NCBI GenBank assembly: GCA_944371445.1
Contig: CALVXR010000034.1
Location: 1-42,408 of the forward strand
Source: an uncultured Bacilli bacterium
Lineage (GTDB): Bacteria; Bacillota_I; Bacilli_A; RF39; UBA660
Length of the DNA stretch: 42,408 bases
Direction of reading: 5' to 3'
Below the pieces are notes generated by a model that worked only from the letters and a program-made list of their open reading frames with translations, did not search any database and had not been told where the DNA came from. Shown here one piece after another: positions 1 through 42,408 of the stretch (positions are counted from its first letter, which is position 1; the number at the start of each line of letters is the position of its first letter). The position numbers were made by a program, and so were the translations under genes.

Positions 1-228
1 AGATTATATTATACACCAATAAAACACATTATTTACTAATTTTTAAAAATTAGTAAATTTCGTGTCTTTTTAGCATGTCTTACTATATCACATAATTTAA
101 TTATTGACAAATCTTAGAATGTCATATTCTATATAGATTACAAATAAAAATTGTATATTTTATTTGATAAAATTTTCATAACTAAATATAAATAAGTATG
201 ATATAATATTATGGAAATGAGGAATAAT

Positions 229-1131
229 ATGGAAATAATTATAGGATCACACGTATCATTTAATTCAAAAGAACAGTTAATTGCTTCAGTAAAAGAAGCT
301 TTATCTTATGGAGCAAATACCTTTATGTTTTATACAGGTGCTCCACAAAATACTAAAAGATGTGAAATAGATGAAAACTTAACAAAAGAAGCTAAAAAAC
401 TATTAGAAGAAAATCATATTAACATAGAAAATATTATAGTACATGCTCCATATATAATTAATTTAGCAAACCCTACTAACTATGATTTTAGTACAGAGTT
501 TTTAGAAGAAGAAATTAAAAGATGCGAAAGTTTAGGTATGAAATATTTAGTACTTCATCCTGGAAGTCATGTAGGACTTGGAGAAGAACAAGGGATTAAA
601 AACATAATAAAAGCACTAAATAAAGTAATAAACGAAAATACAAATGTATATGTATGCTTAGAAACAATGGCAGGTAAAGGAACTGAAATCGGTAAGAACT
701 TTGATGAATTAAAGCAAATAATAGATGGTGTAAAATGTAGTGAAAAAATAAAAATTTGTATGGATACTTGTCATTTAAATGATTCTGGGTATAATATAAA
801 AGATATAGATTTATTGCTTTCTTTATTTGATGAAAAAATTGGACTTAATAAACTTGCATGTATACATATAAATGATAGCAAAAATATAATTGGCTCTCAC
901 AAAGATAGACATGAAAACTTTGGATTTGGAGAAATAGGTTTTAATACTCTTATTAAATATATAAATCATCCTAAATTAAAAGGTATTCCTAAAATATTAG
1001 AAACACCTTATATAAAAGATGATAGTAATCCTAAAAAAACATATCCACCTTATAAATTTGAAATAGAAATGATAAAACAAAATAAATTTAATGAAAATTT
1101 AATTGAAGATATTAAAAATTATTATAAATAG
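229..1131 (+). CDS. nfo: Endonuclease IV (AP endonuclease family 2)
   Basis: N-terminus IIIGSHVS, then HAPYIINL, HPGSH, DTCH and INDS metal-site-like motifs along the full length. I moved the start to ATG 229, which has GAGGA about 6 nt upstream. The ORF track's ATG 211 is the alternative. Confidence 0.9.
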   Translation: MEIIIGSHVSFNSKEQLIASVKEALSYGANTFMFYTGAPQNTKRCEIDENLTKEAKKLLEENHINIENIIVHAPYIINLANPTNYDFSTEFLEEEIKRCESLGMKYLVLHPGSHVGLGEEQGIKNIIKALNKVINENTNVYVCLETMAGKGTEIGKNFDELKQIIDGVKCSEKIKICMDTCHLNDSGYNIKDIDLLLSLFDEKIGLNKLACIHINDSKNIIGSHKDRHENFGFGEIGFNTLIKYINHPKLKGIPKILETPYIKDDSNPKKTYPPYKFEIEMIKQNKFNENLIEDIKNYYK

Positions 1132-1379
1132 TTTTTATATTTATCCTTATAATAAGTATATAGATTAAAAACTTTGTTAAAATTATCTTTTGTTAATTTT
1201 TTTTGAATATCTTTTATAACTACAGTATCATTATATAATAGGTCTTTATATCTTGTTTTTAAAGTAATATATAAAAATTCAAGTTCGTCATCAGAAAGTT
1301 TAATATCATTTCTTAAAGCAAATCCATTTATATCATAAATACTAATCTTTGATATATATTTTTCTAAAAATTTATTCAT
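1122..1379 (-). CDS. Small conserved hypothetical protein, YqfT/DUF2624-like
   Basis: 85-aa ORF with an AGAGGTGA RBS. It sits next to nfo as yqfT does in B. subtilis (from memory). Its 3' end overlaps the nfo 3' end by 10 nt in convergent orientation. Confidence 0.5.
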   Translation of the reverse strand: MNKFLEKYISKISIYDINGFALRNDIKLSDDELEFLYITLKTRYKDLLYNDTVVIKDIQKKLTKDNFNKVFNLYTYYKDKYKNYL

Positions 1380-1436
1380 AATTCACCTCTATAAAATATA
1401 TGCTAGTAAAAAGAAAATAGAAAGGAGAAATTACTT

Positions 1437-3554
1437 ATGAAAAAAAATAATTATCAAACAGTAAAAAAAGTGATAAAAAAATTACCAGCTAAGAAAAAAC
1501 CTATTAATAAAGTAAATAGAAAATATAAACAAAAAATAAGTGAAAAAATAGAAAAGAGATACTATATATTAATAGGAATAATAATATTTTTCATTTTAAT
1601 TATAGGTATAAATTTATTTAAAATTCAAATAGTACAAAATGAAAAATATAAAAGTAAAGTAGTTTCTCTAACTGAAAAAACTGTATATGGAGAAAGTTCT
1701 CCAAGAGGAAGAATATATGATAGAAATCATAAACTAATAGTTACTAATAAACCACAGAAAGTAATATATTATAAAAAGCCAAAAGGGATTACAAGTACAG
1801 AAGAAATAAAACTTGCATATAAATTATCAAAAATGTTAAATATAGATTTTAGTTCTTTATCAGAAAATAATTTAAAAGAATTTTGGATAAAGAATAATAG
1901 TGAAAAAGCAAAAAATAAAATAACTGATGAAGAATGGCAAAAATTAGAAGAACGAAAAATAAGTTTAGACGATATAGAAAAATATAAAATGGAAAGAATT
2001 ACAGAAGAAGATTTAAGTATTTATAATGATGAAGATAAGAAAGCGGCATATATTTATTATCTTATGAATAAAGGATATTCTTATAGTGAAAAAATACTTA
2101 AAAATGAAAATGTAACAGATGAAGAATATGCTCTTATTTCTGAAAATATAAGTGAGCTCGAAGGTATAGGTACTAGACTTGACTGGGAAAGAGAATATTT
2201 ATATGGGGATACTTTTAGAACTATGCTTGGTAATATATCTACAACAGAAAGTGGAATCCCTAAAGAATTAAAAGCTGATTATTTGAAAAAAGGATATTCA
2301 CTAAATGACAGGGTAGGTATTAGTTACTTAGAATATCAATATGAGGATATTCTAAAAGGAACTAAAAATAAATATAGAGTATTAAGTGATGGTTCATATA
2401 AATTATTAGAAGAAGGTTCTCGCGGAAATGATATAGTACTTACAATTGATATAGAACTTCAAAAACAAGTAGAAGAAATACTTGCAAGACAAATATTAGA
2501 AGCAAAGAAAGAACCTAATACAGAGTATTATAATAGATCGTTTGTAATAATTCAGGATGCTAAAACAGGTGAAATTCTTGCAATGGCAGGGAAACAAGCT
2601 ATTAAAGATGGAGATTCTTATAAAATAGTGGATTATACACCTGGAATTACTACATCACCAGTAGTAGTTGGTTCTGCAGTTAAAGGAGCATCTCATATAG
2701 TAGGATATAATACTGGTGCCTTAAAAATAGGAGAATATAGAGATGATAGCTGTATTAAAATAGCTGCAACTCCTAAGAAATGTTCTTGGAAATATCTAGG
2801 AAGAGTTAATGATCTAAGTGCACTAGCATTATCATCTAATACATATCAGTTTAGAACAGCAATTAATGTAGGGCATGGTACTTATAGATACAATGCTGGA
2901 CTTAAATTAGATGAAGCTGCATTCGATACTTATAGAAATACTTTTGCAGAATTTGGACTTGGAGTAAAGACAGGAATAGATCTTCCTACAGAAAGTTTAG
3001 GATTTAAAGGTACAGATAGAAAGCCTGGACTTTTACTTGACTTTTCAATAGGACAGTATGATACATATACACCTATTCAATTATCACAATATATTACTAC
3101 AATCGCAAATGATGGAAATAGATTAAAACCTTATTTACTTAAAGAAGTTTATGAACCAACAAAGGATGGACTTACTATACTTAAAAGTAAAAATAGTAAA
3201 GTAATTTTAAATAAAGTAAATACAGAAGATAAATATATGCAAAGAGTTAAAGAAGGTCTTAGAGGTACTATGACTTATGGTACAGGTGTGGGTTATATAG
3301 ATTATAGTTATAATGCTGCTGGTAAAACTGGAACAAGTGAAAGTTTTATTGATACTGATGGTGATGGAAAAGTAGATACTGAAACAATTACAAATACTTT
3401 TGTAGCATATGCTCCTTATGATGATCCTAAAGTAACTTTCACAGTATTATCTCCAGATATTAGTCATAGACTTACAAGTAGTACTTATAGTTCAGGTGTA
3501 AATAAAAGAATCACAAGAGAAATATCACAAAAGTACTTTGACATTTACAAATAA
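1437..3554 (+). CDS. Class B penicillin-binding protein (PBP2-type transpeptidase)
   Basis: N-terminal membrane anchor (YYILIGIIIFFILIIGINLF). Transpeptidase motifs SAVK, SSN and KTGT occur in the right order. GGAG RBS. Confidence 0.85.
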   Translation: MKKNNYQTVKKVIKKLPAKKKPINKVNRKYKQKISEKIEKRYYILIGIIIFFILIIGINLFKIQIVQNEKYKSKVVSLTEKTVYGESSPRGRIYDRNHKLIVTNKPQKVIYYKKPKGITSTEEIKLAYKLSKMLNIDFSSLSENNLKEFWIKNNSEKAKNKITDEEWQKLEERKISLDDIEKYKMERITEEDLSIYNDEDKKAAYIYYLMNKGYSYSEKILKNENVTDEEYALISENISELEGIGTRLDWEREYLYGDTFRTMLGNISTTESGIPKELKADYLKKGYSLNDRVGISYLEYQYEDILKGTKNKYRVLSDGSYKLLEEGSRGNDIVLTIDIELQKQVEEILARQILEAKKEPNTEYYNRSFVIIQDAKTGEILAMAGKQAIKDGDSYKIVDYTPGITTSPVVVGSAVKGASHIVGYNTGALKIGEYRDDSCIKIAATPKKCSWKYLGRVNDLSALALSSNTYQFRTAINVGHGTYRYNAGLKLDEAAFDTYRNTFAEFGLGVKTGIDLPTESLGFKGTDRKPGLLLDFSIGQYDTYTPIQLSQYITTIANDGNRLKPYLLKEVYEPTKDGLTILKSKNSKVILNKVNTEDKYMQRVKEGLRGTMTYGTGVGYIDYSYNAAGKTGTSESFIDTDGDGKVDTETITNTFVAYAPYDDPKVTFTVLSPDISHRLTSSTYSSGVNKRITREISQKYFDIYK

Positions 3555-3593
3555 TTTGTTATAATATTATGGAATGAACAAAGGAGGGAAATT

Positions 3594-3761
3594 ATGGCAA
3601 AAAAAGGAGAAGTAAGAGAAAATATTACTTTAGTATGTACTGAATGTAAAAATGAAAATTATAGAACACCAAAAAATAAAAGAAATACTCCTGAACGTTT
3701 AGAATTAAATAAATATTGTAAACACTGCAAAAAAACTACAGTTCATAAAGAAAAAAAATAA
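3594..3761 (+). CDS. rpmG: 50S ribosomal protein L33
   Basis: 55-aa ORF absent from the supplied track: [55 protein letters not shown]. It has the CxxC...CxxC zinc form, an AAGGAGGGA RBS and a TAA stop at 3759-3761. Confidence 0.9.
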
Positions 3762-3797
3762 TTATAAATTTTTTCTTAAAAAGGAAGGAGAACTTAT

Positions 3798-4355
3798 ATG
3801 TTTAATATAAACGATATTAAAAACGGTGTAACTTTCTTACTAGAAGGAAATATATATCAAGTAGTAGAATTTCTACATGTTAAACCAGGAAAAGGTTCAG
3901 CTTTCATGAAAGTTAAACTTAAAAATTTAAGAACTGGTGGAACTGTTGAAAAAACATTTAATACAAATGTAAAATTAGAAAAAGCTAATATACAAAAATC
4001 TACTGTACAATATTTATACAATACTGGTGAAACATATTATTTTATGAATATGCAAACTTATGATCAACTAGAATTATCTAGTGCACAAGTTGGTGATGAC
4101 AAAAACTATTTAATAGAAAATATGGAAGTAGAAGTAGTTCAATTTGGTGACGAACTTCTAGGAATAGTTTTACCAGATAAAATAGAAATGGAAGTTACTG
4201 AAACAGAACCAGCTGTAAAAGGAAATACAACTAACAATGCACAAAAAGACGCTAAAGTTGAAACAGGATTATTAGTTAGAGTACCACTTTTTATAGAGCA
4301 AGGAGAAAAAATACTTGTATCTACTAAAGATGGAAAATATGTATCAAGAGCATAA
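3798..4355 (+). CDS. efp: Elongation factor P
   Basis: 185 aa with the conserved VKPGKGSAF loop (modified Lys) and OB-fold domains. AAGGAAGGAG RBS. Confidence 0.95.
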   Translation: MFNINDIKNGVTFLLEGNIYQVVEFLHVKPGKGSAFMKVKLKNLRTGGTVEKTFNTNVKLEKANIQKSTVQYLYNTGETYYFMNMQTYDQLELSSAQVGDDKNYLIENMEVEVVQFGDELLGIVLPDKIEMEVTETEPAVKGNTTNNAQKDAKVETGLLVRVPLFIEQGEKILVSTKDGKYVSRA

Positions 4356-4367
4356 GCTCTTTTTTTG
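4346..4367 (+). terminator. Intrinsic terminator after efp
   Basis: Stem AAGAGC / GCTCTT with loop ATAA, followed by a T-run. It overlaps the efp stop codon. Confidence 0.6.
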
Positions 4368-4374
4368 TGTATAT

Positions 4375-4403
4375 TTGACAAATATATATTTATATGATAT
4401 TAT
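4375..4403 (+). promoter_or_regulatory. Sigma-A-type promoter of the 4429-6113 cassette
   Basis: TTGACA (4375-4380), 17-nt spacer, TATTAT (4398-4403), with a TGn extension (TGATATTAT). Confidence 0.55.
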
Positions 4404-4428
4404 AACCGAACAAAAAGGAGAAGGTAAT

Positions 4429-4713
4429 ATGGACAATGAAACATTTTATTATTCAAAAAATCTTATCATAGAGATTATTAAAACATTTAAAATAGATTTT
4501 TTAGAAAATATTGTAGATGCATATAATAAATATTTTATAAAACCATCTAATCCAGAAGATATACAAAATGCATTAAATAAATACATAGTTAATAAAAAAA
4601 GGTTACCAAACAGAATATTAACTGAAGAAGAAGAATATTGTTTAGAGTTTGAAAAAGAAAATTATAGAGAATTTAAAAAATTCCATAGTCCAAAAAGAAT
4701 AATAAAAAAATAA
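4429..4713 (+). CDS. Hypothetical protein (94 aa)
   Basis: ATG 4429 follows AAAGGAGAAGG. The ORF-track start at 4315 lies inside efp and its terminator, so it is unlikely. I recognise no family. Confidence 0.55.
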   Translation: MDNETFYYSKNLIIEIIKTFKIDFLENIVDAYNKYFIKPSNPEDIQNALNKYIVNKKRLPNRILTEEEEYCLEFEKENYREFKKFHSPKRIIKK

Positions 4714-4730
4714 ACTTAATAGGGGGTTTT

Positions 4731-6113
4731 ATGAATAAAAAAGAATTTTTAGATTATATGTGGAAAGCAGAACAACTATATAGAAAATTTCAAAAAAAAT
4801 GGCTTAATAAATCATATATTATGAGAATATCTGATGGAAATGTAATAAATTTTTCATTTTATGAACAAAGCTTTGCACACTTAGTTGGAATTCAAATCAA
4901 TAAACTTAAAGAAAGTGGTTTAGTTCCTAAAAATTTACAAGCTAATGATATATTAGAATTTATTTTCTTTAATCCTGAAAGATTTTATAGATTAATTATT
5001 CAAAGTGGTTATAAAACAAAATATTTTATTTCAAGCTATTATAAAGAAAAATTAACAGTTATGAAAAATATTTGTGGCTTTTTACCTGCTAGTTTAGGAT
5101 TCATAGTAAAATTTGATACAAATAAAGCTTTTTTAGTAAATGATGAATTAAAACCTAATGTTGAATATTTATTAGGGTATAAAATAGATGACGGATATGG
5201 AATAATAGGAATAAAAAAAAGTTCCTACGGAAATTATTATCCACTTACCGTTTTATATTATGATAAAGATTCTTTGAAAGAATTACTAAAATATCAAACT
5301 TTATTATTACCTACTTATACTAAAGTTAAAAATATAGAAAACGAAATAATTTCTGAATATGGCTTATATGAACAAGAAAAAATAAGAAAATTAAAAATAT
5401 ATAATTCTGTTTTTGAACGTCAATATGGATGTGTAACTAATTTAACAAGTGATTATATAAGAACATTAGAACATACAACTAATCATCTTATTGAAGAAAA
5501 AGAACAAAATAGACGTTTTAAAGAGGAAAATTATGAATTGCAGGTTTCAAATATAAATCTTAGTAAAGAGAATGATGCTTTAAAACAGGAAGTAAAAAAA
5601 TTAAAGGCTATGTTAAAAATAACAGGAGCAAATGAAAATATAGATAAATATTTAAAATTAAAGATGGATATATTTGATGGAGAAGATATTGATAATAGTA
5701 TAATTGATAGAGCTTTTCTTGCATTTACTAATAAAGAAAGAACTTTATTAGAATATTATTATGGTTTAAATGGAAAAGATAAACTATCTTGGAAAGAAAT
5801 CTCTAATATATATGAGATATCGTCAGTTCATTATATAATCAATAAATTAAAAAATGATTTTAAAAATATATGTTTAGGATTAAAAATAAAAAATCCATAT
5901 ATAGAATTACTTACTGATAGAGAAAAACTAATTTCTTTAGCATTTATTCTTCCAAAAGAAGAAAGGGATGCATTTATTTTAAAAAATGGTTTATTTACTT
6001 GTAATAGAGCATCTAATAAAGAAATATCAGAAACACTTGGTATTCCATATGTAAAAGTAAAAAAAGTAATTGAAAGTGCTGAGGAAAAAGTAAGAGAAAT
6101 GGTAAAAAGATAG
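4731..6113 (+). CDS. Hypothetical protein: unknown N-terminal domain, coiled coil, and two sigma-70 region-4-like HTH modules
   Basis: GGGGG RBS, 18 nt after the upstream stop. Residues 252-296 have a heptad-like charged pattern. Residues 325-380 (KERTLLEYYYGLNGKDKLSWKEISNIYEISSVHYIINKLK) and 393-460 (EERDAFILKNGLFTCNRASNKEISETLGIPYVKVKKVIESAEEKV) resemble sigma-70 region 4. Confidence 0.7.
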   Translation: MNKKEFLDYMWKAEQLYRKFQKKWLNKSYIMRISDGNVINFSFYEQSFAHLVGIQINKLKESGLVPKNLQANDILEFIFFNPERFYRLIIQSGYKTKYFISSYYKEKLTVMKNICGFLPASLGFIVKFDTNKAFLVNDELKPNVEYLLGYKIDDGYGIIGIKKSSYGNYYPLTVLYYDKDSLKELLKYQTLLLPTYTKVKNIENEIISEYGLYEQEKIRKLKIYNSVFERQYGCVTNLTSDYIRTLEHTTNHLIEEKEQNRRFKEENYELQVSNINLSKENDALKQEVKKLKAMLKITGANENIDKYLKLKMDIFDGEDIDNSIIDRAFLAFTNKERTLLEYYYGLNGKDKLSWKEISNIYEISSVHYIINKLKNDFKNICLGLKIKNPYIELLTDREKLISLAFILPKEERDAFILKNGLFTCNRASNKEISETLGIPYVKVKKVIESAEEKVREMVKR

Positions 6114-6222
6114 CAATATCTTTTTATTTTTGGTAAAATATTATTGGTGACTAACTATTAGAAGTCAATACATTTTTAAATATTTTTAATAGTTTGTTAT
6201 AAATTGGAATTTATCCCACGCC

Positions 6223-6260
6223 AAAAAACTTCAAAATCATTTTTTTTAAAATTTTTGAAG
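6223..6260 (-). terminator. Hairpin plus T-run downstream of the transposase
   Basis: On the minus strand: CTTCAAAA ... TTTTGAAG followed by TTTTTT. It could alternatively be part of a 3' ncRNA. Confidence 0.45.
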
Positions 6261-6288
6261 GCTGTAAATAATATAGAATTATAAAATA

Positions 6289-7452
6289 TTATTTCAATAA
6301 AGACGGATCAAAATCAATGTTGTTTTTCTCTAATGAATGAATAACTCTAATAAGTTTTTTACAAACATGAGATAAAGCAACACGATGACATTTACCTTCA
6401 GAACGTTTCTTAAGGTAATAATCATAAAAAGTTGGTGAATATCTTAAAATAATCATTGAAGTATTCATAATTGAATATCTTAAATGACCAGAACCATGTT
6501 TAACCATCTTACCATTATTTTGAATGGTACCAGACTCGCTAACACTAGGTTCAAGGCCAGCAAAAGCTAACATTTTATTAGGAGAAGAAAAATTACTAAT
6601 ATCTCCATATTCAGAAAGAATTACGGCTGCAGATAATTCACCTAATCCAGGAATTGATAACATTCTAGGATTTAGTTCTTTGATAATTGTTGAAATTTGT
6701 TTATCTATTGGATCAATTTTATCATTAAAGCTTTTGATAATAGAAACATAAGTAGAAATAAGTAAATCAGTATTTTTATCGTGATGACCAACTGAATTTT
6801 TAGCAAGTTCTTTTAATTTGGCAAATTTAGCATAAGAAAATTTGCCACGAGAAATTTTATAAATAGAATCGAAATCTCTCATTAAAGAAATATGATCAGT
6901 ATTAATATATTTTTCTAAAACATATAATAATGTAGTAGAAAAAGAATTATTAAAAAATGGCTTTAACTCCGGAAAAGTAAGGTCTAATTCATTTGTTAAA
7001 AGCACATAAAATTTACTTCTTTCTTTAACTAATAGTTCTCTATTTCTACATAGTGACTTTAATGTAAAAATGTTGTATAATAAATTTGAATTTGGTTTGT
7101 AAGGAACAGACATAAGATAATTAGCTATAGTTAAACTATCAGCTTTATCGGTCTTAGTTCTACGTAAGCTTCGAGCTTTTAAAAACTGATGAATGATAAG
7201 AGGATTCATTTTCATAAATGAATAACCTTGATTGGTTAAGAACAGTTCCAAATTCTTAGAATAGTGTCCAGTTGCTTCAAAAGCAATTTGGACTTTGGAT
7301 TTATTATAGGATTTCAATAGTTCTAAAAATGATTGAAATCCTTTTTTGCTGTTTTCAAAAGAATTATTTTCAACAATTACTTCACCTGTATTTGAAATAA
7401 TACAGAAATCGTGTTTGTATTTTGATATATCAATACCAATGTAATATATCAT
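6289..7452 (-). CDS. IS110-family transposase (DEDD RuvC-like N-domain plus Tnp C-domain)
   Basis: IGIDISK, FEATGHY and KTDKADS acidic motifs in the N-terminal half. IPGLGELSAAVILSEYGD and LEPSVSESG (conserved Ser) in the C-terminal half. GGAGGTG RBS. Confidence 0.92.
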   Translation of the reverse strand: MIYYIGIDISKYKHDFCIISNTGEVIVENNSFENSKKGFQSFLELLKSYNKSKVQIAFEATGHYSKNLELFLTNQGYSFMKMNPLIIHQFLKARSLRRTKTDKADSLTIANYLMSVPYKPNSNLLYNIFTLKSLCRNRELLVKERSKFYVLLTNELDLTFPELKPFFNNSFSTTLLYVLEKYINTDHISLMRDFDSIYKISRGKFSYAKFAKLKELAKNSVGHHDKNTDLLISTYVSIIKSFNDKIDPIDKQISTIIKELNPRMLSIPGLGELSAAVILSEYGDISNFSSPNKMLAFAGLEPSVSESGTIQNNGKMVKHGSGHLRYSIMNTSMIILRYSPTFYDYYLKKRSEGKCHRVALSHVCKKLIRVIHSLEKNNIDFDPSLLK

Positions 7453-7770
7453 TTATAAGCACCTCCAAAATTAGTTTGTTTGCACTGAATTGTTTGCCAC
7501 AAGGTTTTTAATCATGTAATCACGTAATCTAATAAAACATCGATTAGTTAAAAACTAACGTGTTAACTAACTAATTAACAATTAAATTAAAAATCTGTGG
7601 TTTTAGTCACCAATAACCAGTCCATAAAATGGCTGTAAAAAATGAGAAACAAATCCACAGTGCATTTCTTATTATATATCACGATGTATAATAAGAAAAT
7701 ATAAATAGAAAGGGATCAATCAATAAGAAATTAATTCATATTTCTATAAGATTGATTATACGTGATATAA

Positions 7771-8523
7771 ATGGATTTTAAAGATAAAGTAGTATTAGTT
7801 ACAGGTTCAGCAAAAGGTCTTGGAGCATCTATTATAGAAATGTTTGCATCTTTAAATGCTAATGTAGTAATTAATTATAATAGTAGTTTAAAAGAAGCTT
7901 TAGAATTAGAAAATAAAATAAAAGAAAAATATAATGTAAAAGTACTTAAAATAAAATGTGATATAACAAATGAATTAGAAGTTAAAAATATGGTAAATGA
8001 AATAATAGAAAAACTAGGTAAAATAGATATATTAGTAGGAAATGCAGGAATTACAATCGAAGATTTTTATGAAAACAAAACAGTTGAAAATTTTAAAAAA
8101 ACATTAAATACTAATTTACTTGGTAATTTTATAGTAACAAAAGAAGTTGCGTCTATAATGTATGAAAATAAAAGTGGAAGTATAGTTTATATATCTTCTA
8201 CTGATGGACTTACTTCTTTTTCACCCGTAAATGTTGATTATAATGCATCAAAAGCAGCACTTAATTCACTTACTCACGATATGGCAATAGCGTACGCTCC
8301 ATATGTTAGAGTAAATGCAGTGGCACCAGGTTTTATAGAAACAGATATGATAAAAATAGAAGATAAAGAAATGGAAGAAATGTTTGTAAAAGAAGAAAGT
8401 TCTAAAATATATTTAGGGAGATTTGCTAAAAAAGAAGAAATCGCAAGTGTAGTATGTTTTTTATCAAGTACGCTTGCTTCTTATATAAATAGTGAAATTA
8501 TTAAAGTAGATGGAGGAATGTAA
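7771..8523 (+). CDS. SDR-family oxidoreductase (FabG-like 3-oxoacyl reductase fold)
   Basis: TGSAKGLG dinucleotide-binding motif, NAG, and YNASKAA catalytic YxxxK. 250 aa. Confidence 0.85.
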   Translation: MDFKDKVVLVTGSAKGLGASIIEMFASLNANVVINYNSSLKEALELENKIKEKYNVKVLKIKCDITNELEVKNMVNEIIEKLGKIDILVGNAGITIEDFYENKTVENFKKTLNTNLLGNFIVTKEVASIMYENKSGSIVYISSTDGLTSFSPVNVDYNASKAALNSLTHDMAIAYAPYVRVNAVAPGFIETDMIKIEDKEMEEMFVKEESSKIYLGRFAKKEEIASVVCFLSSTLASYINSEIIKVDGGM

Positions 8524-8524
8524 T

Positions 8525-9754
8525 ATGGATATAAGAGAAATAATTGAAAAAGCAGAGATGGAGTGTTTAGAAGAATTTAATAAAATAGATAAAATATGTA
8601 TGAATAATAGTTTAAAAGTTTTAAAAGCTTTTCAAAATAATAATATAACAGATGCTCATTTTTCATCTACTACTGGTTATGGTTATGGAGATATAGGAAG
8701 AGATGCTATTGAAAAAGTATTTAGTGAAGTGTTAGGGGCAGAAGATTCTTTAGTTAGAAGTCAGTTTATATCAGGATCACATGCATTAACAGTTTGTTTA
8801 TTCGCACTTTTAAGACCAAATGATACTTTACTTAGTATAACAGGAAAACCATATGATACTTTAGATGAAGTAATAGGTATAAAAGAAAATAAAAGTTCTT
8901 TAAAATCGTTTAATATAAATTATAAACAAATTGATTTAATAAATAATGATTTTGATTATGAAAAAATAAAAGAAACTTTAAGTAGTGAAAAAATAAAAGT
9001 AATAGAAATTCAAAGATCTAAAGGTTATTCAACTAGAAAAAGTATAACAATAGATAAAGTTGCTAAAGTAATAGAAGAAATAAGAAAAATAGATAAAGAA
9101 GTTATTATTATGATAGACAACTGTTATTGTGAATTTGTAGAAGAAAAAAGTCCACTTGAAGTAGGTGCTGATGTTATAGTAGGATCACTTATTAAAAATT
9201 TAGGTGGAGGAATAGCTCCTAATGGTGCTTATATAGCAGGTAAAAAAGAACTTGTAGCTCTTGCTGCTGATAGACTTACTGTTCCAGGTGAAGGAAAAGA
9301 AGTAGGACCTACTCTTGGAATTAATAAAGCTATTTTACAAGGAATTTATATGGCACCTTCTGTAGTTAGAAATGCTTTAAAAATAGCTGTATTAACTAGT
9401 AAAGTCCTTGAAAATTTAGGATATAAAGTAGAACCAAAATATAACGATAAGAGAGCAGATATTGTTCAAAATATAGAGTTTGGTAATGAAAAAGATTTAG
9501 TTAATTTTACCCAAGGAATTCAACTTGGATCTGCAATTGATTCAAGTGCACTTCCTATGCCTTGGAATATGCCTGGATATGATGATAAAGTAATAATGGC
9601 ATCAGGCTCATTTACACAAGGTTCTTCTATAGAACTTTCTTGTGATGGACCAATAAGAGAACCATTTATAGCATATCTTCAAGGATCTCTTACTTATGAA
9701 TATGGTGTTTTAGGAATTATGAAAGCAGTTGAAAGATTATTAAATAATAAATAA
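8525..9754 (+). CDS. PLP-dependent Cys/Met-metabolism family protein, YnbB / 'aluminium resistance' type
   Basis: Overall resemblance to the Met-gamma-lyase-like YnbB family, recalled from memory. GGAGGA lies 7 nt before ATG 8525; the track start at 8510 overlaps the upstream gene. Confidence 0.7.
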   Translation: MDIREIIEKAEMECLEEFNKIDKICMNNSLKVLKAFQNNNITDAHFSSTTGYGYGDIGRDAIEKVFSEVLGAEDSLVRSQFISGSHALTVCLFALLRPNDTLLSITGKPYDTLDEVIGIKENKSSLKSFNINYKQIDLINNDFDYEKIKETLSSEKIKVIEIQRSKGYSTRKSITIDKVAKVIEEIRKIDKEVIIMIDNCYCEFVEEKSPLEVGADVIVGSLIKNLGGGIAPNGAYIAGKKELVALAADRLTVPGEGKEVGPTLGINKAILQGIYMAPSVVRNALKIAVLTSKVLENLGYKVEPKYNDKRADIVQNIEFGNEKDLVNFTQGIQLGSAIDSSALPMPWNMPGYDDKVIMASGSFTQGSSIELSCDGPIREPFIAYLQGSLTYEYGVLGIMKAVERLLNNK

Positions 9755-9839
9755 AATAATATGAATTATTTACTAAATAAATATAATAGTGTTATAATAA
9801 TAAATACTATGAAATTAATATATAGAAAGTAGTGAATAT

Positions 9840-12185
9840 ATGAATTTTAATTTTAAATTAGAACCTGGAAAAAAATTATTAAATGAATATAAATATCAAA
9901 AAAAAGAACCGCAAATATCGGTAATAATGCCATTTTATAATAGTAAAGAGTACATATATCAAACTATAAATTCAGTTTTAAATCAAACATACCCTTATTT
10001 TGAATTACTAATTATAAACGATGGCTCTACTGATAAAAAATCACTTGAACTTCTAAAAGATATAGAAAAATTAGATGATAGAATAAAAGTTTTCCATAAG
10101 AAAAATGGAGGGCTTGCTTCAGCTCGTGATTTTGGAATAAATAAATCAAGTGAAAATACGAAGTATATTTTTATTTTAGATGATGATGATTTAATAGATA
10201 AAACATATTTTGAAACATCTTATTTAACTTTAGAAACAAATAAAAAAGCATCTTGGGCATATGCAGATTCAGTTGGTTTTGATGCAATAGAATATGTATG
10301 GAATAAAAATTTTGATAGTGAACAAATGAAAAAAGAAAATCTTCTTGTTTCGTGTGCAATGATAAGAAAAGACGATTTATTAGATGTAGGCGGCTATGAA
10401 CTTAAAGAAAAAGCTGTGCATGAAGATTGGTATTTTTGGCTTAAAATGATAGAAAAAGGATACTACCCAGTACATATGAGTTATTATGCTTTTTGGTATA
10501 GAAGAAAAAAAGATTCTGGAGAAAATAATAGAGCTAAAGAAAATAGAAAAAGAGCTTTAGAGATAATAGATAATCAAGCAAAAAAAATCACTAAAAGAGT
10601 AAAACCTATTAATTATCCAAGAGAAAATTATAATTGGAATTTAATGAAGGAAGGTTTTGATAATGTAGTAATTCCAAAAAGAAAGAAAAATGGAAAAACA
10701 AATATTTTAATGGTTATCCCATGGATGATAATGGGCGGTGCTGATAAATTTAATTTAGATTTTTTAAGATTAATAGATAAAGAAAAATATTCAGTTACTT
10801 TAATATCAACACAACCAACAGAATATTTGTGGAGACAAAAATTTGAAGAAGAAGCTTTAGAAGTATTTGATATTACATCATTTTTAGACGAAGAATACTG
10901 GCCTGCTTTTATAAATTATATAATAGAAACAAGAAATATTGATTTATTTTTAAATACAAATTCAGTATTTGGATATGCGATTATACCTTATTTAAAAGCT
11001 AAACATCCTAATCTTCCTATAATGGATTATATTCATATGGAAGAATGGTATAATCGTAGTGGTGGATATTCTAGAGATAGCGCTAGTGTAAGTGACTTTA
11101 TAGATAAAACTTTATTTTGTAATAAATCATCAGAAAAAATATATAATTCTCACTTTGAAGTTTCCAACAAACAAACAGATACAGTATATATTGGAGTAGA
11201 TACAGATAAATTTGACCCAAATAATTATAACAATTTAGAACTTAGAGAAAAATATAATTTACCTAAAGATAAAACTATAGTAGGTTATATATGTAGACTT
11301 GCGCATCAAAAAAGACCGTTATTGTTTATAGAAATTATAAAAAAATATGTTAAAAATAATAATGATACTATTTTTATCATAGTAGGTGATGGTCCATTAG
11401 AACAAAATCTAAAAGATTTAGTTACAAGACATAGTTTAAATGATTATGTGATATTCTTAGGTAAATCTGATAAACCAGAAGAAATTTATGCTATGTGTGA
11501 TATAACTTTAAATTGCTCTATAAAAGAAGGTCTTGCACTAACAACTTATGAATCACTTTCAATGGGAGTTCCTGTTATATCTAGTGATGTTGGAGGACAA
11601 GGAGAACTTGTAAATGATAAAGTTGGAAAATTACTTCCACTTCTTCAAAAAGAAACGGAAATAGTTAATTTTAAATATGACGATGAAGAAATAAATTTAT
11701 ATGTAGATGCTATAAATGAAGTAAAAAATAATTTAGAAGAATTAAGTTCTAATGCAAGAAAAGAAATATTAAAAGGATTTACTTTAAATAATATGATAAA
11801 AAATATGGAAAGTGAAATTGATAATATAATTAAAAATCCGAGAAAAGAAGCTTATGAAAATGGGATTAATTTATCAAAAAACATGAAATTTGTTAAAGAA
11901 TATGTAAATTATTTCTTAACAGCTAATAAATATACATATTCATATCAGTGTATGGAATATAAAACAAAATATTATTTTGAAGATGATAGACCTTCATATA
12001 GAATTAAATTAGATAAAGTTATTTATAGATTAGAAATTATTTTTGATAAATTTCATTTATACAATGAATTCATTATACTTAGACAATTTGTAAAAAGCAT
12101 ATTAAAAGTATTTTTATCTATCTTTAGATTAATTAAATTAGAAGTAAAAAGAGTAATAAATTTATTTAGAAAGATATTTAAATAA
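9840..12185 (+). CDS. Bifunctional glycosyltransferase (N-terminal GT2, C-terminal GT4/GT-B)
   Basis: ISVIMPFYNS...INDGSTD...LDDDD indicates a GT-A fold. EGLALTTYESLSMGVPVISSDVGGQGELV indicates a GT-B fold. The C-terminus has an amphipathic/hydrophobic tail. Confidence 0.8.
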   Translation: MNFNFKLEPGKKLLNEYKYQKKEPQISVIMPFYNSKEYIYQTINSVLNQTYPYFELLIINDGSTDKKSLELLKDIEKLDDRIKVFHKKNGGLASARDFGINKSSENTKYIFILDDDDLIDKTYFETSYLTLETNKKASWAYADSVGFDAIEYVWNKNFDSEQMKKENLLVSCAMIRKDDLLDVGGYELKEKAVHEDWYFWLKMIEKGYYPVHMSYYAFWYRRKKDSGENNRAKENRKRALEIIDNQAKKITKRVKPINYPRENYNWNLMKEGFDNVVIPKRKKNGKTNILMVIPWMIMGGADKFNLDFLRLIDKEKYSVTLISTQPTEYLWRQKFEEEALEVFDITSFLDEEYWPAFINYIIETRNIDLFLNTNSVFGYAIIPYLKAKHPNLPIMDYIHMEEWYNRSGGYSRDSASVSDFIDKTLFCNKSSEKIYNSHFEVSNKQTDTVYIGVDTDKFDPNNYNNLELREKYNLPKDKTIVGYICRLAHQKRPLLFIEIIKKYVKNNNDTIFIIVGDGPLEQNLKDLVTRHSLNDYVIFLGKSDKPEEIYAMCDITLNCSIKEGLALTTYESLSMGVPVISSDVGGQGELVNDKVGKLLPLLQKETEIVNFKYDDEEINLYVDAINEVKNNLEELSSNARKEILKGFTLNNMIKNMESEIDNIIKNPRKEAYENGINLSKNMKFVKEYVNYFLTANKYTYSYQCMEYKTKYYFEDDRPSYRIKLDKVIYRLEIIFDKFHLYNEFIILRQFVKSILKVFLSIFRLIKLEVKRVINLFRKIFK

Positions 12186-12186
12186 T

Positions 12187-13656
12187 ATGTTAGACAAATT
12201 AAAGACAAATTTTAAAAAGAATAAAAACATATATTTAGTTTTATTTATAATTACTCTGGCTTTTACTATAATTTTTGCTCAAGATAGATATGCTGCTGAT
12301 ACTTACTATATGGAAAGTTTCGGTCTTAAAAATAATGCTATAAATCCATATTTACATGATGGTAGATTTGTAATGACTTTATTTTTATACATAATTTCTT
12401 ATCTACCTATTTCAATGTATAAAGTAAAACTTATATCTTTTATACTTGCGTTTATAAGTTTATTTATTAGTGAAATAATCATTTATAATATATTATGCAA
12501 ATATAAGAAAGACAAAATAGTAAACATAATTGCATCTATTATGCTTATACTAAGTATTTTTGTAGTAGAACTTTTCTATTTTACAGAATATACTGGTGTA
12601 ACAACCTTTAGTATTTTACTTATTGTTATTAGTACTAATTTTCTATTAAAATACTTTGAAACAAAAAATAAGAAAAATTTAATTATGGTTTTTATACCAT
12701 CTATAATAACAGCATTTTGTTATCAAGGTACAATATCACTACTTATTATTTTACCTATCTTATTTGTGCTTAAATATTCTAAAAATTTAAAAGAATTTAT
12801 AATTAATAATATTATAATTGCATTTAATTATGCACTTCCATCTATAACAACATTAATAGTATCTAAAATAGCAGGTGCTACTAGAATAAGCGGAGAAGTA
12901 AATCTTAAAGAATCTTTTATTAAAATAATAGAAGGAACTAAAAATTTATTAATAACAAGCGCATTAATAATACCTAATTATGTATACATAACAATCTTTG
13001 GAATATTAATATTAATTTTAATATTTATAATGTATAATAAAAAAAGTGAAATATATAAATATTTGTTTCTAATATACATTATTTTAGCAGTAATAATAGT
13101 TCCAATAGTTCCATATTTTATAGTTAATACTAATAATATATGGATGGTTCCAAGAAGTACAATTGGTCTTGGATTACTTATAGTGATTCCTTTAGCATTT
13201 TATATAGTATATATTAAAGAAAATAAAAAATATAATACAGCGTTTATTTTTATAACCTCCATTTATTTAATAATAGAACTTATTGGATGGAATACAATAG
13301 TTGTTAATCAAATAAAAAATAATGGATTAGAAAAATATGAAACAGATTATATAATAAGAAAAATAAATAAATATGAAACAGAAAATAATGAAAAAATAAA
13401 AAAATTAGTAATGTATCCAGATAAAGGAATGGTATATAATTATCCAAATGTTAAAATGACAGGGGATATGAATGCTAGAAATGTTATGATTGATTGGTCA
13501 TTTAAACCAGCATTATCTATGTATTTAGGTAGAAGTATTACTGATGGAGATGATAATAAAAAAATAAAAGAATATTGTTCAAAAAATAATTGGGACAATA
13601 TTGCTGATGAACAATTTAAGTTTGTAGATGATACACTTTATATTTGTAAATATTAA
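12187..13656 (+). CDS. Polytopic membrane protein, possible GT-C-type glycosyltransferase or polymerase
   Basis: Starts 1 nt after the glycosyltransferase stop. More than 10 hydrophobic segments. Asp-containing first loop (AQDRYAADTYY) and a soluble C-terminal domain. The function is inferred only. Confidence 0.5.
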   Translation: MLDKLKTNFKKNKNIYLVLFIITLAFTIIFAQDRYAADTYYMESFGLKNNAINPYLHDGRFVMTLFLYIISYLPISMYKVKLISFILAFISLFISEIIIYNILCKYKKDKIVNIIASIMLILSIFVVELFYFTEYTGVTTFSILLIVISTNFLLKYFETKNKKNLIMVFIPSIITAFCYQGTISLLIILPILFVLKYSKNLKEFIINNIIIAFNYALPSITTLIVSKIAGATRISGEVNLKESFIKIIEGTKNLLITSALIIPNYVYITIFGILILILIFIMYNKKSEIYKYLFLIYIILAVIIVPIVPYFIVNTNNIWMVPRSTIGLGLLIVIPLAFYIVYIKENKKYNTAFIFITSIYLIIELIGWNTIVVNQIKNNGLEKYETDYIIRKINKYETENNEKIKKLVMYPDKGMVYNYPNVKMTGDMNARNVMIDWSFKPALSMYLGRSITDGDDNKKIKEYCSKNNWDNIADEQFKFVDDTLYICKY

Positions 13657-13679
13657 AAAGCTATTATTAAGCTTTTTTT
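13655..13679 (+). terminator. Intrinsic terminator
   Basis: AAAAAGCT / AGCTTTTT stem followed by a T-run. Confidence 0.6.
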
Positions 13680-13680
13680 A

Positions 13681-13709
13681 TTGTCAATAAATAGTTAAAA
13701 TGTTATAAT
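13681..13709 (+). promoter_or_regulatory. Sigma-A-type promoter
   Basis: TTGTCA, 17-nt spacer, TATAAT, with a TGn extension (TGTTATAAT). Confidence 0.55.
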
Positions 13710-13742
13710 AGAAACTGTTTTAAAATGATGGGGGATATATTT

Positions 13743-14444
13743 ATGAGAAAGATGAAAAAATTGTATATATATAGAAAAGATATTTATTTTATTATTATAT
13801 TAATATTATTATTAATTAATATTATTTTTACAAGCTCTAAAAAACATGAACAAGAATTGTTAATGAAAAATCCTTATGATATAAAAGTAACAGAATATGA
13901 TAATTTTGTTTTTTTAGGAGATTCTATAACAGACTGGTATGCATTTGACGAATTTTACGATAATATTCCCGTAGTAAATAGTGGAGTAGCTGGAAATAAA
14001 ACTACTGATATTTTAGATAATATAGAAAATAGAGTAGGTGTATATAATCCAACTAAAGTATTTTTGCTTATTGGAACAAATGATATTGGTGAGAGAACTC
14101 CTAAAGAAATAGTTAATAATATTGGTAAAATAGTAAATAAAATAAGAAAGATAAGACCAAAAACTAAAATATATATAGAATCATTATTACCTGTTAATAA
14201 TTCTGATGATAGTAAAGTAAACAAAGAGACGGTTAGAGAAAGAACTAATAAAGAAATAGAAGAAATTAATAAATTATTAAAAGAATACTGTGATAAAAAC
14301 AAAATTACTTATATAAATACTTATGATGAATTTGTTAGTGAAGATAATCAAATGGACTTAAAATATACAACTGATGGTTTGCATTTATCTAATTTAGGTT
14401 ATTTACATTTAACTAAAATATTGTTACCATATTTAAATGAATAG
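13743..14444 (+). CDS. Membrane-anchored SGNH/GDSL hydrolase
   Basis: N-terminal TM helix. Block I FLGDSITDW, block III GTNDI, block V DGLHLS. GGGGGA RBS 7 nt before ATG 13743. Confidence 0.8.
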   Translation: MRKMKKLYIYRKDIYFIIILILLLINIIFTSSKKHEQELLMKNPYDIKVTEYDNFVFLGDSITDWYAFDEFYDNIPVVNSGVAGNKTTDILDNIENRVGVYNPTKVFLLIGTNDIGERTPKEIVNNIGKIVNKIRKIRPKTKIYIESLLPVNNSDDSKVNKETVRERTNKEIEEINKLLKEYCDKNKITYINTYDEFVSEDNQMDLKYTTDGLHLSNLGYLHLTKILLPYLNE

Positions 14445-14453
14445 GGTGGTTTT

Positions 14454-15533
14454 ATGAAAACAAGAGTAAAGTATTGTGACGCACTTAGATTTATCGCAAT
14501 CGCATCTGTTATATTAATTCACGTTTTAGCAGATTTTAGAGATTATTATTTAATAAATTATAAGCCAAATTATTTTTTTCTTACCTGTTTGGATACTTTT
14601 ACCAGAATGGGTGTACCATTATTTTTAATGTTTACAGGTATTTTTATGTTTAATGATAAAAAAAAATATACTTATAAAGAATTTATAAGAAAAAGAATCC
14701 CAAAATTATTGTTTCCTTTCATAATTATTTCTTTTATTTATTATATATATGAGATGATTAAAATAAAAGGGAATTTTTCTATAATAAACTTTATTTCATT
14801 ATTTACAACTAATGGAATTAAATATCATTTTTGGTATATGTATACTATTATTTGTATATATTTGTTAATACCATATTTAAAATCATTTATTCAAAAATTA
14901 ACTAAAAAAGATGTAGAAAGATTAATTTTAATAAATTTCTTAATGGGAAATACTTTGTTAACATTAATGCATTTGTTTAGTATTATTAATATAAATATGT
15001 TTTCAGCATTTTATTTTCCTAATTTTATTATTTATATTAATTATCTATTTTTAGGATATTATTTATATAAATATGAAATAAATAAAAAATTAACAACAAT
15101 ACTCTATAAATTATCCTTTATATCAATAATATTAATGCCAATTCTTGATTATATAATGACTAAAGATGTAAGAACAGATTCATTTTTAACTGTAACATCA
15201 ATGTTTCCTTTTATAATAACAACATATTTCTTTATATTTATAAAAGAAAATTATGATAAATTAAAAATAAATCCAAAAATAGAATCATTTTTTATAAAAA
15301 GTGCTTCACTTACTTTTTATATTTATATGTTTCATGTCATAGTAATGGAACTTATAAAAAAAGTAATGATGAGAATATTTGTTCCAACAAGATTTTTAGA
15401 AAATATAATTTTTATTATAATAGAATATATTTTAACATTTGTATTTTCTTATTTTATTTCAATAATATTTGATAAAGTATATGAAAATATAATAAATATA
15501 GTAGTTAACAAGAAAAGTTCTAAAAACACTTGA
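14454..15533 (+). CDS. Acyltransferase family 3 (AT3) membrane O-acyltransferase
   Basis: About 10 TM segments. The N-terminal LRFIAIASVILIHV motif is typical of Acyl_transf_3. No SGNH domain is fused. Confidence 0.8.
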   Translation: MKTRVKYCDALRFIAIASVILIHVLADFRDYYLINYKPNYFFLTCLDTFTRMGVPLFLMFTGIFMFNDKKKYTYKEFIRKRIPKLLFPFIIISFIYYIYEMIKIKGNFSIINFISLFTTNGIKYHFWYMYTIICIYLLIPYLKSFIQKLTKKDVERLILINFLMGNTLLTLMHLFSIININMFSAFYFPNFIIYINYLFLGYYLYKYEINKKLTTILYKLSFISIILMPILDYIMTKDVRTDSFLTVTSMFPFIITTYFFIFIKENYDKLKINPKIESFFIKSASLTFYIYMFHVIVMELIKKVMMRIFVPTRFLENIIFIIIEYILTFVFSYFISIIFDKVYENIINIVVNKKSSKNT

Positions 15534-15558
15534 CAAAGTATATAATTATATGTAAAAT
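15530..15558 (+). promoter_or_regulatory. Promoter of the infC operon
   Basis: TTGACA (15530-15535), 17-nt spacer, TAAAAT (15553-15558). Confidence 0.6.
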
Positions 15559-15559
15559 A

Positions 15560-15700
15560 TATGAGGAAATCAAAAAGGAAAGAAGAAGTATCCACTTCTC
15601 ACCCGATTGCACATTAGCTTTGGGTTTATGCCGATTTAATACATTTTTTTAGTGTTATAAATAGGTAAAGTGGGTACAATGTATCTACTTTTTTGTATAT
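15560..15700 (+). promoter_or_regulatory. L20 leader (ribosomal-protein autoregulatory attenuator)
   Basis: Position upstream of infC-rpmI-rplT matches other Firmicutes. Long structured leader ending in a terminator: AAAGUGGGUAC / GUAUCUACUUU (with 2 G-U pairs) plus a U-run at 15667-15694. Confidence 0.6.
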
Positions 15701-15715
15701 TTGGAGGTGTCGCAT

Positions 15716-16246
15716 ATCGCAAATAAAGACAAAAATTTGTTTATAAATGAACAGATTAGGGCAAAAGAAGTAATGGTTATTGGACCAAATGGAGAACAAC
15801 TTGGAGTAAAACCAATAAAGGATGCATTAACACTTGCATCATATGCTGGATTTGATTTAGTTTTAATGAATCCAAACGCAAAACCAGCAGTATGTAAAAT
15901 TATGGATTACAACAAATACAAGTACGAAAGTAAAAAGAAAGCCAAAGAAAATCTGAAAAAGCAAAGAGAAGCTAATTTAGATTTAAAAGAATATAGACTT
16001 TCTGTTAATATTGATGTTCATGATTTTGATACAAGAGTAAGAAATGCATCAAAATATTTAGAAAAAGGTCACAAAGTAAAAGTTCAAATTCGTTTTAAAG
16101 GAAGAGAGCTTGCACATACTGATCTTGGAAAAGAAGTATTACTTCGATTTGCACGTGCGGTAGAAGATATCGCTGATGTAGAAAAAGCACCAGTTTTAGA
16201 TGGACGCTTTATGTCAATGATATTAGCAAAGAAAAAAGAAAAGTAG
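15716..16246 (+). CDS. infC: Translation initiation factor IF-3
   Basis: INEQIRAKEVMVIGPNGEQLGV and C-domain motifs. Probable non-AUG start ATC 15716, 6 nt after GGAGGTG. The track start TTG 15701 overlaps that SD and is the alternative. Confidence 0.9.
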   Translation: MANKDKNLFINEQIRAKEVMVIGPNGEQLGVKPIKDALTLASYAGFDLVLMNPNAKPAVCKIMDYNKYKYESKKKAKENLKKQREANLDLKEYRLSVNIDVHDFDTRVRNASKYLEKGHKVKVQIRFKGRELAHTDLGKEVLLRFARAVEDIADVEKAPVLDGRFMSMILAKKKEK

Positions 16247-16258
16247 GAGGAATAAAAT

Positions 16259-16447
16259 ATGCCAAAATTAAAAACACATAAAGGTACTGCTAAAGTATGT
16301 AAAGTAAGACCTGGTGGAACAGTTAAAATTGGAACACCTGGTTCAAGACACAATACAGGAAAGAAAAATGCTGCAAGTAATAGAAAATGCAGAAAAGGAT
16401 CTAATTTAAGTAAATCAGATTACAAAAGAATTAAAGAAATTATGTAA
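16259..16447 (+). CDS. rpmI: 50S ribosomal protein L35
   Basis: MPKLKTHKG N-terminus, 62 aa, GGAGGA RBS. Confidence 0.95.
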   Translation: MPKLKTHKGTAKVCKVRPGGTVKIGTPGSRHNTGKKNAASNRKCRKGSNLSKSDYKRIKEIM

Positions 16448-16464
16448 TATAAGGAGGAAAAAAC

Positions 16465-16998
16465 ATGCCAAGAGTTAAAAATGGAACAATTCATCGTGCT
16501 AGAAGAAAAAAAGTATTAAAACAAGCTAAAGGTTACTTTGGAAGTAAACATAGATTATATAAAACAGCTAAAGAACAAGTAATGAATTCACTTGCTTATG
16601 CTTATAGAGATAGAAGACAAAAGAAAAGAGATTTCAGAAAATTATGGATTACAAGAATTAATGCTGGATGTAGAGAAAACGAAATCAGTTATTCTAAATT
16701 CATAAACGGGCTTTCAAAAGCTGGTGTAGAAATCAATAGAAAAATGCTTTCTGAAATAGCTATTGAAAATCCTAAAGCATTTACAGAACTTGTTAATGTT
16801 GCTAAAAATGCGCTAGAAGGAAAAACTGTTAAAAAAGAAACAAAAGAAGTAAAAGAAACTAAAAAAGAAGTAAAAGAAGAAAAAACAACTGATTATTCAA
16901 AAATGACAGTAGCAGAACTTCGTGAAGTAGCAAAAGAACAAAATGTAGCTGGATATAGTACAATGAAAAAAGCAGAATTATTAGCTGCTATAAAATAG
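16465..16998 (+). CDS. rplT: 50S ribosomal protein L20 with a roughly 59-aa C-terminal extension
   Basis: MPRVKNG...RARRKK...[21 protein letters not shown] core. 177 aa, against about 118 aa typical. Confidence 0.95.
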
Positions 16999-17016
16999 TC
17001 TTAGGACTATTTTTTT
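16994..17016 (+). terminator. Intrinsic terminator after rplT
   Basis: AATAGTC / GACTATT stem followed by a T-run. Confidence 0.6.
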
Positions 17017-17017
17017 A

Positions 17018-17045
17018 TTGACATTAAAGAAAAATAATATATAAT
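17018..17045 (+). promoter_or_regulatory. Sigma-A-type promoter
   Basis: TTGACA, 16-nt spacer, TATAAT. Confidence 0.5.
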
Positions 17046-17069
17046 ATTGATAACTAAGGGGGATTTTAT

Positions 17070-18365
17070 ATGAATTTATATTTAGAGTGTATTGATGAAG
17101 TATCATATAAATTATTAGATGATATGGTAAAAAAAGGTGATTTAAAAAATTATAGTGAGTTATTTAATATTATAAAAGAAACTAGAAAATTTCTTATAGA
17201 AAAAAAAGATTATAACGTTGATGATCTAATAAAAAGTATTACAGAAGAATTGGTTCTTAAAACTAGTGAAGTAGTTGATAAGGACTATGCCCCAGGTATA
17301 AGTACAAGTATTAAACTTGCTAATAGTTTGGAAGTGGATATCTATGATGGAAAAACATCATTAGGATCTGATGCTAAAAATATCGATAGTACTGTTAGAT
17401 TTGATTTAGCTAGTATAACAAAATTGTTTACGGCAATTTTAATTTTAAAAGAATCTGAACTGGGTAATCTAGATTTAAATAAAACTATTAGATCATTAAA
17501 TCCAGAATTTAAACAAGATGTTAAATTAATAGAAGCTTTAACATTTTGTCATAATTTTAGAACAGATGGTAGAATAGATGAATGTGTAAATGAAATAGAA
17601 GCTTTAGAAAAATTGAAAAATGCTAAAGTGACTGAAAGTGGTATCCATTTATATAGTGATATACCATATATGATTGCTAAAGAATTAATAGAAAATAAAA
17701 ATGAAAAATTTGATAGATATTTTAAAGAAATATTAGGATTAAATAACACAGGATATGATATAGGAAATTCTGTTATTACAGGGGGACTTCCAAATTCAAA
17801 ATGTGTACACGATCCTAAAGCAAAAATTATAAAAAATGCAGGTCATGCTGGTATATTTTCAACTGGTGAAGATTTAATGAAATTATTCGATGGATTATAT
17901 AATGAAAAACTTATATCTAAAAAAAGTATTAACAAATTATCAACACCAATTTACGAAGGAGATTACATAAAAGATAGTGATGGAAACATTAAACTATTTT
18001 CAAGTGGTAATGATGATTCATATAGAGAGGATCCAATGTGGATTACTAGAGGGATGATGTATAAAAAACATCCAAGAGGACTAGATATTACTGAAGTGCT
18101 TAATTATCAAAGTACTAGTGCTTTCGCATCTACTGGATTTACCGGTACTTGGTTAAATTTCGATGTAGAAAATGGATTTGCATCATCTATATTAACTAAT
18201 CCATTATCTGGAAATGGTAAAATAAAAGGATATGTATGGGCATTAGATTCTATTAAAGAAACTAGTATAAGCACATGTATAAAACTAAATATAATAAAAA
18301 CAGTTTTTGAAAAATATTACGAAAAAACAAATGGATTTGATAAAAAATATCAATATAAAAAATAG
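17070..18365 (+). CDS. Beta-lactamase-fold serine hydrolase
   Basis: SITK (SxxK) motif, a later YSD, and an FTGT triad-like motif, preceded by an extra N-terminal region of about 90 aa. Confidence 0.7.
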   Translation: MNLYLECIDEVSYKLLDDMVKKGDLKNYSELFNIIKETRKFLIEKKDYNVDDLIKSITEELVLKTSEVVDKDYAPGISTSIKLANSLEVDIYDGKTSLGSDAKNIDSTVRFDLASITKLFTAILILKESELGNLDLNKTIRSLNPEFKQDVKLIEALTFCHNFRTDGRIDECVNEIEALEKLKNAKVTESGIHLYSDIPYMIAKELIENKNEKFDRYFKEILGLNNTGYDIGNSVITGGLPNSKCVHDPKAKIIKNAGHAGIFSTGEDLMKLFDGLYNEKLISKKSINKLSTPIYEGDYIKDSDGNIKLFSSGNDDSYREDPMWITRGMMYKKHPRGLDITEVLNYQSTSAFASTGFTGTWLNFDVENGFASSILTNPLSGNGKIKGYVWALDSIKETSISTCIKLNIIKTVFEKYYEKTNGFDKKYQYKK

Positions 18366-18368
18366 TTT

Positions 18369-18391
18369 AATAGTTTCAAAACTATTTTTTG
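18369..18391 (+). terminator. Intrinsic terminator
   Basis: AATAGT / ACTATT stem followed by a T-run. Confidence 0.5.
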
Positions 18392-18436
18392 TTTACTTAT
18401 TTTTTGTTAAGTGATAAAATTATATTGGTGATATAA

Positions 18437-19186
18437 ATGGGGTTAGTTTTAACTTTTGTAGTAGGTTTATTTATTTTAATTGGAACTTTAATTGTTTATA
18501 AAACAAAAGATAATGATAGGGTAGTTAATTTTTCAATAAGTTTAGCATTTGGAGTTATAATTACATTAATTATATTAGAAATAATTCCAGAACTATATGA
18601 AATATTTATAAGAAAATTTAATTTAATAAGTGTAATTGTACTTATTATCGCATCAACTATGATAGGAATTGGATTTTTAAAATTATTAGATAAATTTGTT
18701 CCAGATCATCATGAACATGGAAAAACAGAAAAGAAAAAAGAAGAAAATTTGCATCATATAGGAATAGTATCAAGTGTAGCACTTTCTATGCACAACTTAA
18801 TAGAAGGTTTTGCTCTTTATACAGCTGCTATTACTGATATAAAAATGGGGATTATGATGTGTATAGGTATAGGACTTCATAATATTCCAATGGGAATGAT
18901 AGTTACATCTACATTCGTAAAAGGAAATAAAGACAAAAAGAAAATTGCACTTATTTTATTATTTATAACTTTATCAACATTTATAGGTGGATTATTTTCA
19001 CATTTCTTATATGGATATATATCAAACGATATAATAGGAATTTTACTTGGAATTACATTAGGAATGCTACTTTATATAAGTATATTTGAATTACTTCCTA
19101 AAATAAAGAGAACAAAGTATAAAAAAGATACTATTATAGGAATAATAGTAGGAATTTTAGTATTAATAATTAGTACATTATTTTAA
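18437..19186 (+). CDS. ZIP-family divalent metal (zinc) transporter
   Basis: Multi-pass membrane protein with an HHEHG loop and ZIP signature-like HNLIEG and GLHNIPMG motifs. Confidence 0.85.
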   Translation: MGLVLTFVVGLFILIGTLIVYKTKDNDRVVNFSISLAFGVIITLIILEIIPELYEIFIRKFNLISVIVLIIASTMIGIGFLKLLDKFVPDHHEHGKTEKKKEENLHHIGIVSSVALSMHNLIEGFALYTAAITDIKMGIMMCIGIGLHNIPMGMIVTSTFVKGNKDKKKIALILLFITLSTFIGGLFSHFLYGYISNDIIGILLGITLGMLLYISIFELLPKIKRTKYKKDTIIGIIVGILVLIISTLF

Positions 19187-19207
19187 CTAGCGTAAGCTAG
19201 TTTTTTA
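19185..19207 (+). terminator. Intrinsic terminator
   Basis: AACTAGC-GTAA-GCTAGTT followed by a T-run. Confidence 0.7.
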
Positions 19208-19236
19208 TTGACATAAAAATTTGCTTTCTATATAAT
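19208..19236 (+). promoter_or_regulatory. Sigma-A-type promoter
   Basis: TTGACA, 17-nt spacer, TATAAT. Confidence 0.6.
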
Positions 19237-19252
19237 TTATGTAGGTGATACT

Positions 19253-20464
19253 ATGGAGAGAATAATAATGCATATAGATGTAAATAATGCATTTCTATCT
19301 TGGACAGCAGTAGATCTACTTAAAAATGGTAGTAAATATGATATAAGAAATAGTTATGCCGTAATAGGTGGGGATGAAGAGGCTAGAAAAGGAATAGTAG
19401 TAGCTAAATCTAATCCATGCAAAAAACTCGGAATAAAAACAGCTGATACATTATATAGCGCTAGACGTAAATGCCCAGCACTTAGAGTTTTTAAAGCAGA
19501 TTATTTATTATATAAAAAGATGAGTGCTAGTTTATTTAACTATATACTTTCTTATTCTCCAGATATAGAAATACTATCCATAGACGAATGTTTTTTAGAT
19601 TACACAAAAGTAAAAAAATTATATGGGGATCCTATTAAATTTGCTTATAAATTAAAAGATGAAATAAAAGAGAAGTTAGGCTTTACTGTAAATATAGGTA
19701 TAGCTAATAATAAACTATGTGCTAAAATGGCATCTGATTTTGAAAAACCAGATAAAGTACATACTTTATTTCAAAATGAAATTGAAGAAAAAATGTGGCC
19801 TCTTGATGTAGGAAAACTCTATGGTGTCGGTAAAAGAAGCACTGAAAAATTAAAATCACTTAAAATAAATACTATCTATGATTTAGCTCATTCTGATCCT
19901 AATTTACTTTATAAATATTTTAAAAATAATACTTATAAATTTATAGAATCAGCAAATGGAATAAATAATGAAGAAGTTAGAACTGAAAAAGAAAATGTAA
20001 AAGGAATAAGCAACTCAGTAACTTTAGAAAAAGATTATACAAAAATAGAAGATATTAATAAAATTTTGCTAGCTATCTCTGATAATGTGGTAAGAAATCT
20101 TCATAAAGAAGAAAAATATGCAAATGTTGTAGCAGTTTTAATAAAAGATAAATTTTTTAAATCATCTTCACATCAAATCAAACTGAAAAATGCTGTAAAT
20201 ACATCAAAAGATGTATATGAAATAAGCAAAAAATTATTTAAAGAACTTTGGAAAGGTGAACCTATTAGATTAATAGGAATAAGACTTGATAATTTAACAG
20301 AAAAAAATAATTACCAAGTATCATTATTCGAAGATGTAAAAATAATAAAAAAAGATGAAAAATTAGAAAAAACTGTAATGGATTTAAAAAATAAATTTGG
20401 TTCTGGTATTATAAACAAAGGTAGTTTAATAAATAAAAAAATAAATAAAAAATATAATGATTAA
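19253..20464 (+). CDS. dinB: Y-family DNA polymerase IV
   Basis: IMHIDVNNAF, SIDECFLD and IGIANNKLCAKMASD motifs. Confidence 0.9.
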   Translation: MERIIMHIDVNNAFLSWTAVDLLKNGSKYDIRNSYAVIGGDEEARKGIVVAKSNPCKKLGIKTADTLYSARRKCPALRVFKADYLLYKKMSASLFNYILSYSPDIEILSIDECFLDYTKVKKLYGDPIKFAYKLKDEIKEKLGFTVNIGIANNKLCAKMASDFEKPDKVHTLFQNEIEEKMWPLDVGKLYGVGKRSTEKLKSLKINTIYDLAHSDPNLLYKYFKNNTYKFIESANGINNEEVRTEKENVKGISNSVTLEKDYTKIEDINKILLAISDNVVRNLHKEEKYANVVAVLIKDKFFKSSSHQIKLKNAVNTSKDVYEISKKLFKELWKGEPIRLIGIRLDNLTEKNNYQVSLFEDVKIIKKDEKLEKTVMDLKNKFGSGIINKGSLINKKINKKYND

Positions 20465-20504
20465 TTATAAAATATTATTATTTTAATGAAAAGGATGTGG
20501 TCAT

Positions 20505-20795
20505 ATGAACTTTAATGAATACTTGGAAAGAGAACTTCAAAATTATATGGAAGTTATTACAGAAAAAGAACTATTAAATTTAAAAAAGTATTACGAAACA
20601 TACTTAGTCAAAATGCAAATAGAAAGAAATATTTTATTAAATGGAATGAATTCGAGAGCTGATATAGACTATAGTACTTCTTTTGAAAAAGCAGCAATTG
20701 AAAGAATGGAAGCGAAAAATAATCTTGATAATGAATTAAATAAAATTAAAAACAGATTGAAAACACAAGAAGAATATAAAATGAGCAAATGTTAG
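20505..20795 (+). CDS. Hypothetical protein (96 aa, helical/charged)
   Basis: ORF with a weak RBS. I recognise no family. Confidence 0.45.
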   Translation: MNFNEYLERELQNYMEVITEKELLNLKKYYETYLVKMQIERNILLNGMNSRADIDYSTSFEKAAIERMEAKNNLDNELNKIKNRLKTQEEYKMSKC

Positions 20796-20797
20796 TG

Positions 20798-20826
20798 TTG
20801 AAAAATAAAAAAAATAATGGTACAAT
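20798..20826 (+). promoter_or_regulatory. Sigma-A-type promoter
   Basis: TTGAAA, 17-nt spacer, TACAAT. Confidence 0.55.
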
Positions 20827-20855
20827 GATATTGTATTCATAAAGTAGGTGTTTAT

Positions 20856-21098
20856 ATGGATGAAACAAAAAAATACAAATCAGATAATTTTGAGGATGCT
20901 TTGATAGAAGATATGCTTTCAGATGTGCTTGAAATATTAGAAGAAAGAGGATATAAGCCAATAGATCAATTAGTAGGATATTTAATTAGTGGTGATCCGG
21001 GATATATTACAAGTCATAAAGAAGCAAGAAGAAAAATTCAAAAATATGATAGAGAAAAAATATTAGAAGTTATTCTTAAAAATTATTGGGGCAAATAG
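20856..21098 (+). CDS. ireB: IreB-family regulatory phosphoprotein (UPF0297, YrzL-like)
   Basis: ERGYKPIDQLVGYLISGDPGYITSHKEAR motif. Lies upstream of ruvX as in B. subtilis. Confidence 0.8.
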   Translation: MDETKKYKSDNFEDALIEDMLSDVLEILEERGYKPIDQLVGYLISGDPGYITSHKEARRKIQKYDREKILEVILKNYWGK

Positions 21099-21520
21099 TG
21101 CGTTATTTAGGTCTAGATTTAGGAACTAGAACACTTGGAATATCAATTAGTGACTTAACTGCTACTATAGCTACGCCTTATAAGACAATTAGATTTGAGG
21201 AAAGTGACTATGATTCGCTTGTAAAGCCACTTCTTGAAATAATAAAAGAAGAAAACATAAAAGCACTTGTTTTAGGACTTCCTAAAAATATGAATAACAC
21301 ATTAGGTGATAGATCGGTAACTACAATAATGGTAAAAGAAAAATGGGAAAAAGAACTAAATATACCTATATATTTAGAAGATGAAAGACTTAGTACAGTA
21401 TCTGCCCATAATTATATGTTAGAAGCTGATGTATCGAGAAAAAAGAGAAAAAATAAGGTTGATAGTTTAGCTGCTAATATTATACTTCAATCTTATTTAG
21501 ATAAAAAGAAAGGTGAATAA
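21098..21520 (+). CDS. ruvX: Holliday-junction-resolvase-like nuclease RuvX (YqgF)
   Basis: RYLGLDLGTRTLGIS N-terminus. GTG 21098 overlaps the ireB stop. The track start TTG 21086 is the alternative. Confidence 0.85.
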   Translation: MRYLGLDLGTRTLGISISDLTATIATPYKTIRFEESDYDSLVKPLLEIIKEENIKALVLGLPKNMNNTLGDRSVTTIMVKEKWEKELNIPIYLEDERLSTVSAHNYMLEADVSRKKRKNKVDSLAANIILQSYLDKKKGE

Positions 21521-21521
21521 A

Positions 21522-21806
21522 ATGGAAGAAAAAATGACTTTTACAGTAACAGATGAAGAAGGAAATAATATAGAATGTGAAGCTTTATTTACATTTGAAT
21601 CAGACGAAACAGGAAAAAATTATATAGTATATACAGACAATTCAGTAGATGAAGAAGGAAATACAAAAGTGTTCGCATCTATCTATACACCAGATGAAGA
21701 AAATACTATGTTAAAACCAATTGAATCTGATAAAGAATGGAAAATAATTGAAACAATTCTTGAAGAATTACAACAAGAAGCAGATAAGATGGGAGAAAAC
21801 GAGTAA
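21522..21806 (+). CDS. DUF1292 (YrzB-like) protein
   Basis: Acidic small protein with FTVTDEEGN...YIVYTD. AAGGTGA RBS 5 nt before ATG 21522. Conserved position. Confidence 0.75.
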   Translation: MEEKMTFTVTDEEGNNIECEALFTFESDETGKNYIVYTDNSVDEEGNTKVFASIYTPDEENTMLKPIESDKEWKIIETILEELQQEADKMGENE

Positions 21807-21824
21807 TAATTACTCGCTTTTTTA
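21800..21824 (+). terminator. Hairpin plus T-run
   Basis: CGAGTAA-TAA-TTACTCG followed by CTTTTTT. Confidence 0.5.
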
Positions 21825-21831
21825 GGTATTT

Positions 21832-22890
21832 ATGAAGAAGTTAGCTTTAATAATTACAATAATTACAGTTTTGGTTTTAACTTTAATAACTATAGGAATA
21901 TATTCTTATTTAGATTCTCCAGTTGGAGGAAATAAAATAATCCAAATAGAAGTTAAAGAAGGAGATAGCTTTAATACTTTAGAAAAAAAATTAATAGAAA
22001 ATAATGCTATAAAATCTCCAATCTTTTATAAAATAAAATTAAAATTAAATGGAGTACATAAATTAGAAACAGGTTTATATGAAATTAATACTAATATGAC
22101 TACTAGTAAAATAATTGATATTTTATCTGGAAAGCCAAATGCTAAACCAGTTAGAATAACATTTAAAGAAGGAAGAAATATGCGCTATATAGCTTCTACT
22201 ATTTCTAAAAATTTAAGTATTACCGAAGATGAAGTGTATGATAAATTAAAAGACAAAACCTATTTAGATAAGCTAAAAAAAGAATATTGGTTTATTAAAG
22301 ACGAAATAGAAAATGAAGAGATATATTATTCTTTAGAAGGTTATTTATACCCTGATACATATGAATTTTCAGGTTCAGCAAGTATAGAAGATGTATTTAA
22401 AAAAATGCTTGATAATATGGAAAATAAACTAAATATCTATAAAAAAGAAATTGAAAATAGTACATATTCTGTTCATGAATTATTAACACTTGCATCAATG
22501 ATTGAACTTGAAGCTACTACTGAAAGTGATAGACAAGGTGTAGCTAGTGTTTTTTATAACAGACTTAAAAGTAAAATGTCTTTAGGATCTGATGTTACAA
22601 CATATTATGCTGCTAAAGTAGATATGGGTGAACGCGATTTGTATAAGTCAGAATTAAATGATTATAATGCTTATAATACTAGACATCCTAATATGGCCGG
22701 AAAACTTCCGGTAGGACCTATATGTAATCCATCACTTACTTCTATAAAAGCTACTTTATATCCTACTATAAGTTCAAACTATTATTTTGTAGCAGATAAA
22801 AATAAAAAAGTATATTTTACTAAAAATAGCAAAGAACATAATAATGTAATAGCACAGTTAAAGAAAGATGGTTTATGGTACACTTATTAG
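21832..22890 (+). CDS. mltG: Endolytic murein transglycosylase MltG (YceG-like)
   Basis: N-terminal TM helix, LysM-like region, and a YceG core (LTLASMIELEA, VFYNRL). Confidence 0.9.
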   Translation: MKKLALIITIITVLVLTLITIGIYSYLDSPVGGNKIIQIEVKEGDSFNTLEKKLIENNAIKSPIFYKIKLKLNGVHKLETGLYEINTNMTTSKIIDILSGKPNAKPVRITFKEGRNMRYIASTISKNLSITEDEVYDKLKDKTYLDKLKKEYWFIKDEIENEEIYYSLEGYLYPDTYEFSGSASIEDVFKKMLDNMENKLNIYKKEIENSTYSVHELLTLASMIELEATTESDRQGVASVFYNRLKSKMSLGSDVTTYYAAKVDMGERDLYKSELNDYNAYNTRHPNMAGKLPVGPICNPSLTSIKATLYPTISSNYYFVADKNKKVYFTKNSKEHNNVIAQLKKDGLWYTY

Positions 22891-23456
22891 AAATAGAAGA
22901 GTACGCTAAAGAAAATAATATTCCTATAATGCAAAAAGATGGTATAGAATATTTAACTAATTATATAAAAGAAAATAAAGTAAAAAAAATACTTGAAATA
23001 GGAAGTGCTATAGGATATTCTACTATAAAAATGGCGCTTGTTAGTGATGATATTTATGTAACTACAATCGAAAGAGATGAAAAAAGATATTTAAAAGCTA
23101 TTCAAAATATTAAAAAATATAACTTAGAAAATAGAATAACTATTTATTTGAAAGATGCTTTTGATGTAGAATTAGATGATAAATACGATTTGATATTTAT
23201 TGATGCTGCTAAAAGTCAGTATATTAAGTTCTTTGAAAAATTTAAAAAAAATTTAAAAGATAACGGTACTATATTTTCAGATAATTTAGCATTCCATGGT
23301 TTAGTAGAATTAGGAGAAGAAAATATAGATAGTAGAAATGTAAGAGGAATAGTAAGAAAACTTAAAAAATATATAGATTTTTTAAAAAACAACGAAGAAT
23401 TTGAAACTAAATTTATAAGTATAGGTGATGGAATAGGAATCACTACAAAAAAATAA
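22875..23456 (+). CDS. Class I SAM-dependent O-methyltransferase, YrrM/TrmR-like
   Basis: ILEIGSAIGYS SAM motif and DLIFIDAAK. Its position after mltG matches yrrM. Confidence 0.75.
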   Translation: MVHLLEIEEYAKENNIPIMQKDGIEYLTNYIKENKVKKILEIGSAIGYSTIKMALVSDDIYVTTIERDEKRYLKAIQNIKKYNLENRITIYLKDAFDVELDDKYDLIFIDAAKSQYIKFFEKFKKNLKDNGTIFSDNLAFHGLVELGEENIDSRNVRGIVRKLKKYIDFLKNNEEFETKFISIGDGIGITTKK

Positions 23457-23524
23457 AAAACTCTTGCTTTTTTATTTATAAAATGGTATTATATTATAAT
23501 CTTTAAAAAGCAGGGGGGATGTAT

Positions 23525-24103
23525 ATGCAAAGCTTTAGTCAAGAGAACTGTGATAAACTTATGAAAGCTAGAATTATAAATATACATGATTATGCGAATT
23601 TAAAAAATTATTTTAGAAGTTTAGGAGAAAAAAATAATTTAACATCTAAAAGAAAAAGTAAACAAAAAAAAGATTTAATTAAAATTTGGAATGAACATAA
23701 TTTTGATGAAGAATTAAAACCATTATTTTTAAGCAATATTTATATTACAAATGAAAGAGAGTTCTTGTACGCAGTAGAAGAGGCTCTATCATTTGGATGT
23801 AAAAAAGAAGATATACCAAATTACATAAAAGCTAATTATGGAATTCCAAAAGCAGCATATAAATTAAAAATATCAGAAATGAGAGTTTATAGAGAATATT
23901 ATATAAATTATACTGATATGTATAATCAAGTAGAAAGAGTATTAACTAAAACAGATACTCCAAAAGAGATTAGAACAAGAAGCTATAAAGCATTAGGAAA
24001 AGAATTAAATAAATTAGAAGAAGATAAAGTAACTTGTATTAATGAACTAAAAGATAGACAAAAAGTTTATTATTTTGATGAAACTGTAAAAGAAGTAGCA
24101 TAA
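23525..24103 (+). CDS. Hypothetical protein (192 aa)
   Basis: GGGGGG RBS 6 nt before ATG 23525, and its own terminator. I recognise no family. Confidence 0.5.
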   Translation: MQSFSQENCDKLMKARIINIHDYANLKNYFRSLGEKNNLTSKRKSKQKKDLIKIWNEHNFDEELKPLFLSNIYITNEREFLYAVEEALSFGCKKEDIPNYIKANYGIPKAAYKLKISEMRVYREYYINYTDMYNQVERVLTKTDTPKEIRTRSYKALGKELNKLEEDKVTCINELKDRQKVYYFDETVKEVA

Positions 24104-24105
24104 TA

Positions 24106-24126
24106 AAAAGGCCATAGGTCTTTTTT
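24106..24126 (+). terminator. Intrinsic terminator
   Basis: AAAAGGCC-ATA-GGTCTTTT followed by a T-run. Confidence 0.6.
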
Positions 24127-24142
24127 GTTTAAAGGAGAAGTT

Positions 24143-25015
24143 ATGAAAAAAATAATAATACCTAATAATTTAAAACAAATAGAAAAATTAAAAGATAAAA
24201 TAGATGGTATTTTATTACCAGTTAAAAATTTAAGTATTTATTTTGAGAATGAATACAGTATAGAAGATATTATAAAAGTATCAAATACTTATGATATAGA
24301 AGTGTTTGTATCTATTAATAAAAATATTTTTAATAGTGAATTAGAAGACGTAAAAAAAACACTAGAACTAATAAATAAAAGTAAAATAAAAGGTGTTTTT
24401 TACTATGATTTATCTATATTAAGTATTTATAAAGAAAAAGACTATACATTTGATTTAATATGGAATCAAGAACATTTTACAACTAATTATTTTACATCTA
24501 ACTATTATTATAATGAAGGTGTAAAAGGTATTTATTTATCAAATGATATTACAAAAGAAGAAATACTTAATATTAAAGAAAATACAAAACAATATGTAAT
24601 AGTAAATGTACTTGGATATACACCTATGTTTACATCTAGAAGACATTTAGTAAATAACTACTTAAAAACATTTAATTTAAATAAAAGTAATAATTACTAT
24701 TTAGAAAAAAAAGATAAAAGATATAAAATAATAGATGATAAAAATGGTAGTACAGTTTATACTGATTTTATATTAAATAGTATTAAAGAAATAAAAGATT
24801 TTAAAGAAAAAAATATAGAGTATATTTTATTTAATAGTTTTAATATAAAAGAAGATGTTTTTGCTAAAATAATAGATTTAGTATCTGAAATAAATGACAA
24901 TTATGAAAAAATAGAAAGTGAAATTGATAAATTACTTAAAAATACAAATAAAGGTTTTTTATATAATAAAACAATATATGAAGTAAAAAAACAAATAAAG
25001 TATAGAGGTGAGTAG
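24143..25015 (+). CDS. Peptidase U32-family protein, YrrN-like
   Basis: Position and size match yrrN. AAAGGAGAAG RBS before ATG 24143. Confidence 0.65.
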   Translation: MKKIIIPNNLKQIEKLKDKIDGILLPVKNLSIYFENEYSIEDIIKVSNTYDIEVFVSINKNIFNSELEDVKKTLELINKSKIKGVFYYDLSILSIYKEKDYTFDLIWNQEHFTTNYFTSNYYYNEGVKGIYLSNDITKEEILNIKENTKQYVIVNVLGYTPMFTSRRHLVNNYLKTFNLNKSNNYYLEKKDKRYKIIDDKNGSTVYTDFILNSIKEIKDFKEKNIEYILFNSFNIKEDVFAKIIDLVSEINDNYEKIESEIDKLLKNTNKGFLYNKTIYEVKKQIKYRGE

Positions 25016-26215
25016 ATGTATAAACCAGAACTTTTAGCTCCAGCAGGAGATTTAGAAAAATTAAAATGGGCTATTATTTATGGAGCAGATGCTGTATATA
25101 TAGGTGGTCCTTCTTTTGGTCTTAGAGCAAATGCACAGAATTTTACTATAGAAGATATTAAAGAAGGGGTAAAGTTTGCTCATGATAGAAATAGAAAAGT
25201 ATATGTAACAGTAAATATAGCACTTCATAATGAAGAAGGGAAAAAAGTATTAGAATACTTAAAAGAACTAGAGAAAACAGGTATAGATGCTATTATAGTA
25301 AGTGATTTAGCTATTATGGATATAGCTTTAAAAAATACTAAATTAGAAGTACATATATCTACTCAGCAGTCTGTTACAAATAAAGAAAGTGTCAAATATT
25401 TAAAAAATAAAGGAGCAACAAGAATAGTATTAGCTAGAGAAACATCTAAAGAAGATATAAAAGAAATAATAGATAATGTCGATGTTGAGATAGAAACATT
25501 TATTCATGGGGCTATGTGTGCTAGTTATTCAGGTAGATGTGTATTATCTAATTACTTTACTAATAGGGATGCTAATAGAGGTGGATGTAGTCAAATTTGT
25601 AGATGGGATTTTAATTTAGAAGATGAAAATAATAATAAAATAGAAGGAGAAAAACCATTTACATTTTGTACTAAAGATTTATCACTTTTAAAATATATTC
25701 CTGATATGATAGATATGAAAATAACATCATTTAAAATAGAAGGAAGAATGCGCTCTATATATTATATTGCTACTATAGTAGGTATATATAGAAAAGCAAT
25801 AGACGAATATATGAATAATAAAGAAAGTTATAAATATAATAAAGAGTATGAGGCAATTTTAAATAGATGTGCTAATAGAGAAAGCACAGCTCAGTTTTTT
25901 TATGGTATTTATGATGAAACATGCCAGTACTATAATGGCAGAATAGAACTTTCTAATCAAGACTTTTTAGGAGTTGTACTTGATTATGATGAAAAAAAAG
26001 GTTTAGCATTGGTAGAACAAAGAAATTATTTTAAAAAAGGTGATTTAGTGGAAATTTTTTCACCTAATGGTAATATAATAACTTATGAAATAAATGATAT
26101 TTATGATGAGGATAATAACTTAATAGATATAGTTAGACATCCAAAACAAATAGTAAAAATTAAAATAAATAAAACTTTACATAAATATGATTTAATTAGA
26201 ATAAAAAGATATTGA
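25016..26215 (+). CDS. Peptidase U32-family protein, YrrO-like
   Basis: ELLAPAG N-terminus and the U32 signature ETFIHGAMCASYSGRCVLSNY. Confidence 0.85.
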   Translation: MYKPELLAPAGDLEKLKWAIIYGADAVYIGGPSFGLRANAQNFTIEDIKEGVKFAHDRNRKVYVTVNIALHNEEGKKVLEYLKELEKTGIDAIIVSDLAIMDIALKNTKLEVHISTQQSVTNKESVKYLKNKGATRIVLARETSKEDIKEIIDNVDVEIETFIHGAMCASYSGRCVLSNYFTNRDANRGGCSQICRWDFNLEDENNNKIEGEKPFTFCTKDLSLLKYIPDMIDMKITSFKIEGRMRSIYYIATIVGIYRKAIDEYMNNKESYKYNKEYEAILNRCANRESTAQFFYGIYDETCQYYNGRIELSNQDFLGVVLDYDEKKGLALVEQRNYFKKGDLVEIFSPNGNIITYEINDIYDEDNNLIDIVRHPKQIVKIKINKTLHKYDLIRIKRY

Positions 26216-26240
26216 CATTTATATTAAAATAGTGTAATAT
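26212..26240 (+). promoter_or_regulatory. Sigma-A-type promoter of greA
   Basis: TTGACA, 17-nt spacer, TAATAT. Confidence 0.55.
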
Positions 26241-26276
26241 GTGTCTTGTTTTGAATATAAAATAGAGGTGAAAGTT

Positions 26277-26747
26277 ATGTCAAATAAAAAAGAAATTTAT
26301 GTTACAGCTCAAGGTCTTGAAGAATTACAAAAGGAACTTGATTATTTAAAACTTGAAAAAAGACCTGAAGTTATAAATGATCTTAAAGATGCAAGAGCAC
26401 AAGGTGACTTAAGTGAAAATGCTGAATACGATGCTGCTAGACAAGCACAAGCAGAAGTAGAAGGTAGAATTGCTGAACTTGAAGCTATGATGGAAAAAGT
26501 AGTAGTTATTAAAGAAGTCTCTAAAGATAAAGTGTCTATTGGTAATACTGTTACTATAAAATACGTTGATGATGATGAAACAGAAGAATATACTATAGTA
26601 GGTGTTAAAGAAGCTGATCCATTTAATAACAAGATATCTAATGAGTCTCCTATAGCTAAAGCAATTATGGGATTTAAAGCAGGAGAAACTGTAACTGTTG
26701 ATAGTCCTAATGGTAAATATGATGTAGAAATAGTTAGTATTGCGTAA
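26277..26747 (+). CDS. greA: Transcription elongation factor GreA
   Basis: GDLSENAEYDAA motif, 156 aa. AGAGGTGA RBS before ATG 26277; the track start at 26241 is an upstream GTG. Confidence 0.95.
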   Translation: MSNKKEIYVTAQGLEELQKELDYLKLEKRPEVINDLKDARAQGDLSENAEYDAARQAQAEVEGRIAELEAMMEKVVVIKEVSKDKVSIGNTVTIKYVDDDETEEYTIVGVKEADPFNNKISNESPIAKAIMGFKAGETVTVDSPNGKYDVEIVSIA

Positions 26748-26755
26748 TATGTATG

Positions 26756-26775
26756 AAGAGCCAAAGGCTCTTTTT
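26756..26775 (+). terminator. Intrinsic terminator after greA
   Basis: AAGAGCC-AAA-GGCTCTT followed by a T-run. Confidence 0.75.
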
Positions 26776-26812
26776 ATATTAAAAAATGTGAAAATATGTA
26801 AATTAAATTATT

Positions 26813-26839
26813 TTAGCACTCATATATTGACAATGCTAA
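26813..26839 (+). promoter_or_regulatory. CIRCE operator (HrcA site) 1
   Basis: TTAGCACTC-N9-CAATGCTAA against consensus TTAGCACTC-N9-GAGTGCTAA. It overlaps the -35 element. Confidence 0.75.
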
Positions 26840-26855
26840 CATATAATAGTATAAT
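26827..26855 (+). promoter_or_regulatory. Sigma-A promoter of the hrcA operon
   Basis: TTGACA, 17-nt spacer, TATAAT. Both hexamers are perfect. Confidence 0.7.
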
Positions 26856-26859
26856 GACA

Positions 26860-26886
26860 TTAGCACTTGAAAAATACAACTGCTAA
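26860..26886 (+). promoter_or_regulatory. CIRCE operator (HrcA site) 2
   Basis: TTAGCACTT-N9-AACTGCTAA, just downstream of the -10 element. Confidence 0.7.
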
Positions 26887-26929
26887 AAGTTATATAAAGT
26901 GCTAAGTCATAAAAGATAGAGGTGATAAA

Positions 26930-27919
26930 GTGATTAACCAAAGACAAACAGAGCTTTTAAAGTTAATAGTTGAAGATTATATTAAAACAGCTCGTCCAAT
27001 TAGTTCTAAATCACTATGTGAAAATTTGAAATGTTCATCTGCTACTATTAGAAATGAAATGAGCATTTTAGAAGAACTAGGTCTTTTAGAAAAAACACAT
27101 ACATCTTCTGGTCGTATACCTTCAGAAAAAGGGTATAGATATTATGTAGATAACATAATGAAGCCAAAAGAATTAACAGGTGAAGATGTTTTAAAATTAC
27201 AAACTATCTTTAAAAACCAATCACTAATGCTTAGTGATACAATAATAAAAAGTATGGAAATCATATCAGAACTTACTAGTTATACATCAGTAGTACTTGG
27301 AAAATCTTCTAAAGATAATAAAGTAAGTAAAGTAGAAGTAGTACCACTTGATGAAAATAATTTTATTGCAATTGTTGTTACTGATAAAGGTCATGTAGAA
27401 CATAAAAAAATGTTTATTAAAGAAAAAACTTCAATAAGTGAAATAAAAAGTATTGTAGACATAATTAATAAACATATTATTGGTACACCAATTAATGAAG
27501 TAAGTAAAAAACTAGAGTTTGAAGTAAAACCAATTATTGGTGATGAAATAAAACAAAAAGAAGTCTTATATAATGCTTTCTATAATGTATTTACAGATAT
27601 TCAAAGACAAAATGTAAAAGTTACTAAACCAAGTAATATGCTTAAAGAACCAGAATTTGATAATGCAGATAAAATTAGAAAAATTTTAGAAAAATTTGAA
27701 AATAGAGAAATCATAAATACAATTAAAGAAGAAGATGACGGAATTCATGTTTATATAGGTTCAGAAAATGATTTCGATGATGATGTAGCTGTTATCAAAA
27801 CTAAGTATGAAACAGATGGAGAAGAAGGTACTATTGCTTTAATAGGTCCAAAAAGGATGGAATATGATAAAGTAACTGCTCTTTTAAATTACATTAAAGA
27901 AAACATAGAAAAGGAGTAA
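26930..27919 (+). CDS. hrcA: Heat-inducible transcription repressor HrcA
   Basis: GTG start. RQTELLKLIVEDYIKTARPISSKSL winged-helix region and a C-terminal IGPKRMEYDKV. Confidence 0.95.
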   Translation: MINQRQTELLKLIVEDYIKTARPISSKSLCENLKCSSATIRNEMSILEELGLLEKTHTSSGRIPSEKGYRYYVDNIMKPKELTGEDVLKLQTIFKNQSLMLSDTIIKSMEIISELTSYTSVVLGKSSKDNKVSKVEVVPLDENNFIAIVVTDKGHVEHKKMFIKEKTSISEIKSIVDIINKHIIGTPINEVSKKLEFEVKPIIGDEIKQKEVLYNAFYNVFTDIQRQNVKVTKPSNMLKEPEFDNADKIRKILEKFENREIINTIKEEDDGIHVYIGSENDFDDDVAVIKTKYETDGEEGTIALIGPKRMEYDKVTALLNYIKENIEKE

Positions 27920-27921
27920 AT

Positions 27922-28587
27922 ATGAAAGATAAAGAAAAGAAAAATATTCATGAAGAACATAAACATAATGAAGAACATAAACATTGTGATTGCCATCATG
28001 AACATAATAAATGTGAATGTGATAAAAAACATGAAAGTGAACATTGTAAGTGTCATCATGAAGGACCAAAACCACATGAAAAGGAATGCAAATGTCATCA
28101 TGATGAAAAGCATCATAAAGGTTTAAAACCTCATGAAGAAATAGAAAAATTAAACAAAATAATTGAAGAAAAAGATAGAAAAATATTAGAAGCTAAGGCA
28201 GAACTTATAAATTATGGGAAAAGAAAAGATTTAGAAGTTTCTAATATGCTTAAATTTGCTAGTGAAGATATGATAAAAGAATTACTTCAAGTAGTAGATA
28301 ATTTTGAAAGAGCTATCAAACTAGATGATGAAAATTTAGAAGATGAACTTTCAAAATTCTTATCTGGATTTAAAATGATTTATTGTAATCTTGTAAAAAT
28401 ACTTGAAAATAATGGTGTAAAAGCAATTGATGGAGCAAATAAACCATTTGATCCAACATACCATGAAGCAGTTTTAACAGAAGTGCGTGAAGGTACACCT
28501 GAAGGAACTGTGCTTGAAGTATTACAAAAAGGATATTTATATAAAGGTAAGGTTATTAGACCTGCTATGGTAAAAGTTAGTGAATAA
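27922..28587 (+). CDS. grpE: Nucleotide exchange factor GrpE with a His/Cys-rich N-terminal extension
   Basis: The GrpE core (DNFERA, FDPTYHEAV, GYLYKGKVIRPAMVKV) follows about 70 aa rich in H, C, E and K. Confidence 0.93.
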   Translation: MKDKEKKNIHEEHKHNEEHKHCDCHHEHNKCECDKKHESEHCKCHHEGPKPHEKECKCHHDEKHHKGLKPHEEIEKLNKIIEEKDRKILEAKAELINYGKRKDLEVSNMLKFASEDMIKELLQVVDNFERAIKLDDENLEDELSKFLSGFKMIYCNLVKILENNGVKAIDGANKPFDPTYHEAVLTEVREGTPEGTVLEVLQKGYLYKGKVIRPAMVKVSE

Positions 28588-28603
28588 GAAAGGATGATAA
28601 TAT

Positions 28604-30427
28604 ATGGGTAAAATAATAGGAATTGATTTAGGTACAACTAATAGTTGTGTTGCTGTATTCGAAGGAGATACAGCTAAAGTAATCGCTAATGCAGAAGGAG
28701 TTAGAACTACACCATCTGTAGTAGCTATGAGTAAATCTGGAGAAATTATTGTTGGTGAAAAAGCCAAAAGAGGTATGATCACTAATAAAGATACAGTATA
28801 TTCTGTAAAAAGATTAATGGGAACTAAAGAAAAAGTAAAAATGAAAGATAAAGAATATACTCCACAAGAAATATCAGCTATGATTTTAGGAGACTTAAAG
28901 AAAACAGCAGAGTCTTATTTAGGAGAAAAAGTAACAGAAGCAGTAATTACAGTTCCTGCATACTTTAATGACTCACAAAGACAAGCAACTAAAGATGCTG
29001 GTAAAATTGCTGGACTTGATGTAAAAAGAATTATCAATGAACCAACAGCTGCAGCTCTTGCTTATGGACTTGATAAACAAGATAAAACAGAACAAATTTT
29101 AGTATACGATTTAGGTGGAGGTACATTCGATGTATCTATACTTGAAATTGGAGATGGAGTATTTGAAGTTAAATCAACAAGTGGTAATAATAAACTAGGT
29201 GGAGATGATTTCGATCAAAGAATTATGGACTACTTAGTAGATGAATTTAAAAAAGAAAACGGAATTGATTTAAGTAAAGATAAAATGGCAATGCAAAGAG
29301 TTAAAGATGCTGCTGAAAAAGCTAAAAAAGATCTTAGTGGTATGACTTCAACTGAGATTTCACTACCATTCTTATCTCAAGGAGAAGATGGACCACTTCA
29401 CTTAGAAGTAACACTTACTAGAGCTAAATTTGAAGAATTAGTAGATGATTTAATTGAATCAACTCTTACACCTGTTAGAACAGCATTAAAAGATGCAGGA
29501 CTTACTAAAAATGATATAGATAAAGTATTATTAGTAGGTGGATCTACTAGAATACCAAAAGTTCAAGAAGTAATTAAAAATGAACTTTCTAAAGAACCAT
29601 CAAAAGGAGTAAATCCTGATGAAGTAGTTGCTATGGGTGCTGCTATTCAAGGTGGAGTACTAAAAGGAGACGTAAATGATATCGTTTTACTTGATGTTAC
29701 ACCATTATCTCTAGGTATTGAAACATTAGGTGGTGTATGTACAGTATTAATTCCAAAAAATACAACAATTCCAACAAGTAAATCACAAGTATTCTCAACT
29801 GCTGCCGATAATCAACCAGCTGTAGATATTCATATTTTACAAGGTGAAAGAACAATGGCAGCTGATAATAAAACACTTGGTAATTTCCAACTTACAGGAA
29901 TTCCAGCAGCTCCAAGAGGAGTACCTCAAATCGAAGTTACATTTGATATCGATGCTAATGGTATTGTAAATGTTAAAGCTAAAGATCTTGGAACAAATAA
30001 AGAACAAGCAATTACAATCACAGCTTCAACTAATTTATCAGATGAAGAAATAGATAAAATGGTAAAAGAAGCAGAAGCTAACCGTGAAGCAGATGAAAAA
30101 CGTAAAGAAGAAGCTGATCTTAAAAATGAAGCAGAACAATTAATCTTTATGACTGAAAAATCTATTAAAGATTTAGGTGATAAAGTTGATGCTAAAGATA
30201 AAGAAAAAGCAGAAGCAGAAGTAAAAGAACTTAAAGAAGCTTTAGAAAAAGGTAATATAGAAGACATTAAAGCTAAAAAAGAAAAATTACAAGAAACTGC
30301 AATGGAGTTAGGTGCTAAAGTATATGAAGAAGCAGCTAAAAAAGCACAAGCAGAAAACAAAGAAACAGAAAATAAATCAGATAAAAAAGATGACGATGTA
30401 ATTGATGCTGAATTTGAAGAAAAATAA
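28604..30427 (+). CDS. dnaK: Molecular chaperone DnaK (Hsp70)
   Basis: [18 protein letters not shown] and [11 protein letters not shown] signatures. Confidence 0.98.
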
Positions 30428-30476
30428 TAAGGAAGTTCTAGGAAACTAGAACTTTCTACTGTAAAAAGGAGAACAT

Positions 30477-32261
30477 ATGGAAAAGAAAAGGGTAGAAGTA
30501 AATAAAGAAGATACATGGGATTTAACAAGATTTATAAAAGATGAAGAAGAATTTAACAATATAATAAAAGAAACAGAAAAATTATTAGAAGATGCTAAAA
30601 AATATAAAGGAAAAATAATGGCAAACTGCGATAATTTTTATAACTTTATAATTTTAGATGAAAAAATAGATAGAAATTTAAGTAATTTGTATGTTTATGC
30701 TAACCTTTTATGTGATGAAGATTCAACTAATAATAATAGCGTATCACTTAAAATGAAAGCAGAAAAGTTTTTGGATGATGCATCAGAATTATTATCTTTT
30801 GCATCTCCAGAAATACTTAACAGTGGATATGATATTGCAAAAAAATATATAGAAGAAAATAGTAATCTAGAAAACTATAAATTTTATATTGAAAAATTGT
30901 TTAGATATGAAAAATATACATTAAGTGAAAAAGAAGAACAAATAATATCAGTAGCTGCTAATACATTTGGAACACCAGATGATGCTTTCTATAATTTAGA
31001 TAATACAGATATAGACTTAGGATATATTAAAGATGAAAATGAAAATGAAGTTAAATTAAATAACAGTAATTATAATTTATACATGAATAGTGAAAATAGA
31101 GAAGTTAGAAAAAACGCTTTTGAAGCAATGTATAAATTTTGGAAAAAACATATACATGTTGTAGCATCTCTTTTGAAAGGTAACATAAAAGAAAACTTTT
31201 TCTTTAGTAAAGTCAAAGGATATAATTCTCCACTTGAGATGAGTTTATATAAAGATAATATTCCACTTTCTTTGTATAAAAATGTTATAAATGTAACTCA
31301 TGATAATTTTAAATATTTACATGAATATATGAAGATTAGAAAAGAATATTTAAAATTAGATGAAATGCATATGTATGATATATATACTCCTATAACTAAA
31401 GATATAAATAAAAATATACCTTTTGAAGAAGGTAAAAAAATGGTTTTTGAAAGTCTTAAACCACTAGGAGATAAATATATTAATGACTTAGAAAAAGCTT
31501 TTACAGATAGATGGATTGATAAATATCCAAATCTTGGAAAAAAATCTGGAGCATACCAGTGGTCTACATATGATTCTACCCCTTATGTACTTCTTAATTA
31601 TAACGGTACTATTGATTCAGTAAGTACAATGGCACACGAACTTGGTCATGCAATGCATTCATATTACTCAAAAGAAAATCAAAGTTATGCATATCATGAT
31701 TATCCAATATTTTTAGCTGAAATAGCATCTACTGTAAATGAGGTTTTACTAAATGAATATTTAACAAAAAATGCTAAAAATAAAGAAGAAAAAATGTATT
31801 ATATTGTTGATATGTTAGATACAATAAAATCAACTATATATAGGCAAGTACAGTTTGCTGAATTTGAAATGCTTATGCATGATAAAGAAGAAAATAAAGT
31901 ACCTTTAACAGCAGAAGAATTTAATAAAACTTATTATGAATTAAATAAAGCATATTATGGAGATAACATAATAAGTGATGAAGAAATAAAATATGAATGG
32001 GCTAGAATACCACATTTTTATAGTTCATTTTATGTATATAAATATGCTACAGGACTTGCATGTGCTATACATATAGCAACTAAAATATTAAAAGGTGATA
32101 ATAACATGCGTGATAAATATTTAGAATTTTTATCATCAGGAGGAAAAAATTATCCACTTGAAATATTAAAAGAAGTAGGAATAGATTTAAATAGTACTGA
32201 AGTAATGCAAAGTGCATTTGATTTATTTAAAGAAAAACTAGAGGAACTTAAAAGTATATAG
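30477..32261 (+). CDS. pepF: Oligoendopeptidase F (M3B)
   Basis: HELGHAMH zinc motif and the downstream EIAS glutamate. About 594 aa. AAAGGAGAA RBS. Confidence 0.9.
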
Positions 32262-32276
32262 AAGTAGGTGATATAA

Positions 32277-33392
32277 ATGAATAAAAGAGATTATTATGAA
32301 GTACTTGGAGTTGATAAAAATGCTAGTGAAGCAGAAATAAAAAGTGCTTTTAGAAAATTAGCAAAAAAATATCATCCAGATGTTTCTAAAGAACCAGATG
32401 CTGCTGAAAAATTTAAAGAAGCCCAAGAAGCGTATGCAGTATTATCTGACAGTACTAAAAGAAGTCAGTATGATCAATTTGGTCATGCAGCCTTCCAAGG
32501 TGGAGCAAATGGTGCAGGAGGCTTTGATTTTAGCGGCTTTGATTTTTCAGATATATTTAGTGATATATTTGGTTCTGGTTTTGGTGGCTTTGGAGGATTT
32601 GGAGGCTTTTCTGGAAATTCCAAAAATAGACCAGTTCAAGGTAACGATACACTAAAAAGAATAAATTTAACATTTGAAGAAGCAGTATTTGGTCTTACAA
32701 AAGAAATAAATATAGATACTACAGAAGAATGTGATGAATGTCATGGCCATGGAGGACATGGAGAAAAAACATGTAGTGAGTGTCATGGAAGTGGTACAGT
32801 TACTAAGGAACAAAGAACAATGTTTGGTGTATTTGCTACTAGAACAACTTGTGATAAATGTTCTGGAAAAGGTAAAACATATGATAAGATATGTAGTAAA
32901 TGTAAAGGAAAAGGAATTAATAGAGTAAATAAAAATATAAAAGTAAGAATTCCAGCAGGTGTTGATAATGGAAATAGGTTAAGAGTTCCTGGAAAAGGAG
33001 AAGCAGGATATAATGGTGGTCCTAATGGAGATTTATATTTAGAATTTACTGTAAAGGAACATCCTTTATTTCAAAGAGATGAAGATGATATTTATGTAAC
33101 ACTTCCACTTACCATTACAGAAGCTGTGTTTGGATGTAAAAAAGAAGTACCAACATTATATGGAAATGTAAAAATGAGTATTCCATCTGGTAGTGAATCT
33201 GGCGATAAGCATAGAATTAAAGGAAAAGGTGTAGAAAATCCTAATACTAAAAGAAAAGGCGATATGTATATTATTTTAAAAGTTTTAATTCCTCAAAAAA
33301 TAACAAAAGAGCAAAAGAAATTATTTGAAGCACTTGATAAAACAGGTCTTGATGAAGCAAAAGAAATAAAAGAATTTAACAAATATTTATAA
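32277..33392 (+). CDS. dnaJ: Co-chaperone DnaJ
   Basis: J-domain with HPD, a G/F-rich linker and four CxxCxGxG zinc repeats. Confidence 0.97.
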
Positions 33393-33420
33393 AAATGGTA
33401 TTATAAAATATCATTTTTTT
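33392..33420 (+). terminator. Intrinsic terminator after dnaJ
   Basis: AAAATGGTAT / ATATCATTTT stem (one G-U pair) followed by a T-run. Confidence 0.55.
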
Positions 33421-33501
33421 ATTACAAAATTGTAATTTAATTTATAAAATAATAATGATATAATGTATATGTATATTTTTATGAAATTTTATATTTAGAA
33501 A

Positions 33502-33530
33502 TTGCTAAAAAACTTAAAAAGTGATATACT
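33502..33530 (+). promoter_or_regulatory. Sigma-A-type promoter
   Basis: TTGCTA, 17-nt spacer, TATACT, with a TGn extension. Confidence 0.5.
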
Positions 33531-33554
33531 TATACAGTCTATGAGGTGATATTA

Positions 33555-35579
33555 TTGAAAAAAATGGTAGAAAAAGTAAAAAATAAAACTGTAAATTATG
33601 CAAAAACTAATATATTATTTTTTACATTTGTAATAACATCAGTTATAAATGGTTCATTACTTAGATTTTTAACTGTAAAAAACTATTTTGAAATAAGCCC
33701 TATATTAGGTGATTTAGTAGTAGTGTTAGTAATTGGTGCTTTTGGTTATTTTATTAAACCAAAGAATCAATTTAAATATTATTTAGGATGGGGAATATTT
33801 TTTACACTCCTTTGTATAATAAATTCAATGTATTATACAAATTACCTTTCTTTCGCATCGGCATCTTTATTAGCAACTTCTCTTCAAGTAGTAGATGTTG
33901 GAGATGCAGTAGTTCAAAATGTAATGGAATTAAAAGATTTTTCTTATTTATGGCAAATATTCACTTTAATTTTTGTTCATGTATCATTAAAGAAAAAAAA
34001 TTATTACAGCAAAGTATCTAAAATAGAAGTAGGAAAAGTAAGAGTACTTAATACATTGATAGGAGCTTTAATAATATCAGGATTTTTTATTTCAATGCTT
34101 ACAGCTACAGATATAAGTAGACTTGGAAAACAATGGAATAGAGAATCGGTAGTTATGAAATTTGGTATTTTTATGTATCAAACAAATGATTTAATTGAAA
34201 GTTTAAAACCACAAATAAGTCCTTTATTTGGATATGATGAAAATTATAAATTATTTAGAGAATATTACGAAGAAAATAAAAAAGAAAAAGTAAATAATGA
34301 ATATACTGATATACTAAAAGGAAAAAATATAATAGCAATACATGCTGAAAGTATTCAAAATTTCTTGTTAGATACACAGTTTAACGGAAATTATGTAACT
34401 CCTAATTTAAAACGCTTAGCTGATGAAGGATTATATTTCTCTAATTTTTATGCACAGGAAAGCGTTGGTACTAGTAGTGATTCAGAATTTACATTTAACA
34501 CTTCTTTGATGCCAGCAAATAGTGGTACAGTATTTGTTAGTTATTGGGATAGAGATTATGTAACAATCCCTAAACTTTTAAAAGAGCAAGGATATTATAC
34601 ATTTAGTATGCATGGAAATAATTGCTCATTCTGGAATAGAAATAATGTTCATAAAGAATTTGGGTATGATAATTTTTATTGCTATACAAAAGATTATAAA
34701 ATTGATGAAACTATAGGTTTAGGTCTTTCAGATAAATCTTTCTTTAGACAATCAACAGAAATAATGAAAAAAATAAAAAATCAACATGGAAAATTTTATG
34801 GCCTTGCAATCATGCTTTCAAATCATACGCCATTTAATAACAATGGTGAAGAAGTAACAGATTTTGATGTTTCAATGAATTATCAAAAGAAAAATGAAAT
34901 AACTGGTGAAATGGAAGAGGCTAATGCACCATTTATGGAAGGAACAAAATTAGGTAGTTATTTTAAATCAGCACATTATGCAGATGAAGCTATTGGTGAA
35001 TTTATTAATGAACTAGACGCTGCTGGCTTACTTGAAAATACTGCTATAGTTATATATGGTGATCATGATGCAAAATTAAAAAAATCTGAGTATGAGAGAT
35101 ATTACAATTATGTTCCAGAAACAGATTCTATATTAGATAAAAATGATCCTAATTATAAAGAGGTAGATTATTTTACATATGAATTAAATAGAAGTGTTCC
35201 ATTTATTATATGGACTAAGGATGATACTATAAAACATAAAGAAGTAGACAAAGTTATGGGAATGTACGATGTACTTCCAACACTTGGAAATATGCTTGGA
35301 ATATCAAGCCCATATCAATTAGGTAGTGATATTTTTAGTACAGATGAAAATGTAGTTATTTTTCCAGATGGAGATTGGGTAACTGATAAAATGTATTATA
35401 GCAGCCAAAGAGATGAAGGTGTAATGCTTCATGAAAATGAAACAGTAAGTAAAGATTATATTGAAAAGTATAATAAAATTGCTGAGGAAAAAATAGCAGT
35501 TTCAAACTCAATTATAGTTTATGATTTAATTAGAAAAACAAAAGAAAAGAATTTAATTGTTCCAGATATGCAGAAATGA
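33555..35579 (+). CDS. ltaS: Lipoteichoic acid synthase family protein (LtaS-like)
   Basis: Five N-terminal TM segments followed by a sulfatase-fold domain (HAESIQNF, GTSSDSEF, YGDHD). Likely TTG 33555 start, 5 nt after GAGGTGA. The track gives GTG 33546, and ATG 33564 is also possible. Confidence 0.85.
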   Translation: MKKMVEKVKNKTVNYAKTNILFFTFVITSVINGSLLRFLTVKNYFEISPILGDLVVVLVIGAFGYFIKPKNQFKYYLGWGIFFTLLCIINSMYYTNYLSFASASLLATSLQVVDVGDAVVQNVMELKDFSYLWQIFTLIFVHVSLKKKNYYSKVSKIEVGKVRVLNTLIGALIISGFFISMLTATDISRLGKQWNRESVVMKFGIFMYQTNDLIESLKPQISPLFGYDENYKLFREYYEENKKEKVNNEYTDILKGKNIIAIHAESIQNFLLDTQFNGNYVTPNLKRLADEGLYFSNFYAQESVGTSSDSEFTFNTSLMPANSGTVFVSYWDRDYVTIPKLLKEQGYYTFSMHGNNCSFWNRNNVHKEFGYDNFYCYTKDYKIDETIGLGLSDKSFFRQSTEIMKKIKNQHGKFYGLAIMLSNHTPFNNNGEEVTDFDVSMNYQKKNEITGEMEEANAPFMEGTKLGSYFKSAHYADEAIGEFINELDAAGLLENTAIVIYGDHDAKLKKSEYERYYNYVPETDSILDKNDPNYKEVDYFTYELNRSVPFIIWTKDDTIKHKEVDKVMGMYDVLPTLGNMLGISSPYQLGSDIFSTDENVVIFPDGDWVTDKMYYSSQRDEGVMLHENETVSKDYIEKYNKIAEEKIAVSNSIIVYDLIRKTKEKNLIVPDMQK

Positions 35580-35587
35580 TTATTATT

Positions 35588-35619
35588 AAAACCTCGTTTT
35601 ATTTGTTAAACGAGGTTTT
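35588..35619 (+). terminator. Intrinsic terminator after ltaS
   Basis: AAAACCTCG ... CGAGGTTTT stem. Confidence 0.7.
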
Positions 35620-35713
35620 AAATATTTATATATTGAAATTTTATTAATTTTATTTTAAAATAAAAATTGTAATATTTATTATTAGTATTAATATAATGTA
35701 GTAGGAGTTAGAT

Positions 35714-36202
35714 ATGTATACATGGGAAGTAAAAAACTATCTTAATAAAAAAAATTATAGTTTAAGTAAAAATGAGATAAAATATATTTTAAATAGGAAA
35801 GTTAATCCACAAATATTTTCTATAGAGTGGCAAGATTTTAATAACGGTTTTTACGTTACAACTAAAGAAGAAAATAATGATGAAGAGTATTATGATGGAT
35901 TTTTCTTTAGAGCAAATGATTATAATATTGAAAATGATTATTTAAATAGTGGAATCAAGAAGTATTTGACAGAAAGAGATTATAGATTGACAAGTGAAGA
36001 AATTTGTTATTTAATTCTTGGAAATTATCCTAATACAAGAGTAACTCAATGTAAATGGGAAAATGAACAATATTATTTAAAGTTGGAAATAAAGACCGAT
36101 ACCGAAATAAAATATTATGAAAGTTATAAATTTCTTGTACATCAATATGACTATAAAAGAGTAAACAAACAAATCGTATTGAGATTTAATGAAGGAAAAT
36201 AA
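35714..36202 (+). CDS. Hypothetical protein built from two tandem copies of a roughly 70-aa module
   Basis: AGGAG RBS. The internal repeat is visible by eye; see findings. Confidence 0.55.
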   Translation: MYTWEVKNYLNKKNYSLSKNEIKYILNRKVNPQIFSIEWQDFNNGFYVTTKEENNDEEYYDGFFFRANDYNIENDYLNSGIKKYLTERDYRLTSEEICYLILGNYPNTRVTQCKWENEQYYLKLEIKTDTEIKYYESYKFLVHQYDYKRVNKQIVLRFNEGK

Positions 36203-36231
36203 GAAAATGTTTTAAAAAAGAAATAAATTAC

Positions 36232-36260
36232 TTGAAATTAAAAGTATATTTTGATATAAT
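36232..36260 (+). promoter_or_regulatory. Promoter of the tRNA pair
   Basis: TTGAAA, 17-nt spacer, TATAAT, with a TGn extension (TGATATAAT). Confidence 0.6.
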
Positions 36261-36278
36261 TAATTTGTACTTTTTGAT

Positions 36279-36352
36279 GGGCTCGTAGCCAAGTGGTAAG
36301 GCACGGGACTGCAACTCCCTGATCGCTGGTTCAAATCCGGTCGGGCCCTCCA
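36279..36352 (+). tRNA. tRNA-Cys (GCA)
   Basis: Cloverleaf folded by hand. Acceptor GGGCTCG / CGGGCCC (one G-U pair), D-arm GCCAAGTGGTAAGGC, anticodon loop CTGCAAC, T-arm GCTGG-TTCAAAT-CCGGT, and an encoded CCA. Confidence 0.9.
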
Positions 36353-36359
36353 TATATAT

Positions 36360-36433
36360 GCAGATGTGGTTTAATGGTAGAACATGACCTTGCCAAGGTT
36401 ACAGCGGGAGTTCGATTCTCCTCATCTGCTCCA
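36360..36433 (+). tRNA. tRNA-Gly (GCC)
   Basis: Acceptor GCAGATG / CATCTGC, anticodon loop TTGCCAA, T-arm GGGAG-TTCGATT-CTCCT, and an encoded CCA. Confidence 0.92.
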
Positions 36434-36442
36434 TATAAATAC

Positions 36443-36475
36443 AACTTACGAGCCTATAAAGTTCGTAAGTTTTTA
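36443..36475 (+). terminator. Intrinsic terminator after the tRNAs
   Basis: AACTTACGA ... TCGTAAGTT, a 9-bp stem followed by a T-run. Confidence 0.75.
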
Positions 36476-36596
36476 TTATGTATAATAAAAAAGTGTAAAT
36501 TATTGTATAGTTATTGCGCTTTTTAATAAATATATGTATAATAAAGATATAGTAAAATAAAAGATAGACAAATAAAAGAATAATGGAGGAATAAAT

Positions 36597-37586
36597 ATGT
36601 TATGTAAAAAGTGTGGTTATTTATTAGGAGCGAATGATACATATTGTATAAATTGCGGTGAACCTGTAGAAAATAAAGAAGAAAATATAGAAAATGTGAG
36701 TAATCAAAAAGAAGACAGTTTGGAAGTTTTAAATCTAAATGATTCATTTAATGAAGATTCTTTAGTAAATGTTACAATAGGTGATACTAAATTTGAAAAT
36801 AATATAGAAGAAAATAATATGTTTGATTTAGATAAACCTTTAAAAGAAAGTAAACTAGATAATGAAGAAAATTACAATCTAGATGAAAATATAACTCAAG
36901 AAGAGCCAAAAGAAGAAATAGAAAGTTTAGATTTAAAAGAAAAATTTGAAGTAAAAGAAAGTAAAAATAAATCAAACAATAGTTTCTTAATGGGATTATT
37001 AATAGGTCTATTATTAATGGTAATTGCAATTGCCGTTACATATGTACTTACTAGAAAATTAGTAAATAATAACGAAAAGATAGAAGAAACTAATGTAGTA
37101 ACTGAAAATAAAGATTATAAAATTAATTATTTAGGAAATATTGTTAAAATTCCTGAAGAGTATTTATATGAAGTGAAAAATAATGAATTATTAATTTCTG
37201 CAGAAGATAATAATTGGACATCAGAAACAGGATTATTAGTTGCTGATTTTGATAAATTAAAAAACAATTTTGCACAAATCAAAAACAATGTAATAACTCT
37301 TGGATTTACTGTAGGAAATATTGAAGTGAAAAAAATAAATAATAAAGAACATATTGTTATAGAAATTATGTCACAAATGGGTGTTAAGTTTCTATGTGTA
37401 TATACAAAAGCAGATGATAAGTCAGTATTTTATACAGTACTAGCTTCTAAAGATAACACATATGATTATAATGCTTTAGAAGAATTTTCTCACATTATAT
37501 CAAATGTAGAAAAAACAAATAATGTAGGAACATTAAATCCATCATTAAATAATGTTTATATGAGTTCATTTATATTAATGCCATAA
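36597..37586 (+). CDS. Zinc-ribbon membrane protein of unknown function
   Basis: N-terminal CKKCG...CINCG ribbon, an acidic low-complexity linker, one TM helix (FLMGLLIGLLLMVIAIAVTYVL), and an extracytoplasmic domain of about 170 aa. Confidence 0.6.
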   Translation: MLCKKCGYLLGANDTYCINCGEPVENKEENIENVSNQKEDSLEVLNLNDSFNEDSLVNVTIGDTKFENNIEENNMFDLDKPLKESKLDNEENYNLDENITQEEPKEEIESLDLKEKFEVKESKNKSNNSFLMGLLIGLLLMVIAIAVTYVLTRKLVNNNEKIEETNVVTENKDYKINYLGNIVKIPEEYLYEVKNNELLISAEDNNWTSETGLLVADFDKLKNNFAQIKNNVITLGFTVGNIEVKKINNKEHIVIEIMSQMGVKFLCVYTKADDKSVFYTVLASKDNTYDYNALEEFSHIISNVEKTNNVGTLNPSLNNVYMSSFILMP

Positions 37587-37610
37587 AGTATAACTTTCGT
37601 TATACTTTTT
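37585..37610 (+). terminator. Intrinsic terminator
   Basis: AAAGTATAAC-TTTC-GTTATACTTT followed by a T-run. Confidence 0.7.
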
Positions 37611-37614
37611 ACTA

Positions 37615-37643
37615 TTGTTAAAATAGTTATAATATATTATAAT
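37615..37643 (+). promoter_or_regulatory. Sigma-A-type promoter
   Basis: TTGTTA, 17-nt spacer, TATAAT. Confidence 0.55.
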
Positions 37644-37663
37644 TAATAAGAGAGGTAATGATT

Positions 37664-38383
37664 ATGGAAAAAATTAATATTCCCAACCACGTTGCTATTA
37701 TAGTTGATGGTAATGGAAGATGGGCAAAAAAACAAGGAAAAAATAGAAGCTATGGTCACAAAAAAGGCTTTGAAAGATTAGAAGAAATAATAAAATATGC
37801 ATCTTCAAAAAACATAAAAGTCCTTAGTTTATATGTTTTTTCAACAGAAAATTTTAAAAGAAGTAAAGAAGAAGTAGATTATCTAATGAATTTATTTGAA
37901 AAAAATTTGACAAAATTTTCAGATGAATGTTCTAAAGAAAATATGAAGATATTTTTCTCTGGAAGAAAGAAACCATTAAACGATAAAATAATAAAAATGA
38001 TGAGTGAAATAGAGGAAAAAACAAAAGAAAACACTGGAACTATAATAAATTTTTGTTTGAATTATGGAGGAAGAGCTGAAATAGTAGATGCTGTTAAAAA
38101 AATAGCTAATAATTTGACACTAGAACAAATAAATAATTTGGATGAAAATGAATTTAAGAAATATTTGTATCATGAATTACCAGATATAGATTTTATGATT
38201 AGAACCAGTGGAGAACAGAGATTAAGTAATTTTTTACTTTGGCAAAATTCATATGCAGAATTTTATTTTCCAGAAGTACAATTTCCTGATTTTACAAAAG
38301 AAGAGTTTGATAAAGCAATATTAGAATATCAAAAAAGAAATAGAAGATTTGGAGGTATAGTATATGAAAACAAGAATAATTAG
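37664..38383 (+). CDS. uppS: Undecaprenyl diphosphate synthase
   Basis: HVAIIVDGNGRWA, IRTSGEQRLSNFLLWQ and RRFGG motifs. ATG 37664 lies 8 nt after GAGAGG; ATG 37658 is too close to the SD. Confidence 0.93.
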   Translation: MEKINIPNHVAIIVDGNGRWAKKQGKNRSYGHKKGFERLEEIIKYASSKNIKVLSLYVFSTENFKRSKEEVDYLMNLFEKNLTKFSDECSKENMKIFFSGRKKPLNDKIIKMMSEIEEKTKENTGTIINFCLNYGGRAEIVDAVKKIANNLTLEQINNLDENEFKKYLYHELPDIDFMIRTSGEQRLSNFLLWQNSYAEFYFPEVQFPDFTKEEFDKAILEYQKRNRRFGGIVYENKNN

Positions 38384-39164
38384 TGCAGTTATAGCATTAC
38401 TTATATTTGTGCCGATATTTATAAAAGGTGGATTTATATTTGATTTGGCTATCATATTAGTATCACTTTTAGGACTTAAAGAATTTATAGAAATAAAAGA
38501 AACAAAAAAACAATTACCAATATTTATAAAACTAGTTACATATATTATAATGGTATTGATTTTATTAGTTGGTACAACTTCAGAAGAATTATCATTTTCA
38601 CTTGATCTTAGAATAATAACAGGCATATTCTTAGTTTATTTAATACCATCAGTTTTATATCATGATAGAAGTATATATAGTATTACTGATGCATTTTATT
38701 TAATTGGTGGAATATTTTTCTTGGGGACAAGTTTCTATTTATTAATGTTTGTAAGAAATACAAGTTTAGCTTTGATTATTTATTTATTTTGTATATCTAT
38801 ATTTACAGATACATTTGCCTATGTAACAGGTTATTTTATAGGTAGAAATAAACTTATAGAAGAAATATCTCCTAAAAAAACAATAGAGGGGATGATTGGT
38901 GGAACTGTTATGGGTGTAGTAATTAGTACATGGTTTTATCTAACTGTTATTGATAGTGAAATTGCACTTTCATCAATAGTTATAACATCTTTATTTTTAT
39001 CTATTATAGGACAATTGGGAGATTTAGTTTTTTCCGCAATAAAAAGATATTATAATAAAAAAGATTTTTCTAATATAATGCCAGGACACGGTGGTGTTTT
39101 AGATAGATTAGACAGTATAATTTTTATTTTATTAGGATTTATGTTTTTTATGACAATTATATAG
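38364..39164 (+). CDS. cdsA: Phosphatidate cytidylyltransferase
   Basis: Signature SAIKRYYNKKDFSNIMPGHGGVLDRLDS in a multi-pass membrane protein. Confidence 0.9.
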   Translation: MKTRIISAVIALLIFVPIFIKGGFIFDLAIILVSLLGLKEFIEIKETKKQLPIFIKLVTYIIMVLILLVGTTSEELSFSLDLRIITGIFLVYLIPSVLYHDRSIYSITDAFYLIGGIFFLGTSFYLLMFVRNTSLALIIYLFCISIFTDTFAYVTGYFIGRNKLIEEISPKKTIEGMIGGTVMGVVISTWFYLTVIDSEIALSSIVITSLFLSIIGQLGDLVFSAIKRYYNKKDFSNIMPGHGGVLDRLDSIIFILLGFMFFMTII

Positions 39165-39173
39165 GAGGGTGAA

Positions 39174-40214
39174 ATGACATTAATATACTTTATAATTGTA
39201 CTTGGTGTTACGATATTAATTCATGAATTTGGTCACTTTATATTTGCTAAAAAAGCCGGAATATATATATATGAATTTTCTATAGGAATGGGACCTAAAC
39301 TGTTTTCATTTAGAAGAAAAAACGATGAAACTCTTTATGCCATAAGGTTATTTCCAATTGGTGGTTATGTTCAAATGGCTGGAGAAGAAGTAGAACCAGA
39401 CGAAAATATTCCAAAGAATAAAAGATTACAGTCAAAAACTTGGTTACAAAGATTTTCAACAGTTATTGCAGGTGTTTTATTTAATTTTTTACTTGCTATT
39501 ATATTGTTTTTTATAATTGCTTTAATAGAAGGTGCACCTAGTAAAGAAGCTTATATCGGTGTAATAGAAAAAAACTCTAGTGCTTATAATACTAATTTAA
39601 AAGTAGATGATAAAATATTGAAATTAAATGGTAAAAATGTAAGTTCTGCAGACTTTCTTTTATTAGAACTTCAAATTGAGTATGGAAATAATTTAGAATT
39701 TACTGTTGAGCACAAAAATGGCAAAAAAGAAGAAATAATTATAGAACCATCAAAAGAAATAGAAGATGGTGAAAGAGTATATAAATATGGGTTTGGTGTT
39801 AAAACAAAAGTTCAAAAAGGTATAATACCTTCAATAAAATACGCTTTTGAAAAAACATATAGTTTATTAAATCAAATGATACGTATAATATTTTACTTAT
39901 TTACAGGTAAGATTGGTATAGATTCATTTGCTGGACCTATTGGTATTTATAATATAGTAGGTGAGAGCGCTAAAGCTGGATTTATAAATATAATATTTTT
40001 AATAGCATATTTATGTGTAAATGTAGGATTTATTAATTTACTTCCTATACCAGCTTTTGATGGTGGTAGAATTTTATTTATGATAATTGAAAAAATAAAA
40101 GGAAAACCAGTGAGTCCTAAAACAGAAAATATGATACATTTGATTGGAATGATATTTTTATTCTCACTTATGATTGTAATAACATTTAATGATATATTAA
40201 GATTGATTAAATAA
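39174..40214 (+). CDS. rseP: Site-2 protease RseP/RasP (M50)
   Basis: HEFGHF zinc motif, a central PDZ-like region, and NLLPIPAFDGG. Confidence 0.9.
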   Translation: MTLIYFIIVLGVTILIHEFGHFIFAKKAGIYIYEFSIGMGPKLFSFRRKNDETLYAIRLFPIGGYVQMAGEEVEPDENIPKNKRLQSKTWLQRFSTVIAGVLFNFLLAIILFFIIALIEGAPSKEAYIGVIEKNSSAYNTNLKVDDKILKLNGKNVSSADFLLLELQIEYGNNLEFTVEHKNGKKEEIIIEPSKEIEDGERVYKYGFGVKTKVQKGIIPSIKYAFEKTYSLLNQMIRIIFYLFTGKIGIDSFAGPIGIYNIVGESAKAGFINIIFLIAYLCVNVGFINLLPIPAFDGGRILFMIIEKIKGKPVSPKTENMIHLIGMIFLFSLMIVITFNDILRLIK

Positions 40215-40216
40215 AC

Positions 40217-40246
40217 AAAAAAGAATTGACTTACCAATTCTTTTTT
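40217..40246. terminator. Bidirectional terminator shared by rseP and glmS
   Basis: AAAAAAGAATTG-ACTTAC-CAATTCTTTTTT, with A/T runs on both sides. Confidence 0.75.
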
Positions 40247-42014
40247 ATTCTACTGTTACAGATTTAGCTAAATTTTTAGGTTTATCAATATCACAATTCC
40301 TCTTTTTAGCTACAATATATCCTATCATTTGCATAGGTATAATAGTTAAAATAGGATTAACAAAATCATTAATATCAGGAATATTTATTTTAATATTATA
40401 GGAATCATCTGGGATAATACTATTAGTAATTGCTATGACAAAAGCACCTCTTGAGATAACTTCTTTATTATTACTAATTGTTTTATCTTTTAGTTCTTTA
40501 TTAGTTATTACACTTATAACAGGTGTATTTTTTTTAATTAAAGATATCGTTCCATGCTTTAATTCGCCTGCAGCATATGCTTCACTGTGAATATAAGATA
40601 TTTCTTTTAATTTTAAACTACCTTCCATAGAAAGATAATAATCTATACTTCTACCTATAAAAAATATATCTTCCTTTTTATAAATAATTTCAGCTATTTC
40701 TTCATATGAACTATTAATTAGTAATTTAACTTCTTCACTGATTTTATTAAAATCATTTAAATATTCTTCGTATTCTTTTTTACTAATATAATTTTTTTCA
40801 TATGAAGTTTTAAGTGCTAATAAAGATAGGGTAGTTATTTGAGCTAAATAAGCTTTAGTAGTTGCTACAGCTATTTCAATTCCAGCATAGGTATATATTA
40901 TTTCATCTGATTCTCTTGCTATAGAACTTTCTTTTACATTAACAATAGAAAGTGTATCAATCCTTTTTTCTTTTGCTAATTTTAATGCAGCAAGTGTATC
41001 AGCTGTTTCACCAGATTGTGATATAAATATAGCTAGATTATTTTTCTCTTTAAAAATAGGTGAATATCTATATTCAGAAGCTATATGAACATCTACTTTA
41101 ATATCAGCATATTTTTCAAATAAATATTTTCCTACTAATCCTGCGTGATAAGCACTACCACAAGCAATAATATCTATTTTATTATATTTATCTAAACTTT
41201 TAATATTTTTTAATTCTTTTATTGTTTTAGATATTACTTCTGGCTCTTCATTTATTTCTTTTAACATAAAGTGTTCGTATCCATTTTTGTTAACATTATT
41301 ATTATCTCCATTAAATGTATTTGAATTTTTCTCAATCACTTTATGATCATTATAAAACGTTACATAATCTTTTTCTATAACAGCTATTTCATAATTATCT
41401 AAAAGATAATATTTATTAGTATAATTAAGTATAGCAGGAACATCAGATGCGATAAAAAATCCATCGTTACTTTTTCCAACAATTAAAGGACTTTCTTTTC
41501 TAAGAGCATATATTTTGTCTTTTTCATCACTACATATAATTCCAAAAGCAAAAGAGCCTTTTAGTTCATATTTTATTTTTTCTAAAGTTTCTAATATATC
41601 ATTAGTTTGTTTATAATTATAGTCAATATAAGCTGCAGCTACTTCTGAGTCTGTATCACTTAAGAAAGTATAACCTTTTTTTATAAGTGTATTTTTTATT
41701 TCTTTGTAATTTTCTATTATACCATTATGTACTAAAGTAATTTTACCTATAGTATGTGGATGAGCATTTTTAAAGTTTGCTTTTCCATGCGTTGCCCATC
41801 TAGTATGAGCTATACATAGATAAGTATTTTTTTTTAAATCTAATTTTTTTTCTAGATTAATAATTTTTCCACTTGTTTTAATTAGTTTTATTTTGTCTTC
41901 TATTACGTAAGCAACACCAGCTGAATCATATCCTCTATATTCCAAAGATTTTAAACTACTAATAACAACTGGAAGAGCTTTCTTTTTTCCAATATAACAT
42001 GCAATACCACACAT
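40245..42014 (-). CDS. glmS: Glutamine--fructose-6-phosphate aminotransferase
   Basis: True start MCGIACY (Cys2 nucleophile) at 42014, with a GGAGG RBS. Two SIS domains and a C-terminal KSVTVE. The track's upstream extension runs through the ribozyme. Confidence 0.95.
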   Translation of the reverse strand: MCGIACYIGKKKALPVVISSLKSLEYRGYDSAGVAYVIEDKIKLIKTSGKIINLEKKLDLKKNTYLCIAHTRWATHGKANFKNAHPHTIGKITLVHNGIIENYKEIKNTLIKKGYTFLSDTDSEVAAAYIDYNYKQTNDILETLEKIKYELKGSFAFGIICSDEKDKIYALRKESPLIVGKSNDGFFIASDVPAILNYTNKYYLLDNYEIAVIEKDYVTFYNDHKVIEKNSNTFNGDNNNVNKNGYEHFMLKEINEEPEVISKTIKELKNIKSLDKYNKIDIIACGSAYHAGLVGKYLFEKYADIKVDVHIASEYRYSPIFKEKNNLAIFISQSGETADTLAALKLAKEKRIDTLSIVNVKESSIARESDEIIYTYAGIEIAVATTKAYLAQITTLSLLALKTSYEKNYISKKEYEEYLNDFNKISEEVKLLINSSYEEIAEIIYKKEDIFFIGRSIDYYLSMEGSLKLKEISYIHSEAYAAGELKHGTISLIKKNTPVISVITNKELKDKTISNNKEVISRGAFVIAITNSIIPDDSYNIKINIPDINDFVNPILTIIPMQMIGYIVAKKRNCDIDKPKNLAKSVTVE

Positions 42015-42044
42015 ATTAATCCTCCTTGTCTTAAAATAAAAAAT

Positions 42045-42177
42045 ATGTATGATATATGATTTGTTACAATGTTTATTTTGTTTTTTGCACATATCTAACG
42101 GATTACACATCCGAAGTAGCATCCGCCGAAATTTCGATAACTACTTACCTCGTCACCTATTTAAAGGTCTGGCGCTC
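42045..42177 (-). ncRNA. glmS ribozyme (GlcN6P-dependent self-cleaving leader)
   Basis: The minus strand reads A/GCGCCAGACC...GGUGACGAGGUAAGUAGUUAUCGAAAUUUCGGCGGAUGCUACUUCGGAUGUGUAAUCCG. This matches the conserved core AGCGCCAGA...GACGAGG...GUUAUCGAAUUUUCGGCGGAUGC recalled from Bacillus. P3 is CGGAU/AUCCG and P4 is GAUAUGUG/CAUAUAUC. Confidence 0.85.
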
Positions 42178-42223
42178 ATTTTAATATTTTTACGATCCTC
42201 CTTAAAATAATAAAACTAAAATA

Positions 42224-42252
42224 ATTATAAAAAAATTGCTAATTTTTTTCAA
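42224..42252 (-). promoter_or_regulatory. Promoter of glmS leader
   Basis: Minus strand: TTGAAA (42252-42247), 17-nt spacer, TATAAT (42229-42224). Confidence 0.55.
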
Positions 42253-42331
42253 CCTTTAGCTAAAAAATATATTTTTTTTTTAAATTATGCTATTGCTTTA
42301 AAAAAACATAAATAAAAAACAAGTTTTTGAT

Positions 42332-42352
42332 AAAAAGGCAAAATGCCCCTTT
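42332..42352 (-). terminator. Probable terminator of a minus-strand gene beyond the window edge
   Basis: Minus strand: AAAGGGGC-AUUUU-GCCUUUUU. Confidence 0.4.
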
Positions 42353-42408
42353 CCCCATATGAAGATACATGAGAATAAACTTGTTTATTATGTTCAACTG
42401 TATAATAT

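Follow-up and report, generated by a model that had tools for sequence, protein, structure and literature searches.

A vertically inherited two-gene operon beside efp in uncultured Bacilli encodes a putative PBECR4-family protein with tandem sigma-70 region-4-like modules

Which kind of system occupies the interval between efp and an SDR gene in an uncultured Bacilli bacterium, and what could its two proteins do? The window analyzed here (the whole stretch of 42,408 nucleotides) carries two plus-strand ORFs at this position, followed by an IS110 element. A first-pass annotation, made from the sequence alone, had described them as a self-contained cassette of unplaceable proteins in a position where accessory modules such as defence, toxin–antitoxin (TA) or phage-derived regulators tend to accumulate.

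The cassette is a genuine self-contained two-gene operon with its own promoter (Table 1), and the elements that had been proposed for it (a promoter, two tightly spaced genes and a weak 3′ hairpin) all hold. The sigma-A-type promoter matches the consensus at 11 of 12 positions and has a TG-extended −10 box; only one other site between 3500 and 8000 scores ≥11/12, and weaker promoter-like matches in this interval are no commoner than chance (41, versus 36.7 expected from shuffled sequences). The five related upstream regions all keep the TG-extended −10 box and the RBS, and their −35 box does not vary. The two ORFs had been read correctly as encoding 94 and 460 residues, but the spacer between them is 17 nt and not 18 nt; their ribosome-binding sites are AGGAGAAGG (4416–4424) for the small gene and GGGGG (4722–4726) for the large one. 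The efp terminator, the sole terminator-like site in a consensus scan of 3500–8000, is clean, is kept in the related loci L001, L002, L094, and L095 and lies just 5′ of the cassette, which is therefore transcriptionally separate from efp. The consensus scan misses the 3′ hairpin because it has too few G-C pairs, but folding gave −9.3 kcal/mol (z = −3.2 vs. shuffles) and a U-run follows, in keeping with the weak AT-rich hairpin first described. The 48 nt at 6103–6150 are 100% identical in L001, ahead of the SDR gene, and nearly identical in L093; this hairpin is probably the operon's intrinsic terminator. The cassette gave no Rfam match and contains no tandem repeats, which led us to reject an RNA component or repeats of the type III TA kind.

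Table 1. Coordinates of the cassette features in the window.
Feature	Position	Strand	Description
efp intrinsic terminator	4346..4361	+	AAGAGC-ATAA-GCTCTT plus T-run; upstream boundary of the cassette
Perfect 17-bp palindrome	4370..4386	.	TATATTTG-A-CAAATATA; overlaps the −35 box; candidate operator
Sigma-A-type promoter	4375..4403	+	TTGACA (4375–4380), 17-nt spacer, TATTAT −10 (4398–4403), TG at 4395–4396
Small gene	4429..4713	+	ATG 4429, stop 4711–4713; 94 aa
Large gene	4731..6113	+	ATG 4731, stop 6111–6113; 460 aa
N-terminal domain, aa 1–250	4731..5480	+	Putative divergent PBECR4-family domain, predicted metal-independent endoRNase
Coiled coil, aa ~251–300	5481..5630	+	Presumed dimerization element, within the hypervariable segment
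Sigma-70 region-4-like HTH module 1, aa ~318–380	5682..5870	+	Sigma70_r4 at 334–365
Sigma-70 region-4-like HTH module 2 and stop codon, aa ~392–460	5904..6113	+	Sigma-model matches
Operon 3′ hairpin and U-run	6101..6133	+	12-bp AT-rich stem 6101–6112 / 6117–6128

The palindrome over the −35 box may be an operator, with weak statistical support: 8+8 palindromes of this kind occur 20 times in 42.4 kb, giving a chance of ~0.03 of meeting one in a given 60-bp promoter. It is perfect in four of five related loci and matches at 7/8 in L001, a conservation that is not discriminating because the entire surrounding region is conserved.

As the first-pass annotation had anticipated, no family model claims either protein directly: no match from Pfam, PADLOC, PHROGs, or NCBIfam reached its curated threshold, and the TA models of PADLOC, Pfam, and NCBIfam matched neither protein. 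The PADLOC check that it had proposed likewise returned no defence-system component for the cassette proteins, and among 81 family members PADLOC-DB 2.0 gave only scattered weak matches (best E = 7.6e-05). AF1548-like_C for the large protein (E = 0.03) and DUF3201 for the small one (E = 0.006) were discarded as sub-threshold matches without meaningful recurrence in homologs. Membrane-spanning segments were found in neither protein.

A family for the N-terminal domain can be reached through its relatives, contrary to the earlier statement that neither protein could be placed. A profile of the window subfamily recovered at least 212 cluster representatives, 86 of them at E ≤ 1e-10, including P0010 (E = 7e-21), which matches PBECR4 (PF18813) at 32.5 bits over its conserved core, residues 31–179 (model positions 12–141/188), above the Pfam gathering score of 27 bits. 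P0014 and P0018 have precomputed PBECR4 matches, P0002 has only a “weak” precomputed one, and three of the 81 family members match PF18813 at E ≤ 0.01; hmmscan of the window protein, P0001, and P0003 with PF18813 gave no match even at E ≤ 10. Since only relatives such as P0010 match the model, membership of the window protein is transitive and not direct. A word-indexed homolog search with a profile of 22 N-domain sequences added P0043 only. This transitive profile evidence places the N-domain as a putative divergent member of the PBECR4 family; the assignment reaches no further than a domain family whose RNase activity is a computational prediction throughout the available text of its description (Iyer, Burroughs, Anand, de Souza, & Aravind, 2017; PMC5512222).

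Residues of the domain are conserved in a manner which suggests an active site. Across 81 aligned members with ~20% overall identity, H50, G53, S101, K107, and T/S173 are invariant (81/81; at position 173, T in 50 and S in 31), and Y146, P171, and Q189 are near-invariant (Q189 in 80/81). In the available text of PMC5512222, PBECR domains are defined by a His in an N-terminal helix together with a C-terminal Thr/Ser; in the AF2 model of residues 1–250 (pLDDT 91.5), H50 is in a predicted helix (45–51) and T/S173 in a predicted strand (169–177). The modeled order, a His-bearing helix followed by strands 124–127, 146–152, 155–163, and 169–177, is compatible with the BECR fold. The structural comparison suggested by the first-pass annotation gave this confident model of the domain but no PDB neighbor at E ≤ 0.001 (best E = 0.08, TM ≤ 0.23), and no BECR protein was among the best 50 PDB matches; BECR folds are hard to detect (preprint 10.64898/2026.08.28.747851). 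A PDB sequence search with the N-domain profile gave nothing significant, and the fold is common to two phage proteins found as structural neighbors in BFVD. On the strength of its residues and family, the N-domain may be an RNase.

The rest of the large protein follows the three-part layout first proposed, with a long coiled-coil helix and two stretches resembling sigma-70 region 4 (residues ~318–369 and ~396–458) after the N-domain. The helix spans residues 241–295 in the predicted model, and the coiled-coil region gives weak matches to HALZ, ZapB, DivIC, and bZIP-type/leucine-zipper profiles. HTH module 1 is matched by SigE, SigK, and RpoD models at their region-4 positions, and module 2 by TIGR02937 (positions 117–164/165), PRK06930 (NF005385; 104–162/170), phrog_1190, and Sigma70_r4_2, so that both align to region 4 of ECF, SigE/K, RpoD, and PRK06930 models. 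With the Sigma70_r4 model the window protein scores 19.0 bits, P0001 23.9, and P0002 25.4; only P0002, which has two Sigma70_r4 stretches, is above the cut-off of 24.1. Both modules match region 4 of several independent sigma models in four of four subfamily members, and five NCBIfam sigma models match at region-4 positions in these four proteins; region-4 matches with both modules were found nowhere else in the family.

Unlike sigma-70 factors, the window protein has region 4 twice in tandem, scoring below curated cut-offs, and lacks regions 2 and 3. Region 2 gave no match in the four subfamily proteins, sigma matches with given coordinates lie where the models have region 4, at their C-terminal end, and the Pfam sigma matches are all to region 4 except for one non-significant Sigma70_r3 match in P0002 (E = 3.5). 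Because regions 2 and 3 are absent, the large protein cannot be a promoter-melting sigma factor. The two modules share 33% identity over 43 aa (E = 0.1), which does not support a recent internal duplication. A PDB sequence search with the C-terminal profile found no solved-structure relative, and Foldseek with the full-length model (pLDDT 56.6, low confidence in the C-terminal part) gave only noise. The profile matches thus characterize the C-terminus as sigma4-like, and its modules may bind DNA, a candidate target being the palindrome in their own promoter.

The small protein (pI 8.6) has no family match, and a PDB sequence search with its profile gave nothing significant. Its gene is 5′ of the large gene in every locus that includes this region (the window, L001, L002, L093, L094, and L098–L103), and the small-protein HMM found no match adjoining distant N-domain family members. 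Co-occurrence of the pair is thus constant in the sigma4-bearing subfamily, but does not extend to most distant family members with visible context. A partner throughout the wider family was rejected since P0011, P0018, and P0160 have none upstream; of two other candidates, an “88-aa ORF” in L083 resembles, as we read its sequence, a seryl-tRNA synthetase gene at its C-terminal end, and an 81-aa acidic ORF in L085 is unrelated and has no Pfam match. The small gene presumably encodes a clade-specific partner of the large protein. The sigma4 modules and the small protein share their origin, in the clade of the window.

The neighborhood of the cassette had been taken as a clue to its function. 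The IS110 element has foreign codon usage (GC3 0.33 vs. 0.09) and is missing from every related locus reaching past the large gene (L093, L098–L100, and L001); in L093 and L098–L100, the SDR gene is directly 3′ of the large gene, the order in relatives being large gene, terminator, SDR. The IS110 element is a private, recent insertion in the genome of the window, its position beside the cassette is coincidental, and it does not mark a mobile or defence island. The cassette itself is present in seven of seven informative contigs with identical EF-P and at the same locus in the sister species. Neither ORF is disrupted in any recovered copy, across more than 12 contigs from different samples. Codon usage (GC3) is native and synonymous divergence is flank-like, on which grounds we reject a recent horizontal acquisition. 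The cassette is fixed and vertically inherited in its lineage, at odds with the patchy accessory island that had been imagined; the efp-to-SDR junction is a variable slot, as had also been suggested, between more distant species. Of the outcome that would have refuted the first-pass annotation only half applies: the pair is universal in close relatives, but no annotated housekeeping role goes with it.

Within this stable locus, the parts of the operon evolve at very different rates. Between the window and L001, dN/dS (NG86; approximate values, because dS is probably compressed at a GC3 of ~9%) is 0.60 for the N-domain, 0.73 for the coiled coil, 0.46 for the small protein (0.35–0.62 across comparisons), and 0.23 for the C-terminus, compared with 0.06–0.17 for flanking genes with broadly similar dS. 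The N-domain and coiled coil evolve about ten times faster than the flanking genes, whereas the C-terminal 150 residues are 79–87% identical across the subfamily (dN/dS 0.22–0.29). N-domains are just 47% identical between genomes with identical EF-P fragments, identity breaks sharply at ~4650 and at ~5650, where the variable segment ends, and four-taxon topologies conflict. A second lineage of the wider family has a similar pattern, P0011 and P0160 being 40% identical as opposed to 68–79% in their flanks. These breaks and conflicting topologies show that recombination has swapped the N-domain and coiled coil, with conserved arms on either side.

The elevated dN/dS of the small gene, N-domain, and coiled coil, together with a family name and two BFVD structural neighbors that indicate phage relatives, could suggest a decaying phage or mobile-element gene pair which is now without function and drifting under relaxed constraint. 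This is largely refuted and very improbable: the ORFs are intact wherever recovered, promoter and ribosome-binding sites are conserved, dN/dS is below 1 throughout, no catalytic-type residue varies, and purifying selection on the C-terminal part is clear. There is also a likeness to polymorphic toxin/immunity loci and other conflict genes with swappable domains, which have a hypervariable enzymatic-type domain between conserved arms, recombinational allele exchange, and preserved catalytic-type residues. Unlike these loci, the cassette has no secretion or delivery domain, TM segment, or signal, its variable domain is N-terminal, its small gene is upstream without co-variation, and it occurs as one copy at a fixed locus, orphan cassettes being absent. 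A cognate immunity protein co-varying with the RNase domain is a weakened reading because the phylogeny of the small protein does not track that of the N-domain; between the window and L002, identity is 78% for the small protein, 83% for the C-terminus, and 47% for the N-domain.

This pattern brings in an explanation in which the HTH modules are the output. The cassette would be a lineage-specific transcription regulator binding its own promoter or a regulon, with the PBECR4-like domain sensing RNA or a ligand, or oligomerizing, without being a nuclease, and with the small protein as co-regulator or anti-sigma-like antagonist. Conservation within the protein is highest in the C-terminal HTH part, which matches both sigma region 4 and PRK06930, a model for a “positive control sigma-like factor”, and a palindrome covers the −35 box. 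Small protein and sigma4 modules co-appear in this clade only, and the history of the small protein is closer to that of the C-terminus than to that of the N-domain. Fixation, vertical descent, and native composition agree with a regulator, and inactive PBECR domains may bind RNA according to the available text of Iyer et al. (PMC5512222). We nevertheless consider this explanation rather unlikely: the invariant His/Ser/Lys/Thr-Ser/Gln/Tyr set in 81 divergent members suggests an active site over a passive sensor, a sensor domain with a dN/dS of 0.6 and allele swapping is unusual for an ordinary regulator, and HTHs are entirely missing from the wider family, so its ancestral function needs no DNA binding.

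That wider family consists mostly of chromosomal proteins of ~380 aa with the domain followed by a coiled coil, from AT-rich gut Bacilli. It comprises at least 212 clusters at 50% identity with a tightly kept length of 368–409 aa; the window architecture occurs in just four cluster representatives (all 460–473 aa), with the HTH modules and the small upstream gene confined to the narrow clade of the window. Members such as MBQ6547104.1 (“hypothetical protein”) share with the window protein the N-domain with its invariant residues, the coiled coil, chromosomal location, a slot fixed between related species, and fast evolution, but lack the sigma4-like modules and the small upstream partner. P0011 and P0160 occupy one slot between species, with proS-tgt-queA on one side and a dCMP deaminase gene on the other. 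Most members with visible context are solo genes lacking a small partner, which argues against a constitutively toxic enzyme.

A lineage-specific housekeeping RNase, linked to RNA processing or translation, has to be weighed here. The ~380-aa family would be a core though fast-evolving gene of AT-rich gut Bacilli, to which the window copy adds a DNA-binding tail and an accessory subunit. Members are chromosomal, usually solo, and keep their slot between species, the cassette is fixed in its species with native codon usage, and the number of clusters and narrow length range fit a core gene. Four of the five distinct contexts seen (efp/rpmG, tuf, queA-tgt-proS, and serS; the exception being L096) adjoin translation or tRNA genes, although this link is post hoc and concerns separate transcription units. 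Relatives were not found in annotated phages or plasmids (tblastn of P0011 and P0010) or in three scans of viral contigs. Searches of GTDB genomes for the subfamily or family and of JGI metagenomes (by automatic patterns and by an EYYYGLNGK DNA pattern) also gave none. We judge this reading unlikely: chromosomal position varies by lineage, so that there is no deep synteny, no family member lies within 10 kb of efp in any of 80 related genomes, and rates 3–10× those of neighbors with recombinational allele exchange are atypical of housekeeping enzymes. Moreover, the PBECR4 proteins of Pfam are otherwise known from phages, conjugative elements, and an Enterococcus plasmid.

Compared with the PBECR4 proteins of PMC5512222, the window N-domain belongs to the same family by the transitive route and has the defining His and Thr/Ser. 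In contrast to them, the cassette is chromosomal, fixed, and outside the polyvalent proteins found in phages or on conjugative elements, and the window protein itself falls below the Pfam threshold. Its domain of ~250 aa has a helical insert and is followed by the coiled coil and two sigma4-like HTH modules, an architecture absent from those listed in the available text of PMC5512222.

We tentatively favor, at somewhat less than even confidence, a conflict-type RNase module that controls its own expression and has a regulatory partner. The coiled coil would dimerize the large protein, and the sigma4-like modules would bind DNA, most economically the palindrome over their own −35 box, leading to autorepression of a very strong promoter. 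The N-domain would cut RNA through His50, Ser101, Lys107, and Thr173, along with Tyr146 and Gln189, and the small protein would bind the large one and restrain or tune it in an antitoxin- or anti-sigma-like manner. The module could then serve in genetic conflict, for example phage defence or a TA-like stress response. A conflict role is proposed to account for the contrast between a fast-diversifying, recombinationally swapped RNase domain and coiled coil on one side and unchanging catalytic-type residues and DNA-binding part on the other. There is precedent for single genes that join a BECR toxin domain to an HTH antitoxin domain on its C-terminal side (Gerdes, 2025; PMC11980606) and for BECR domains in defence systems (PMC11980606; preprint 10.64898/2026.08.28.747851). 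Against a conflict module, a cassette that is fixed, vertically inherited, of native composition, and, in relatives, distant from mobile elements is not typical of defence or TA modules.

The comparison with RelE/ParE-superfamily TA modules, either fused in a single gene or bicistronic type II (PMC11980606), points in both directions. An N-terminal BECR-type domain (as predicted here) with a C-terminal HTH, and a small adjacent gene co-transcribed under the same likely autoregulated promoter, are shared features. Unlike these modules, the cassette has a BECR family of PBECR4 and not RelE/ParE type, a duplicated HTH that resembles sigma-70 region 4 and not Xre, RHH, or MqsA, a coiled coil between its two parts, and no TA or PADLOC match. 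Type II TA toxins come with a constant partner and a patchy, mobile distribution; here the partner is constant in the sigma4-bearing subfamily but missing beside most distant family members with visible context, and the cassette is fixed and vertically inherited.

A further reading is quite improbable in our judgment, namely that the tandem sigma4 look-alikes mimic region 4 of the host primary sigma factor. They would then not be ordinary operator-binding domains, but might serve as bait for phage anti-sigma proteins directed at region 4 or dock to the beta-flap of RNA polymerase, releasing or positioning the PBECR4 RNase against transcripts; the system would be a guard- or decoy-type immune sensor, or else an RNase riding on the polymerase, and the small protein would act as keeper. 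The sigma4 half is conserved, region 2 is absent, the modules and the small protein share their origin in this clade, and the RNase half diversifies in an arms-race-like way.

Predicted RNases of the PBECR kind are widespread in phages and mobile elements, and a large PBECR4-related family (at least 212 clusters) now appears as fixed chromosomal genes of uncultured AT-rich gut Bacilli, annotated just as “hypothetical protein”. The family evolves 3–10× faster than neighboring genes at conserved positions, and His50, Ser101, Lys107, and Thr/Ser173, with Tyr146 and Gln189, provide a hypothesis for its active site. In a rare sub-clade, the PBECR4-like domain is combined with a pair of sigma-region-4-like modules and a small partner protein, in a compact operon of ~1.7 kb that is clonable with its strong native promoter and candidate operator. 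If the predictions of RNase activity and DNA binding prove wrong, gut bacteria would still have in this family a conserved unknown of considerable size; if they are true, the operon would represent a new architecture coupling RNA cleavage to promoter or polymerase recognition.

The first-pass annotation had described a self-contained pair of genes with its own near-consensus promoter, ending in a weak AT-rich hairpin, and both descriptions were borne out: the two open reading frames, the promoter and a Shine-Dalgarno sequence in front of each gene were found, and the hairpin was recovered in a segment that is identical in the related locus L001. Both genes run in the same direction with a 17-nt spacer between them, and their promoter is an 11/12 match, a score of at least 11/12 being reached at just one further site within 4.5 kb. 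The -35 box, TG-extended -10 box and ribosome-binding site are conserved in all five related upstream regions recovered, and a perfect 17-bp palindrome spans the -35 box. The consensus terminator scan made no call at the terminal hairpin, neither protein contains transmembrane segments, and no Rfam families or tandem repeats were found within the cassette.

Positions of the features discussed, in the window unless another locus is named.
Feature	Locus	Position	Strand	Details
85-aa ORF	window	1122-1379	minus	convergent to AP-endonuclease gene, 10-nt overlap with gene end
efp terminator	window	4346-4361		canonical; upstream boundary of cassette
Cassette	window	4375-6130		
Cassette promoter	window			downstream of efp terminator; TTGACA-17-TATTAT, TG two bases ahead of -10
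Small gene	window	4429-4713	plus	94 aa
Large gene	window	4731-6113	plus	460 aa
Terminal hairpin and U-run	window	6101-6133		12-bp AT-rich stem; -9.3 kcal/mol, z = -3.2
Terminator segment	window; L001	6103-6150; 13868-13915		48 nt, 100% identity
14-nt inverted repeats	window	6141-6154 and 7603-7616		perfect match
IS110-family element	window	6150-7754		between operon terminator and SDR gene; Pfam DEDD_Tnp_IS110 and Transposase_20
IS110 transposase gene	window	6289-7452	minus	Pfam
Overlap of SDR and Met-gamma-lyase-family ORFs	window	8510-8523		14 nt; mechanical ORF list
Two adjacent tRNA genes	window	36279-36430	plus	
625-aa ORF	window	40245-42122	minus	preceded by glmS ribozyme
glmS ribozyme	window	42041-42187	minus	81 bits
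Genes for 595- and 138-aa proteins	L001	11645-13870		between large gene and shared terminator segment
efp-SDR slot, examples	L004; L005; L014; L017; L026	10555-12103; 10555-13813; 5440-6450; 10555-11162; 6467-7478		relatives
81-aa ORF	L085	9744-9989		11 nt upstream of P0010; very acidic, pI 4.1

The window has a G+C content of 24.9%, and none of 185,579 species-representative genomes has an EF-P more than 84% identical to that of the window, the top matches being MAGs of uncultured gut "Bacilli" or "Tenericutes". Comparison of the stretch separating efp from the SDR gene qualified the earlier suggestion of an accessory module: the cassette is present in all informative contigs with an identical EF-P and in sister loci, and absent from this stretch in 80 more distant relatives. 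All contigs that encode exactly the window EF-P and reach far enough carry it (L098-L104, from different samples), the gene order in L098, L099 and L100 being efp, small gene, large gene, SDR. The pair lies at the same position in L001, L094 and L095, where EF-P is 94.5% identical to that of the window over the aligned fragment and the fragments of L094 and L095 equal that of L001 at the protein level, and L002 has the efp terminator and cassette promoter in common with the window. Among the 80 relatives (L003-L082) neither cassette protein is encoded at this locus (0/80), the interval measuring about 10 bp to 3.2 kb and being empty or holding unrelated genes. Across these species the efp-SDR junction is a variable slot, just 10-400 bp long in some; its unannotated ORFs include ones of 244, 265, 168 and 313 aa, and the L005 slot appears to hold several clustered hydrophobic ORFs, probably for membrane proteins, with a small Xre-like HTH ORF. 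Elsewhere in the window, the 85-aa ORF has no Pfam match; most of the 80 related genomes have a counterpart in the corresponding place (26-40% identity), which makes a genuine small gene probable.

A mobile-element neighbourhood, which the first-pass annotation had taken as a typical setting for accessory modules, is not a property of the locus. The IS110 element is absent from every related locus extending beyond the large gene, and its GC3 of 0.33, against 0.08-0.11 in the cassette and host genes, indicates foreign codon usage; it is therefore a recent insertion private to the window genome. Its left junction, made up of target flank and IS end, reads TTATTGGTGACTAA, and an inverted copy lies ahead of the transposase gene, in its non-coding leader; this 14-nt match is reminiscent of the guide loops found in IS110/IS621 bridge RNAs. 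No Rfam family matched this leader. On the right side of L001 lie a 595-aa protein, which has choline-binding repeats as well as a pilin-like N-terminal methylation motif, and one of 138 aa whose N-terminus appears lipoprotein-like, and the two loci have therefore undergone independent insertions or deletions at one spot.

When both proteins were scanned directly against Pfam, PADLOC, PHROGs and NCBIfam, nothing rose above threshold, the sole signal being a weak sigma-70 region-4 similarity found twice in the last third of the large protein. Close homologs are very scarce: among 5.8 billion sequences, the large protein has three cluster representatives and the small protein four. Searching 1.84 billion cluster representatives with a profile built from the first 250 aa of the large protein (N-domain) gave 212 matching proteins at E <= 1e-3, of which 86 reached E <= 1e-10. 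P0010, a wider-family protein matching this profile at E = 7e-21, scores 32.5 bits over the conserved core against the curated threshold of 27 for Pfam PBECR4, a computationally predicted BECR-fold endoRNase family, and two further members, P0014 and P0018, have precomputed PBECR4 matches. Nearly all full-length members in an 81-member alignment are 368-409 aa long and carry the domain N-terminally, a coiled coil coming next; at an overall identity of about 20%, H50, G53, S101, K107 and T/S173 are invariant in 81/81, with Q189 conserved in 80 and Y146 in 77. Both PBECR4-defining motifs are present in the N-domain, which is most aptly classed as a divergent member of the PBECR4 family, its membership being transitive. 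The earlier statement that neither protein could be placed thus stands for the small protein in direct scans, and gives way for the large one, whose N-domain is PBECR4-related by transitive profile.

A model of the N-domain from a 22-sequence alignment (pLDDT 91.5, pTM 0.86) predicts H50 in a helix (residues 45-51), then a helical insert with S101 and K107, and four strands, T173 lying on the last. A BECR fold is compatible with this model, though unconfirmed: Foldseek found no neighbour among solved structures, solved BECR proteins included, so that sequence and motif are the basis of PBECR4 membership. The sole significant structural neighbours were two unnamed phage proteins in BFVD, A0A097BYD4 (202 aa) and A0A4D6ASU0 (256 aa), at E of about 2e-6, TM 0.5-0.6 and 13% identity. 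That the cassette is a decaying remnant is very improbable in view of the invariant family residues and of reading frames intact in more than 12 contigs.

The two DNA-binding HTH modules proposed at first pass agree with the C-terminal matches. Region 4 of ECF, SigE/K and RpoD models matched both modules in the last 150 aa of all four subfamily proteins, which also match a sigma-like positive-control-factor model, and the subfamily protein P0002 exceeds the Pfam cut-off for sigma-70 region 4; none of the other wider-family members gave region-4 matches. Unlike sigma-70 factors, the large protein joins a region-4-like C-terminus to no region 2, which was found in none of the subfamily proteins, so it is not a sigma factor. 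It may still be a transcription regulator with the N-domain as sensor, a reading we hold to be rather unlikely. The small protein belongs to no family in the four libraries and has no solved relative, and no homolog of it was detectable beside distant family members.

Between the window and L001, the flanking genes have 80-96% amino acid identity and dN/dS of 0.06-0.17 (NG86; rough estimates, as GC3 is about 9%), compared with 66% and 0.46 for the small protein, 48% and 0.60 for the N-domain, 42% and 0.73 for the coiled coil and 79% and 0.23 for the sigma4 part, while dS is broadly alike (0.39-0.69 in the flanks, 0.49-0.78 in the cassette). Three haplotypes occur within the species; mean dN/dS is 0.16-0.31 for the cassette versus 0-0.11 in efp, PBP and SDR. 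Despite the matching EF-P fragments, the L094 N-domain is 47% identical to that of L001, compared with 65% to that of the window. Nucleotide identity between the window and L002 is about 90-95% over most of the small gene, falls abruptly to 45-70% at about 4650 and rises abruptly to 80-93% at about 5650, the end of the coiled coil, with dS of 0.17 in the small gene, 0.76 in the N-domain and 0.35 in the C-terminus. Four-point sums pair the window with L002 in the small gene and with L094 in the N-domain. These conflicting topologies and sharp boundaries indicate that recombination has swapped a central segment, which is bounded by conserved arms and comprises the small-gene tail, N-domain and coiled coil.

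The wider family behaves likewise: P0011 and P0160, in the same slot, are 40% identical between flanks of 68-79%. Of the five distinct contexts seen for this family of about 380-aa proteins, four place the gene beside translation or tRNA-modification genes, namely after rpsL-rpsG-fusA-tuf and before RNase J (L085), between proS-tgt-queA and dCMP deaminase (L089/L090/L091/L097, the slot of P0011 and P0160), after the end of a serS-like gene (L083) and after rpmG-efp (window). Such adjacency may have arisen by chance, the genomes being small, or may hint at a function, and it speaks for a lineage-specific housekeeping or translation-linked RNase; the observation is post hoc, and we consider that explanation unlikely. 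The 81-aa ORF in L085 has no Pfam match, is unrelated to the small protein of the window and might serve that lineage as a small partner of independent origin.

The best-supported reading, which we put forward tentatively, is an autoregulated operon in which the large protein would be a dimeric, DNA-associated predicted endoRNase, the small protein its regulatory partner, and the RNase module would act in genetic conflict. Such a role is suggested by enzyme-like invariant residues within a fast-diversifying, recombining domain, by the conservation of the putative DNA-binding half and by the tight coupling of the small gene to the large one, the palindrome over the -35 box of the near-consensus promoter being weak evidence for autoregulation. 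Precedent exists in BECR toxin-HTH fusions and in BECR effectors of defence systems (PMC11980606; preprint 10.64898/2026.08.28.747851). The RNase activity is, however, a prediction, the cassette shows fixation and vertical inheritance instead of a patchy distribution, most of the distant family members stand alone, no defence or TA model matched in a PADLOC scan that included family members, and the N-domain and small protein do not co-vary.

The combination of a PBECR4-like domain, a coiled coil, two sigma4-like modules and a small partner was not found described in the literature searched, matches no library model and, at the sensitivities used, is absent from GTDB representatives, IMG/VR, JGI metagenomes and annotated phages and plasmids; as far as these sequence searches reach, it is known only from the narrow clade of the window. 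With its function inferred, the cassette would offer a compact, clonable way into an uncharacterised family of gut-bacterial enzymes that numbers at least 212 sequence clusters.

What the first reader, a model, noticed from the sequence alone, without database searches (positions are those of the whole stretch)
7595..7660. Candidate bridge-RNA-type programmable loop in the 5' non-coding end of the IS110 element
I read the following on the transposase (minus) strand. First comes CUGUGG (7660-7655), then a 19-nt strand AUUUGUUUCUCAUUUUUUA. An inner hairpin CAGCC-AUUUUAU-GGaCUG follows, then a 17-nt strand GUUAUUGGUGACUAAAA, then CCACAG (7600-7595). This forms a closed stem around a large internal loop with an inner hairpin. 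The 3' loop strand carries the 14 nt that pair perfectly with the other end of the element. That layout matches the target- and donor-binding loops described in 2024 for IS621-type bridge RNAs and IS1111/IS110 seekRNAs. I see no strong internal promoter, which fits expression from an end-junction or external promoter. Caveats: the 5' half of the stem lies outside the boundary defined by the 14-mer, a 6-bp stem in AT-rich DNA can arise by chance, and I could not identify a convincing second loop by eye.
Basis: partly seen in the sequence, partly recalled or inferred. Interest (0 to 1): 0.65.

Follow-up and report, generated by a model that had tools for sequence, protein, structure and literature searches.

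The report
Bridge RNA target loop of IS110 element
The stem-loop is the target-binding loop of a guide ("bridge") RNA in the 5' end of an IS110-family insertion sequence; this is a known mechanism, seen here in a new element from an uncultured gut bacterium that inserts between ribosome-binding sites and start codons.

Summary
It is an ordinary member of a kind described in 2024.

**What it is**
- The gene at 6289-7452 (-) encodes an IS110-family RNA-guided transposase.
- Comparison with more than 50 related insertions puts the true left end at 7762, with core CA at 7764-7763. The 14-mer does not mark the end, so the whole stem-loop lies inside the element.
- The loop is the target-binding loop.
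  - Its 3' strand is a right target guide (UUAUUGG), two core-binding bases (UG) and a handshake guide (ACUAA).

**Evidence**
- Both loop strands covary with the insertion flanks across loci (permutation p < 5e-5).
- The core-binding bases track the core in 50 of 50 loci.
- Joining the two ends gives TTGACT-N17-TATAAT in 42 of 42 loci.
- A covariance model built here finds the RNA upstream of distant relatives only.

**Caveats**
- There is no RNA or activity data, and no empty site was found.
- This copy's left guide matches its own flank poorly.

**Target**
- The targets are Shine-Dalgarno/start-codon regions, as reported for IS900 and IS901.

The parts
6150..7762 (-). The insertion sequence proper: LE 7762-7453 (310 nt), transposase gene, RE 6288-6150 (139 nt). 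About 1615 bp when one copy of the core is counted.
   Evidence: Conservation among more than 50 insertions in different contexts starts at C[A/T]|CGTATAAT and stops at AATAGTTAG[T/A]|C[A/T]. IS-only contigs of 1.56-1.72 kb agree with this length.
7763..7764 (-). Core dinucleotide CA at the left junction.
   Evidence: CA or CT is present at both junctions of every locus. It is matched by the core-binding bases of both loops in 50/50 loci.
6148..6149 (-). Core dinucleotide CA at the right junction.
6289..7452 (-). IS110-family DEDD/Ser transposase (bridge recombinase), 387 aa. Candidate catalytic residues are D8, E59, D102, D105 and S274.
   Evidence: Pfam PF01548 + PF02371. NCBIfam NF033542 'IS110 family RNA-guided transposase', 196 bits against a cut-off of 140. 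PDB sequence search: ISCro4 transposase 8e-22, IS621 transposase 5e-20. Motif positions.
7755..7760 (-). TATAAT, the -10 box of the junction promoter, at the very start of LE.
   Evidence: RE -35 + 13 nt + core + CG + TATAAT gives TTGACT-N17-TATAAT in 42/42 loci that have both ends.
6163..6168 (-). TTGACT, the -35 box of the junction promoter, 13 nt from the right end.
7715..7756 (-). 5' stem-loop (hairpin A) of the transcript that would start at the junction promoter.
   Evidence: Fold. Helices 96% and 87% paired across 54 sequences, with compensatory changes.
7665..7698 (-). Hairpin B, a palindrome that contains the internal -10 TATAAT (7676-7671). In relatives it lies within TTGAWT-N17-TATAAT; this copy's -35 is TTTTCT.
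   Evidence: (many UA/AU swaps). A DNA palindrome and an RNA hairpin cannot be told apart from sequence.
7659..7663 (-). 5' strand of long-range helix P1 (GCACU). It begins 7-8 nt after the internal -10.
   Evidence: It pairs with 7486-7482. 99.6% of cells are paired, with G:C to A:U compensation in 7 sequences.
7482..7486 (-). 3' strand of P1 (AGUGC). It closes the two-loop RNA of about 182 nt (7663-7482).
7595..7660 (-). Target-binding loop (the finding): closing stem, large internal loop and inner hairpin.
7636..7649 (-). 5' loop strand, UUUCUCAUUUUUUA, holding the left target guide (same sense as the LT flank) and ending in UA.
   Evidence: Identity to the LT flank across 43 loci: 259/344 observed against 220 +/- 5.8 when flanks are permuted (z = 6.8, 0 of 20,000). 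This copy matches its own flank poorly.
7618..7635 (-). Inner hairpin CAGCC / GGaCUG.
   Evidence: 98% of cells paired. 3 of its 5 pairs show compensatory changes (C:G to A:U or U:A).
7610..7616 (-). Right target guide, UUAUUGG.
   Evidence: Complementary 7/7 to the RT flank CCAATAA at 6147-6141. Across 33 loci, guide positions 4-7 match the flank in 68/132 cells against 44 +/- 3.7 when permuted (0 of 20,000).
7608..7609 (-). Core-binding UG of the target-binding loop.
   Evidence: UG goes with core CA and AG with core CT in 50/50 loci. Distant relatives pair AA with TT and UA with TA.
7603..7607 (-). Handshake guide, ACU(AA), complementary to the last nucleotides of RE (TTAGT, 6154-6150).
   Evidence: The first handshake base tracks the last RE base (A with T, U with A) in 40/40 loci. 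A C-to-A change in this copy extends the match to 5 nt and breaks one stem pair.
7504..7594 (-). Donor-binding loop: closing stem 7594-7586 with 7512-7504, inner stem and hairpin 7564-7536.
   Evidence: The closing stem has compensatory pairs, and the inner hairpin is deleted in some relatives.
7566..7573 (-). Left donor guide, UAGUUAGU (followed by UA at 7565-7564).
   Evidence: Identical to the RE end TAGTTAGT at 6157-6150, so it can pair with the bottom strand. Invariant in all relatives.
7519..7526 (-). Right donor guide UACG, core-binding UG and handshake AU.
   Evidence: UACG-UG is complementary to CA-CGTA at the LE start (7764-7759). UG/AG tracks the core in 50/50 loci.
6141..6147 (-). 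Right target flank, CCAATAA. This is host DNA; on the + strand it reads TTATTGG, followed by the core TG, together the Shine-Dalgarno region of the downstream gene.
   Evidence: It lies outside the conserved element and pairs with the right target guide.
7765..7773 (-). Left target flank, CAT-TTATAT. This is host DNA, and CAT is the start codon of the gene at 7771-8523 (+).

Best explanation
The stem-loop at 7660-7595 (minus strand) is the target-binding loop of a bridge RNA. The RNA is encoded in the 310-nt left end of a roughly 1.6-kb IS110-group insertion sequence.

**Shown by sequence comparison**
- The element runs from 7762 to 6150 and is bounded on both sides by the core dinucleotide CA.
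- The RNA has two successive internal-loop modules enclosed by a long-range helix (7663-7482).
- In the first module:
  - the 5' strand resembles the left flank;
  - the 3' strand is complementary to the right flank (7 nt), the core (2 nt) and the last 3-5 nt of the element's right end.
- In the second module:
  - one strand repeats the right-end sequence TAGTTAGT;
  - the other is complementary to CA-CGTA at the left end.

**Inferred by analogy with IS621**
- Excision makes a circle in which the right and left ends abut.
- The abutted ends create the promoter TTGACT-N17-TATAAT, which drives the RNA and the transposase.
- The transposase binds the RNA. The first loop pairs with both strands of a target and the second loop with both strands of the circle junction.
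- Strands are cut at the core and exchanged. The handshake bases pair with the incoming right-end strand.

**Target**
The guides of this family resemble a Shine-Dalgarno sequence (AAGGAG or AGGUGA) and its downstream spacer. The elements therefore land between the ribosome-binding site and the start codon of a gene, facing away from it.
For: **Protein**
- Pfam PF01548 + PF02371.
- NCBIfam NF033542 'IS110 family RNA-guided transposase', above its cut-off.
- Homology to the IS621 and ISCro4 transposases in the PDB.

**Boundaries**
- Alignments of 54 left and 56 right regions from different genomic contexts.

**Right target guide against the right flank**
- Permutation test on 33 loci: 0 of 20,000 permutations reach the observed match.

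**Left target guide against the left flank**
- z = 6.8, 0 of 20,000 permutations, 43 loci.

**Core and handshake bases**
- Core-binding bases in both loops match the core in 50/50 loci; handshake base against the last RE base in 40/40.
- The same logic holds in relatives at 45-61% protein identity with cores TT, TA, CA and CT.

**Structure**
- 93.6% of cells paired against 30-45% in slid controls.
- Compensatory pairs in P1, the inner hairpin and the donor-loop stem.
- Both 5' hairpins are supported.

**Junction promoter**
- 42/42 loci.

**Covariance model R1**
- One hit in the window.
- Hits directly upstream of the transposase gene in 9 distant loci that were not used to build the model (E 1e-13 to 1e-29).
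- No hit in 31 unrelated AT-rich metagenome loci.

**Published architecture it matches**
- 5' stem-loop plus two internal-loop stem-loops; guide strand rules; LE longer than RE; junction promoter (PMC11208160).
- Handshake guides (PMC11208158).
- Pairing of right target guide and handshake guide with the right junction of an integrated copy (PMC13626964).
Against: - There is no transcript, binding or recombination data.
- Rfam 15 has no match, and the published bridge-RNA models could not be run.
- No empty site was found for this locus. Other samples carry the same insertion, and the one junction-spanning match in the metagenome scan is an unrelated gene.
- This copy's left guide matches its own left flank in only 3-4 of 7-9 positions. 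Across loci the left-guide register varies by +/- 1 nt.
- The 'UA' that ends the left target guide and left donor guide does not change in elements with core CT.
- The CA/CT and T/A covariations may reflect few independent events.
- The closing-stem bases are nearly invariant, and CCACAG could instead pair with CUUGUGG at 7503-7497.
Confidence: 0.88

Rival explanations
1. The 14-nt match is a terminal or sub-terminal inverted repeat bound by the transposase, as in IS1111-type elements, and the stem-loop is incidental.
For: The inverted repeat is perfect over 14 nt and unlikely by chance. The IS1111 group is defined by sub-terminal inverted repeats of 7-17 bp (PMC11208160).
Against: - Seven of the 14 bases at the right side lie outside the element and differ from locus to locus.
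- The loop copy changes with those bases.
- The left copy is 146 nt inside the true left end.
- The long non-coding end is upstream of the gene, which is the IS110-group arrangement rather than the IS1111 one (PMC11208160).
Confidence: 0.03
2. The conserved structures are a cis-regulatory 5' leader of the transposase mRNA, controlling translation or stability, with no guide function.
For: - The structures lie between promoter-like sites and the transposase ribosome-binding site.
- There is no terminator before the gene.
- Earlier work proposed that IS110 non-coding ends regulate expression (PMC11208160).
Against: A leader has no reason to covary with host DNA on both sides of each insertion, with the core, or with the far end of the element.
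Confidence: 0.05
3. The stem-loop is a chance fold in AT-rich DNA.
For: A single-sequence z-score of only -2.7. Promoter-like sites in the region are no more frequent than in shuffles.
Against: Conservation with compensatory changes in 49 relatives, and covariance-model hits in distant relatives only at the homologous place.
Confidence: 0.01

Closest known systems
IS621 bridge RNA (IS110 group; Durrant et al. 2024, PMC11208160; Hiraizumi et al. 2024, PMC11208158)
   Same: - DEDD + Ser recombinase.
- RNA encoded in the long left end.
- A 5' stem-loop followed by a target-binding loop and then a donor-binding loop.
- Left guides have the sense of the top strand, and right guides are complementary to it.
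- A dinucleotide core is read by the right guides.
- Handshake bases directly follow the core-binding bases.
- A -35 in RE and a -10 in LE form a junction promoter.
   Different: - Protein similarity is low: E about 1e-20, found as two matched stretches.
- The core is CA or CT (TT or TA in relatives), not only CT.
- The right target guide is 7 nt, against 4 nt in IS621.
- The handshake guide is 3-5 nt, against 2 nt.
- A long-range helix encloses both loops.
- The left end is 310 nt with two upstream hairpins, and relatives have an internal promoter-like site directly before the RNA.
- Targets are translation-initiation regions rather than REP elements.
IS900 / IS901 (IS110 family, mycobacteria)
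   Same: Both insert between the Shine-Dalgarno sequence and the start codon of host genes (PMC2942039, citing Doran 1997 and Inglis 2003). From my own memory, not checked here, the IS900 target consensus is CATG-N4-6-C-N-CCTT. That has the same shape as CAT-N5-7-C[A/T]-CCTT seen here.
   Different: - Different phylum and base composition.
- There is no long antisense 'hed'-like reading frame in this element; only 75-aa and 42-aa frames lie on the opposite strand.
- I did not compare the sequences.
IS1111-group seekRNA (Siddiquee et al. 2024, PMC11187229)
   Same: A short RNA from the non-coding region carries matches to both strands of the target, and a junction promoter forms on the circle.
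   Different: In IS1111 the non-coding region and RNA are downstream of the gene and the element has sub-terminal inverted repeats. Here the RNA is upstream and the apparent repeat is a guide-to-junction match. The same paper's IS110-type example, ISEc21, has an upstream non-coding region as here.

Membership tests
IS110-group bridge RNA system (IS621 type) | Encoded next to a DEDD (RuvC-like) + Tnp (Ser) IS110-family recombinase. | tested here: met
   (D8, E59, D102, D105, S274 by motif position).
IS110-group bridge RNA system (IS621 type) | The long non-coding end is upstream of the gene (LE longer than RE) and holds the RNA. | tested here: met
   LE is 310 nt and RE 139 nt. The RNA model hits only in LE.
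IS110-group bridge RNA system (IS621 type) | A sigma-70 promoter is reconstituted across RE-core-LE in the circular form. | tested here: met
   TTGACT-N17-TATAAT in 42/42 loci, in silico. Promoter activity was not tested.
IS110-group bridge RNA system (IS621 type) | [quoted passage not shown] | tested here: met
   An extra enclosing helix and a second upstream hairpin are also present.
IS110-group bridge RNA system (IS621 type) | The first loop's two strands covary with the left (bottom-strand pairing) and right (top-strand pairing) target flanks. | tested here: met
   The right guide is met and the left guide. The left-guide register is variable, and this copy's own match is poor.
IS110-group bridge RNA system (IS621 type) | The second loop's strands match the donor: RE end (bottom strand) and LE start (top strand). 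| tested here: met
   The left donor guide equals 8 nt of the RE end. The right donor guide is complementary to CGTA plus the core. The donor ends are almost invariant, so only the core could covary.
IS110-group bridge RNA system (IS621 type) | The core dinucleotide is shared by donor and target and is read by all four guides. | tested here: inconclusive
   The right target and right donor guides track the core in 50/50 loci. The left target and left donor guides end in UA whether the core is CA or CT.
IS110-group bridge RNA system (IS621 type) | Handshake bases after the core-binding bases pair with the non-cognate DNA. | tested here: met
   The target-loop handshake base tracks the last RE base in 40/40 loci. 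The donor-loop handshake base fits the usual T at the end of the left flank but was not tested rigorously.
IS110-group bridge RNA system (IS621 type) | The RNA is expressed, binds the recombinase and is required for and programs recombination. | not testable with these tools
   No expression or biochemical data are available.
IS110-group bridge RNA system (IS621 type) | A match to a curated or published covariance model. | tested here: not met
   No Rfam 15 match at E <= 10. I could not tell whether Rfam holds such a family, and the published models were not available.
IS1111-group seekRNA system | The non-coding region and RNA lie downstream of the transposase gene, and the element has sub-terminal inverted repeats. 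| tested here: not met
   The RNA is upstream. The 14-nt repeat straddles the right boundary.
IS900-like target preference | Oriented insertion between the Shine-Dalgarno sequence and the start codon. | tested here: met
   - CAT lies 5-7 nt from the core in 36 of 47 loci.
- The flanks are open reading frames in 34/40 loci, against 5/80 in control frames.
- The right flanks are complements of Shine-Dalgarno sequences.

The most novel reading that the evidence does not exclude
This Firmicutes/'Bacilli' subfamily may differ from IS621 in three linked ways.
- **A compact RNA with its own promoter.** The bridge RNA would be a unit of about 182 nt closed by a long-range helix. It would be made from its own promoter (TTGAWT-N17-TATAAT, ending 7 nt before the helix) even in integrated copies.
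- **Guides that mimic translation signals.** The guides would copy a Shine-Dalgarno sequence and the spacer before a start codon. This would give a mechanistic explanation for the long-known IS900-type habit of landing between ribosome-binding site and start codon. It would also give each genome hundreds of near-cognate targets, with choice tuned by 3-4 variable guide bases.
- **A locked copy.** In this copy a C-to-A change lengthens the handshake pairing to 5 nt. By the IS621 rules (pairing of the handshake guide with the integrated right junction blocks strand exchange), that change would disfavour excision.
Probability: 0.3. Interest if true: 0.45.

Novelty: new member of a known kind. Interest (0 to 1): 0.3.

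Why it matters
- **Annotation.** It correctly places the boundaries, core, guides and both loops of an unannotated IS110 element from uncultured gut bacteria.
- **A caution for reading such elements.** An apparent "terminal inverted repeat" in this family can be the footprint of guide-to-junction pairing.
- **A natural data set.** More than 50 natural guide/target pairs, with a longer right guide and longer handshake segment than IS621, could inform design rules for bridge recombinases.
- **A biological link.** It connects RNA guidance to the old observation that some IS110 members insert into translation-initiation signals.
- **Limit.** None of this changes the known mechanism.

Tried and rejected
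- **Rfam 15.** A scan of 5800-8000 at E <= 10 gave only two chance-level matches inside the coding region.
- **Other copies in the window.** None were found.
- **Empty-site search.**
  - An exact 20-mer across the predicted uninterrupted target found 31 metagenome stretches. None is the orthologous locus. One (L094) is a different gene with the same 27-nt ribosome-binding region.
  - Contigs that encode the identical downstream protein all carry the same insertion.
- **Assembled circle or tandem junction.** Among 110 loci I found only L030, where the flank merely resembles the left end.
- **Terminal inverted repeat.** Rejected on the boundaries.
- **Alternative fold.** CCACAG paired with the downstream CUUGUGG, plus UUGUUU with AAACAA: the second helix is poorly kept (75% paired). 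The first cannot be excluded.
- **Promoter scan.** The number of sites is not above shuffles in this AT-rich DNA. The promoter argument therefore rests on conservation across loci, not on the scan.
- **Technical note.** I first thought loci L002-L074 were missing from the script machine. They were inside one multi-record file.

Full report
**1. The observation**

- CUGUGG (7660-7655)
- a 19-nt strand (7654-7636)
- the hairpin CAGCC-AUUUUAU-GGaCUG (7635-7618)
- a 17-nt strand (7617-7601)
- CCACAG (7600-7595)

The 14 nt at 7603-7616 are perfectly complementary to 6141-6154. Such a sequence is not expected twice in the window: shuffles give a mean of 0.03 matches, and 0 of 100 reach 2. The 66-mer folds as drawn, but only modestly better than shuffles (z = -2.72). 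The case therefore rests on comparison with relatives.

**2. The gene and its relatives**

The reading frame at 6289-7452 (-) is an IS110-family transposase.
- It has the Pfam domains DEDD_Tnp_IS110 and Transposase_20.
- It scores 196 bits on NCBIfam's 'IS110 family RNA-guided transposase' model, whose cut-off is 140.
- Both halves match the solved ISCro4 and IS621 transposases (8e-22 and 5e-20).

A scan of one genome per species returned 73 related loci. Most come from uncultured gut 'Bacilli' or Tenericutes-like genomes, and protein identity ranges from 92% down to 45%. Several are whole contigs of 1.56-1.72 kb, which is the size expected for a repeat that assembles on its own.

**3. The true boundaries**

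I aligned 54 upstream regions and 56 downstream regions taken from different genomic contexts.
- Conservation begins at C[A/T]-CGTATAATCAATC.
- It ends at TTGACTTYTAATAGTTAG[T/A]-C[A/T].

In the window this gives:
- left flank ...CCATTTATAT (ending at 7765)
- core CA (7764-7763)
- left end starting CGTATAAT (7762 onward)
- right end finishing ...AATAGTTAGT (6150)
- core CA (6149-6148)
- right flank CCAATAATATT (6147 downward)

The core is a dinucleotide, not a trinucleotide. Loci such as L038 (RE-CT-TTCT, left junction CT-CG) and L010 (RE-CA-TCTCC) share only two bases between their two junctions. LE is 310 nt and RE 139 nt, and the element is about 1615 bp.

The 14-mer at the right is not the terminus. 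It is 5 nt of element, 2 nt of core and 7 nt of host DNA.

**4. The loop as a target-binding loop**

In IS621 (PMC11208160; PMC11208158):
[quoted passage not shown] - the next two bases, the handshake guide, pair with the end of the donor's left half after strand exchange.

In an integrated copy, the right target guide and the handshake guide together pair with the right junction (PMC13626964).

Here the 3' strand reads UUAUUGG-UG-ACUAA. That is complementary to TTAGT-CA-CCAATAA, the right junction.

Results across loci:
- **Right target guide.** Among 33 loci with both parts available, guide and right flank match in 164 of 231 positions, against 131 +/- 4 when flanks are permuted. For the variable positions 4-7 the match is 68 of 132 against 44 +/- 3.7. 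No permutation out of 20,000 reaches the observed value.
- **Core-binding bases.** They are UG where the core is CA and AG where it is CT, in both loops, in 50 of 50 loci.
- **Handshake guide.** Its first base is A where the element ends in T and U where it ends in A, in 40 of 40 loci.
- **5' strand.** It resembles the left flank in 259 of 344 positions, against 220 +/- 5.8 permuted (z = 6.8, 0 of 20,000), when a register slip of +/- 1 nt is allowed. At fixed registers the signal is weaker, with p = 0.0002 to 0.007.

Some loci match strikingly well, for example L017 at 9 of 9 and L066 at 8 of 9. The window's own copy matches its left flank in only 3-4 positions, or 7 of 8 with a one-base bulge. 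It either landed on a half-matched site or has drifted since.

**5. Distant relatives**

Loci at 45-61% protein identity keep the same scaffold. In each of them, the best complement of the loop's 3' strand downstream of the gene lies exactly after the -35-like box. It reads element end, then core, then flank. The cores are TT (L043, L044, L061), TA (L060), CA (L057) and CT (L059, L064), each mirrored by AA, UA, UG or AG in the loop. This adds independent events to the CA/CT contrast, which within the close relatives could otherwise be a single split.

**6. The second loop**

The donor-binding loop follows immediately.
- Its closing stem is 7594-7586 with 7512-7504. That stem shows compensatory changes, although the alignment of divergent subgroups is imperfect.
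- A 5' strand contains UAGUUAGU (7573-7566), identical to the last eight bases of the right end. It is followed by UA, just as the first loop's 5' strand ends in UA.
- An inner stem with a hairpin spans 7564-7536. The hairpin is deleted in some relatives.
- A 3' strand contains UACG-UG-AU (7526-7519), complementary to CA-CGTA at the left end.

A long-range helix, GCACU 7663-7659 with AGUGC 7486-7482, encloses both loops. It changes G:C to A:U in seven sequences. Over the whole proposed structure, 93.6% of cells are paired, against 30-45% in slid controls.

CCACAG can also pair with CUUGUGG at 7503-7497, which the single-sequence minimum-energy fold prefers. These bases hardly vary, so the junction geometry stays open.

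**7. Promoters and the 5' part**

Joining the right end, the core and the left end gives TTGACT-N17-TATAAT in all 42 loci that have both ends. This is the arrangement reported for IS621 and other family members.

The first 99 nt of the left end form two hairpins, at 7756-7715 and 7698-7665. Both are supported by compensatory changes: 85% of cells are paired against 27-44% in slid controls, and 12 pairs change on both sides.

The second hairpin is also a DNA palindrome. It contains a perfect TATAAT (7676-7671) that ends 7 nt before the long-range helix. Most relatives have TTGAAT, TTGATT or TTGATA 17 nt upstream of it, while this copy has TTTTCT after a 4-nt deletion. The RNA may therefore also be made from integrated copies. 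That is an inference.

The generic promoter scan is uninformative in DNA with 25% G+C: it finds 18 sites against 13.7 +/- 3.7 in shuffles.

**8. A covariance model**

Model R1 was built from 49 relatives with this structure.
- It finds one hit in the 42-kb window, the left end.
- It finds full-length hits directly upstream of the transposase gene in nine distant loci that were not used to build it (E 1e-13 to 1e-29).
- It finds nothing in 31 unrelated AT-rich metagenome loci.

Rfam 15 gave no match.

**9. The targets**

On the left side a CAT lies 5-7 nt from the core in 36 of 47 loci. The flank read away from the element is an open frame to the end of the available sequence in 34 of 40 loci, against 5 of 80 in shifted frames. 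On the right side the flank is the complement of a Shine-Dalgarno sequence (CCTT, CCTA, CCTC or CCAA).

The elements therefore sit between the ribosome-binding site and the start codon, facing away from the gene. In the window the affected gene is the short-chain dehydrogenase at 7771-8523. Its GGTG now lies 1.6 kb away, at 6146-6149.

This habit is already reported for IS900 and IS901 of the same family (PMC2942039). The consensus I recall for IS900 was not verified here.

**10. What is missing**

There is no expression, binding or activity evidence. No empty site was found: the metagenome scan hit only unrelated DNA, and other samples carry the same insertion. No assembled circle junction was found.

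**11. Verdict**

It is a new, well-resolved member of the IS110 bridge-RNA class, with subfamily features:
- a 7-nt right guide
- a 3-5-nt handshake guide
- an enclosing helix
- a likely internal promoter
- translation-initiation targets

It is not a new kind of system.

Noticed in passing
window 6141-6149 and 7765-7773; gene 7771-8523 (+): The element separates the short-chain dehydrogenase gene from its Shine-Dalgarno sequence. Across the family, insertions lie 5-7 nt upstream of start codons and face away from the gene, as reported for IS900 and IS901. The effect on expression of the downstream operon is unknown.
   Followed up: partly
window 7497-7503 versus 7595-7600 and 7655-7660: CCACAG can pair with either CUGUGG (upstream) or CUUGUGG (downstream). 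The single-sequence minimum-energy fold prefers the downstream partner. This could be an alternative conformation or a three-way junction, and the bases are too invariant to decide.
   Followed up: partly
window 7636-7649 versus 7765-7773: This copy's left target guide matches its own left flank poorly (3-4 positions), whereas its right guide matches perfectly. It may be a half-matched insertion or later drift.
   Followed up: partly
window 7604: A C-to-A change, shared with L073, breaks a G:C pair of the closing stem and lengthens the handshake complementarity to the right end from 3 to 5 nt.
   Followed up: partly
window 7755-7782 (-) and 6140-6168 (-): Hybrid promoter-like sites span element and flank: TTTAAA-16-TATAAT at the left junction and TTGACT-17-AATAAT reading out of the right end. 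They might drive the RNA in the integrated state, or antisense transcription into the 3' end of the neighbouring gene.
   Followed up: no
window 6190-6222 (-); RE of all loci: A conserved block, GGCGTGGGAT..TTCCAATTTATAAC, lies between the hairpin that follows the transposase gene (about 6260-6224) and the -35 box. Its function is unknown.
   Followed up: no
L003, L008, L037 (alignment A1, columns 301-383): An extra 80-100 nt sits inside the left end, between the two upstream hairpins. It contains a perfect palindrome and a short GC-containing hairpin, and looks like a nested small insertion.
   Followed up: no
L012, L062, L031, L033 (alignment A2): The right ends are reorganised and longer. 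A second copy of the post-gene hairpin and the GGCGTGG-like block appears further downstream.
   Followed up: no
L030 3775-3800: The right flank, CGTATTAGAG, is not like a Shine-Dalgarno complement and does not match the element's right guide. It resembles the first bases of a left end. This may be an off-target event or a rearrangement.
   Followed up: partly
L020, L009, L031: Short contigs carrying little besides the IS are binned into Methanobrevibacter, Muribaculaceae and Bacteroides genomes. This is probably mis-binning of a repeat rather than a real host range.
   Followed up: no
window 4731-6113 (+): A 460-aa protein has no Pfam family and only sub-threshold similarity to sigma-70 region 4 at its C-terminus.
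   Followed up: no
L094 2860-2895: An unrelated metagenome contig carries 27 nt identical to the predicted uninterrupted target, in front of a different gene. This shows how generic such ribosome-binding-site targets are in AT-rich genomes.
   Followed up: yes
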